Below, one piece after another: positions 1-64,000 of a stretch of 64,000 bases of DNA. Position numbers and translations under genes: made by a program. The stretch comes from Bispira polyomma (taxonomy: Eukaryota), in the NCBI GenBank assembly GCA_965649765.1, contig OZ287756.1:34348001-34412000 (forward strand), read 5' to 3'. Within the stretch, counting starts at the first letter, position 1. The number at the start of each line of letters is the position of its first letter. Under the pieces are notes generated by a model. That model saw only the letters and a list, made by a program, of their open reading frames with translations, was not told the DNA's origin and made no database searches.

Positions 1-142
1 AAAATAAGTAGGAGGGCATGGATTTAATATACCATGAACATTGGCATCTGCATACTATAGACAACCAGTTGGCTATCTATTAGAATTAGTAATGCTTTAT
101 CGATTCTGATGTTTTTCTTTAACAGATCAGCTAGTTTCATTT

Positions 143-363
143 AGTTTTAGTTTTACGTCGCTTAAACAGCTTGAGTCAAATATTTACAGCAGCCAGATTC
201 AATGGTGGAAGAAAACCAGTGTTGAAGCTCTGTAAACCACCAACCAACGGTAAGTACTTTCGCCGATAAAGGAACATACAGGATTCAAACCCACATTGGT
301 GAGAGGCCAACTAGCCAACTATTATGAACCAGACACTTCTAACCACTAGGCCACTGTGGCGCC
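143..363 (-). mobile_element. tRNA-headed SINE, family 2
   Basis: Reverse strand starts ggcgccacagtggcctagtggttaga (A-box) and ends gctgtttaagcgacgtaaaac-(taaaac)n. Homologous to copies at 12828, 19617, 45938. A partial second copy follows at about 378-497. Confidence 0.8.
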
Positions 364-922
364 AATTGGCTACATCACTACAAACCTATGGCAAGTACCT
401 GGCAAACTTCTCCCAGACTAAGAAAGTGCTAGGATTTGATCCCACTGTCATCAGATGTCAGAGGCTAGTGATATTTTAAAGGTAGTCCACCATGACCCCA
501 CTTATCCAAATAGTCTGTGGACAAAAATCACATAATCTTTAATGTACCCTATTGTTAATGTATCAATAAATCAATCAGTGGTAGACTAGTAGTACTAAAT
601 TAATTGTGTCAGAAGTATGGCATTGCCAACACTAGACAATGTCATGGAAACAGAAATAGGTCTGTCTGACTGGAATTACTAATTTGGAATTCTGTGGTCC
701 AACTTCTCCAAATCAATTTTAAGCTCAACTGAGACTCAAATTCAAGGTCTTCCTACTACCTATGAGATACTTAAAAATCTGACAGCATTTTTGAATTCAG
801 TGTGGAAAACTCTAAATTAAAATGAATGGCTTGCAAGCAGAGGTTATTTACTTGTACAATAATTTCCAGTGAAGCAAGCATTTGAATTGAGCTCCAGTTT
901 CTTTTTAAGAATATGTGGCCTG

Positions 923-1375
923 GGCTAGTATTCACAAAGATTCTTACTCTCAATGTTTTGTTTCTGCTAATTTGATTGGTTGAAGATATTGTTTCAAGGA
1001 ATCTGATTGGCTGAGCTTAAGACAATTCTAAGTGTATGTACACATGTAAGCGGCCTCCGATTTTAGATGTACGATTTGCTAATGAGTTTTCTCCTCTCCA
1101 ACTACACACACACACCTCTCTTTATGTGAAAATGCTTGGGTTATCTGCGATTTTACATTCTCATCCAATTTTTTCGGTCCTGGAGCAAAAAGTTCGCATT
1201 CGGGAGCCGCAAATCGTGAGTCGCAATTCGCAGTCTGATACTTGTGAACAAATAAAGAAAAACTATAAGGAAAGAAAAAATCGCAGTCGCAAATCGCAAG
1301 TCTGACGTCGGGAGCCGCATACATGTGTACATACACTAAGAATTGTATTCTAACAGTGTTTTGTGAATATAGCCT
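923..1375. mobile_element. Non-autonomous DNA transposon (MITE) with CWG target duplication; hosts a second MITE
   Basis: TIRs ggctagtattcacaaa / tttgtgaatatagcct flanked by CTG (920-922, 1376-1378). Same terminal motif at 10272 and 32676. Confidence 0.65.
1032..1336. mobile_element. PIF/Harbinger-type (Tourist-like) MITE
   Basis: TIRs gtgtatgtacacatgtaagcggc / gccgcatacatgtgtacatacac, TAA duplication. Highly similar copy at 36815-37131. Confidence 0.85.
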
Positions 1376-1519
1376 CTGAACTTAATTTCCATCTGAATAA
1401 TAATTTCAGAATAAGCAATATTACTACCGGTGTATGTGTTATATGTGTTGTTAATTTCTACAACTAAGGAAGATCACACAGCAAATTGTATATCAAAACA
1501 AAAAAAGTAAGAAAACCTG

Positions 1520-3338
1520 ATTATATTTAACATATTTATTTTGTTTATTAAAGTGTTAAAAAACACTACAAACTGTCGTTTCACTCACTAAGTACAATAA
1601 ACAGACAAAACAACATTTTCAAAAGTAAGAGAAAAAGAGTTAATAAGTTAATAAATTATAAAAGATCTAAGACACTAATAACTCATCCAAATATAGTAAG
1701 GTATGTCATGTGCCACCTATAGACACATACACAGTTGATACATCATCAGTTGCATAAAAAGATGGACATATTTACTAACATATATATATTACACTAAGAC
1801 CAAAAATGTTACAAATTACAATAAATACTATACATTATTACTACTAAAAGTACAAATGCATGTACACATGATATATTATGAAAACTGTCCAAACAAAAAG
1901 GTCTTGCCCACATTTCATCAAGTCAAATTTGATTTTATGAAACCAATGAATTCTTTTTTTGTTTTTAAGTTTTGTGTATAGAGGTTCCAGCAATTTCTTT
2001 TTTAACACTTTTCAACCCAAAGATTTTGGTTATATAAATGTGTTAATTTTAAACCATTTTATGAACATTTGAAGGAAAATATAACACATGCTGGATATAT
2101 ATATACATTTATATGAGGCAGGAGTATATTCTTTGGATAGTTTTATAATATATACAGTATCTGTCAAAAAACCCTACATATTTATATAAATATACATAAT
2201 ATACATCTATAAGAGAGCTTCTGAGTATAATTGCAGTTTATATAATTAGATATATATCTATATATAAGAAGCAGTCAGCACTTTTACTCTGGTTACCAAT
2301 GGTAACCTACACACATCACAATAACAACATACATCAGCAGTGAGATTGCCATCCCTGATTTATTTTACCCCACAATTCCACAGTGGGTATTAAATAAGAT
2401 TCCTTCCATCATTTTTGTTTCAGCCAATCCCCTTCCCTGACACTGTGACTAGATATGGCAGTGATTTCGATTGTATATATTGTATAATGAAGTGGCTCGA
2501 ACAGCCGTGTATAGTAGGGATTTGCATACAGGAAGTGATGTCATTTTGACGTCATAATATTCTCAGGGAGCAATAAAACCCTATACAAAAGTATGGGGTC
2601 AAATGCCCACTGTACACTACTCTCGACATCCACTTGTAATATCTTATTAGGTGACAACATGTTATAGAATTTGAAAAAGAAATAGATTATAATAATTTAA
2701 AAAGCAGGAGCAACAATTGTTGGATGATATTTGCTTTTTGGTAATATTACCAAAAATACAATGACATATAAATGTCACCCTTTTCATATTTCTGAATATA
2801 TGACTTCTGAAAATGATTTACACTATTTTTTTTTTTAAATTAATTATTTCCTATTTATTTATTTACCTTCTGACATTATTAAGCTTTTTTGGTAACTAAT
2901 TACTTTATTGGGAAAAGTGTCTTCTTTTTACAGTTATTGCCTTTTTTTGTTCCAGATAATGTATAGACAAACATTAAAATGATGATAAGTCTGTTTTTGA
3001 AATTTTCCAATTGTCTGTTCCTCTTTGAAGGGTCTCCAGTTCTTTTAAAGGGTAGAAGCACAATAATGTTCTGAATGTTATTTGGTCTATTGGTGTGTGA
3101 ACATCAGGGAAGAGAAGATACCAGTAGTTGTTCTGTCTGGCAGTCCAGTTTGAGATCATTTGTGTAATGAGAGGGTTCATGAGGCTATGGCAGTTCTTTT
3201 TTGTAAATACAGTGGGTGATGATGAGATGGGATGGTAAAGCAGGGTGATCCGAAGCAAAGCTTGTCTACATGTAATTTTTTGTGTGTCTTTGTCAGATGA
3301 AAACCCATAACTTCTGTAGAAAGGCTGACAAATTTCTT
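1520..3338 (-). other. Putative long 3' UTR ending at tandem poly(A) signals
   Basis: Minus-strand AATAAA at 1549-1544 and 1540-1535, followed by a U/GU-rich tract (gttttcttactttttttgtttt). Very AT-rich and free of the SINEs seen elsewhere. Confidence 0.45.
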
Positions 3339-3355
3339 TCAAGGCCAAGGTATAT
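3339..3355 (-). CDS. Putative microprotein gene, terminal coding segment (DIPWP*)
   Basis: Strong acceptor (T-run then acag|) followed by AT ATA CCT TGG CCT TGA. Phase-1 join to exon 2 gives a 150-nt CDS (16+117+17) = 49 aa + stop. Confidence 0.58.
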
Positions 3356-4169
3356 CTGTAAAAAATAATGATAAACAAAGACTATACATATAAGAGTTAT
3401 ACTAGTAGTAGTAGTAAAACAATAAAAATGTCATTCATAGGTATGTTGTGTTAAAGACAGTTCAGATGTTAAAATGAAGGAGGGATGAGGAGGGCGAGGG
3501 AAAATGTACATCAATCAAATGTTTTTCAAAAGTTCTCCCTTTTTGTGGGGTGTAGAATGTTTGAAGGGAGAAAAGTTGGTCCTTTTTCACACGCCAAATA
3601 TCTATAGCCCCGTTAAATGAGTCACGATCTTTGGCAGTGGTTGGGGGTTTGAAATGATAAAACTCTTTGAAAGCATTGTGGGGTTGATACATTAGCCCAT
3701 ATATATATATACCATTAGATGTTTTTCTGACTCTCCAACTAGAAAGCCATCAATTCTTTCACAACAACATTTTGTGACGCAAAAGTACCCAACTTTTTGG
3801 GTTGTTTATGTGAATAGTAAAATCTATTTTGTGCCTGTGATATCAAAATTCGTGTAGCAGTTTTCACTAATATATTCCATACACTATACCTGTTTATATA
3901 TTTCAGTTAAAGAATTCTAACTTCTATAACATAAGTTTTTAACTTTATAGATATGTATTAGCTCAAACCTAATTTTATTCGTAGTAACAAAATCTTTACA
4001 TTAACCTTTTTTGTGTGAACATTTTGCATATATATCTATTTATTTTTTGCTTAATTAATTTTCTTACTAACATTCACTTGTAATACACTTAGTATAGTAA
4101 AACCTATGATTCTATGAAATACTTTATGCTCTTTGAGATGTAACTAGGTCAACCATTCGAAACACCTAC

Positions 4170-4286
4170 CGTGATCGGGACCCTGATCAATTAAGCCTTC
4201 CAGCTCGTCGGGGTCAAAGTAACTGACTTTTTCCGAGTACACTGACTCTTCTTTGGCGGGATGTACTAGTGACATCATTGTTGTTT
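4170..4286 (-). CDS. Putative microprotein gene, coding exon 2 (117 nt, phase 1-1: ETTMMSLVHPAKEESVYSEKVSYFDPDELEGLIDQGPDH)
   Basis: Acceptor ttttgatctttcag| and donor CACG|gtaggt. GC-richer, CpG-retaining island in AT-rich flanks. Only one frame is open across the exon and it matches the phase of exon 1. Confidence 0.7.
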
Positions 4287-5517
4287 CTGAAAGATCAAAA
4301 CACAAATCACCATAACAACGGGTTCACACTAGAAACATACACACAGAGACACAAATATAATCTCCAATATATCGGCAGTAACCAGATCTGGGTATCATAT
4401 TTCATTATTATGGTTTTTTCAAATCTTAGTTCAATGTCAAAATCAAGGACAATTTTATTGGTTACTTAAATATTTTCCTGGACAACTTGTCTAAACTTAT
4501 GGTAATGTTTAATGTCCTTGACCAAATGTGGGGCGTGTAGAGTGGGGGAGGAGGATTTGGCGCCATATTTACACGTGCATTACGCGAATTAGCTGGTGAA
4601 TCATTCATCAATTATGTCTCCAAGCTACTTGCTCTTGATCTTCTCTGTAATACTGTAAAAGTTGTAATTTTCACTAAGTGGCAATTAATTTTAGCTAAAT
4701 GAACATAGAATGAAAACTAAATCCATAATAAAGAATAAATTTGTATTTATTACTTATCAAGTAAAAAAATATATTTATTTAATAGTTGGAATTAATTCCA
4801 CAAAAAAATTTCCTCCAGCTAAACTTTCAGCTTGTCTACAAGTATTGAAAGTAGCCTTTTTGTAGATGATCACATGATCTAGGAGTTTGTTGTGTGGTTT
4901 GATGTTTGTGTGGACACACAAGATTACCAACAAGGCCAGCATCTCATATGACAAGTGTGTATGTTTGCCAAATATTACTGGACCCCAAAACACACGGTGT
5001 GGAGTTATTAAGTGCTAATAACACACCCAACCACCTAACAAAGCATGATCTGCATATTTTTGTGGACTGAAAGACTTATTAACATATTGTCATGTAACTC
5101 TAAAAATAGATGCACTTCTTGTTATTTTTCAAATGTTCTATTAATAAGATACACGAGACAGCTGAAACAATTATTTTCCTCAGACATACAAGACAGTTGC
5201 AACAATTATCAAATTATTAGTGCATCCCTCATTATTTACTTAGAACAACATTTTATAACCAGTGGTACACAGTTGAACCCTAATACTGAGTACATTAGAT
5301 GTATGATATATTTGCAAAATATCACTAAAATATCAGAATTAACTAAAGTACTTTCACACTATGACTTGATTAAATACTTCTAAACTTAGATGCACAGATC
5401 TCTAAATTTTATCTAACAATTACATCAACACAATCATCAAAATTATCCCAATATTCATAAAATAAAGTGAAACCTTTATACAATGCTTATTAAGAGAAAA
5501 TAATAATTAATATTTAC

Positions 5518-5533
5518 CTGTATTTGTAAACAT
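5518..5533 (-). CDS. Putative microprotein gene, coding exon 1 (MFTNT + phase-1 G)
   Basis: Minus strand reads gaagATG TTT ACA AAT ACA G|gtaaat. A at -3, strong donor, and this is the first ATG downstream of the TATA/Inr at 5851/5818. Confidence 0.62.
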
Positions 5534-5811
5534 CTTCGAACTTCTTCTCCTTATTCCAAACTATCAGCTGGCAATAGAATGTCAATTCAATGTCAATACT
5601 ATTCACACAGTTACACTCTGTAGATATATCTATTCGAGTTGTCCCTTTTGTTTTCCAAACTTAATCTGCTATATAACACTTTCAGAACTATATAGAAGAT
5701 CTATAGCTGCTTGTAAATATATCTCTTTTGTTAATAAAAGCCGTTGAAGCTGTCCTGTCGTAGATTGTATGTATATCTCTCTAGCTCGATACTTAATATT
5801 TAAGTTGATCA

Positions 5812-6180
5812 AGATTCTGAACTTTTCCTCTGGCCTACTGTGGCTTATATACAGTTTGGCACACCTAGGCTAACGTCACCACACACACAGCGACCAATCG
5901 TGGCCTTTTATTGTGTTCCTGACAAGACTCGTACCAAAAAAGGCCGTGCCAAGTGTCATGTTTGCTTTACAGACAAAAAACACTTTTAGGATGATATATG
6001 CTTGGAAACTAAAATTAATTATTTTTTTGTGTAACCAAGAGAAGTCAGACATATATTATTGCGAGACATTTGGGTATTTGAGTCACCAATCACGTGTCGA
6101 TTAGATAAGGATTTGACATATGATAATTGTGACACATTTTGACCATGATGTCAAAATCAAGTCAAAAATTGGCGGGAATA
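5812..6180 (-). promoter_or_regulatory. Pol II core and proximal promoter of the microprotein gene
   Basis: TATATAA at 5851-5845; Inr-like TCAGAAT with A at 5818; CRE half-site CGTCA 5874-5878; CCAAT 5894-5898; abutting TGAGTCA/CCAAT/CACGTG 6079-6096; E2F-like TTGGCGGGAA 6169-6178. Confidence 0.55.
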
Positions 6181-7707
6181 TCGTATACAAGTAGTAGAGA
6201 AACATGAGATTCAGCTTGTTGAGCAAAATCTATTTAATGATTGTGGGTTGTTGTTATATTATTCCTTGAGTAAATTGTTATGAGTATTTTGGAAATGTAT
6301 GTATATGTGTGTGTGGGCGGAGGGAAAACATGCAAAGAGTTATGAAGTGGACTGGTATTATTGTTTCTTTATTTTGGCAATTTGTCTATACCCATAAAAC
6401 TGAAATGTGCTTCCGAAAAAAGACCCAGACAAAAATGGCTTTTGCTTTCTTTTTTTTAAGGACAGATATTGTGAAAGAACATAATTAATGATATAGCATA
6501 TTGTAAATTTATATAGAGCATTCTGGATCTATAATGACTCAGGATTAAGAAATGGCTATACCAACTGGGATTTTCCCCCCTCCAATACCAGCTTAAATAC
6601 CCCAAATCGCATAGTTCTGTCCGTCAGCGTGTGTTGTGCCCCGCTCACACATTGGTGGTATGTTAGGCGGTACCAGAGAGGTCTTTTAACTTGTCTTTAC
6701 ATCTATTAAATCGGCTGTTCCATCTAGGTGGAATTATACCCCACTGAAGTTTGTCAAGATAAGTTTTACAGCGGAAAACAGATGATTACTGTCATGGAAG
6801 ACTTACAGTAGTGATTCAGCAATACTCGAATATACTCGGAAACGAGCAGAAGTATTTTTCTGCCTTTTGACCCTACCCCTTGCATGGCTGACTGTAGAAG
6901 GTGCAGAAAGGAAGCTAAACTTATAGGAAGAGCTGGATAATCCTTTTTGCTTTGCAAACCATGTATATACCGACCTGTAGACAGTCTAAGGCCAACTTTG
7001 ACGGATATATGCCATGGTCCAGATTCCAACCCACCCTCTACACCACAGAGACTGTTCCATTATGTTATTACACAAGTAGATGAAAATATGAGAACTTTTT
7101 AATGTGTGGGGGTGAGGGGTAAGATGTTTCAGTGGTGATTCAGTTAGACCATCTGCCCGTGTTCCGTTCCCCCCCCCCCACCCCCCACCCCACCCGCTCT
7201 ATGCAGCCATACGTTGCATGCATTTATGTATGTAGGTGTACTGAAATTGCAAATTACCCGTAAAACTACTACATAATACCCAATCATTATTTCACATTAT
7301 GAAATGCTATTAAATCAACCCATCCATTCATGTGTAAGGACACATCCACTTTTGACAAATTCCAGGGTCAGTTTACGCAATTGGGGACCCACCACCGTAT
7401 CAGAGGGGAGGATGCGCCTTTAAGTGTTTCTGTTACATTACACCCATTCATAATACTAATATGTAAATGTAAGAATATAAGGCAAGTCCATCAAATGAGA
7501 CATAAGGGGTTGCTAAAATGCCCCCCCCCCCCCCTCTGCCTCTCCACACCACCGGAAGCAAGGGTTTCATTGTTACAAAATGGGGCGTTGTCTTTAAAAA
7601 GAGTTGAATTTCTAACTTTATGAATAAACAGAGGAAATATCATGTTCCTAAACGATATGTAATAATAGCCTTTTCCAGGTCTCTACATTCTTGCAGGGTG
7701 ATAGTTT

Positions 7708-7940
7708 ATGAATTCAAAATTAAGTTGGGTTTTCAACATTGCTTTCAACAGCTTACGTCATATCGCGATGGCCAGATTCTTGCAAAATGGTGGAACAAAC
7801 CAGTGCTGAAGCCATTGTAAAGCAGTGGCCTATGACAAGTGAACGACAAACTTTCCCATGGTAAAGGAACAAACAGGATTTGAACCCTACATTGCTAAGA
7901 AGCCAGTGATTATAAAGCAACGAACGGGTTAAGTCATTAA
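7708..7940 (-). mobile_element. tRNA-headed SINE, family 2 (degenerate)
   Basis: gctttcaacagctta..gtcatatcgc..aaaccagtgctgaag..ggatttgaaccc matches the other copies. Confidence 0.65.
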
Positions 7941-9606
7941 ATGATATCATTTAAATAAAGTATCTCATTTATACTGTTCTTACATATTTGAGATGTATTC
8001 TTGGGGTACCATACCGTAGTTTTAAAAAGTATATATATGGAACTAGTTTGTTCATTCCCAGCATTTCTAACAGTATCTGTGATGTTTCATCTTGCCTGCT
8101 AACTGTGACTGACGTAAGGATTTTCAATGCTTATTGAAGCAGTTTTTTTTTTGTGTGATAACTTGTTTAAATGTGAGGAATAACATTGATTCTTCAATAT
8201 TTTTATGGTGTAAAATGGGCAAATTTCTGGCTAAGGGGTGATAAAGTAAATCACCAAACCACTACTGCAAGTTAAAAGATTTTTTTCTGTCAACCACTTC
8301 AGCCTTATCAAGACTACTGTTTTTAAAGTTGTGCTCCGAGTTCTGATGTTTTATTTTGATCTTTTCCATCTTTGATTGTGCTAGTAACTTTAAGATATTA
8401 GGTTGCAACTTTTACTGGTAAGAACTTTGTTTCATCAGTCTTTTATCACCAGTTTATCGATTATAATATAAATAGTTTGGAAATATTTGTAACAATCAAT
8501 ATAATTGTGATCAGTGGTTAGATTAATTAAGTCATATCTAAATTATAATTTCTGGTCTTAAAGCCAGCATACCCTAAGGATGAGTTATATTGTTTATATT
8601 AGCAAAGGTTGAGAATGTTATAAAAATATGATAAAAAAAAATTAAATTTATATCTACAAATGATGTAAACTATTTCCTTTAAGGCTTGACATTTATCTTC
8701 TTTACCTAATGTATAAAGCATAGCTAGATTGACAAGTATGTTATCTTTGTATTCATTACTGCATACCTGGCTAGAAATTTGTCATTTTAGTTCTTACTAA
8801 TAACAATAATATCATTAGAATTAGAAGATATGACATTTTTACACATTTATATAATATATCTTTATTTTTTTGTTCAGATGACATACGATCTTGAGTAATT
8901 ATATATACCAAAGTATTCTTTAACATGCAATCCTGCTTTGAATACACCCTGGGCAGTAGACGTGTATGACATAGTATTAGACACATAGATCAAAAAGAAA
9001 ATCAAACTAAAAAAAAATCTACTGACAGAAGGTAATGTTATTCTTAGTGTGGTTTAGAAATGTCATTTTTTTATCCCAAAAGAATTTGTTACTGTACAAA
9101 TAAACAACCAGTGCATCAGCTAGTTATGTTTTTTTTAATGTACCCTATAGATTTGTTATTCAAATATTCTCTATCCCTGTGATTTTGTGTCTCGGAGAAA
9201 TAAACTATATGAAGTCAAGTATGGACAATACCTTATAAAAGTAACATCAAAAGACACATATATGTAATACAATATACTTACATGCAGAAGTTGGGTCTAT
9301 TATAGATAGCAACTACTGATAATTTTACAAAACTTTTACAACAGAAACTGCGTTTAAAGACTATTAAAGTTCTACACTAGGACTTGGGAATTACAAATTC
9401 AACGGTAATAGAGCCATAATGTTCAATTTACATTTCACTTTTTAGTTGCACAAAGTTTACCAGAAAAAAACTATTATGGATGGTATTTGCTTTTGGGACA
9501 TTTGCAAGACATATTAAGTTTAAGTTTTTAACCCTGTCATGTGGTATGATAACTTGTAGAGTTTTATAGTTTGGTAGTCCTGTCCTTGATACTTATATAC
9601 CAAAAG

Positions 9607-9852
9607 CTAGAAGGGCCCTAAGTAGACCACATTCCTCAGCCAAATTACTACAATACAAAATAAAACCTTCATGGATCCACCATTTTACAAGGATCTGCTA
9701 CAAAAATGAATGGATTCTTTGTTGACCCAACTCAGGCCACATAACTCTCCACTAAATGTCCTCTTGATCGGTTTTGTAACATTTTGCATAATCCTGGTGA
9801 CAAACAAACAAATCAACCAACAGACAAAAGACAAGAATCTCCATCTTACCTT
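9607..9852. mobile_element. Interspersed repeat, possibly Helentron-associated non-autonomous type
   Basis: Starts ctagaagggccctaagtaga as at 33407 and has a (acaa)n/(acca)n microsatellite near the other end. Classification is inference only. Confidence 0.4.
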
Positions 9853-10094
9853 TGCCTAGAACCTTTTAAAGGGGCTTGTATTCAAATAGGTGGTGGGGCT
9901 TCTATAGGAACAATTACTGTTTCCATTTGATTTCCCTGCAGCCTCATAAACAACTTAACACTGTTATCACAATTATTGCACAGTTGATGTTAAAGTCTAG
10001 TTTCTGTTAACATTTAAACTTGTGTCTTCCCTTTTGATTGGCACTTATTACCCATTTCTCCCTCTGTCCCTCTCTCCATGTGCACGTTGTTCCC

Positions 10095-10125
10095 CTATAT
10101 GACGTCACCCTTATATGACGTCACC
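10095..10125. promoter_or_regulatory. Tandem pair of perfect CRE sites
   Basis: TGACGTCA at 10100-10107 and 10116-10123 within a 16-bp direct repeat. Confidence 0.4.
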
Positions 10126-10271
10126 AGTAAGACTGTGTTTTTTTTTCCCCTAGCTTTATCACAATATCATAAAAATGTAGGGAATTGACGAGGGAGAGAG
10201 ATAGGAGATTAAAAAATGCTTGACGTTGATAATGCTAACTGATGTACATATATCTCCCTAGTGTGTACTCT

Positions 10272-10549
10272 GGGGCTGTATTCACACTCAAGAGGTCTTA
10301 TAGTCTTAAATTAGTCTCAAACTTAACATTTATGTCTAACCTATTTAAAAGAATGCCTACTGTATGTGTTAAAAGCAAAGTTAACACAGACTAAATATGA
10401 TCTGTTCTTACTGTCACTGAGACTAAGAACAAAATATTTACATGGCCTAAATCAAAGAACAAAATATTTACATGGCCTAAATCAAAGAACAAAAAAAAAA
10501 AATGTTTAAGACTAATTTAAGAGTAACACCATTTTTGTGCATATATACT
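10272..10549. mobile_element. MITE related to the 923-1375 family
   Basis: gggctgtattcaca ... tttgtgcatata termini; internal inverted arms tcttaaattagtctcaaac / gtttaagactaatttaaga; internal 30-bp tandem duplication. Confidence 0.5.
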
Positions 10550-10737
10550 CAGGCACTCTCCAATAGCCTTGATTTAAGGCTTACATTTGTCAGGGAAAGT
10601 CTCATACCATTTTGGCACAAATTTAAAAGCTCTATACATTTAACTTAGCATGTACCACTATTAAAAACAGCTCCCTTTTTGGCCATAAAGAATACTATGT
10701 TGCGTATATATGAGTAGTGTCTTGTTTGAATTAAATG

Positions 10738-10985
10738 TATGAAGTCTCCCTGCTGAGCTTAGAGCACTTGATATGAAACACTTTCTGGTTTTATGAAAAA
10801 GTTTAAAACCTATCTCTTCAAACTCGGCTACCTCTATTAGTTCCCCCCTTTTACACCCCAAAACATCATTCTTTACGACTGTGGCTATGGTTTTTGGACT
10901 TCTCTTTTGGTTAATTGATTCTGTTATTGCACTTTAGAATATGATTCGCATCAATAAGACGCATTAAAAATCTAAAATACAATAC
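10738..10985 (+). mobile_element. L2-type LINE 3' end fragment
   Basis: Translates SLPAELRA..GFMKKFKTYLFKLGY*, then a stem-loop tail and an (aatac)n end. Confidence 0.6.
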
Positions 10986-12287
10986 TCTCATTGGTAACAG
11001 CTTGTTTTCTGGCCATAAAGAAAAAACTGTTTCTGATATATGAGTAGTCTCTTGTTTGAATTAAATGTATATATGTGTATTTTAAAAATGAAAATTTTTC
11101 TGACATCCATGAATCTTAAGCAAGGCTAGGTCCCAGTTTACTTTTGATAAAAACTTAGAGTAAATACAGTTGTGAGCACTAGTCCTACTGTGTGTGTCAA
11201 CTGTAATAGCGGTGTAATAGCAGAGAGTTATTTCATCATTTTACTAGACTAGAGTAGCCTTAGGCCACATAACTACTACACACTGAACACAATGTGAGAG
11301 TAATGGGAGTATGGGAGTAATTTACAATATTAATACATGTAGCTTATTGGTGAACAAATGCTGAGTTACATTCAGAACAACTTTAGTGAACCATATTTTA
11401 TAAAAGTACAAACAGACTGTGATACACATACAGTAATTTCCAGAAAATGACATGCTAGGGGGATTACATGATAAGGGGAATTCAATATTTTGAAATTTTA
11501 TCTAGGTCCCCTTTCCCTTCCTTACATAAGATAAGCTGATAACACACACTTGTATATATGAACGTGACAAAGATATAGATCTAGAAAAACAGTACAAATA
11601 TAGACCAGCAAATAGGACATATAAACTATTGTGAAAGAGGAAATAGTCCAACTATTTGATCCCATGTTGACCCCGCAGTTTAAAATAAAGTAGATGTAAA
11701 GATAAATTATGTGACAAGCTAAATCCTGTTATATCTATCTAGAACATGCTGGACTACACATCACAGTTAGCACACACTACAGGCGTTAGTTACATCACTT
11801 TTTGTAGCATTTTTTTAGAAGATAAAAAAAAGAAGGATTACAGAAAAGGATCAGAAAATGGCAGGATTTCCTTGGAAATTAACACAACGTCGTCTGCATA
11901 CAAAAAGGGGCTCTGTTCATTGGTTCTAAAACAGTAACTTTCAGGATTTTTACATTTTCTTTAATAAGGTCTTATGGGAGGATTTGGAAGCACTAGTTCC
12001 TGGCATTGTTTTTTCTGATGTACTAACTGTAATGACAAAAAACACAGAAACTGTGGCTAGATGTATGGTGCTGTTAGGCTTATACACTGTATAAGATATA
12101 TAACAAATCCATAGTTACAGCTTATGCCTTCTGTCAACAGCTTTAATAAGGCTCCATTTTAATGAGAAATTATTAACTGTTGCTGCTGTCAGTTATAATG
12201 GTAAAATTATTGAAGTACATTAACCACTTGAAATTTAAAAAAAATAATTACAACAACCAGTTAAAACACATACTCCTAATATATGAT

Positions 12288-12614
12288 GGGCTTGTGTCCT
12301 AGGGGTAAGAGGGTCGCACTTTCTACCTGAAATGATCTGAGGGTCCCGTGTCGATCCCTGCTGCTGGCCTGGAGATTGTACCCTTGGACAAGGTACTTTG
12401 CACAAAGTTGGTTCCTCTACCCAGGTGTATAAATGGGTATCTGACCACTAATGGGTGGTCGTCTTTATGTGCCGTATGTGGCAGTATGCTCCCTGAAGGA
12501 CCTGAGACTGAACAATTCGTTGACAAGTGGAAGAACTAGGGTAATGAAGTCAAAGCACCTTAGATAACCGTGATCTTTATAACTGAGCTATATCAAATGA
12601 ATAATTATTATTAT
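12288..12614 (+). mobile_element. CORE-like tRNA-SINE, family 1, tail A
   Basis: A/B-box head; central tgtacccttggacaaggtacttt..ctctacccaggtgtataaatggg resembles the CORE domain; (att)n tail. Confidence 0.8.
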
Positions 12615-12827
12615 CAAAAGTACAACTAGGGAGCGTTGCCATAGGTAAAAAGGTGTTCTCTATTGTTTGAAGAATTTACAATTTATCATTGACATTAAAC
12701 AAAACCAACAAATATAGGGGATATAAGACTCATATATATATATATATATATATATTAGTGCATGGAACTGTTGAGAGGATTTGTTGGTGTTCTCTATTTG
12801 AAAAATGGTGTACTCGGTGACCTTGAT

Positions 12828-13043
12828 GGAGGCCACAGTGGCCTATTGGTTAGAAGCACCTACTTCACAATCACTGGCCTCACATTCAATATGAGTTTGA
12901 ATCTTGTTCATTCCTTCATGTGAAAAAGTTTGTCAGGAACTTGCCATAGATCAGTGGTATACACTGCTTCAGAACAGTTTTCTTCCACTGTAAAATCTGT
13001 CCATTGTGATATGACCTAAGCTGTTGAAAGCATTATAAAACCC
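12828..13043 (+). mobile_element. tRNA-headed SINE, family 2
   Basis: ggaggccacagtggcctattggttaga head; gatatgacctaagctgttgaaagc tail. Confidence 0.8.
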
Positions 13044-13836
13044 CTTGTAAATTCAAAATTTGTAACCTCACTAATTGCACTCTATTTTCAAATAATGAAC
13101 ACTACTGCCAACCCATCCTATACTTTATGTGTAACCAAAACTCACACTTCTTGGCCTATAACGACATAGTACAGATCACCACTCTCTTTCCTATAAGTTA
13201 TAGCTTTAATCCAAGTTAGTTGTCAATCAATCTGTATCCAGGGTGAGGCCAGTTTAAACGGGTCACAATATTTGTTTCTATGTGTGTCTGTATACATGCA
13301 TATAGGAGTAGAATCAAGCCATTTATCAGTACTCTGAGGTCATAGTTAACCTTCAGTGGGATGCTAGAGATATTGAATTATTTAACAAGTGCACACAAAC
13401 ATGCACAACCTCCTCCCTATAACCATATATATCTCAGAGTTTAATTGTGACTTAAACTGTAGTCTAATAGAATGTATAGATCAAAATTTAAAGTGACCCG
13501 TTTGTTTCCAATAGAAAGAAAGATTGAACTATTAACAAGAATATTGGTGCATTTTAGAATAGGATATTTTTAATAAAAATATTTAACAAAAATAAAAGAT
13601 CCATAACCCATATTTTATAATTAAAGTCCACATGCTCAGTGACTTTATCTACTCAAATGCCCTGGACGTCATTAACGATTGACCACCACCTACACAGTAA
13701 ATATTGTAGATCCGGGGCTTTTACACATTCTACTAGATCTCAAATACTAAATGGGATGCATTGTAAATGTTGATTGTTGCCTATAGATTATTTGATATAA
13801 TGGACATAATAGGTTTTACAGAGTCATGCACCGTTA

Positions 13837-14695
13837 AACCCACATCCCATACAGGCGACAAAAAATGCACGACAGTGTTCCGATAATTTATTGGCCAATT
13901 TCTTCATTGTTCGTGTGCAGTTGCCTGAAAAGAAAACAACAAACAAAAGGGGCCATTCAGGAGACACATATGGGACAGCCATGAGACCACATTGAGACAG
14001 CATTCAGACAACAGTATGACAATTGGCATTTTTTTGTTGTTACACGAAAGTGATAAGACCACTGTGAGACATTTATTCGATTTTGTATGACAATGTCCCC
14101 TCATTGTCTCTTTCATTCATGTATTGTCACCTTCCTGTCCCCTTACTCTTACATATTTTAATTGGTTTGGCGACAATAGTACACAATGAAGACAGTGACA
14201 AGACAGCAGGGTGACATGGTGGTGACTTCAAAGACAAAGATAAGACAATATGCAATTGTCTCCCCATTGTCTCCTTAAAGGTTTGTTGTCATGGCGGTTG
14301 AATTTTGAATAATTCAGTGCCACATCAATCAAGTAAAAGAATTTACTGGAGACAACAAGGAAACATCGGAGAGACACTAAGAGGAATTGAGGAGACACCA
14401 ACGAGACTTCAGAGAGACACCTAGAGGAATTAAGGAGACATCAAGGAGACATCAGAGAAACACTTAGAGGAATTAAGGAGACATCAATGAGACATCACGG
14501 AGACATCAGAGCGACACTAAGAAGAATTAACGAGATATCAATGAGACATCAAGGAAACATCAAGGAGACATCAGAGAGACACTAATAGGAATTGAGGAGA
14601 CATCAAGGAGACAATGGGAAGAATCCCTTGTGGTATCAAAACATTTCATGTCACCCATTGTCACCAAGCCAATTCGCCGCCGTTGCAAAACGGCT
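13837..14695. mobile_element. Probable non-autonomous DNA transposon with an internal GAGACA repeat array
   Basis: Flanked by TTA on both sides, weak TIR match. Dense gagaca/tgtctc motifs in both orientations; purine-rich tandem array 14345-14615 (gaggaattaaggagacatcaaggagacatcagagagacacta). Confidence 0.45.
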
Positions 14696-16859
14696 TTAGT
14701 TCAAATATGATAGGACATTTATTAATTCAGAATATTTGTTGTGTCTATAGATATAAACAAGTATGATTTGACATTAGATCAGAATTGCTTCCGTCTGGAA
14801 TATATTTTCCATTTTGCCACCATCTGTCATTACACGAAGCTATAGAAGATTTAAACAGTACTAAACAGCACCTGGGGAACTTTTGTCATTGAAAATTTTG
14901 AAACAGCCAAGCGGTTGTCATATGGTACAGTGTGTGTTTTAATTTGGGCACAGAAGTATAAAAATGTATAATAACATACTTAAAAATCTTTTTTCTGACA
15001 TGGCAATTTATATAATTTTCGAGTGAAATTTTCCTGAAAGATCACAAGTTTTTAAGCCAGATATAATATATATGGTTGAAATTGTGACAAATCATATATG
15101 GTTTAATTTGTGACAATTATAACGCCAGACACTGCACTTATCCATTTCATTACAAGAAACATAAAATTAGTGTAATTTAAGCAGGTTAGGATCCTTGGGT
15201 ACCTCAATAACTTTACTAATGTGCACCCTAACCTATACTTTAGTCTTCAAATATAAAGTCCCAAACTTTTTGGGTGTGTTTGGGGATAGCAAGTCAGTGT
15301 AAGGGCATAAAAAGTCCCATCATTGATAGATATATCAAAGTTCCTCCCAACTAATTATACACATTATGCAGTCATTATTGTATTGCCCAGTCAAATATCA
15401 TCAATCTTAAATGAATGTCAAATGGAGAAATGTGTCTTCTAACAAGAAATGATATATTGAAAAATAAACCACCAGCTATCTTTTTAATGACATTAGTATC
15501 ATACAATTCAATGGCTTTTGCATAAATTAGTATTTTTGTTAAAGAATGATTTTATTGAAGATGTGTAATATGCATCATGTTGATGAGGTATACCTTGTCA
15601 GAGCTGTATATAGCCATGAATACTGAATGAGGTACCCAAGAGCTGACTTCTCTATAGAAAAAAAATATCATAATATCGACTCAGGCACAGGCTCAAAATC
15701 TAACGTCTCTCCCTATATCTAAAGTGAGACGGAAAATACATCAAATGTGACTGGCTATGTGAATTCAGTGCTGAAAGCTCTAGTAAAATGAGTAGTGGAA
15801 TGCATTTACCATTGTGTTTACAGAGAGAGAGCGATAGAAAGAAAGTATTTTTTTATAGTGTCACCTGTAATTACATAAATATTTTATACATAAAATGAAA
15901 ACAGACAGCCCAATAATTGGGCTTATGAGGCACTCTATATAAATACATTTTTACACTAATACACTAACGTTGATATGGCCACTATATATCCAGATCCCAG
16001 ACTGCACCTGATAACAATAAATCTAACACCGCCTGAGTTTGGTCGGGTCGATTGTTTGCAACCCATCCATTAAGGCCTTACATTTTATTTTTAAGATGGT
16101 AGCGCCCTTTTCAACGGTGGCGTCCTTTTCAAAATTGAAAACAACATCAGGCTGTGCCTGCTAAAAACAAAGCTGCAAAAGTGAAGTCTCAGATGTGTAA
16201 CATCAAACTGTGGTCCTTGATTTTTGAAAATGTCAAAAATTCCATTAGCAGAACCTCTTAAATTTAATGAAAGGCCCCGGAAGTGTCCTATAAAAGTACA
16301 GCAATACAGCTCTTAAAATGTTAAGAACACATATATGCACCACAATATGGTATGGAGGCAGTATAGAAGTTAGTGCTAACCAATTAGTTTCTACAGTGAC
16401 ACTGCAAAAAACACTATATGTTATAGTTACAAAAACAATTGCTAGTAGGTAGCATTTAATTGGAGATATTTGCACTTAACTTATTGAATGTAGCAAACAT
16501 TCCAAATATTTAAATATTGCCAAATACCTCTTGATAGTTATGCAAATATTTCTATGTGTAGTGAACATACTTATCCTTAAAAGAATGGGTGTGTACTATC
16601 AACTAGTCACTAAAAGGGATGTGTATTGTTCTTGTTCTGAAGTACCCCTTTATAGTAATTAGGCGGCTCCTATGACAAGGATGGACTCAAATGACACAAT
16701 TTACACATACACAGACAAAAACCCACTGAGATATGCCATACTACTGGCTCCCTAACACACCACACAGAAGAAAAAAGGATTAATAAGTTTAGAATCTAAT
16801 TACACTCTTCATGAAATGGGGTTGGAGTATCCTAAACACCAAGGTGAACAATGAGGGCC

Positions 16860-16893
16860 ACTTCCGTGACGTCATATACAGACGTGACGTCAG
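16860..16893. promoter_or_regulatory. ETS core plus a pair of perfect CRE sites
   Basis: cacttccgTGACGTCAtatacagacgTGACGTCA: CREs at 16867-16874 and 16885-16892, in unique-looking DNA. Confidence 0.45.
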
Positions 16894-17274
16894 CAAAACA
16901 AGAAGATGTTTTGTTAGAGGGCTGAAACACTGAGTACACACTTTGTAATGAAAGTAGGCATTGTTAATGAATAACTATATATAATGACTATATGTTCTTC
17001 ATCTATGCATATGTATGCAGAGTTCTCAATTATATGTGGATATTAGGTCGATGCCACTTAATTAGTACAATGTGTACTTGGTAACGGAAGTCTCTGTATA
17101 TTTGTGGTCAAGGGAAGGGAAGTTCTACATAGCTAGACTTTCTTAAGGCTTTAGTTTCTATAAAATAATGTCAAAGTTATCTTTCTTACTTATAGTATTT
17201 ATATAGTTGGTATTGGTTGGCAAGTTTGGGCTCCAGAAACAATTATTCTGGATTAATTAATCTTATTTTCGTAT

Positions 17275-17606
17275 TTTATGTTAATCTGTGTGAGTTTATA
17301 GTCTGATATGACATGCAGTAAGGTCTCAGCTGACTTTTCAATTTACACCCCCAGCCTGGGTTCTTTCACTTGTCAACTAGTTATTCACTATCACCGCTCC
17401 CTGAGAAAGCATACTAGTTGTGCTGCCACATATACATCGCAAAGACACACATTAGCGACCAGGTACTCATATATACAACTAGGTAGAGAGGGGCAACTTT
17501 GTGTAAAGTACCTTGTCCAAAGGTACAATCACCAGGTCCGTAAGAGAATAGAACCTGCCCCCTCAGATACAGAGTCAGACACTCTAACCACTAGGCCACA
17601 GAGACC
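17275..17606 (-). mobile_element. CORE-like tRNA-SINE, family 1, tail B
   Basis: Reverse complement of the 34473 and 62647 copies, including the atatcagactataaac tail. Confidence 0.85.
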
Positions 17607-18186
17607 ACTTCATATTCATACACAAGCATTTAATTTGACACAGAAATCGCCATCAAAGATATAGTTATTATTAAAAAAAATTTAAACTTGTTTTACACAC
17701 ACTAATTTAAGTTCCCCAAGATTAATTCGGTGTTTTTTATACTAAACATGAAACGTTTATAGTTCTTGGAGCATTGTAATGGTGCATAAAAATAAGAGTG
17801 TCATTTTAGACTTGATGAAGAATTCCAGCTATGTGAATGTATACCTGAATAAGATAAAGAAACTCATTATACTAATTAGCTGTCTTCTTAAAAGATCAAG
17901 GAGTTTACTACTGACAAGGAAATATGGATGTTTTAGAGTAGATATTAATAGTTTAATATGGCATAAATATTAACATGGAGCCTTGGAGATAAAATCTTAT
18001 AGTGAATCTTAGAAACAGTCTGTTACGCATTTAACATTTCAACTACTTAAGGCTATCTCTTATCTTATAGCTATAAGGACCATTGTAACAGATATAAACT
18101 GGCCATTTTTGTTTGCTCTGCTGTCATAAATAAACATTTTAAAAGCTTTCTATTATTGCCCTTATTATGTGACAGTCTGATTTGAA

Positions 18187-18326
18187 GAATAACACATGAC
18201 AAAGCATGCTGTACGGTAATTTTTAGCACGATTGGAGGCGTAGTAACACGAAGGTGAAGCATGAGTTTTTCTAAGCTCCAAGAGTGGTAAAAATGACCAT
18301 ATAGCATGCGTTGGAATGTGTTATCC
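18187..18326. repeat. Fold-back inverted repeat, probably the core of a non-autonomous element
   Basis: Arms gaataacaca..gcatgctgtacggtaattttta and taaaaatgaccatatagcatgc..tgtgttatcc are complementary. Confidence 0.55.
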
Positions 18327-18693
18327 CTATTCTAAGATGACAAATTAAAATTATTATCTGGTTTTAGCTGTTTTTACTTTAAATTTATGCTATTGAAGGA
18401 ACTTTATCCATTGGGCATCAAAATTAGCCTACATCCGTTTATGTATATACGGTTATTCTTAACGTAGCTTCGTGCTAATCAGAATCGCAGATACAGCCGT
18501 GTCATAGTAGAATTACAGTTTTATGTTTGACTTAGTTCAATTAGTTCTGAACTGGCTCAAATTTGCTATGAAAAATTGAGCCCTGAGCAAGGCTAGATTC
18601 TATAATAATAATAATTATTATAAGGTATTTGTTTTTTGTTTGTCTGGTGTTATTGTTGACAGTTTCCAGGATATATGTTTGTATGGTCTTACG

Positions 18694-19462
18694 TGTTACG
18701 GTGACGGGAGCCAGCGCGGTAGCAATTACCGGTTGCTTTGAGGTTGTAACAGGAAAAGACAAAAAGTTTCACTTAACAAATTTATTTAACAAATAAAATA
18801 ACAATTACAGAATTACAAAATTACAGTCAACTGAGATACCCTTAATAGCTCACACAATAATACAATAATGAAATCAATCTGACCTGACCACAGTCCTGTC
18901 CACTCAAATAACAATTAAACCAGTTTGTCCACTGTATCCAGCAATCTGTCTTGAGATCCGCTCAATGTCCACACAATGCCTGTATCCTGTTATCTGTTCA
19001 GTGTCCACGCACACAAAATGTATATATCCAGAGAGTCTGCACAACTAAGCTATCCAGTCCAGGATGCAAACAATATCCAATATGCAGTAAATCCAATCTC
19101 TGGTAGATCCACAACTTTTATCTAGTTCACTCCAATGAGTTCACCACAAAATGTATATAACAAACAGTTTATATCCACAGTATAGTAGTTCATATAGCAT
19201 TCATATAGCACCTCAGCTCAATTAACTCTCTTCTGTGGCCAGGCTGTCAACCCTTATATATACCACTGCTAGAGAAGGTTGCTAGAATGTGTAAGCAATC
19301 GCTAGGACATTCCAGAGATGAGATATACATATGAATACAACTTTAATAACCTTCAGGAATAAAATAGAACCCGTTTCTAGAAGCTTAGGGGTTTCCCCAA
19401 TTCTATAAATAGATCACTCTAGCAGAGTGCTTTAACATGCCACAATGTCCTTATATGTAACA
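18694..19462 (-). mobile_element. Solo LTR (769 bp)
   Basis: TGTTAC...GTAACA termini and a perfect 5-bp duplication TTACG (18689-18693, 19463-19467). Minus-strand TATATATAAG near 19260 and AATAAA near 18785. Confidence 0.88.
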
Positions 19463-19616
19463 TTACGTCTCACATAATTGTCCTCAAATTTTATTAGAAA
19501 GTATTTTTGTTATCGGCATTCCAAATTGTACTCCAATTGATATAGCATGAGATAATTATAATACAACAATAAATGTATTATTAGCCTGGACAAAAGATCC
19601 AAGCCCAAATTTCATT

Positions 19617-19878
19617 AGTTTTTTTTAGTTACTTTTTACATACTTATATCATATTATGACAGCCAGATTTATCGGTGAGGAAACCAGTTATATTACGACG
19701 GCGAGATTTATCGGTGAGCAAACCAGTGCTGAAGTTTGTAAACCACCGACTTACGGAAGGGAGCTGACAAATTTCCCACATGAAAGGAATGAACGGGATT
19801 CGAACCCACACAATTGGTGATATGCCAGTGATTGTGAACAAGCATGCCCTTCTAACCACTAGGCTCATGTAGGCCTTC
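19617..19878 (-). mobile_element. tRNA-headed SINE, family 2, with an internal duplication of about 40 bp
   Basis: agatttatcggtgag..aaaccagt occurs twice; head ggattcgaaccc..ctaaccactaggc. Confidence 0.8.
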
Positions 19879-22800
19879 CAAATTTACAAAGCTGTACAGA
19901 GATGCTCAGTCTGCTCATTATAACTATTAGAATCCAACTAAGTGATCTAATCTTTTAGGTTACCATGAAAACCATTATGCCCCCATAATCTAGTGACTCT
20001 ACTACATACCTGAACGGACATGTTTTTATGCGATTACCATGTTGACATGGGTGACAACAATCAGCCGATGTTCAACAGGCAATCAGCAGTTTTTCTGTTT
20101 TCCTTAATTATTCAGAATTATTTAAGAAAAATGTATTTACACTTAAGTATTTTAGCCATTTTCAAACCTTTTGATGCAACAAAAAGCACAATAAACCGAA
20201 TAAAATAAAAACAAAATTTTACCTTCAGTCATTTCTATTATTAATAAAGAATCAGCAATGTTTACACAGCGATATGCAATTTTAAGCAATTTTGTTTTGC
20301 TACCAGGAGCAAAAAAAATTGCCTTGCAATGCTCCTATCGGCATTGCTCACTTAAAAACACTTGGTAGTAATAAATCAATGAAACTAAGAAAATTGCCTG
20401 CATGGAAACGTCCACTTATGCGGCGGCGACTCGTCCGTGTTACGATTACACCAATCTAGCTTATTTTAATCGGTTTCACAATATCTGAAACCCAAATTAC
20501 CTTATAATGATAAGAGATAAACTTTTTAATGTATTTTTAGGTCATTTTTGATGCTTGGGACAGTCTTTAGAACGCATTCCTACCTATTTTATAGCTTCCA
20601 TAGGAGGGTTTAATTAGGCATGCATGGGCTTACATTGTACAAGCTCCACTAGAATTGGGCGATCCTGATTCAATCACTACACCCTTATTTTACGATAGCG
20701 ATGCATTGTAAACTCAACCCTGGCGCTTCTCAAACGTTCACTTCTGCTGTGAGCAAACGGTAGTTTTAAACAAAATTTTCACAATGGTTTACCTAATTCA
20801 TGTAATGCCGTGCTATGCATATTGACCGCAAAGACGGAAAAGTCTGTCTTTTCCAAACACATTATGTGATTTAAACTTAATCATGGGGTGAATACAGTAA
20901 GCAGCTTCTCTCAGGGTTCCCACAGAAATCTCCTTTACGAGACTACAAATACAATTGATTTACATATCACCAAAACACATGTCTTGTGACTTCAGCAATG
21001 AATGATAAACATATCTTTTTTGTGTGTGGTCATTTAGCTAGGTCCTCTTTTCATATCTGTTATCATCATTATATCTGATAATTGAGATAAGTATAGATAA
21101 CACTATCAGATGAGAAACTGTCAGAAACGAAATCAGATAGATGGCTAAAAGAAAAACACTTTGACGAACCCATTAGTATTTTTCACATTTTGATATGTGT
21201 CTTTGATATAGGTTAGAAAGAACAAAACTGTGTAAATATTATGTATTAGTAACAAATGTGCCCTCAGGTAAACTGCACATATCCCAATAAACACTCTATG
21301 TTTATCAACAGCCAATAGATCTCCTATCATTTCCGGGGGTGGTCTTTTAAATGGACAAGTATTGCTTCATATAGTATATACATGTCGATATTCCAAATAA
21401 TATCAATAATATCAAATAGCACAAGTACCAGCTTGCATTCTCATTGGGAAGGGTTTGAGGAGGGGAGTAGAACGAGGGAGGGAGCTATTTTTCAAGAGTA
21501 AGGTAAACACCATTTACTAGGTAACTTTCCACTCTTCCGGTATCTCCTATTTGAGTAAGTCTTTCATATCTACAATGAAAGTTGAGCACAATTAACAAAG
21601 ACAGAAATTGTGTTACAAATTTTGACAGTCATTTTTCATCACAAGATTAGCTGACCCTGTATGAACTTAGGGTTCATGGGAAGACATGGACAGTCATCCA
21701 CATCATCAAAATACCAAAAACCAAAATTTAGTACATTTACAAACCTGACGACTTGGTCATTGTGTTTTGTATGTAACTAATTGAAAGAAAGTGTGTCATC
21801 CTGAGTGTATAGCCAATACAGAGAATTATTACTAGAACCAATATCATTGTGTCTCTGCAAAGTTTAAATGGTCTCTGTTTGCACTGATTAAGTCCACCAG
21901 GGACTCAGTTTAGATTTGTGTCTCTGAGTTTTCAGCAGAATGTCAAATGTGATCAAACAATGTCAAAATATTGACCTTGTATAAAATGTCCTTTTATCTA
22001 CCTTTAATCTGGTATTTCAAGAGCTAATTAACATTTTTTTCACTTCTAAGTAGCAAATCTGCACAATGAACTAGTAACTGTCAATTCCTTAATAGAAAAA
22101 GAAGACATGATGATAACCATTAACGTCCTCTTGGATCTTTAGCCTGACACTGGATATAAGTTCCAATGACAGGGGACCAGCATTATAAGAGGACTATTTC
22201 CTCTGGAGATATTGCTGAGAGATATTTTGGAAGACAATACATTCACTTGACATTTAATATAGAATTCAACTGGTATGTTTTTGAAGCGTATGGGGATATA
22301 TATGTATAAGCATGGGAGAACTCGATATACAAATTCTGCAAACACTGTGTTGGATTTTTTTGCACCTTGTTTATCTGATATAGTAAAAAAAAAATTGGCA
22401 AATAAACACTCAGATGTAATTTTAAGCAACATCCAGCATCTATTGTTTCTGCATGACAGGAAAACTAGATTAATTTATCGTGGAAATTACTCTATATATA
22501 TATATTATTATATGTGTCTAAAATCAAAATCCAATACAGAATAATGACAATGATAATGAAATTAAAATTGCTAGTATTAAAGAGATTTATAGGGAAAAGC
22601 TTGTGCAATATGCAAAGCATTAGATTATGTAGATCAAACAGTATGGGGGCGGAAACACAAACACTGAGTATATGTGTAAATGAATTAGTACATGTATGTT
22701 TGATCCCACAACATCAAATAGTTGTCTACCCACAACCATCCCTGACAAAAATCTTCTTTTTTTTTGGTTGGTGACCTTTAAGGGTTGATTTAAAGCCAAA

Positions 22801-23964
22801 TTAATGACAGTCCATTCTCTGAAGTGTTTATTCTACAAGAAAGGGTAACCTTACACAGTCTATACGATAATATCATGCGAAGACATATGGAAAAAATAAA
22901 TGTTTCTTATAACAACTTTTATTATAAAACAAGTCATTTGGGTATAGACACTAACAAATGTTAAAACTACTAACACAGCCTTTACAAATTTATTACACAT
23001 TCTTAAATGCTTATGCCTTTTATATCTCTGTAGTGGGTAGCATTATAAACAAGGTGGTGGTATGTGCACATTTTACCCAAGGATCTTGCACCCCTAACTT
23101 TGTTATAGATTATCAAAAAAGTAACTGTGCGACACATTTGACAAAACACCCTAAAAGCAATTTTATAGTTTAGCAGTAGCAAGTGAATTACTCAAAGTAG
23201 CTATGTGTGCTATTGCCAGACATAATTAAATTTTGTATATTGTAGAAAATAATAAAATATGTGAATAATATATGTCAGAATTGCAGCGGAGGCATGGTAT
23301 TTCTATGGCTGAGGTTAGGTGAGCCAATGACGACTCTGGCTTTACCAGGATTCAAACCGAAGACCATCCGATTATAGGATAGAATATCTTTTACTTATAA
23401 GTCGCATCGTTAAAGTATCATTTTGGTAGAATCGTAGTTTTAGAATATTAATATTAACATCCAGCCTGTTATAGGCTTATGAGACACAAATTAAAAAAAT
23501 AACCCATTTAAAAAATTAAGAATAAATTTTTATGAAAACATTACAATTTCTAAATGTGACAAGAGCATTTCTAATTTCTTATTTTCACATAGAACATCAT
23601 AATCCAGAACAATTTCTGTACAATTTTTTAAAGGTGAATTATTTTTCGAATTGTATCATAAATCTTTTCAACACTTGTGTGAAAGGGCAGTTTATTAGAG
23701 AAACCCGTGCAGATTAATTGGTTAACTTTTCCGTACTATAAACAACCAACCTTAAGCAAATTATACGGCCAACTTTACTATTTGTATGTTGGGGTGAAGA
23801 TACGAACCCAAAATGACTGAGCTCGGAGTCGACGTTGTGACCTGGTATTCCAGCGAGGTCCATCACAAGAGTATAGGAAACCATACTAAGATACTATCTA
23901 TACTTTAATGTGTTAACTATCATGCCATTACAAGATTTAATTTGTATACACTGGTCTTTAACAG

Positions 23965-24200
23965 ATAAGTTTGGGTTTATGGTCATTTAAACATTTTTTT
24001 ATGTCATATTTACAATGTGCAGTTTACCGGTGGAGAAAATCAGAACTGGGTAGTTGGTCAAGATTTTCTGTTCTGCAAACTACAAACCTTCAACAAGTCT
24101 ATTGCCAACTTTGTCATTTATGCCAGGGCTGAGATCTGAACCCAGCAGCGCAGAGTTGGTTGGTAAGAGTTTTACGTCTATACATGCCAAGGGACCTCAC
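23965..24200 (-). mobile_element. tRNA-headed SINE, family 3 (degenerate)
   Basis: gtcatatt..gggtagttggtcaagatt..gccaacttt..tgaaccc shared with the 26685, 42068 and 53415 copies. Confidence 0.55.
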
Positions 24201-24439
24201 AAGACCTCAAGATACAAACACATAAGAATAGTACATGGATATCAATGTGTCAACCTGCATGTCTTAATAAGATTTAATCTGTTCAAAGATCTTTAACAAG
24301 GTTGACATATCTGTCTTTGAGATCTTGTAATAATTTGTCAAAGGTTATCTCTTCTTTATTTTATGGGCAAGGTAACATCAGTGGTACAGTTTATTTATTT
24401 AGCCGCCCTTGAAAGTGTCAGTGTAAAATGTGACCCAAA

Positions 24440-24770
24440 TGGACTGAGAGACAAAAATCAAATGTGACATCACTGGACTGAAGGGACAAGAATCGACATC
24501 TGCTAAATGAGACGTCACTAAAGTGACAAGAATCAACATCTGCTAAATGTGACGTCACAGGACTAAAGAGACAAGAATCAACGTCTGCTAAATGTGACGT
24601 CACTGGACTAAAGTAACAAGAATCAACATCTGTTAAATGTGACGTCACTACACTAAAGATACAATAATCAATGCCATATTTCACCTAAATGAACTAGGGA
24701 CAAAAATCAACGTCTGCTAAATGCAACATCACTAGACTAAAGAGACAACAATCGCGATCAGCAAAATATG
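24440..24770. repeat. 45-bp minisatellite carrying GTGACGTCAC palindromes
   Basis: Unit tgctaaatgtgacgtcacaggactaaagagacaagaatcaacgtc, about 7 copies; perfect CREs at about 24550, 24595, 24640. The flank 24195-24490 is duplicated at 24840-25155 with a further CRE at about 25132. Confidence 0.85.
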
Positions 24771-25259
24771 ACCGAGATTCGAACCCAATGGTATCAGAGA
24801 TGGTAGGCAAGAGTTTTACCTTTACACCACTGAGGGATTACACACAAGACATCAGGACACGCATACAGTGTGATACTACAAGCTTCATGTCTTAACAAGA
24901 TATAATATTTAATTTGTTCAAAGATCTTTAACAAGGTTGACATATCTGTCTTTGAGAGCTTGTAGTCATTTGTCAAAGCTTGTCTCTTCTTTATTATATG
25001 GCCAAGGCTATAGTAGTAGATCAATTTATATATAGAGATCTCTGGTACATACATTGACAGCTGCCCTTGAAAGTGTCAGGTGAAATGGGACCGAAATGGA
25101 CTGAGGGACAATCATCAAAGTCTGCTAAATGTGACGTCACTAGACTGAAGGGTCGAGATTATTGTTATTACTGAATGTATATGATAACATATGACATTCA
25201 AATAAAAGGTATTCTATTATATATGATATAGTACCAGAACAAGCAGGTTACAACATTAC

Positions 25260-25593
25260 AAGGCCTTGCGGTTAGAAGGTCGGACTTTGGATCTGAAAGA
25301 TATTGGGGTCCTGGTTCGATTCTCGCTGCAAGCCTGGAGATTTTACCCTTGGACAAGGTGCTTTACACAAAGTTGTCCCTCTCTACCCAGGTGTATAAAT
25401 GGGTACATGACTGCTAATGGTGTTTGTCTTTGTGAGCTGTATGTGGCAGCCCAACCAGTATGCTTACTGAGGGAGCTGAGACTAAACAATTGGTTGACAA
25501 GTGAAAGAACCCAGGCCGGGGTAATAATGTCAAAGCGCAATAAATAACAGCAATGTTCATAACTGCGCTGTGAATAAATAACTATTTATTATT
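25260..25593 (+). mobile_element. CORE-like tRNA-SINE, family 1, tail A
   Basis: B-box ggttcgattc; core cccttggacaaggtgcttt..cccaggtgtataaatggg; tail aaagcgc..gcgctg..(att)n. Confidence 0.85.
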
Positions 25594-26684
25594 ACAAGTT
25601 CCAGAACACTCCTCTCTCCAAACACACACACACACACACCTAGATACATAACAAATGTAAATAGTGATATTTACATCCGGGTTATTAGCTGTACTGTGAA
25701 CACTACCACACTTACACACACAATTAGGTTTATCTGGCCTATAAAAAATGGCGTCCCTCCCTTCTCAATGTGACCCGTAGATATTGCATCAATCATTTTA
25801 TTGCATCTAGCCGCGAAGGTTCGATAGTGTGTGTGTGTGTGTGTGTCGAGAGTATGAGTAATGGTTTATTTTAGACCAACAACCAGTCACAGCAACATAT
25901 ATATTAGACACGTGGAATACACATAAATCAGCTGTTACTTACTACAGACACATTTATGACCAAAGAGCCCAGAAAGTATGCCAATTAACCTTAGTCAAAG
26001 GTAATACCAAGTATAGAGTGTAAGTTTACATGGTGATTTTATTTCCCATAAATCTCTCTTTATAATTACATAGAAAACGGCGCAAAAAATATATGGCACG
26101 ATGTTTCTTTATTTTAGAAAGGGAAAAGAAAATTAAAATGAAAAAAGTGCCACCTCAGTTTTTGTGTATAGTTTACAATTACACTGTAAAAAAGGGCTTG
26201 CTTGTTTTTCCCTTTTTTTTCCCAGAGGTTATGTTACATAATGCATCATTCATATAGTGTACTGAGAAGTAACTTTGGCGTAGACGCCATGTGTGACTTG
26301 TTTTACTTTGTTATTATTAAAGTTACTGAGAAAAGATTTTATAATATTTATCCAGTGGTGTATATCTATTCTAAGGCTGACTATATATGTATATATCAAT
26401 GATGTTTTGATGCTTTTACAATTTTAAGCTCACCTCACATTCCACTCTATAGTGATGGGCTCTCTTATAGAAACTAATATAGTAAATTCTAAAACTTAAA
26501 GCTAATCCTTCATTTAAGATGATACTAACTTGACATTATAATGGGTTAAATCTTACATTATCAATTTTTGTGAATTTATCAAGATCACCCCACAAATTTG
26601 AAACTTCGGGTTAGTTTTAATAAACTTACAATCGTCCCCAGCTTGAGGATGTAAATAAAAATACTTCTAGATTAACAATTTGAA

Positions 26685-26880
26685 TTAGAATATTTAACGT
26701 CCACTCTAGTACCTATTTAGGTTGTATTGGGACAGGTAGTTCGAAACACTAGAGGAAACACTGCATACAGTTGATCAAGGTTCTGCACTGAAACCAGCGG
26801 CCCACAGTAAACCATCCACCTTTCCCACATTGGCATCGACAGGAGTCGAACCGACGCTAGTCAAACCCAGAGTTGTGGAT
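26685..26880 (-). mobile_element. SINE, family 3 variant
   Basis: tattgggacaggtagt..gaggaaacactgcatacagttgatcaaggttc nearly identical to 46427-46532; reverse B-box ggagtcgaacc. Confidence 0.7.
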
Positions 26881-27157
26881 TAACAAGTATTTACTGAGAA
26901 ATATATGTTTAAATCACACCATTTTTCTATGATATATAATCTTGAACTTGGTCTGGTTCAATTCAAGGTCACACTGGTACTGAGGATTTAGCAGATGAGA
27001 TAATGTCCACTCTATAGTTTGCAGCAGTATATAAGGCTCCCTTGCAGTTTAGGCTAGTCCTACAAACATAGCCTGGGTCGTTGTCAGTGTGTTGACATTT
27101 TTACCCTAAGGATCCTATCCCACCAATGAACCTAGCAGCACTGGTACGAGACAAACT

Positions 27158-27275
27158 GGGACCTTCTGATCACCAGACCAACTCCCCTAACCTAAAGTTC
27201 AACCCAAGTGACCTTCTGATCACCAGACCAACTCCCTAACCTAGAGGACAACCCAGGGACCTTCTGATGACCAGA
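27158..27275. repeat. Short tandem repeat, about 49-bp unit, 2.5 copies
   Basis: gaccttctgatcaccagaccaactccc(c)taaccta repeated. Confidence 0.75.
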
Positions 27276-27329
27276 GGGGAGAGGGGGGCTCGAATGCAGC
27301 AGTGTGAGGCTGTTGGGTTGTTAATGGAA

Positions 27330-28270
27330 TTCTAAAAGGGGGTCCTTGGTTTTACCACAATCATGCCAAGTGTAACAATAATAAAATGCATATAAATACA
27401 TGAGTTTGAGGTTATACAGGTTGATGTTCTCATTCCTATAACATCTTGTAGGTCACATAGTGATGGCTACATTATTCTATGGAAAATACCTAATATGTAA
27501 ACGTCCACTTTTACTGATAAATAGCGGTTCTTTCGTGAACTGTTCCAGTGTGATGAGGTACTGTACAAGGAATATATGTACACATTGTAGATGTGACGAC
27601 AATGCTCAGCAAGTGTGCTTTTATAAGGTCAGTAAGAAAAATCTATAGTTCTAGGCATCTAGTTGCTGTTTATATCTGAGCCATAAGGCTTTGGCCTTTT
27701 AGCTCATACGCGGCGAACGTTTATAGGACTACAATGCAGTGGCTTACATGGTGGAAATGCTGGGTATGAATCTCCAACTCTGCCCAAGCCAAGTGAGTTG
27801 TTTATTTGAGGTAGAGGTTTAGAGAGCCAGGGACAGGGACAGCTTTACTTTTAATAGGTGGCATGTACTGTACATGGAATCTGTGTACATATTTTAGGTG
27901 TGAATAGAATAATCTATATGTAAGATCAGTGAGGAGCATCAATACCTCTAGGCATGTGTTTATCAAGGCTACATCAGACAGAACCACTGACTAAGTCTGG
28001 CCAGTTCGGCACAACTTCTGTTAAACTTGTGTTAATTCTGTATAGCTTTGGTATGACTCCTTAGACGCTTCTTAAACTTTTCTTGGTCAGCTTGGTGAAA
28101 GAAACAAATTTTAAGCCATCCAGTAGTTGGCAGAATTTAAACCAAGTTGTCATGAGTTGTGCAGACACGCAAATTATCAAAACATGATACTATACACATG
28201 CTAAATAAGCAAACTTTCCCCAGGGATTTATAACGGCAGAGTATATATTCAGGGCAGAATATAACTGTCT
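27330..28270 (-). mobile_element. Highly decayed CR1/L2-group LINE 3' fragment (tentative)
   Basis: Broken minus-strand peptides (RLFYSHLK.., YIYSLYSTSSHWNS) resemble the C-terminal part of CR1-group ORF2; many stops and frameshifts. Confidence 0.3.
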
Positions 28271-29665
28271 TGTTTTTTTTACCTGAGATCAATTTGAGCT
28301 ATATTCAGTAATTTTATTCTGGCCAAAAAGTTCATTTACACTTAAATATGGGTTTCAGAACGTGGCACTCACGTCAATGTATGTGTCGTGACCACATAGG
28401 AGTTCTTTGTGCTCGATTAAATAGCCTTGATTGGGGCTCAAAGTAGTCAGCACGTTTTGCATGGTTTAGAACTAATTCAAATTTACACCAAATTCAAAAA
28501 TTATAAAGAAAACATTGTGTGTTCACGCAAGTGTGCATTCACATAACTAGAATTAACTAAGATTTGATTTAATTTATCCTTAGGTTTAAAAATTATTATT
28601 ATAAATTATGTCGGGCAATCTATTGATGGGCATTTGGTCAAAGTTTTCAGACATGCAAAACATGCCTACTTTTTCACTTACTTGACAGGACACAATGTTC
28701 AACTTCCACCCAATTGCTACCCCGACTACAGAGGTGGAAGGCATTAAACACATTAGACACATATTGCAGTAATATTCATTACATATAAACCAGTCAAACA
28801 AGTAGTTTCAATTCTTGTCTCCTCAATTTAGACAACTCAATAATGTGTATGATTACATAGGATGCATGGCTGGCATTCTCCCAGACAAATTAGAGCACAA
28901 ACTCCCACTCAACTCAAGTGAAGGCATTGTGTAATTCTTTTTTAGTGAAATGACCTGTGCTTGTGATCATTTATTTTAATACAGCATTCACTACTGAATT
29001 TAAATATATACTTATATTTTACTTATCTCACTCTTAGCTAGACTTTTATTGAGCTTGACTGATTATGTGGAGATTTTTTTTTTTTTTTTTTAGATTTTTT
29101 GGTTGAGAATATTGCCCCCCAAAACCGTAGGAAAGGCTAGATCCTTCAATGTAGTTTATGGTTGTATAGGAAGGGTCACCCATGGCAGATTTTTGTTATG
29201 GGATTGATATAATATCCTATGGCTATCCAGCGACAGTGATTCTGTCAATATTATGGATCCTTGGGACAGAAAGTACAGCATAATAATGACATAGACCCAA
29301 AGTGTGCACCAATTACTTTCTATTGTGATGGAAGATGACAATAATCCACACTGTTTTGGCGACTCCAATACACAAATCTTTGGCATTGTTTCTGTTTGGG
29401 GTTATAGTACTACCAAACAATTATTGGGACTTGACTTCTGTCAACAAATATAAACTGACCAGATCAATTGGTATGGCGTCATTGGCATTAATTAGGTAGA
29501 AAGTGGGTCGCAGTTGAAATTTATATTATCCCATTGTTGCTTTGTTGGTACAAAATAACCATGATTTTGTAGAGCAGAACAGGTCATAGTATTATCACCC
29601 CAGCCTTAATGATTAACAGCTCAATGGCCTGATAGCCTGACATGCTCATAATTATTATTATTATT

Positions 29666-29940
29666 CAGAGCTTTCTCCATAGCAGCGCCCATGGTATGGA
29701 ACAGTCTCTCAGTTCAGATCACTGGAAACATTTATTAGTTTTAGGAAAAAACTTAAACCCCATCTTTTCAACCTCGCTTATCCCCCCTAATTTTATCATG
29801 TACACCTCCACATCCTTCCTTACGACCTGGCTATGTTTATGGACTACACAATTGCTTAACTGATTCCATTGATGCACTTTTGAAGATGCCTATCATCAAT
29901 AGAGCACGTTGAAATATATAATAACAATAATTATTATTAG
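29666..29940 (+). mobile_element. L2-type LINE 3' end fragment
   Basis: RAFSIAAPMVWNSL...LFNLAYPP*, then 3' UTR and (att)n tail. Confidence 0.75.
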
Positions 29941-30189
29941 TTACTCGGCTGAGAGTTTGCTAACTTTGTATTTATTTATACTTTAAGCTAACTTCAGAAC
30001 TATTGAAATTTCTATAAAAAAATGAGTATCAAATTATGATATATTGTCATCTAAAGTCTAAAACTTAAGTTACCTAATGACATTTTAAATCCGGAAAACA
30101 CTTACTTTTTACTGCCTCTGGTGTGGTCTAAATAACCCTAAAAAATTACCATTATGATATTTCTTGTTTAATGCTTACAGTTTTACTGT

Positions 30190-31960
30190 GTATGATGAGA
30201 TTGCACTTTTACCACATTGGATGGATGTAGAGGCAGCATGCATGGCACAGTAGAACTACTGGTTCTATCTGTGCTACACGCAATATGGCAGGAGAACATG
30301 GATGAGTGTCTGGGTAAGAAGAAGGTGTCTGATATTTATTGCATGCATAAGCAGTGTGAGACATTGTAGGTCGAGTTGGAGCTGGAGGACATGGCAGCTT
30401 TCTGGGAATTTAAAGTAAGTATGTTTAAAGATAATGTTAAGAACCAATAATATAATAATATAGTGTAATAGTCCATATCTAGGTTCACTTTGGCTCTTTC
30501 TCCATTTAGTATTCCGTCTGGGGTAACTAGGCAGGCAGGCAGACCGGCAGGCTACTGAACTGTGGATGCAGTCTTCCGTTCGAGGAGATGAATGGGACAT
30601 CTTGTAGTCGCACCGACGTTGAAAGTATGCTTCCTGGCGGGGGGGGGGGGGGGGGGGGATCTTTTGACAGAGGCTACATTTCAAAAGACTTTTCAAGTTC
30701 TAGAAGTATTATTTAAATTAATTATATTTACAAGTAATGTTACATTACATTACCTGTCTTTTATTTTTACATTTAGGGTTAGATGATATTAAATTAGAAA
30801 CAGGGGGGGTGTTTGGCTTTGGCGGGGGGGGGGGGGGTGGCTTGGCTCTCATCTTGCCTTTTGATCTTTTGACAGATGCTCATGCTGGAGGGGGGGGGGG
30901 GGGTGGCTCTCTTCTTGCATTTTGACCTTTTGACAGAGTCTCATGCTGGAGGGGGGATTGGCTCTCTTCTTGCCTTTTGACCTTTTGACAGATGCTCATG
31001 CTGGAGGGGGGGGGGGGGGTTGGCTCTCTTCTTGCCTTTTGACAGAGTCTCATGCTGGAGAAGGGGGTCTTGGCTCTCTTTTTGGCTTTTGACAGAGGCT
31101 CATGCTAGAGGATGGGGGGAGGGGGGGGTCTTGGCTCTATTTTTGCCTTTGGACCTTTTGACAGAGTCTCATGCTGGAGACTATTGATATCATTGTCTCC
31201 AGGACATGTAATGTTGGGTCTCTTCGGACTAACTTTGAATAGTAATTACTACATTTCGAAAGAGTTTTCAAGTTCTAGAAGTATAATTTAAATTAATTAT
31301 ATTTACAATTAATGTTAGATTACTTTACCTGCTGTCTTTTATTTTTACATTTAGGGTTAGATGATATTACATTAAATTAGGAACAAACTTGCATATCAAG
31401 TCAATATCAACTGAAAAAGGTTTAGATCTGAAAAGCTCGATGTGGCGGGTGATGTTCACCTTTAAGAAGTCAAATTTGGCAAGGATCCATCAGTCTCGCT
31501 CTGTCAACTTCTTGGCCACCACTCCAGCAACTGGCTTGGTGAGCTTGCCATAGTGTGTTCTTATTGACCTCCACAACACGTTCAGAGTAGTCACTGTCAC
31601 ACCAAGAGTTACATCTTTTTCTTCTTCTTGGTGTCTTTGTAATTTATGAGACCCATTCTTTAGAACATTGAGTTCTCTTTCAGGAATTCACTCAGCATGT
31701 CCTCTGCCTCATTCCTAAAGGTGACATGGACCTTGAGTCTCCTCTCGCCTTTTGACAGAGGCTCACCCTAGAGACGCTTTAGATCACTGTCTCCGGGGCA
31801 TGTCATGTTGGGTCTCTTCAGACTGACCTTCAAACTTCTCATCTTCTCCTGGTTGGGTGTAAAACAGGCTGCTGTGTCTCGGGTACAGTGTGTCCACATT
31901 CTCAACCTCCAGTGTTCTTTTTCCATCCATGGATAACCAAACTCCTATCACCTCACCTAT
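30190..31960. mobile_element. Decayed, internally rearranged PIF/Harbinger transposon
   Basis: Plus strand about 30280-30415: RRTWMSVWVRRR..QCETL*VELELEDMAAFWEF, like a Harbinger transposase N-terminus. Minus strand about 31440-31760: EAEDMLSEFLKENS..NYKDTKKK..LWRSIRTHYGKLTK..AKKLTERD*WILAKFDFLK, a MADF/Myb-SANT ORF2. The two are convergent; TIRs not located. Confidence 0.7.
30635..31185. repeat. G-run minisatellite inside the Harbinger relic
   Basis: Unit of about 45-65 bp: ttttgacagagtctcatgctgga-G(n)-ttggctctcttcttgcc, with variable G tracts up to about 20 nt. Confidence 0.85.
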
Positions 31961-32675
31961 ATATATTTATTTATATAAAGTGAAAATTTCTAGTTCTAAT
32001 CGTTGTGGACTTGTGTAATCAGTATCCAGAAAGCATTCTGTATTTTATTTCTTCGATGTAAATATATCAATGATTTATGGGAAACATAGAACAATAGATC
32101 TATAATAAGTTAAACATTAATATTGGCTTTACTGATATCTTAAAAGTTCTCGGTTATTGTACACTTGACCACAAATTTTTGGCCAACAAACCTTAACCTT
32201 AATGCTACCAGATTCTATATATATATTTAAATTTAAACATATACCATCTTCAAAAGAAAGTAACCAGAAAAGTAGCCAGAACAAGAGTGTTTGCCAAAAA
32301 AAAACAGAATAAATTAATTTTCTTTGATATTTATAAAAGGTATACATTTTCATTAAACTGATAGTTTATTATAAATGTTTTTGTTTATTATCTTCAATCA
32401 TTCTTGTATGCATGAATTCTCTTGTTATTGTATACACAGTATATTCATACATTACAATTTTGAATGTATAATAATGATGCTTGTTTTTCAAATAATTTTT
32501 TAAACCATGTGTTTGTTAAACCAAAAATAATTTAAAATTTTTAAAAAAAAAACCAAACTCCCCTTAGCTTGGCATGTACTTTGTTATCATACTCTGACCA
32601 TGTGACATTACAAAATACCGGGCTATGGAGGTCATCACCAGTCTGAACCAACCTTCAAAAAAACTTTAGGCTTCA

Positions 32676-32870
32676 GGGGCCGTATTCACAAAAGGTCTTA
32701 GACGTAGCCAAAACTTAGGCTAAGTCCAGTCTTAAATCTAAGACTTTTGTCTCAGCTAAGTTTTGGGCTTAAATGGTATTCACGAAAGAAGCTTAGCTAA
32801 GACCATGCTAAGACGAAAGTATTAACATTAAGTCTAAGTCCAGGCTAAGCCCTTTTATGAATAAAGGCTT
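32676..32870. mobile_element. MITE with CAG target duplication (923-1375 type)
   Basis: cag-gggccgtattcacaaaagg ... ccttttatgaataaaggctt-cag; internal ctaag/cttag repeats. Confidence 0.7.
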
Positions 32871-34472
32871 CAGTGGGGCCTCCCTGCATCCATTCTCTTT
32901 TCTTTCTTGTTTGGCTAATTGGGGCTTTAAAAATTCTACATTTACAAATTTTCAAACAATTATATAAAATATTTTACTGTATTTTAATGAAAATATATGA
33001 CTAACGTGTAAAGTAAACACCTCAAACATATCTTTATCCACCACTGTGTTATAGATATACAAACTCTCTACAAACCTCTGTCTTACCTTAGTATACAAAT
33101 TGATCTCTTATACTTGCATTTCAATGGTTGGACTGTAAACTACATTCTAACTACATTTGGCCTTTTGTATGTATGGTGAAATAGTAAAGGATAGGACTTA
33201 TCAAGTTCGGGCCTGTTCATTTTTGCACTTATTTCCAATCTATAAATACGTCGCCTAATCGTTGCTGAGACTTGCCATAATTGGTTAAATGGCCATAAAC
33301 AATAACACACCCATTGATAAAGTTATATTTGACAGCTGATTATAAAGGGAAATGTTTTATTACTTTCCTCCATTGTTAGTACTACTCTAATGAATTATCT
33401 TTAGATCTAGAAGGGCCCTAAGTAGAATGCATATCTCTGCCAAGGTGCAACAGTGGCCAAAATTAAAACAAAATCATCGATACACTCTTTTTAGTCATAT
33501 TAGCTTCTAGGGATTCTTCTTTTCCCGAAAACCCTATCCCACAAACCAAACTTCATGTCAATCAGTTAGTTGTTTCTCATGTAAGACAGTGGCCTAGTGC
33601 ACAAATGAACTAACAGGCATGGGAAAAACCATGGCCTCTTGGGGTCAAAAAATAATTTTGTAGTTACATTTATATGCATAATTTAGTCATTTTTTTTACT
33701 ATAAAACAAATTATGTCATTTACTAGTTATAATACAAACCGAAGGAAAAATTCAATGTTTTTTCCATAGACTTTCACACTGGATTGATTTTAATTATTTT
33801 AAGAAGGTAAAATAGAACATACATCAAAGGTAAAGAATAGCTTATTTCCTTCGATGGTTTAATGGCATTTTTATTTCTTTTAGAAAACGGATTTGGATTG
33901 GATTTAAATCCATTAGAAACTGAAAGGATTTGTATCTGAACATTTAAAAAGATTTAAAGATTTGACCCCCAAACTCTGAATCTGAGAAAAATATGTAAGT
34001 AATATACTATGTGAACATGGACACAGGTGAAAACTTGATCTGGAGTAATAAAATTTGACCCTCAAACTGAGACAATCCCATCTCACATTCTATATTTACC
34101 TCTGACAGATGCTTTATTGGAGGTTAATAGGTGGAACATTAATTCGCTTGGCAATATGTCTGGACTAGTCTCGAATATCCTTCTTCCCTTATAAGGGCTC
34201 AAGTGAGCCTTGTTTTAAGCTCTGGTTTTCTGTGTAATAATGACTGTCAATTTTTTTTTTAGTTTTTATTTTGCCTGTACACCTGTGTTCGTATTATCGA
34301 AAGATCTCCACCTCAAATCAGACTCAAAACTAAATTCAACATCATATCTCTGTATAGAGTGAAGTAAAATCGAATCTAAATGTATATTTGAACTCAACTT
34401 TATTAAAAATAAATGGTCACAACTAAATATTATCCCCATGTACAAGGACTTCCACATAACCTTAATTTGTGT

Positions 34473-34824
34473 GGTCTCTGTGGCGTTAGAGTGTCAGACT
34501 TAGGATCTGAGGGATCTGACGGTCCAGGTTCTATGGTCACTGCAGGCCTAGAGATTGTACCATTTGGACAAGGTGCTTTACGCAAAGTTGTGTCCCTCTT
34601 TACCTAGGTGTATAAATGGGTACCTGGCTGCTAATAGGTGTTAGTCTTTGTGTGCCGTATGTGTGGCAGCACGACTAGTAGGCTTCCTGAGGGAGCAGAG
34701 ACTGAACAATTGGTTGACAAAAGTGGAGAACCCAGGCTGGCGGTGTAAACTATAAAGTCGGCTGAGATCTCAATAGAGGTGATATGAGACGATGAACCTA
34801 CACACATTTACATTTACACACATT
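34473..34824 (+). mobile_element. CORE-like tRNA-SINE, family 1, tail B
   Basis: Full head-core-tail ending in (acattt)n. Confidence 0.88.
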
Positions 34825-35269
34825 TGAGTTGAATCTGAGTTTAAACTTGAGTTTATTTCGAGAGTACAGCCCTGGATAACATACTGTGCTTTAATAATTC
34901 TAACACAGATATCTGTTGTAAGCAGGTCTGGAGTCTATTCCTGATAAGGAGAGGTCATTTAACTTATAACACAAACTCTTTTGGTTCTTTGGCGGGTTCA
35001 AAATAATTAAAGTTGCAGCACCTGCTGGATGTAATTGTTGCTCTGTCAATCTTTACATTGAGACAAGGATTGCAGGTTTCACGAAAAAGCCTTAAACACA
35101 TCTGTATCAACTTGCTTTTTCCGTCTTAGCATTTGTCTGCTAGTTACGACTGAACTCTGATCACAAACCTTTCCTATTATTCCTATTCTTTTGCATATTA
35201 ACTGGTATGTCTGCCATAGAGCATGCCTGGGTCATTGATTATGGCACAAAAGAATTAAAACATTAACAT

Positions 35270-35560
35270 TGTACCAGACCCACCAGAAGTACTTGATCTA
35301 GGGCTTTCTCAATGGCTGCAACCGTGTGATGGAACAACCTCCCAGTTGAGATTATAGATCACGAACACTTCTTGAGGTTTTGAAGAAAATTTAACACTTT
35401 CAACCTGAAGAGAAATCTATCGCTGCTAACCGACAACATAGGGGTCATAAGGGTTAAGTCTCCTCTTTTTTAAACTTTCTTATTCCACCCTAGATTGCTG
35501 CGTCGTCATGGGTTACATCTTTCCGTACGACCTGACTATGTTTTTCTATGACTCTTCCTT
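35270..35560 (+). mobile_element. L2-type LINE 3' fragment
   Basis: SRAFSMAATV*WNNLP and ..YSTL/tattccaccctag stop region; UTR tacgacctg(a/g)ctatgttt shared with the 29666 copy. Confidence 0.55.
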
Positions 35561-36814
35561 TATTATTTAATTTTGATGTTGTGTGATTGAGAAAGCACCA
35601 CAACAAAAGTTTATATGTGGCATTAAAAACTCTTTATAAAATTAAATAGTCACAAGTCTAGGTTATTTTCATGTAGAATTTACAGGAGTTACATATAGCC
35701 TTCATTTCAGTTAAGTCTGAGTTTGAATTTGTTTTGTAATTATTTGAGTTTCAATAATTATCTAATTACTTCTCATAACATATATTGAGGTATCAATGTA
35801 AGTTAAATATGTATAGTTCTACTATACAATTTAGAAACCATTTTTTTTTTTTTTTTTTTTTTTGGTAGTAGTAAAACAAATTTCTAAAAACCATGACACT
35901 GCAAAGTCTGTTCTGGGTTTTATACTAATCCCTCATGTCAATAACTGTGTACATTGTATATATAAAACAAGTGAGGCTGCAATACAGGGGTTTCTTTCAT
36001 TCATATGTTGCAATGCAATAGTACTCATGCATCATAAATATACTACTTCTACACCAAAAAGGGGCATCTGAGTTCATGAATAAATAAATAGAATACATCC
36101 ATAGATACATTGCAGAGTAAAACTCTAGTTTGGATTTTAACGCACATGTTTTGTCAGAAAGTTTCATTTGTTAGCAGGCGCAGCCTGATATTATTTTCAT
36201 TCTTAAGAAGGGCACCGCTATATTTAAAAAGGGCGTTGCCTTCTTAGAAATAATAAGTAGGGCCATCATGGATTGGTTGGAAGCAATCAACCTTTCCAAA
36301 ACTGAGGATGGTTAGATTAATATTTGTGCCAAGCAGGCCTGTGTAAATAGTGGCCATTCCAACGGTAGTGTATTTCACATTGTGCAGCTGAGTCTTTTTA
36401 AAAGACAACTCTTGTTTTGGAACTAATTCAAAATGTTAATATTTTTATTTCACCATGATAATGTACATGTATTGGTAATTTAGGCAAAATTATCCCTGTC
36501 AAATTATACATTTACTTGAATATATTTTTATGAGTTTTAGAAGATTATCCAAATTTATAAGGTCTGCTACTATATCTCTACTGATAGTATTTTGTGTTTG
36601 CTTCCATACACTGTGTAATTAGTAGACATTTTAGCTGTAAGATGATTATACTAACTTACTAGAGTTTTTTTTTTAATCACTGGAATTAATTCATCTTTAA
36701 CATCAACATATCGTTTTTTTTTATTTTCACTGTCAAATCTCATTAAGGTTAAATAAGTAAAATTATTTGCTTGTGAAAATTTCTACTTCAGCAGTATTTG
36801 AATTTCCATTCTTA

Positions 36815-37131
36815 GTGTATGTACACATGTAAGGGGCCTCCGATATCAGACGTCAGACTTGCGAAGTGAGATTTCCCGTCCCCCCCTCCCCCCTCCCCAT
36901 ACACACACGCCTCCCCTTATATGAAAGCTATTGGGCTATCTGCGATTTTACATTCTCATCCGATTTTTTCGGTCCTGGAGCGAAAAAATCGCATTCGGGA
37001 GCCGCAAATCGTGAGTTGCAATTCACAGTCTGATACATGTGAACAAATAAACAAATTATATGAGGAGAGAAAAAATCGCAGCCGCAAATCGGACGTCTGA
37101 TGTCGCAAGCCGCTTACATGTGTACATACAC
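36815..37131. mobile_element. PIF/Harbinger-type MITE (same family as 1032-1336)
   Basis: TIRs gtgtatgtacacatgtaag / cttacatgtgtacatacac; TTA duplication. Confidence 0.85.
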
Positions 37132-37172
37132 TTACTGGTGTAAATAATCGCACCAGAGTTGTCTTCTTATTG

Positions 37173-37563
37173 CCTTCTGTGGCGTAGTGGTTAGAGTGTC
37201 AGACTTTGGTCCAGGTTCTATCCCTGCTCCAAGGTACTATACATAAAGTTGTCCATCTCCACCTAGGTGTATAAATGAGTACCAGGCCGTTAATGAATGT
37301 TAGTCAGTGCGCCATTTGGTGCTTTACTCAAAGTTGTGTCCCTCTCTATCTTGTTGTATAAATGAGTACCTGGCCGTTAATAAATGTTAGTCTTTGTGCG
37401 CCATTGGTGGCAGCACAGCTAGTATGCTTCCTAAGAAAGCTGAGACTGAACAATTGGTTGACAAAAGTGGAAGAACCCAAGCTGACGAGGTAAATTGTAA
37501 AGTCGGCTGAGACCTCAATAGAGGTGATATCAGACTATAAACCTACACACATTTACATTTACA
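37173..37563 (+). mobile_element. CORE-like tRNA-SINE, family 1, tail B, with duplicated core
   Basis: aaagttgt..tgtataaatgagtacc..gttagtc..tgcgccatt present twice in tandem (about 37235-37320 and 37320-37410). Confidence 0.85.
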
Positions 37564-39744
37564 CCAAAGAGGTTATTTCTTATAGCCAGAGTTTGTTGGT
37601 GTGTTTGTCATCAGAGATCACACAAAAATGTGTACACCGATTAGCGTGAACTTTGGAGGGATGCGACGTGAGCCACAAAAGAATCGATTACATTTTGGAG
37701 CCAGAGAAACAACGGATGCAGAGATTTTTTGGGACTTTATATCTATTGTCTATGTATTTATGTAATTGTCTATATTTTAGTTCTAAAAATTGTCACCTAA
37801 TTTAAAAAATAAAAAAAGCAGCGTAAACACCTTTGTCATGCCTGTGTACACAGAACACACCAGATATAGAATAACCGGTATTACCAATATTTAAAGTATT
37901 TAAACAAGGTTAATTTACACTTCGAGTGCATGAAAAACACACTTAAAACTTCGGTTTCAAAAACATGTGATAATTACAAGTGTGAGATTTGTAAATAACT
38001 ATATTTAAACACGGAACAAACTTTGCAGTGTCATCCTTTCCAAAAATTTGTTTTACTACGACACACCCCCCCCCCCCACCCCCACCCCCCACACCCCCCC
38101 AAAAAATGGTTTCTAAAGTATATAGTAAAACTATACATATTTAACATTACATTGATTCTTCAATGTATGTTATGGAAGATAATTAGGTAATTATTGAAAT
38201 TCCAATTATTAACAACACAAAAAGGCAGTAAGTTACATAAACCACACATAAACCTTTTATAGAGACTGGTACTATACGTACTAACATTTGCTCCGGGCGT
38301 TGAGAAAAAAGCCAGAATGGAATGTTAAATGAACCTGGTGTTCTGGTGCAAACTAATAAGAAACTACAGATAAAAATACAATTGATTCTTACTATTATTG
38401 CACAACATTGCAAAAATGGAAAGATTTGTGAATGAATGTTGATGAGTAAGCAGATAATTGAAATGTCAATACAATGTGTGTGTGTGTGCTTTTAAGTAAA
38501 TAGTAATGTATTGACAGAGGTGTAATAACACACCATTGATCGGTCACGATCGGAACACGTGATCTTACGAAATATGCCGAAGCCCCATTCGTGATGCTAA
38601 TTATAGATACCGAGTCATCGAGCTTCCTTATATAGAATCTGACGCACACAGCCGATAAAAAAATGTTAACAATCCCCTATAAATCTCGACAATGTTACTC
38701 TACCTAAAAAAAACTCGAACTAAAGGTTAGTTTTTCATAAGACATTCCAGTATAAGTAAATTTATAGCTCGCTTTTATGGTAATAAATATTTAGTTTTTT
38801 TACTGGGAAAGTCTTGAAGATTAACTAGATATTTGAGAAAATAATTTCTACCTAGGAGTTCCTTTTTTCTGGGTGCTTCTGTTATTATTTCCCATTTGCC
38901 ACCATTTTTCTACAAGAAGTAGTAACCGAATGTGTGTATTTCAAATACATGAGCCAAGCTATAGTGGGAATAAAATAACATTATCATTGTAGAAAGCCAA
39001 ATAGATTAGAACAAAAATGTATAGATAGCAACTAATAAACTTAATCAAATCACTACTTAATTAAATACTTGCATTACATAATTTGAGTAAAAGTTTTTAA
39101 AATGTGCATATTTAAAAAAAGGTTGATCTGACAAATCAATCAAGACATAGTATAGGTGAAATTATACTTTGAGTAAGTAAAAAATGTACACATTTAAAGT
39201 AGGTTGATCCAATAACCAATGGTGTGTAATTTGGAATTCCTGTGTTGGATGTCAATTGGAAGGGAGGGGTGGATAAAACAGGACGGATAAAAAAGCATTG
39301 CATATTTATTATGTGTAAAAAAATAAAAAGGGCTACTTATCTGTGACAGATTTCTTTACAACTCATAAAATAATATATACCATGTGATAAGTATAGTAAA
39401 GTAAATAAGATGGACGACATACTGCTCAAATGTCCCTTTCAAGTTCTACGTCTTTTGAATATACCACCAAAGACCAAAGACATGATTGAATTGGAAGTAT
39501 TTTTTTCTGAATCTAGTGAATGACAAAAAGTTATTATTTTTGTATCTTCGGGTACTAAGTCATTCCCTCACAAACAGTTCAGTCATGATGTGGCATTATT
39601 AAATCGTAAATAAACATCTATTGGAAATATTCTAAAGGCTCATTAAAAACAAGTCAAAATGTTGAAGATCATCACTTTCTTGGAGTTGATGCACTTTTTA
39701 GAGAATGGCACCAATTTGGCAAACCTTAAGGGACCAGGAGAAAT

Positions 39745-40050
39745 ACCCTAGCTTAAGTGTCGGACTGTGGATCTGAGTGATCTCCTAGCCCCGGTTCGAT
39801 CCTCGCTGCTGGCCTGTAGATTGTACCCTTTGGACTGGACAAGGTGCTTTACACAAGTTGTCCCTCTCTACCTAGATGAAAAATGGGTACCTGGCTGCTA
39901 ATAGGCGTTAGTCTTTGTGTGCTGTATGTGGCAGCACGACTAGTATGCTTCCTGAGGGAGCTGAGACTGAACAAAATTGGTTGACAAATGGAAGAACCCA
40001 GGCTGAGTTAAATATGTCAAAGGGCATTAGATAACATTGATGTTCATATT
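39745..40050 (+). mobile_element. CORE-like tRNA-SINE, family 1, tail A
   Basis: B-box ggttcgatcc; core; tail atgtcaaagggcattagataac. Confidence 0.82.
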
Positions 40051-40429
40051 GTGTCATAATATTAAGCGGGATTGCCACTGAACAGTGTAGATTTAAAAGA
40101 TAAGGCGTTTGAGGGACTATACATTTGCTCCACATAAAAGAGACATCATCCAACAGGATTTTACTTTACTCCTAAATAACAAATACCAGCCAGCGACCAT
40201 ATTACCCCATCAAGTCCAAGTCACCTAAGTCAATGTTTCAGTGCAGATCAGTGAAATACATGGAATATTCCCCAATCACACAGCCACATTGAATATTGTA
40301 TATGCAGACATATTGACAGATTGGTAATTTAATATATTTAAAAGTAGATCATATCCAATCGTGTCAAAACATTAAGGTTTAATTTTATCCTGTATAAGGT
40401 TCTGTTATTATTATTTAATAAGTTCAGAA

Positions 40430-40825
40430 TACTCAAGCAGAGATGAAGTCCTCGAAATCATAACGTCATCCCCATCTAAACAATGCGAACTGGATCCCTA
40501 CCACATTACTAAAGGATTGTACAGATACTCTACTGACTCCAATCCCGAACCTAAAAAACTATTGGCTCCAATAGGGCTGCTTCCCTTTTAGACAAGTCTA
40601 TCTTACTCCTTTACTCTAAAAAACAAACTTAGATCGAAATAACTTTAAAAATTACATACCAGTATCAAATCTGAGCTTTGTCTCTAAGTTGATTGAAAAA
40701 GTTGTTGCACTGCAAAAAAATGAACACTTGTCCACTAACCATATGGCAAACCAACACCAATCAGCCTCCAGAAAGTTTCATTCCACAGAACTGGCACTTC
40801 TGAAAATAGTAGCAGTGACATCAAC
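40430..40825 (+). mobile_element. L2-clade LINE ORF2 fragment (RT N-terminal region), pseudogenised
   Basis: EVLEIITSSPSKQCELDP..TLLKDC..; FKNYIPVSNLSFVSKLIEKVVALQ..HQSASRKFHSTELALLKI. Confidence 0.88.
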
Positions 40826-41829
40826 ATAATTTTGTACTTGTTCCGAATACTTTTAGAATATGACTCTAGAATATAAGAAAACTTACCAGAACCTTATGTC
40901 CAAAGTTTCTGATATATGCTTGAAGAATCTACCAGATGTATTTGGGCTTTCAAGAAATGATCCCTTTTGTCCAATGGCTGTATTTCCCCCAAAAAAATCT
41001 CAATTCAGACAGTCAAATTTGAGACTCCCCCCCCCCCCCCTTCTTGTTTCTGGCTAATGTTTACTTTCAGTGAAAATCTGATTACATCTTTGAATTCAGC
41101 ACTAAAAGCTCTTTTAAAATGAATGGTTACAAGTACATGCCATTTCTGCATATTAGATGGATTTCAACATAGCCTTTATTTTGAGTTGAGTTTGAGTTTG
41201 AGCTTAAGTTTGATGTAGTAGTAGTAGAATTATTGTAGATGAATACATGCCCTGGATTTGTTGTGGTTTCTGGCTGGACAGTGACTCAGTTGTCTGTAGA
41301 TTGTGGCTGTTTCTGTTCACTGTTTGTACAAGGTCACAGGAAACCTAACCACATCACAAAAACTTCACAAATAGAGCTCTCTTTACTGAATAAACTGTCT
41401 CAGATGGCGAAAGATTCTACAAATAGTAGTAATTGCCTATTGAAATTAAAATAAATAAATGCTGTCTTTCTAAACACTGAATGGATACCAAAATTTTTGC
41501 ATTGTTTTTCCAAGTATCAAGCTACCATAAATATGGATAGAATATTTTGTCCCTATAGAAACAAATTTATTATATACACATATCTTATATTACAATGTGC
41601 AATTTTAAGAATATGTTTCATCTCTTTTCATTGATGACCTTGTCACTTAACCCTTTCACTGCTTTGTAAACTTGTAATTAAAGATTCTCAATATATTCTA
41701 TTTGAATGCAGGTATTGTCATTTTAGGCCTATTTCAGTTTGTAATCTGAGTAAAATCTGTAATATCAATATCCTGTGTTTCCATTCAGGTTTAGTTTAAT
41801 TTATTTGACATTATTTTCAACACGTATGT

Positions 41830-42068
41830 GGGGGACTCGGTTGCGCAGTGGTGACAAACTCACCTCCCCCCTCTAAGGTCCTGGTTCGAATCTCGGTTGG
41901 GGATTAATTGGGAAATTTTGCAGTTACTTGCTGATGGTTGCTGGTTTAAAGTGTATAATCTTCACCCACTAGTACACACTAGTTTCCTCTAGCAATAAAA
42001 CTGCCCTGTTGTGATATGACCTATACAATGTGTTGAAAGCAACGTTAAACCCAAATCAAATCAAATCA
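41830..42068 (+). mobile_element. tRNA-headed SINE, family 3, full length
   Basis: ggggactcggttgcgcagtggt A-box, ggttcgaatc B-box, gatatgacc..tgttgaaagcaacgttaaaccc tail, (caaat)n. Confidence 0.85.
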
Positions 42069-42250
42069 ACATATTTGTGTCATATCACGATAGTTCTCTG
42101 GTGGAATCAGAACAGGGTAGTTGGTAGTTGGTTAATGTTTTCCATTCTACAAACCACCGACCTTCAGCAAGTCTACTGCAACTTTCTTACATACCCTTCA
42201 GGCCTGACATTCGAACCCACAATGACAGAGGTGGGAGGCTTGGTTTCCAT
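42068..42250 (-). mobile_element. tRNA-headed SINE, family 3, tail-to-tail with the previous copy
   Basis: gtcatatcacga..gggtagttgg..ttcgaacccac..cagaggtgggaggc. Confidence 0.65.
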
Positions 42251-43548
42251 TGTGCAGACAAGGAGGAGGGTGACTGGGCACTTAAGCTTATGCTTCCATG
42301 TTACCGATAACAACATCCGTCGATTATATATGGGCTGACAAGAATAAATTTCTTGTCCCATGTCCGCCAATTTATGCAACAAATACAAATATGTTTTTGT
42401 TTGTCAAATTTCCTTGGATTTCCCTTTTATGAAGTTTATACTAATTATAATGATAGTTATTGAAAATTTGGGTGAGTTTTTGCTGCATTGTGCAACATAT
42501 TTGTATCTCATCACCTAGACGAGGAAACAGAAATAACTCTTCTTCAAATAGCATAGCCTTCTCCCGCACCCGATATATTAATGCTTAAATTTTTAGTAGT
42601 ATTGAATCCAATCATTCCTTTGTTGCACATAATTTCTGAATTCAAGACGCTAAAATCTAACAGATGTGCCGATCTTTTTGGCTCCCTAGCCCAAACAAAT
42701 CTGAAGTTTCTGCAGAAACCCTGATTTCATTTGCTGTACAACTGACACTTGGAAGTACCTACAAACCACCGGCCTTCAGCATGTCAACTGCCAACACTCC
42801 CACATACACATTATAGTTGAGATTTGAACCCACTATAGCGGAGGATTGGAAGTTAGTGCAGTTTCCATTGATGTCATCTGCCTAAACTATTCACTGTTGC
42901 ACTTGAGTTGCCCTTTAAAGGGTGACTTCCACTTTCACATAGGCCTTGCGATTTATGCTGCTTACCCAGAATGTATCTGCCGCAGTAAAATTGTGCGTTC
43001 TTTGCCAATCAAATGCGGTTTCTAGTCGTGGCCTGTCAGATGTTATTATGTCTTCAGGAAAGTATAGCGATCCCTCCGAAAACATTGACGATGAACCTAA
43101 CCAACTTAAATTATATCCCAATAATTTAACTTAATTTTTAGAAAATCTTATACTCTGCATAAAGATATCCATGACGAAATTGCCTTTTTAGTCTTCCATA
43201 CTTTCAAGTTTAATGTGGTACGCACGATTATATTGTTACATGTAACACAATCATATGAAGCTTTTTCAATGACACAAACCACACACATTGATTTCTTACT
43301 TAAACTCACGTTTCTGTCTTGCGTTTTATTGTTAAAATTACTTATTTTGGTACTTTAATGTTAGTTGATTTACTAGTATTTTCAAGGTTGATATGTATCT
43401 TTATGGCAGAATTGACGAAACTCAAGCAGGCCTGAGGCTCATCTATTGACAAGTGGTTGGAAAACTAATTCCAAATCTGTTTATAGTTAAAGAGGCGAAA
43501 AAATATTTAATAATGTGGTTTCAGCTGACTTAACTAGTTACTACACCC

Positions 43549-43800
43549 CTAAGACCAGAACATTTTTTCAAGTGATCTTAAGTCAAGAAGGAGACTATTC
43601 CATAACGAAGGGGCAGCGATAGAGAAAGCTCTAGATCCAACCTTATCGTAAAGTCTCTTTTCTCTTTTAACGTTCCTAAAGGAAAAGTGAGCAGCAAGGT
43701 ATAAGGGCTGTTGAGAGATAACAGCTTTGAAAGTAGTTACATGAATTTTTAACACAATACAATATGCAATAATGAATGGGAAGCCAATGCAGTTTTTTAT
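43549..43800 (-). mobile_element. L2-type LINE ORF2 C-terminal fragment
   Basis: LHWLP..LKIHVTTFKA..PLYL..VGSRAFSIAAPSLWNSL..DLR. Confidence 0.85.
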
Positions 43801-43811
43801 GTAAATAGAGA

Positions 43812-44136
43812 TATTAGTAAATGTAAAATGTGTGTAGGTTTATAGTCTGATATCACCTCTATATATTGAGGTCTCAGTCGACTTTACATTTTACACCCAC
43901 AGCCTATGTTCGTCAACTTATCAACCATTGTTTAGTCTTGGCTCCCTCAGGAAGCATACAGCGCACAAAGACTAACACTCATTAGCAGTCAGGTACCCAT
44001 TTATACACCTGGGTAGAGAGGGACAACTTTGTGTAAAGGCCCTTGTCCAAGGGTACAATCTCCAGGGCTGCAGCGAGGGCTCTCAAGATCCCCGAGATCC
44101 AAAATCTGATACTCTAACCACTAGGCCACAGAGACC
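43812..44136 (-). mobile_element. CORE-like tRNA-SINE, family 1, tail B
   Basis: Reverse complement of the 34473 copy with (aaatgt)n tail. Confidence 0.88.
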
Positions 44137-45937
44137 ACACAGTCACAGTACAGATCCCCAGTCTAAAAATAACTGGACACTGAATTGTTTTGAACAGACT
44201 GTAACTTGTTTCTGTAAGCATCCTTAATCTTTGTGTTAATACAGACAACGTTCAATAGAAATTCATTGTCATTCGACAACGATCAACTAGCTATCACCAA
44301 CAACTTGTGTCAACAACCGCCTATTTACGGGTGAGTCTATGAAGAATTGGATCACTGTTGAAGATAAAGTCTGCAAATATGTCTATCTTAAAAAAGGTTT
44401 ACATAGACTCCATACAGATGTGGAGTATTACTGAGATAAACCTACAGCACTATTTTGTACACTAAAATGAATACATGAATAAATACGATATGCAATAAAT
44501 ACAATCAAAATTTTTTAAGGTGCCAAATTCTATCAAATATATCCACTGACACCATTTACACCATCAGTAACTATAATAAATTTTTATAAGCTTCATCAAT
44601 TAAAAAGAAAAACAAAACATTTAAAACTAAATGTTTTTAATCTTCGTTATGTTGATTGACAAGCTATTCCTCAGCTTGGAGGCAGTGTATAAAAAGGATC
44701 TATGGCCTGTTGTTTTATGAATAGATACATAGCCATGTTTAAATAAAGGAAGCAGCATTTAGGGAAACAATCTAATGGGGAAGGGAATTTTGAAGGCATT
44801 AGCACATATAGTCCAATAAAAAATCACCTTATACTGTACATTCAATTACTACATTTAGATGAGCCATTTTGGCTGAGACTATTCTCAAAAATATTGGGTT
44901 TCAAGGCATTGCCTAATCTACCTTACCCAAATATATTGCTCTGTATGGTTTACAGAGTCAAAGGGTCAACTCCATTCTATAAAACAACTGTGTGTACATA
45001 AGAATTAGGTTATTTGGGTTTTCTTTTGGAGTCAAGTAGCCATGATTAGAGAGTCACTTCATAGAAGAATGTACAGAATAACAGCATTATATCAATGGTT
45101 ATCGTATCGCAAGCCCTAACAACATTGTACAAATAATTGTGTGTAAAGAAGTATTCCATTTGATAAATCATAGTTTTGGCAGACAAGTTGTTTGATTTTC
45201 ATAAAGCATTTGACTGGGTTTCTCTTTAAATCTCAGACTAGTGGAAACCCTGCAGCTTCAGACCTGGATTCCGGCCAAATCCTGTGTAGAGTTATGTGCA
45301 TTGAAATCGCCACTTCCGAAGTACATAGTATTTGGTTCCATATTTAGATACTCATTCAGTCAATTTGATGTCAAACATCTTCTGTTTTATGTAACTTAAC
45401 ATATACAAACCATTTCTAATGTAGGTTATGTTACAAGTTATCATCATTGAAAATATCCCTTGTTGTGGATCTACTTGATGTCACATTTACCAATGTTATC
45501 ATTCTGGCAGTATGGTGCCTATCTTTTCTATGAGTTATCGTATCAAGATATTAGGAGAGTTCTGTATCAGAATAAAAATTGTATTATCGAGGATGTTATG
45601 TTTTAACCTGTGGTTCTTGGTTTGTTTGTTTGTCACCAAGATTTGACAAAAACTACTGAACAGAATATATATCAAATTTAGCGGAAGGATGTAATATAAG
45701 AACTCTAGTGGTGTATCTGTTGATAAAAGCTTATTCTCTGATCATACCGGTCCCTTTAAAAGGTTCTCAATATATTTTTGACAATTGTAGATAAAGAAAC
45801 AAATAACATATAGGTATGATCTATAGTTTAGTGAGACCAACATTTTAAAGGGATCTGAAAGGCAAGAATATGTTTAAAATATCTGAAATATAGAAGGTTT
45901 GACTAATATAAATGTGCTATGCTGTATGTAGCCGTTA

Positions 45938-46167
45938 ATTTAGAATTTAGTTGGCATTTACGTCGCTTTTAACAGCTTAGTTGATATTACAACAGCCTAA
46001 TTCAATGCTTAAAGAAACCAGTGCAGATGCACTGTAAACCACAGACCTATGGCAAGTACTTCACCAACTTTTCCACATGAAGAAACAAACAAGATTTGAA
46101 CCCAGATTGGTGGAAGGCTAGTGATTGTGAAGCAGGCGCTTCTAACTACTAGGCTACCATGGCCGGA
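45938..46167 (-). mobile_element. tRNA-headed SINE, family 2
   Basis: tttacgtcgcttttaacagctt..aaaccagtgc..gatttgaaccc..ctaactactaggctaccatggcc. Confidence 0.8.
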
Positions 46168-46399
46168 GGACACTATTACAGCGGAGGACATTTAGCAGAG
46201 GTAATAAGCGCTTTACAACTATGTTTTTACCCTTGTCTGATTCTTTATTTGTCATTAAGATGACACAAAAAAACTAAATTTAATTACATCAAATTTGTCG
46301 AAGATATGGAGTATGGGCAAAAGCAGAATCGATTATGTCTTTGCAACAATGAAGTGGATCCGGAAGTAGAGAGTGGATGCATGATTTTTTTTTTTTTTT

Positions 46400-46584
46400 A
46401 ATTTGGATATTTAACCTGTTTAAATTATATTGGGACAGGTAGTTAGAAACGCTGGAGGAAACACTGCATACAGTTGATCAAGGTTCGGCACTGAAACAAG
46501 CAGCCCACAGTAAGGAACTACCACCTTTCCCACCAGTGATTGTGAAGCGCAATGCTTGCTAACCACTAGGCCACCGTGGCCCCG
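46400..46584 (-). mobile_element. Chimeric SINE: family 2 head fused to family 3 body and tail
   Basis: 46400-46532 matches 26685-26829; 46533-46584 (cagtgattgtgaagc..ctaaccactaggccaccgtggcccc) matches family 2 heads. Confidence 0.6.
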
Positions 46585-47584
46585 GGTGGATGCATGAATT
46601 TATTTCACTGTTGACATGCTTCATATACAACTCTCTTGATTTATCCAGTCACTTGTGTAGATAATAACATGAGGCCAGCATAGACATACGCGCATCACAT
46701 TTTAAAATGTATCCTGACAAGAACAAAAGACTGCAAGTGTTACACACGTAATTTAGTGTAAGCACACAGTAGAAATAAACGTCCAGTCGATTAAGCGCTA
46801 TAAAAGTACGACTAGATTAGATTAGATTAGATCAACGTGAGTAAACATAGCTTAAACACAAAAGAGCTACTGCGTGCTAACATAGACCTAATGGTAAGAC
46901 TATGCGTCTTCTCATGTGACTTACTGTGTCATTAAATATGTAAGGCACCTGCGAGTTCTTATTATATACATATATTAATGTTAATGTAAATCAATTTGTG
47001 CATGGGTTTCGCGGCTTTTACATGACAAAAGGTTGTGACGTCTTTTGCGTGGAGTTTTGCATCACATATGTAAAAGATGTGACGCACATAGCATTTATGT
47101 AAATCCTGTAGGACCAGGGCATTAAGGGGAGATATGTGCTTGGGAGGTATGTGCTTGGCCTTCTAGTTGTAGCATGTGAGAAGTGTGAGTAGGCTTGTTA
47201 ACATTATCCAGGAATTTTTGTATTGACTTTCAGATCGCCTTATTTGCTTGGGGAAAAAAATTAATTTTTATCCCCTATTTTTAGTACAGGATGTGAAAAC
47301 AATGCATAAGTTATGCTCAAGGAGTTTCTGTGAGCATGTTTAACATGGGGATGTCATTTGAAGTAAAAAAGACATCCTAAGAAAGATAGGGCTAGAAAGT
47401 GCAATTGAGTAATAATATAATACACCAACCATAGTTTCACTGGCTAATTCTATTTCATTGCTTTAACTATGTAAATGTCCTCCTTGAGGTACATCACAAA
47501 GAAAGTTGCAAAGAAAGAAACCTGGCTTTACTTGCTTGTAGTTCTGCACAAGTAGCATATGGTATCACAGGTATATTACTGAAA

Positions 47585-47692
47585 GCCATGGACTATAATC
47601 TTGATCTTGGCCATTGTATATTACTTATGACCTTGGAAATGGCTCTTGTTAGTATAATACTTTTAATCTTGACAATGGTCTGTATATTGCTT
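47585..47692. repeat. Left half of the gaccttg-type tandem repeat split by the YR element
   Basis: ttggccattgtatattacttatgaccttg units continue at 53062-53180. Confidence 0.7.
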
Positions 47693-48353
47693 CAGTTCCC
47701 CGTGGGCCAAGGGAAAGTTGGTAATAAGATTACCTTAGTAATTTTCTAGTTTCTTAAGCAACACAGTAAAACACTTGGGGGTACGTTTTTATTAATGACT
47801 AGCATGGTTAGTTCTACAGGTATAGTATGTACAGTTTCAGATTCTAGTTGGGGGGCATAAGGTCACCTTACAGTCGGTTAAAGTTTAAGGTGAATGCAAA
47901 GTCACTCTAAGTTTTTTATATAACAATAAGGTTGGCTTAAGGTCACCTTAACTAAATAATTTTGAGGGGGCCTAACGATGGCCCTAAATTGAGTTTAACA
48001 CTAGCAACCAATGTGTCAAGAGTATGCCAATGAAGGGGCACCATTAGTGAGCCTGACTTAAGTTTGAAATTAATTATGAACATACCTTGAGTTCAAGTCA
48101 GTATGCAAGTAAATGGGCCCGAACTGTTGGCCCTACCTTGAGTTTAAGGTTGATTTAAAGTATACTATGGAGGTTGCAAAGTGATTGGAAGATAAATTAT
48201 GTAAGAGTACATAATGTACTGAGATATAAGGTGACCTTATGCCCAAGGACAGGGGGGTTGTGAACTGTCCAAATTCATGTTTATTATACCATAACATTTA
48301 TATATTTTTTTTGACCAGGTGACCTATAGAAGTCAAACCACCAAACACCAGAG

Positions 48354-49381
48354 TTACCTAGGAGTAGGCTGAAGCGCACCCTTGAAGCAATCAGCGACCT
48401 GGGACCCCGTCTGGGCCGAATCTGTAATGTACCTCCAAACGCAATCCGACGTCCAGGTGCCATGCCGCTGAATGTCCTATATGTTGACATTATTATTAAA
48501 GGCGAACGTCGGAACGCGTGGAAGGTAAGGTTAGTATGACCACAGCCCAGGGGCTGCAGCACATTCTTCAAGTGACGCCGAACCCTGGTGTCCGTCAACG
48601 GAACCCAAGCACCAACTAGCTTATACTGAAAAAGAGGCATGTTAGGGCCAGAGGGGGTAAGGGCCAGCACGTTCTTCAGAGCAGCCACAGGACACAGGCA
48701 TGAGTTCTGCAGGACTGGAATGTTTAATAGTTTAATCTGATTGTTCACATGCATGTTCTTAGACCATTTCACTAAAAGGGTTATATAACCGGGCTTAAAA
48801 AGCACATCCCCTCTGGCCAAATGCTTCAGGGGAGAAAACCCAGCTACAGAGTGTGGGCACAAATTGGAAAGCCTCAAAAAACTGAAAAAACTGGTCAAAT
48901 AAACAGCCTTAAAGATCTGGCCCATATACGTATTGTTGCATTTGGCAACCAAGGCAGTTAGCAAAGGAATATCAAACAATGTTTTAAGTTTAGCTTGTAA
49001 AGGCTTATTAATAGCAAGAGCCCTACTATAATAAGACATACGCGGATCTGCAAAGCAGTCCACATTAACATGAAAGAGAATACATTTAGCTTTAACAGCC
49101 GAAAGATGATTGGCAATTTGAGCAGCTGACATATGATTAAAGTTCAGAAATTCTAAAAATGACAAAATCCTGAAAACAGTCACCTGATATAGTGGCCACT
49201 GCATGAAAGCTCCAAAGGCCAGGAAGAGTCTGAACATGGCATCATAGGCCCTGGCTGTTGACTCAGCAAAAGCAAAATGCAGTCTCTTGCAGGCTCTACT
49301 TGCAAGCAGGGAGTCCCGAGGATGCATTTCTGAAACATAGTACCACAGGATACATACAAACATTTTAAATTGTGTAGTCAA
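48354..49381 (-). pseudogene. Tyrosine recombinase ORF (frameshift after the HxxR motif)
   Basis: FFSFLRLSNL (catalytic R), KWSK, CPVAAL, TFHAFRR. The catalytic tail FAFN..IQRHGTWTSDCVWRYI lies in another frame after a small deletion. Confidence 0.92.
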
Positions 49382-51837
49382 TGTCTAGGAGGGTGGCATC
49401 TGTGTGCAGCCAGTTAACCGACCCCACCCATTGAGCAAGTAAGTGTTCATTATTATTCACTTTGTCCCAACGTGAGAGAAGGTCTGCAACCTTGTTCTTC
49501 ACACCCAAAATATGAATAACTCTGATGTCTTGCCCACATGTAAATATTTCTGCTATAGGCAGCAAGAACAGGATCTTGAGTACGCCCAGTTTCCAGGACA
49601 CTAACCACTGCCTGATTGTCACATTTAAAAATAACCTTTTTGCCTTGCCATACACTGGACCATAGCTTCAGGGCAACCAGTATGTTAATCATTTCAAGAG
49701 ATGCTATATTGTCACTGGTCATGTGTGAGGGTACTTTAAGTTTATACACGTCATTGCCACAGATGCCCCCCATACCGGTTAGACATGAATCTAGTTCTAC
49801 TTGGGCATGGGTGGTCTTGTGTGAAAAAAAGCAGACGCCATTAAAACGCCTCATAAAGGTTCTGAACCAATTTAAATCCCTATTAAAGTCTTCAGTGACT
49901 ATTAACCGACTTTTGCTATAATTGTCTCTGAGAAATTGCAACATACGGTTCAAAAAGACTCTAGCATATTTTATGCATTTAGCTACATATAATAGAGAGC
50001 CCAGTAAGGACTGTAACTCTTTTTTGGTACAAAATTTCTTTCCTTGCCACATATCACACTTGTCTGTGATTTCCTGCATTTTTTCGTCCGGAATAGAAGT
50101 GGTATAATTTTCAGTATCTATTAGTATGCCCAGGCATATTACCCGTGTACTCGGGGGAACCAACTTTTTGTGACTGACCGTAAGGCCAAGCTCCTTGAGC
50201 AAGGCCTGAAGACGCTCGTAACTGGCTGTTATTTTACTGGGCAACGATACGGTCAAAAAATCGTCTATGTAGTTGTGCACTTTGTATCCCTCCACCTTCA
50301 TTATAAATCTTACTGCGTCAGAAAGACGCTGGAAAATAGTACTACCATTTTGATACCCGAATGGGAGACATTTATCGACGTAGAATTCTTTCCATTTTAA
50401 ACCAAGTAAATCAATGTCACCCGGATCTATGGGGACGTGCCTAAAGGCCCTACTCATTTTATAGATATGACATCCTCTACCCAATCTGGTTACTTCAGCA
50501 GTAATGTTATCAATGGAAGGATATGACAAAATAAAATCAGTATCAAGGTAAGAGTTAGCAGAAGCACCTGCGTTAACCGACTGACCATGTGGCCAACTCA
50601 GATCGATTATTACTCTCCTATTAGCCGAGCTGGACTTCTCACGTGTCATCATCGGCGAACAATGCAACTCCCTAATGGGAGGCTCTTTGAAGGGCCCTAG
50701 TATCGCCCCAAAGTGACATTCCTCATTCAGATACGTCTCCACATGTTCTGGGAAGGTTTCCACCGAACTATGATTACAATTGTCTGACTGATTAACTTTT
50801 TCTCGACATACATCTAGCGGGAAACCGTACTTAACGAGCAGGGGCAGTTGCCAATCCCAATAATCAGAGAGGTAATATTGCCACTTCTCAGCATTTAAAC
50901 GCGACTCAACCACAAGTTGTAGACCCTTGTAATTATGTCTGCCATCAATTCTCAATTTAGCATGCATTTGGAAAATATCCAGGCCATGATTCTTCGCCCC
51001 CCTAACCCAAATTTTGCATCCTAACGTGTTAAGTGGAGTGAATCCATATTTGACATCATTTTGTTTATGCCATCTCTTGTAAGTATCATTGCTCCGAGCT
51101 TTAGTTAGCAACTCCCGTTTATTGCATTTTTGCTTAAGCTCCAAAGCGTACTTGTCTGAAGAGGCAACTGAATTACATGTCAGATTTGTGGTCACATTTT
51201 TGTCATTGCTGTGATTCCCAGCATTGTCCCCAATCGATTGACTTTTTCTCCTACCTTGTTGTGGCTGGTCATTAACACTCTCGCTTTTGTTCACACTATG
51301 CTCGACCTCCCCATTGTTGGGTTCAACAATGGTTTGGTAGAGGGGTTGAAATCTATTGTACCACAAGGCAGCTCGGCCGACACTATCATTCATTAATGAT
51401 TTATTTAGGACACATTCATTAACGGGCTTGGTATGTCCAAGCATTGTTTTCTTGGTGTATTTACTTTGCCCCCGCTCACAGGTATTCTGTTTGTTTTGCG
51501 TGGCCGGGATAAAGGAAACACGACAATTATTTACAGATTTTCCACCCAAGGTTTTGTTGCCGATTGAGGGTGTCTGGCTGTGTACTTGTTTAAAACCTAC
51601 AGCTGAATGCACATCCCCCAGTCGCCCACTCACCTTGAAACTTTTACTTGTATTTACAACGACCTGTTTTCTTGTGCTATTTATATTTTGTAATGCCTCG
51701 CTGTATGAACAGCATGCACGTTTACCTTTATTGTAAGTGAGCATTTTACCCCTTACATCTTTATCAAATAATTCCAAACTACTAAATTCTGAGTTATAAA
51801 ACGTTCTTGAAAAACTTTTGCCTTTATTGTTTTCCAC
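49365..51837 (-). pseudogene. pol: Reverse transcriptase - RNase H ORF (frameshifted near the C-terminus)
   Basis: RVIIDLSWP, SRAFRHVPIDP, CLPFG, NYIDDFL, CLGILIDT, ELQSLLGSL; RNase H LDSCLTGMGG, IASLEM, CDNQAVV; HILGVKNKVADLLSR continues in the 49365-49655 frame. Confidence 0.92.
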
Positions 51838-51849
51838 TGCAGAATTGCA

Positions 51850-52836
51850 GTGGCCCCTCAGTTTTTTTAACTCTTCTTGTTACATGTATTGGATTTGTGT
51901 GCTTCCCCCCCCCCCCCACAGGTTTTGCAAACATGCTTAAAGTAAGTACTCCCAGTTTTGTGACTGCTGGGTAACTTGCATGTACCGTCCTGAAAGAACC
52001 TGCAGTTTGCTGTGGACTGCTTACCCGAAGCCTACGTTTTACTTGAACCACGATTATTACTACCAGAATTATTGCTAGCAATATGTCTTTGGGCATGAGC
52101 CCTTCTCAATCTGTTAAGCTTTTCGACCTATGACCACTTAAGCTTTCCCATTTCCATATGGGTGAGCACGACCGCATGGCAAGCTTTTGCCGACTCCCAC
52201 GAGTCTTCCATCAGATTAGCCATATAATCCAGCATAATTTCCCTAATCTCATTCGACTTTTCCTCCTGAATAATACGCGTAAAAGCGCATACCCACTGGT
52301 TGACTGATACGTCGTCATATGTGGGCCTTCATTTGAAACTGCCCGTCAAGACATGGTTTTGGGGTCACTCTACGACACATTTGACCAAAACGTCAACGCC
52401 CCCTCCCCTTTGTGATTTTAGTTTACCTTGCTGTGGGTTCTCATTTAGTTGTTTTAACTCAGCCAACCTTAGTTCAACTTGGCTTTGAATTTTACTGTTC
52501 TTGCGTAAAAAGTCTATATTTGGAACTACGTTTTCAGTGGCTAAAACCTCACTAGAATCGGTGCTCACAGAACTATTGTACGTCCGCCGCCAGTGCTGCC
52601 TCTGTCTGCTGGACTCTCTGATCCATGCGTTCCATCATTTGTGCCATCCACTGCAGCTGCAGTAATATTTGACTAGAAACGATATCTGAACCTGAATTTG
52701 AAGCGAGAGCGGATGAATCCTCAGCAGAGACAGCACCAACAGTGGCTTCCACAGACACGGTTTCCCGAGTACAAGCAGTCCCAATGGGCCTTTCATGCTT
52801 TTCTTGACACCTCGAACAATTGTACACTGGAGCCAT
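51850..52836 (-). pseudogene. gag: gag-like ORF of the YR retrotransposon (stops and frameshifts)
   Basis: MAPVYNCSRCQEKHERPIGTAC (C-x2-C-x3-H-x7-C); KLKSQRGG..*PQNHVL..RPTYD..QWV..MEDSWESAKACHAVVL; C-terminal HVCKTC..H..NTC knuckle in a shifted frame. Confidence 0.8.
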
Positions 52837-53061
52837 TGTAAAGTTTAAAAACACATAAGATACACTAAAAGACAAAAAACAGAAAAAATTGGTAACATAA
52901 AACTTGAATTTCCAAGATGTCCGTTCCAAAGTTGTTATTCTGTGAACACTATTGTTATAAATGGCGGGACGTTTGAATGAAACTGCCTTATATACAGCCC
53001 GCAAGCAATGAAACGTGAAGACTAAGACTGGTCCCCCAGAACTGAGTTAGGGCCCTGCCTT

Positions 53062-53180
53062 ACAATGACTTTAACTTTGGTCATTGTACATTACCTGTGA
53101 TCGTGACCTTCGTCATTGTATATTGCTTATGACCTTGACTCTAAACATTGTACATTGCTTACTACCTTGACCTCAGGTCA
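53062..53180. repeat. Right half of the gaccttg-type tandem repeat (about 30-bp unit)
   Basis: gtcattgtatattgcttatgaccttgac units. Confidence 0.7.
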
Positions 53181-53414
53181 TAACATGAACTTTCTTATGT
53201 CTGAATTAAAGCAAATAATTATTGCTTATCTTATTTGATCAGAACATAATCTCTGAAACATATGACAACGTTATGTTTTCTTAGTGATACTTTCTTGGCA
53301 AACGCCCACATTGTGACTTTGACACTGGACAACTGTGTCTGCTAGTTATCATGTCTTTGACTTTTCAGTTTGTCAGGGAACACATTTATTGGTATTCAGC
53401 TTTTTGTATTAGAT

Positions 53415-53627
53415 TTCAATTTATTTTGAGTTTAATGTAGCTTTTAATAAATGCATATTATGTCGTGATAGGCAGTTTTTTGGATAGACCGATATAACAG
53501 GGTAGTTGGTTTTGAGTTTTTAATTCCAAATAACCGACCTTCAGCCAGTTTGTGGGATGGCGGAGATTTGATCCCCAACTGCAGAGGTGGAATGTGAGAT
53601 TGTTACCTACACACCATTGAGGTCCCT
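53415..53627 (-). mobile_element. tRNA-headed SINE, family 3 (degenerate)
   Basis: acagggtagttgg..accgaccttcagc..gagatttgatccc..gcagaggtgg..caccattgaggtccc. Confidence 0.55.
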
Positions 53628-53979
53628 GGGATTAAAATTTGGAGAAAAGTGCAAACTACTTGACATACCCTGTATGTGTGGTCTGACCTTGTATTTGTTG
53701 TTGTTGCCATAAAGTATTGTATAGAAACATTTCTTATGTGACAAGGATTACCTTATCAGTGTGAAAACCTTACCACAATTTAACACACTTTCTGAAGTTT
53801 GTGTGGGAGGCTATTTCAGTTCACCACACAGTTCATTGTGAGATATATCGACAATGTACAGGAATGTCAAAGACAGCTTTTAATGCGTCTCTGGAAGACG
53901 CCTACTAATGTCCAAAACTGTTCAAAATAAGGATGTTTACAATGGAGTTGAGAAATGTCTACAAAGGGAAGTTAACAGA

Positions 53980-54822
53980 AACTAAAAAAATTACTTTATT
54001 GAAGTTACAACTTTGGTCTACATAACTGTTCTGTGAACAGATTAATATAGTAATTTTGTTTTCTGTATTGCAGATATCTAGGTATTTTTAGAAGTTTGTA
54101 AATTTCCCAACCCCTACAAAACAAGACAGGGGAATTAACCTACTTCTGCGTCCACTTAAAGGTAGATCACACTTATGCGTTCGGTGAAAAATAGACGGCT
54201 AAATTTTTTTGCGAGAACACTATGAGCTATAATTGTTAAAATCGCTCCAGAAATGAGTTTAGTGGGTATTGCATACACATAAAATGCACGAATGCAAACT
54301 GAATGCAAAGCGCAGAATTTGCCGTCTTTGCGTAAATATGTATGGTATGTCATTGCTCACAGCATGGTCACAGCAGGGGTAGACCTTCGATAAAGGCAAG
54401 GGAAGGGTTGATACATTGCAATGAATGTGGAGTAAAGGTGCAGAGATTGGCCCGTTTGAGTGATGCTCCTACAACCCAAACCCTGTGCATGCTTAATTAG
54501 ACAAAAAAAAATTACTCAATTGAAGTTGCAACTATGGTCTACATAACTGTTCTGTAAACAGATTAATATAGTAAAAAACAAATCTGCATTGCTTCAGATG
54601 TCAAGGTATGTTTATAAGTTTGTAAATTTTCCAACCCCCACAAAACGAGACAGGCGAATTAACCTACTCATGCGTCCCCTTAAAAGGTGAATCACACTTA
54701 CGCGTTCAGCGAAAATAGACACCTGTGCATTTTCTGTGAGAAACTGGTCGCTATAATCGGCATCACAAATGAGTTTAGTAGATGTTGCACACACATAAAA
54801 CACAAGAAAAAATGCAAAGCTT
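53980..54822. repeat. Direct duplication of about 330 bp (53980-54312 and 54503-54822)
   Basis: aaaaaattact..ttgaagtt..ggtctacataactgttctgt..tgcgtcc..aaatgagtttagt..aatgcaaagc in both copies. Confidence 0.85.
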
Positions 54823-55794
54823 TACATCAGTATGATGCTCAGTAGAGCATCCTACTTTTTGAAAAACACAGATACCCTAAACACTTTTTCAAACTTGGAG
54901 GGGAATGATGCAAAAATATACTCAAATCAATGAAAAATATGTTTTGGCATACAGTTTTAATATATTGGTGTGAGCTATGTGAAATTCAAACTGCTAATTC
55001 AAAATCAGAAATACTACAATCTTGTATCTGGTATAATTCACATATATCAGTAGCACCTTTCTGTTTTTCCACTCGGTCAAAAAAAGGTATTTTATTTGTT
55101 TGAGATATTGTAAATCTAGATGGTGAAATCATGTCATGTGACAAAATAAAACATAAATATACTGTAAATATAAATATATTACACTATTATCAAATAAGAT
55201 CTTTATTAAATATTTGTTTATTTAAATTTGAGAATTTGTAAGGGATTTTACCATATTTTTCAAACTGCGAAAAGCTAGCCTTTATCCAACTGGGTGAATT
55301 TAAGTGGGGGAACCTGTTACCTTAAGAGACAGATCTTTTTTGAAAGAATATTGATAAAGCATGTTTTAAGTCTGTGCTAGAAAATTTGGCCACTAGAATA
55401 CAATATTGTTTTACCCTTAAGAGATTATATTTCAAAGTAAAAATTAGTAATAATAGTTGTTGTAGGTTTTGTGAACAATATTCAAAAACAATATATTATG
55501 TATTTTGTGAATGCATCAAAGTTCAAGTTTTTTTGGATATTATACATTGATGGATCTTAAACTAAATTGGGATAAAAGATAAATTAACAACTACTATAAA
55601 CATTTTAGGATATTACATTTTGGGTTTTAAGTTCTCGCCTTTAAATTTTATCTTAATGCTAGCAAGGAGATATATTTACTGGTGTTCTAAAAGAGGCTAT
55701 ACCTCAAATATATATTTTTTCAGAAACAATGTTACAAAATATTTTTAGAATAAAGAGCTTTGTCACTAATCAATTCAATGGAACTTCGCTTGGT

Positions 55795-56720
55795 TTCAAA
55801 GTCCACATACTTACATTTGCACCTTCCTAATAAAGTGCACATATCTAAATTTGCATCTTCTCAATAAAGTGTACATAATTATATTTGCACCTTCTTAATA
55901 AAGTCCACATACTTATATTTGCACCTTTTTAATAAAATGTACATATTTATATTTGCACCTTCTTAATAAATTCCACATACTTATATTTGCACCTTCCTAA
56001 TAAAGTCCACATACTTATATTTGCAGCTTTTTAATAAAATGTACATATTTATATTTGCACCTTCTTAATAAAATGTACATATTTATATTTGCTCCTTCTT
56101 AATGAAGTGTACATATTTATGTTTACACCTTCTTAATAAAGTGTATATATTTCATCAATTTAATATTGCTTTATAGTGTGCATTTGCTAAATATGCTGCC
56201 CTTACATAATGGTATGCACCCAGTTAGTTATTTGCACTAACTTAATGACTTACTTAATTGTGTGCACCTACTTTAATAGTGTGCACCTGTTTAATAGTGT
56301 GCACCTACTTTAATAGTGTGCAATTGTTTATTAGTGTGAACCTACTTAATAATCAAGACCAACCTAATTTTGTGTACCTAATTAACCGCGTATACCCTTT
56401 TTATAGTCTAGAACTATTGGACAGTGTAAGTAACATTATATCTTGCACCTATTTAATATTCTACATATTACTTACATTGTGCACCTACCTGCGCACTAGT
56501 ATACATCTGCTTAATAATGAGCACCTATTTCATAATGTGCACCTAAATAAGGATGTGCACCTACTTAATTTTGTGCACATAGTAAATAATCTACAGCTTT
56601 TTAATAGTCTACACCTGGTGAATATTGTACACTTATTTACAGACTATCCATCCATCTACTTAATAGTGTACAGCTCATTGATAGTGTTCACTTTATTTAA
56701 TAGTGGACATTTACATGTAT
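55795..56720. repeat. Satellite: homogeneous 34-bp units (55795-56150) grading into degenerate 17-18-bp units
   Basis: atatttgcaccttcttaataaagtccacatactt period 34 (55881, 55915, 55949); then gtgcacctacttaatagt-like monomers. Confidence 0.85.
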
Positions 56721-59519
56721 GAGAATGGGATGGATCAGTAACATAGTGGGTTTCATCATTAAGCAGAAAGAATTTCAATATTTAATCACTAACTTTAAAA
56801 TGTTAATCTGGGAGTTTTAGCATGGATTTCTTGAAGTTTTAAATGGATGAACTATTTTTACTATTTTAAACTGGTCTAATTGTGTTCATTCTAAGTCCCA
56901 ACCTTCGGTTAAATAAAGCATTTATCAAACATTTGACCACAGAAAGATTAAATCTGTGAGAAAGCTAATCTATAAGAAGAAATAAAAACTGGATAATAGT
57001 GTTTCCTTGACTCTAGATAGCCATCAACATATAGAAAGACATGATTCTGAGCATGTGTACCTCTGTTCCTTGAACCCATTGTGTAGAACAATGGAGACAT
57101 GTCAGTTGGTCATGTAGTAATTTTCACTTATAGAGCGAGAGATAATTTATTTTATTTAAGTACCACCTGCACAAATGATAGCATCACCTTACAATAAATT
57201 TAACAGGTAGGAGAATAAAGGACATTTTTCAGTATTATTACCAACATATAAAATACCATTCTTCGTTATCAATTATTGACATTAAATATTATTTTATGAC
57301 CAATTATGTGTATTACTCAGTGGAAAATATTATTATGCATTATTAACGATGCTTTTTTGATGCTAGGCATCTTCTAAAGCACAGCAGAATTACTTTTGTA
57401 TTGTTGTATATGTAACTGAATAAAAGAATAATGAAGATTTAGGTCTCTTAAACTTTTTAAGGAACCTTAAAGTGGAAACTCAAATTGGAAGAAAAAGTAT
57501 ATATATATACTATTCCAGGTAGATCTATAATATTTAAAGAATGATTTAGTTTATTTGTGTGAATCATTGTACAGTTACTTGTAATGTTACTTGAACTTTT
57601 CCACAGTTTTAAAATTAAAATCACTTTTAAATTTCCTCTACATTGTAAAGTCTTGAGTAAATTACTTGTGTGAGATGTGAGTACACTTGTAACTTAAATA
57701 TTGTAATGTGTTATTAAACCCTTTTTTCGTTATAAATAAGTAAAATATAAAAAAAATAACGGTCTGTTATTTTATTCAAAATTTCATTCATTGTAGCCTG
57801 ATTATAACATGTATACAATATGGATATAGTAAGACTGCCAACAAAGTGGCGTACATTAAACCGGTTGGCCAGTTTATGACCTACGAGACATTTAAGATAT
57901 AGTCGTTACTAATTGATATTTAAAAGTTAACCTATGATATTTTATACTAACACGTTAGAGTGAATGAATGATAAACTAGTTCTTGAAATTAATATAACAT
58001 ATATTGGTGATTACCTAACATTTTCAATAGTTTCATTTTAAGAGCCCTAAAAAATTATACCAGTATTTGTCATTAAAAATTCCTATTTATCTTGGAGAGA
58101 CATACCAGTAAATGATTCTTCTAAGGCAATTGCTTTGTCAAATAAAACACTCCTAGTATTTTCATACACATAACAATTAAATACAAAATGTTCCTCATCT
58201 TCTATCGAATCTGTATGTTAAAAAAACTAGTTTTTAAACAGTAAATGAGACTTAAAATTTATGCTTGACTTAAGATTGCAGCCAGCCGTTACAACCTGGG
58301 CTTATGAGGCCCTTTGTGCTCCGTTAGTGATATATGTGTCACCAATATATAAATGGATAATAGACTTAAAGGACTGGTATCATTCAGATGTGTGTCTGTG
58401 ACGCTTTGTAGCTGTTAAACCATGAATCTAGTGTTACACGGCAAACGCATCCTCCCCAACTACCAAAAAATCCCTCTAAACCAAAGGTTGGTCGAGTTCG
58501 AAATGAAAATGTAATGGCTGAGCTGTAGAAATGAAACATACTTCATTAACACCCACTAAATGAAGACATAACAAACAATAACCAGTACCCACTAATACAT
58601 CACTAATCGCAATGAAAGTACACTAACTGCTACTAATTGACATTAAGTAAAACAAGCCAGAACAAGCCAACCCAACCTGCTACTAACGAGAAACGAATAA
58701 AACCCACTCGTCCACGAAAGTTTCAAACAGTTCAAACTTTGTGACGGCTTGACTAATGCTCACGGATATCAACGAAGAATTCTGAAGCACTGCTGATGTA
58801 GATGAAGTTGAAACATACTATGATATATCCAAACGACGGTGTGGTGCGTTGGTGATGGCCATCCGTGTAAATGAGACCTGGGTATTAGTAGATGGGGAGT
58901 TGTTATCATGACCGGGTTGAGGTATTGGGGTACACATTGTCTATAAAAAATAGTGTAGATGAAATAATAATGTTTGTTGTATATACATGTATACTGTATC
59001 TGACTTATTGTAAAACACTAAAGTATATGACTTATATCTCTTATACAGGAAATTGTGGGAAACGTTAAAAAAATATATTCTTTATGTATTTTTTCATGTT
59101 TCAATATTGATGTGTACATTTCTGTGAATGTTGCATAACTTTTTAACTAGCAACATGGTGTGGGTTACTCATGCATCTTTATCTGCAAGCTATAATTAGT
59201 TATCTACAAATTACAGAGTACATACAGTTTAGTGTGGTGGGACCTTTTTTTTTGAAAAAAGTGTCTTTGTCTATTGAGATACATGCAGGTTCTCAGCTAC
59301 CCAGTATGTAGGACAATCTACATATTTGTGATTCACCTTCTAGACGATAAATGGTTGCCTGAAATGTTTGTTATGCCCTGTTCTCTTTTACACGTATCTA
59401 CGTGGCTATTCGTGGAATTGGCCGAAAAAACATGGCATAAATAAAAGTGGCCGATCTGTCTGTAGATTTACGTCTGACTTTGCAGTTTGATCTTTTAAAT
59501 GACATTTGTGTACCTTTTG

Positions 59520-60130
59520 ACACTAATATATCACACAGACGTCACTTATGGTTACTAATGTGTGTCATTGGCAAGAAACGAATGTACACTTATAGTCACT
59601 AATGTCTCAATGTTAGAGAAAGAATGTACACTTATGGTCACCAATGTCTCACTGACAAGGAACAAATGTACACTTATGGTCACTAATGTCTCACTGACAA
59701 AGAACGAATGTATTCCTATGGTCACTAATGTATTCCTATGGTCACTAATGTATTCCTATGGTCACTAATGTCTCACTGACAGAGAGCGAATGTACACTTA
59801 TGGTCACTAATGTCTCACTGACAAAGAACGAATGTACTCCTATGGTCACTAATGTCTCACTGACAGAGAACAAATGTATACTTATGGTCACTAATGTCTC
59901 ACTGACAGAGAATAAATGTATACTTATAGTCACTAATGTCTCACTGACAGAGAACGAATGTACACTTATGGTCACTAATTTCTTACTGACAAGGAACGAA
60001 TGTACACTTATGGTCACTAATGTGTCACTGGCAAGGAAGGATTCCACTCTTATGGACACTAATCCAAATTATTACAGACAAATGCCCACCTCAATGCACA
60101 CAAACTAGTTACTCATGGTCACTAATCCTT
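59520..60130. repeat. 42-bp minisatellite, about 13 copies
   Basis: Unit cacttatggtcactaatgtctcactgacagagaacgaatgta; nested 20-bp slippage repeat at 59707-59770. Confidence 0.92.
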
Positions 60131-61264
60131 ACGTTTGCAGACTTATGAAATGAACCCACACCTACCCATACATACTGCAACGTTCACGACACACACTGTA
60201 ACAAAAAGGGGGCAATGCCCCTCAAACCTGCCACACAGATCTGTTTCTCTATTTTTGAACAGTTTAAAACATTTGTGCCGGAGCTACTAATTCTGACTTA
60301 GGCTGTGTAAGTCACGCATGGCCCTAGAAGGTATTTGATGGAAAACTCCACACAAAAGTTAAAATTACCACAAACCCACACACAAATTGGTGTCATTGTA
60401 TTCGAGAACCTGTTGAAACTCGCAAAAAGGACACATAGTTATAGGCAAGGATCCATTTATTTTCAAGCTACAACCTATAACAATACGTTTAATTACGTTT
60501 TCATTAATGTTACATTATATTTTTATAAGTAAACTGTCGCAAAGCTATGTTAGCCACGTCATAATACGTCAAGTGTCGCAACATCCAAGCAAATATTCAG
60601 GCCAGCACACGTTACAGTCTTGCATCACTAGCCTGTCCATGTTCAAAATTTGCGTAATTCTTGCAGATTATGTACATGCACGTACAATACATCAAGCCAA
60701 ACAAACAACATGCAAACCCTACGCAACCTTAATTTTTTTACACGATATCTAGCGTGAAGGTCAGTGGGACCGGGGCATTATCAAGACATTCTGACACGTT
60801 TCATCACATATTTATTTATGACACATTTGGAGTGGCATTTTGTGTAAATGAGACCTTGGTATGAGCAGATGACAATCTGTCATAGTGGTGGCAGAATTAT
60901 ATCCTACTGGTACGGTTTGTAGTTTTAAAAAACTAACTTAATAGTTGCACCCTCAAAGGGTCAAATTATACATTAGCTGTAAAAAAATTAAAGTTGTCAC
61001 AAGACGTTGAATCATGCAATCAAACATGATAAGTATGTCAAAATGAAATTGTTTTGAAAATATTTGGAAAAACTGACAAAATACTATAAAACCAAGTTAT
61101 TTAACGGGTACATTTCTACAAACTCAAATATTTCGAAGAGGTGATCCACTTGTACAAAATTAACTTATTTATGGTTGTTTTAGACTAAATACCTGACTAT
61201 AATTACTATTATCATGATTTTCCCCCAGTTCTATTCACCCTTTTCTTCACTTTTTTTTGGTTTT

Positions 61265-61885
61265 GAAGCCTGGACGGGGTGAGTGTGGCCAAGCCCTCAC
61301 TAGGACCTCACACAGCTCTTCATATACAGTATAAAGTGTTTTTTAAACATCTGTTCACACTCTCCAAGTTCTTGCCACGTTTATACCAGTTTATTCCCGA
61401 TCATCACAACTTGGCGGGTCGGGAGAGAAAGGGGGGGAAATGGTCATTTGCATATATTTGCATACCGTTTATGCCCCATTTATGCCCCGTAGAGCCCTCT
61501 TTATGCCCAGTATATGCCCAGCACAAATTTATGCACACACCTGACCAGATCGAAGCAGTTCATCACACGTTTATGTAATATTTGCTCCAGTTTACTCCAG
61601 TTCTGACCAAATCACACAAGTTCTAAGCAGTTTAAGCCCCGTTTACACATTTTCTGAGCAGTTCAACCCCCGTTTATGCCCCGTTTTTGCCTGTTTTCTC
61701 CAGTTCTCTCAAGAAGTGCTTTCAGAGCCGAGCACCCACTGAAATTTTGAACATGTTCAAAATTTTCCGCTCTGCCGCCGTTCTTGCTGATCTCACCTGT
61801 TTATGCCCAATTTACACAAATTTACTCTAGTTAAGACATGTTCCCAGAACGGTCCCTAGAACGTGGACAGTGGAAATGCTACATA
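61265..61885. mobile_element. Probable non-autonomous DNA transposon remnant with gtttatgcccc sub-repeats
   Basis: GC-richer block with many gtttatgccc/cagttc motifs and the palindrome aaattttgaacatgttcaaaattt; termini uncertain. Confidence 0.4.
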
Positions 61886-62646
61886 ATATTTGAAATGGCT
61901 CGGCGGTTTTGAAACAGCCATGGCTAACTTAAAATAGTTTCTGCCACTTTTTTTACAGAAATGACAAACTATAACAAATAGTAGAGGATTTCTAGCTTCA
62001 AAAATAATAGAAATATCAGAATTAAATTATGTATATTCACTTACAAAAACTGATAATAAAAATAACAATGCCAGAATATTATCAAAAAATGCAGGTTATT
62101 TAATATGATAACGGTTTGTATTAATTCAAATAAAGTGGCGACATTGAATATTAATTAAATGCCGATTTTCGTAACAATTTGTAAGCAGGCCATTTCCGGA
62201 CCCATCTTAGTCTTTGGCACGGTCAGCATTCGGCCAGCTACATATATATATATTATATATATACGCATATATACATGGAAATGTTTGGGAAATATTATAA
62301 TCATTATGATTTTATGTTGCAGTGGATCAGCACCTTTCATTGGCTGACAATCTGCAGCAAATTACAACAGGTCACAAAATCAGGTGTTGCTAATTGGTGT
62401 TCAATCAGTTTAATCAAAGGCCAAAACGTTTTTATATACTAGGGCTTTTCTTGATTAGAAAGTCTTAACGTCACACTTATACTTCAATTATTTCACATAT
62501 ACCAGATATTCATCCTCACAACAGAAATGGGCCTTGGGTCTTTGCATCTCAGAACACCGGCCTCATTCTGCAGGAAAACTTAACCCCATCGCAAACACCA
62601 CTAGGAATCTGGGATTAGACAAAGACCTCTCATTTTTTTTAAATAT

Positions 62647-62965
62647 ATGGCCTAATGGTTAGAGTGTTCAACTTTGAGTTAAAGGGTCCCAAGTTCAACC
62701 CTTGCAGCAGGCCTAGAGATTGTGTCCTTGGACAAGGTACTTGACACAAAGTTGTCTAAATGGGTACCTGGCCATTAATGGGTGTTAGTCTTTGTCCTCT
62801 ATGTGGCAGCACAGCTAGTATGCCAGCTGACGAAGCTGAGACTGAACAATTGGGTGACAAGTGGTGGAACCCAGGCAGGGGGTGTAAATTGTAAATTCGG
62901 ATGAGACCTCAATAGAGGTGATATCAGACTTTATAACCTTTACATTTTATTTATATTTTTACATT
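62647..62965 (+). mobile_element. CORE-like tRNA-SINE, family 1, tail B
   Basis: tggcctaatggttagagtg head; tgtgtccttggacaaggtactt core with a short deletion; gagacctcaatagaggtgatatcagact tail. Confidence 0.85.
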
Positions 62966-63819
62966 TGGACAAAGTCATAATATTATAGATTCTATATGTT
63001 GTGTCATAATCTGGATTTTTATTCTGAATATTAAGCAGGTTTAATTTTTGCTTCCATCACCAGACCATCCTTTAATCTTAAGGCCATCTCTGAACTTCCT
63101 ATATCTGGTATCACACATGACATTGTGTGATGTCATTCTATCTTACCTGTCTGGGTGTTTTGAAATAAGGACATCCTTAAAATACAATTCATTCAAATTG
63201 TCATGTATTTACTGACATTCTATTTTAAGTATAAGGGTCATTTGTAGGAAACAATGAAAAGAACAAGCCATTTTAAGACCATTTTAGCACAGATTATGAA
63301 CTTGGTTAACTATGTATAGACAAAAACCAGAAGAGGTTTTGTAAGACAACTTGTCAGGTGCCTCAAGGTCGTTGACTGTAAAGTTTTTCTATTGTTAGAA
63401 GGTAGTTACTATTTGCTATCATACCATCTGTCACGGTTAAGTAGATAAATTATTAGCCTCTTAACATGTCACTTTATGATCAAGTAGAACAGTTGACATT
63501 TTAAATGACAATAAATAACTCACAATTTGTTTAAAAAATTTATCATCCATGTGTTACAATGAATGGAGTGGTTTGACATCAAAAGTGTCTTTTTATTCAG
63601 TCAAGTAGTGACGAGAACAAGGGTCGCTAATTCCGATTGGTTCAAAAGTATGGTAAAATTTAGGACTACAACATCAGAGGAGTCCAGCCTGCTTTCCTCC
63701 GCACTGTTTCATACGTGGAATAATAAAATAGTTTTTCTGCAGTAAAGCAAAACAATTTTAAATCTAACAAGATTGAGGTAACAATATAAATTTGTCATGG
63801 TAGAAGCGTAATAGCCCAT

Positions 63820-64000
63820 TCCAGAGTATTTTCCTCGCTAGCCCAACATTTAAGGCAGCACCTAGCACCCGTCATCTTTTTGTCTTCACTACAGCAATAC
63901 AGATTTCTGATAGCTCTTCCTTCTTAAGATCTTCCCATCTGGTCTTCTTTTGGTCTCCATGATGGGGACCAAGAAACCCTGTCCTCACAGATATCTTTAA
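63820..64000 (-). mobile_element. Possible RTE-type LINE C-terminal fragment, running off the window
   Basis: Minus frame ..KKTRWEDLKKEEL..AVVKTKR*RVLGAAL resembles the RTE ORF end (..W...A.DR..WR.LV.AL). Confidence 0.35.

What the first reader, a model, noticed from the sequence alone, without database searches (positions are those of the whole stretch)
3339..5851. Hidden three-exon gene for a 49-aa acidic microprotein ending in IPWP
Seen: TATA and Inr about 33 nt apart; a leader of about 285 nt (5818-5534) with no ATG, where roughly five would be expected at this composition; an ATG with A at -3; two canonical GT-AG introns with matching phase 1; a stop 17 nt into the last exon; tandem AATAAA about 1.8 kb further on. 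Product: MFTNTETTMMSLVHPAKEESVYSEKVSYFDPDELEGLIDQGPDHDIPWP. No signal peptide or TM helix is apparent and I recognise no family. Each coding piece is too short for the ORF track. Inference: a disordered adaptor-like peptide with possible short motifs (YFDPDEL, C-terminal IPWP), likely to be unannotated or labelled lncRNA.
Basis: partly seen in the sequence, partly recalled or inferred. Interest (0 to 1): 0.8.

Follow-up and report, generated by a model that had tools for sequence, protein, structure and literature searches.

The report
Unannotated three-exon acidic microprotein gene candidate
A small, single-copy, three-exon gene for a 49-residue acidic, probably unfolded peptide is well supported by the DNA signals of this worm genome, but it has no detectable relatives and no expression data could be obtained, so it is a plausible ordinary orphan small gene rather than a proven one.

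Summary
The only correction is that the stop codon is at 3341-3339.

New tests favour a real gene:
- Exon 2 (4286-4170) has the codon usage of this genome's real exons. Its log-odds is +5.46, reached by 0.6% of open non-coding segments.
- GC by codon position is 0.61/0.32/0.50, against 0.50/0.33/0.51 in real exons.
- All four splice sites rank in the top 1-2% on their strand, with almost no competitors.
- Exon 2 is the only open acceptor-donor pair in the 64 kb with a positive coding score.
- The TATA+Inr+CRE-half+CCAAT combination occurs once in the window, at this start site.
- The ATG-free run before the start codon is 426 nt.

Evidence that is missing:
- Pfam, NCBIfam, PDB, the ESM Atlas, a word search and an exhaustive search of 1.84 billion proteins gave no true relative.
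- The joined 49-aa sequence was not searched, by operators' rule.
- Conservation could not be tested.

Verdict: probably a real, lineage-restricted small gene, confidence about 0.5 for the full reading. Function is only inferred: a disordered acidic peptide acting through short motifs, possibly stimulus-induced. Interest is modest. The scan holds this same stretch once more as note s1-688839.

The parts
6079..6096 (-). Upstream composite element CACGTG-ATTGG-TGACTCA (E-box, inverted CCAAT, AP-1-type site) at about -260 to -280
   Evidence: Read and located. The motif assignment comes from general knowledge of consensus sites. Function is inferred.
5894..5898 (-). Inverted CCAAT box (ATTGG on the gene strand) at about -78
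   Evidence: It is part of the four-motif composite that occurs once in the window.
5871..5878 (-). CRE-like site TGACGTTA (contains the half-site TGACG) at about -57
5844..5851 (-). TATA box TATATAAG, 31-33 nt upstream of the Inr A
5518..5818 (-). Exon 1: putative start site (A of TCAGAAT at 5818), a 285-nt ATG-free leader (5818-5534), the start codon 5533-5531, then 16 coding nt ending in phase 1
   Evidence: The donor after 5518 scores in the 99.1th percentile of GT sites and is one of only two donors scoring 3 or more between the start site and 4100. It is the only phase-compatible first exon with a long ATG-free leader in the 24 kb upstream.
4287..5517 (-). Intron 1 (1231 nt, GT-AG, phase 1). 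It contains a single-copy GC/CpG-richer island at 4481-4640 with a CACGTG at 4572-4577
   Evidence: GC is 0.31 and CpG o/e is 0.30.
4170..4286 (-). Exon 2 (117 nt), which codes for 38 full codons plus two split codons
   Evidence: GC 0.47 and CpG o/e 0.93, against 0.31 and 0.3-0.4 in the introns. Codon log-odds +5.46, reached by 0.6% of the null. It is the best-scoring coding-like segment in the first 30 kb. It is the only open acceptor-donor pair in the window with a positive score. GC by codon position is 0.61/0.32/0.50.
3356..4169 (-). Intron 2 (814 nt, GT-AG, phase 1). It contains a single-copy GC-richer island at about 3540-3700 with a TGACTCA at 3618-3624
2880..3355 (-). Exon 3: 14 coding nt, the stop TGA at 3341-3339, then the 3'UTR up to the nearest poly(A) signals (AATAAA 2909-2904 and 2863-2854).
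   Evidence: The acceptor scores in the 98.1th percentile. A second good acceptor at 3313 would give a 45-aa tail with non-coding-like codon usage.

Best explanation
A real, single-copy, lineage-restricted (orphan) RNA polymerase II gene that the collections searched do not annotate.

A TATA/Inr core promoter with CCAAT and CRE-like elements would drive a three-exon mRNA. Its long ATG-free leader delivers scanning ribosomes to the first ATG, at 5533. The product is a 49-residue, cysteine-free, arginine-free, strongly acidic peptide, counted by eye as 11 D/E against 2 K.

The peptide has no signal peptide or membrane helix and is predicted to be mostly coil. It most likely acts in the cytosol or nucleus as a disordered ligand or decoy that binds a partner protein. 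The likely contacts are its acidic-hydrophobic segment (SYFDPDELEGLI) and its aromatic-proline C-terminus.

CRE-like, AP-1-type and E-box motifs lie in and around the gene. They suggest, but do not show, that expression is stimulus-dependent.

Shown: the sequence signals, the coding-type composition of exon 2, single copy, and the absence of relatives. Inferred: transcription, splicing, translation, disorder, binding mode and inducibility.
For: - Coordinates and translation check out.
- The ATG-free run is 426 nt, in the top 5 of 2635 gaps.
- An in-frame stop lies 10 codons upstream of the ATG.
- The codon-usage model was trained on 5599 codons of this genome's myosin and kinase exons. Exon 2 scores +5.46, the 61st percentile of real 38-codon pieces. 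Only 0.6% of 684 open non-coding segments reach that score, and 1.6% of GC-matched ones.
- Exon 2 is the top coding-like segment in the first 30 kb.
- GC by codon position matches real exons.
- All four splice sites lie in the top 1-2% by a rough weight matrix. The model's donors are the only two scoring 3 or more between the start site and 4100. Exon 2's acceptor is the only one scoring 2.5 or more in intron 1.
- Exon 2 is the only one of 11 open acceptor-donor pairs in the window with a positive coding score.
- The four-motif promoter composite is unique in the window, with 0.1 expected.
- It is the only phase-compatible first exon with a long ATG-free leader in 24 kb.
- All parts are single copy, so it is not a repeat.
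- No Rfam family matches, so it is not a known RNA gene.
- AlphaFold2 on exon 2 gives coil.
Against: - There is no expression evidence.
- No homologue was found in any search. The two nominal hits are artefacts.
- Conservation is untested.
- The promoter composite and the splice and score thresholds were defined after seeing the locus. The splice matrices are generic values recalled from general knowledge, not trained on this genome.
- Exons 1 and 3 contribute only 5 codons each and carry no coding signal of their own. Exon 1's five codons score -1.85.
- A second good acceptor at 3313 would change the C-terminus.
- By the 0.6% null rate, about four open non-coding segments in a window this size reach exon 2's codon score by chance.
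Confidence: 0.5

Rival explanations
1. The locus is transcribed and spliced as modelled, but the RNA works as a non-coding RNA or has no function. On this reading the 49-codon ORF is incidental or only weakly translated.
For: No relatives of the peptide were found anywhere. The ORF is very short. The first and last exons carry no coding signal. Many spliced TATA-driven transcripts with short ORFs are non-coding (general knowledge).
Against: Exon 2 has real-exon codon usage and three-base GC periodicity. Both introns share one phase, so the frame runs through. The 426-nt ATG desert ending at a start codon with A at -3 is what selection for translating that ATG would produce.
Confidence: 0.2
2. 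A chance constellation. AT-rich DNA offers many TATA-like, AATAAA, GT and AG sites, and a reader searching by eye assembled them into a gene. Nothing is transcribed here.
For: The window holds 26 TATA+Inr pairs and 36 ORFs of 50 aa or more in the first 14 kb. The finding was selected by eye, and my thresholds were set after the fact. There is no RNA evidence and no homologue.
Against: These are codon usage trained elsewhere in the genome and a window-wide enumeration of acceptor-donor pairs. Competing splice sites are nearly absent. The four-motif promoter occurs once, with 0.1 expected.
Confidence: 0.2
3. Exon 2 is a real coding exon of a different or larger transcript. It could have a distant upstream first exon, or another 3' exon such as the one starting at acceptor 3313. 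The true product would then differ from the 49-aa peptide.
For: A second good acceptor at 3313 gives an 88-aa alternative. Single-copy coding-like segments exist 26 kb upstream on the same strand, at 31672-31957. Introns in this genome can be long.
Against: No other phase-compatible first exon with a good donor and an ATG-free leader exists in the 24 kb upstream. The tail after 3313 has non-coding codon usage, -0.13 per codon. No convincing coding-like segment lies on the gene strand in the remaining 3.3 kb of the window or the next 5 kb downstream. No protein of any length in 1.84 billion representatives contains an exon-2-like stretch.
Confidence: 0.1

Closest known systems
Lineage-restricted small-ORF (microprotein) genes of animals that annotation pipelines miss because each coding exon is short
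   Same: The ORF is under 100 codons and split over short exons. It has its own promoter and start codon, no recognisable domain, predicted disorder and no detectable homologues.
   Different: Accepted microproteins rest on ribosome profiling, mass spectrometry or conservation. None of these is available here.
CITED-family CR2 region, a small acidic transactivation segment that binds the CBP/p300 TAZ1 domain
   Same: Resemblance recalled from memory only. Both are acidic-hydrophobic disordered segments, there is a shared MSLV tetrapeptide, and CITED genes are stimulus-induced.
   Different: No Pfam match at E up to 10 and no hit in the exhaustive search. The LPEL-type motif is absent and the peptide is far shorter. 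It is not a member.
Heat-stable small acidic regulators such as the protein kinase A inhibitor PKI and DSS1/SEM1
   Same: Small, acidic, unfolded peptides that act by binding a partner. DSS1 also relies on acidic-tryptophan patches.
   Different: PKI needs an arginine-rich pseudosubstrate, and this peptide has no arginine at all. No Pfam, PDB or sequence match to either.

Membership tests
Small-ORF / microprotein gene (operational class) | An ORF of 100 codons or fewer with an AUG in usable context, reachable by scanning | tested here: met
   The ORF has 49 codons. It starts at the first ATG after a 285-nt ATG-free leader, with A at -3 and an in-frame stop 10 codons upstream.
Small-ORF / microprotein gene (operational class) | Coding-type sequence statistics | tested here: met
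   Exon 2 has a codon log-odds of +5.46, at the 0.6% tail of the null, and GC periodicity like real exons. Exons 1 and 3 are too short to test.
Small-ORF / microprotein gene (operational class) | The transcript exists and is spliced as modelled | not testable with these tools
   No RNA run holds the locus.
Small-ORF / microprotein gene (operational class) | Translation (ribosome footprints or peptide) or purifying selection in orthologues | not testable with these tools
   No such data and no related eukaryotic genomes are reachable. No relatives were found in the protein collections.
CITED (Pfam CITED family) | A conserved CR2 domain detectable by profile, with an LPEL-type TAZ1-binding motif | tested here: not met
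   Pfam scan of exon 2 at E up to 10 matched no family. There was no hit in 1.84 billion representatives. No LPEL is present in the translation.
PKI (cAMP-dependent protein kinase inhibitor) | An arginine-rich pseudosubstrate (RRNAI-type) and a profile match | tested here: not met
   The exon translations contain no arginine and there is no Pfam match.
Known RNA families (Rfam), e.g. a snoRNA host gene | A match to a covariance model within the exons or introns | tested here: not met
   No match at E up to 1 in 2212-3474 or 3511-6400.

The most novel reading that the evidence does not exclude
A stimulus-induced (CREB/AP-1/bHLH-driven) acidic microprotein that feeds back on the pathway that induces it. 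For example, it could occupy the activator-binding groove of a coactivator or a kinase, as CITED or PKI do, but with an unrelated sequence confined to one worm lineage.
Probability: 0.05. Interest if true: 0.6.

Novelty: new member of a known kind. Interest (0 to 1): 0.3.

Why it matters
If it is real, this is one more example of a protein-coding gene that standard annotation cannot see because every coding exon is tiny. It also offers a compact, well-defined promoter and leader for studying regulated expression in a little-studied animal. The peptide has no relatives, so its biology would be lineage-specific. The general lesson is methodological rather than a new principle: genome-trained codon statistics plus a splice-site census can triage by-eye micro-gene calls.

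Tried and rejected
- RNA evidence. The look-up of sequencing runs gave three runs of unknown kind that hold all words, introns included, so they are DNA-like.
As an extra precaution I meant also to avoid 3475-3510, the same numbers counted from 1300. One Pfam query (the ORF at 3462-3692) did overlap that precautionary range.
- Homology of exon 2. Pfam, NCBIfam, PDB sequences and the ESM Atlas gave nothing. The word search also gave nothing (one search failed on the length limit).
- Exhaustive phmmer gave only P0001. This is an 1806-aa protein with 12 copies of an acidic repeat. Each copy matches at about 25 bits, which is far from significant for that library, so I rejected it as a repeat-summed artefact.
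- The metagenome scan gave one contig (one search failed on the length limit). It matched only the word QGPDHGRC, whose last three residues are intron read-through, so I rejected it.
- The joined 49-aa sequence was not searched, folded or looked up, by operators' rule. The coding parts of exons 1 and 3 are too short for any search.
- The 134-codon open frame at 2974-3378, which overlaps exon 3 in another frame, has no Pfam match and non-coding codon usage. Rejected as coding.
- An alternative first exon next to the CRE-TATA pair at 10100-10123 has the right phase but a poor donor (-0.79) and almost no leader. Rejected.
- A literature search for the C-terminal tetrapeptide returned only climate papers.
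- Four loci fetched for long myosin frames (L020-L023) turned out not to give clean coding sequence and were dropped from the training set.

Full report
**Observation**

- Promoter: TATATAAG at 5851-5844, and TCAGAATC with the A at 5818.
- Start: ATG at 5533-5531 in the context TCGAAGATGT.
- Exon 1 ends at 5518 (CAG|GTAAAT).
- Exon 2 is 4286-4170 (tttcag|A ... ACG|GTAGGT).
- Exon 3 starts at 3355 (ttttttacag|A).
- The stop is TGA at 3341-3339.
- Both introns are phase 1.

The leader 5818-5534 has no ATG. The ATG-free run is in fact 426 nt (5959 to 5533). That puts it among the five longest of 2635 inter-ATG gaps on both strands of the window, where the mean gap is 48.5 nt. An in-frame stop lies 10 codons upstream of the ATG.

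The tandem AATAAA at 1549-1535 exists. So do AATAAA signals at 2909-2904 and 2863-2854, which are 430-480 nt after the stop.

**Setting**

The window is G000:C9:34348001-34412000 of a 1.035-Gb assembly in 75 contigs. An earlier agent's note calls the animal a worm. I did not verify the species. The DNA is about 35% G+C.

Exon 2, the promoter with its leader, the exon 3 region and two GC-richer intronic islands are all single copy in the genome. The locus is therefore not a repeat.

**Is it more than chance? Four tests**

1. Codon usage.
   - I collected exon pieces of this genome's own myosin-head and protein-kinase genes that are free of stops. This gave 5599 codons after four unsuitable loci were dropped.
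   - I scored codons against the window's non-coding trinucleotide frequencies.
   - Exon 2 scores +5.46. That is the 61st percentile of held-out real 38-codon pieces (mean +4.1).
   - Only 0.6% of 684 open non-coding 38-codon segments reach it (mean -4.3), and 1.6% of GC-matched ones.
   - Its maximal-scoring stretch (8.9) is the highest in the first 30 kb of the window.
   - GC by codon position is 0.61/0.32/0.50, against 0.50/0.33/0.51 in the training exons.
   - Exon 2 has GC 0.47 and CpG o/e 0.93, against 0.31 and 0.3-0.4 in the introns.
2. Splice sites.
   - I used a rough weight matrix. Its values are generic metazoan figures from general knowledge, used for ranking only.
   - The four sites fall at the 99.1, 99.2, 98.3 and 98.1 percentiles of all GT or AG on that strand.
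   - Between the start site and 4100, the only two donors scoring 3 or more are the model's two.
   - Within intron 1, the only acceptor scoring 2.5 or more is exon 2's.
   - After exon 2 there are two good acceptors, 3355 (the model's) and 3313.
   - The tail that 3313 would add has non-coding codon usage, -0.13 per codon.
3. Census of possible exons.
   - Over both strands of the whole window there are only 11 open acceptor-donor pairs of 50-300 nt with both sites scoring 3.5 or more.
   - Exon 2 is the only one with a positive coding score. The next best is -1.4 and lies inside a retrotransposon.
4. Promoter and first exon.
   - The combination tested was TATAWA, then YCA[GT]W 28-34 nt later, plus a CRE half-site and a CCAAT box within -35 to -120.
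   - It occurs once in the window, at 5818. First-order Markov simulations give 0.1 per window. I defined this composite after seeing the site, so it counts for less.
   - Among all phase-1 first-exon candidates with a decent donor in the 24 kb upstream, only this one has a long ATG-free leader, 423 nt against at most 42 nt.

Together these tests make a pure chance constellation unlikely.

**What is missing**

- Expression. No run on record as RNA holds the stretch. The three holders carry all sampled words, introns included.
- Read laying. I worked beside those places from then on.
- Homology. Searches were done exon by exon, by reference. The joined peptide was not searched, folded or looked up. 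The coding parts of exons 1 and 3 are too short to search.
  - Exon 2 has no Pfam or NCBIfam family at E up to 10.
  - It has no PDB sequence match and no usable ESM Atlas neighbour.
  - The word search found no candidate.
  - The exhaustive phmmer search of 1.84 billion representatives returned one protein, P0001. This is an 1806-residue protein with twelve copies of an acidic repeat. Each copy aligns at about 25 bits. That is far below significance for a library of 2.4e11 residues, so the E-value of 1.5e-10 is a sum over repeats and not homology.
  - A metagenome scan gave one contig. It matched only a word that includes intron read-through residues.
- Power of these searches. A 38-residue query detects only fairly close relatives, and small spliced ORFs are under-represented in such collections. 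Absence of hits shows that the gene is unannotated and has no conserved family. It does not show that the gene is unreal.
- Conservation.

**Alternatives examined**

- Known RNA genes or snoRNA hosts: no Rfam match at E up to 1.
- A longer protein from the 134-codon open frame at 2974-3378: no family, and non-coding codon usage.
- A distant or alternative first exon by the CRE-TATA pair at 10100-10123: poor donor.
- More exons downstream: nothing convincing on the gene strand in the rest of the window or the next 5 kb. Retrotransposon fragments lie about 10-15 kb further down.

**How it most likely works**

The shown parts are the promoter-like motifs, the leader, the exon structure and the coding statistics. 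The rest is inferred.

- Transcription would start at about 5818.
- The ATG-free leader lets scanning ribosomes reach the first ATG.
- The product is a 49-residue peptide counted by eye as 11 Asp/Glu, 2 Lys, 2 His, no Arg and no Cys. It has no hydrophobic stretch long enough for a signal peptide or membrane helix.
- AlphaFold2 on exon 2 alone gives coil with a single helical turn at PDEL (mean pLDDT 70, pTM 0.16).
- Such a peptide would most plausibly act by binding a partner. The likely contacts are an acidic-hydrophobic segment that folds on binding, and the C-terminal Ile-Pro-Trp-Pro.

Several regulatory-type motifs lie in or near the gene:

- a CRE-like site at -57;
- a packed CACGTG-ATTGG-TGACTCA element at about -270;
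- a CACGTG in intron 1 and a TGACTCA in intron 2;
- a perfect CRE with ETS-like and octamer motifs about 800 nt past the stop.

These hint at stimulus-dependent expression. They are consensus matches only.

**Comparison with known systems**

It works like other small acidic unfolded regulators, such as the CITED CR2 region, PKI and DSS1. It fails the membership tests for them: there is no profile match, no arginine for a PKI pseudosubstrate, and no LPEL motif. It belongs to the operational class of unannotated small-ORF genes.

**Verdict**

| Reading | Probability |
|---|---|
| Real gene coding for the 49-aa peptide | about 0.5 |
| Real transcript whose ORF does not matter | about 0.2 |
| Chance constellation | about 0.2 |
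| Exon 2 belongs to another transcript form | about 0.1 |

Novelty: a new member of a known kind. Interest is 0.3. Orphan small genes are common, and nothing here yet points to unusual biology. The scan holds this same stretch once more as note s1-688839.

Noticed in passing
window 2547-25139, and 20 kb beyond the window start (L044, L045): The perfect palindromic CRE TGACGTCA occurs 9 times in the window, against 0.37 expected. The sites come in pairs or triplets: 10100/10116, 16867/16885, and 24550/24595/24640 plus 25132. Six more lie in the adjoining 20 kb, and none in 33 kb of control loci. The 24550-25139 sites share one repeated context, three of them spaced 45 bp apart. Three flank sites share another repeat. 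Part of the excess is therefore local duplication. This is the subject of note s1-689022.
   Followed up: partly
window 2424-2554: A dense motif cluster lies about 800 nt past the stop codon: TGACGTCA (2547-2554), CAGGAAGT ETS-type (2529-2536), octamer ATGCAAAT (2520-2527) and CCAAT (2424-2428). It could be an enhancer or a separate promoter. It argues against a simple 1.8-kb 3'UTR.
   Followed up: partly
window 10100-10123: Two tandem copies of GTGACGTCATATA(A/G)GG, each a CRE abutting a TATA-like box. No convincing first exon was found next to them.
   Followed up: partly
window 4481-4640 and 3540-3700: Single-copy islands within introns 1 and 2 that are richer in GC and CpG. They carry CACGTG and TGACTCA respectively. 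They may be intronic regulatory elements.
   Followed up: partly
window 2974-3378 (-): A 134-codon open frame overlaps exon 3 in another frame. That is unusually long for 30% G+C DNA, but it has no family match and non-coding codon usage.
   Followed up: yes
window 31672-31957 (-): Two adjacent coding-like segments score 9.5 and 10.6 on codon log-odds. The larger one (31787-31957) is single copy, neither has a Pfam family, and an ATG lies at about 31930 after a TATA-like run. This may be another small unannotated gene.
   Followed up: partly
window 30500-31300: A G-rich tandem repeat region gives runs of Gly in several frames and spuriously high coding scores.
   Followed up: no
window 280-370 and 24800-24880: tRNA-like sequences with a GGTTCGAATC-type box B, suggesting tRNA-derived SINE copies. 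They were seen by eye and not run through a tRNA finder.
   Followed up: no
G000, many chromosomes; e.g. C4:97.6-99.1 Mb: The genome holds dozens of intronless protein-kinase open frames of 411-418 aa scattered over the chromosomes. It also holds a tandem array of 345-356-aa kinases on C4. This is a lineage-specific expansion or a mobile-element cargo.
   Followed up: no
L044/L045, about 9.7-15 kb beyond the window start: Coding-like open frames include reverse-transcriptase-like (non-LTR retrotransposon) stretches.
   Followed up: no
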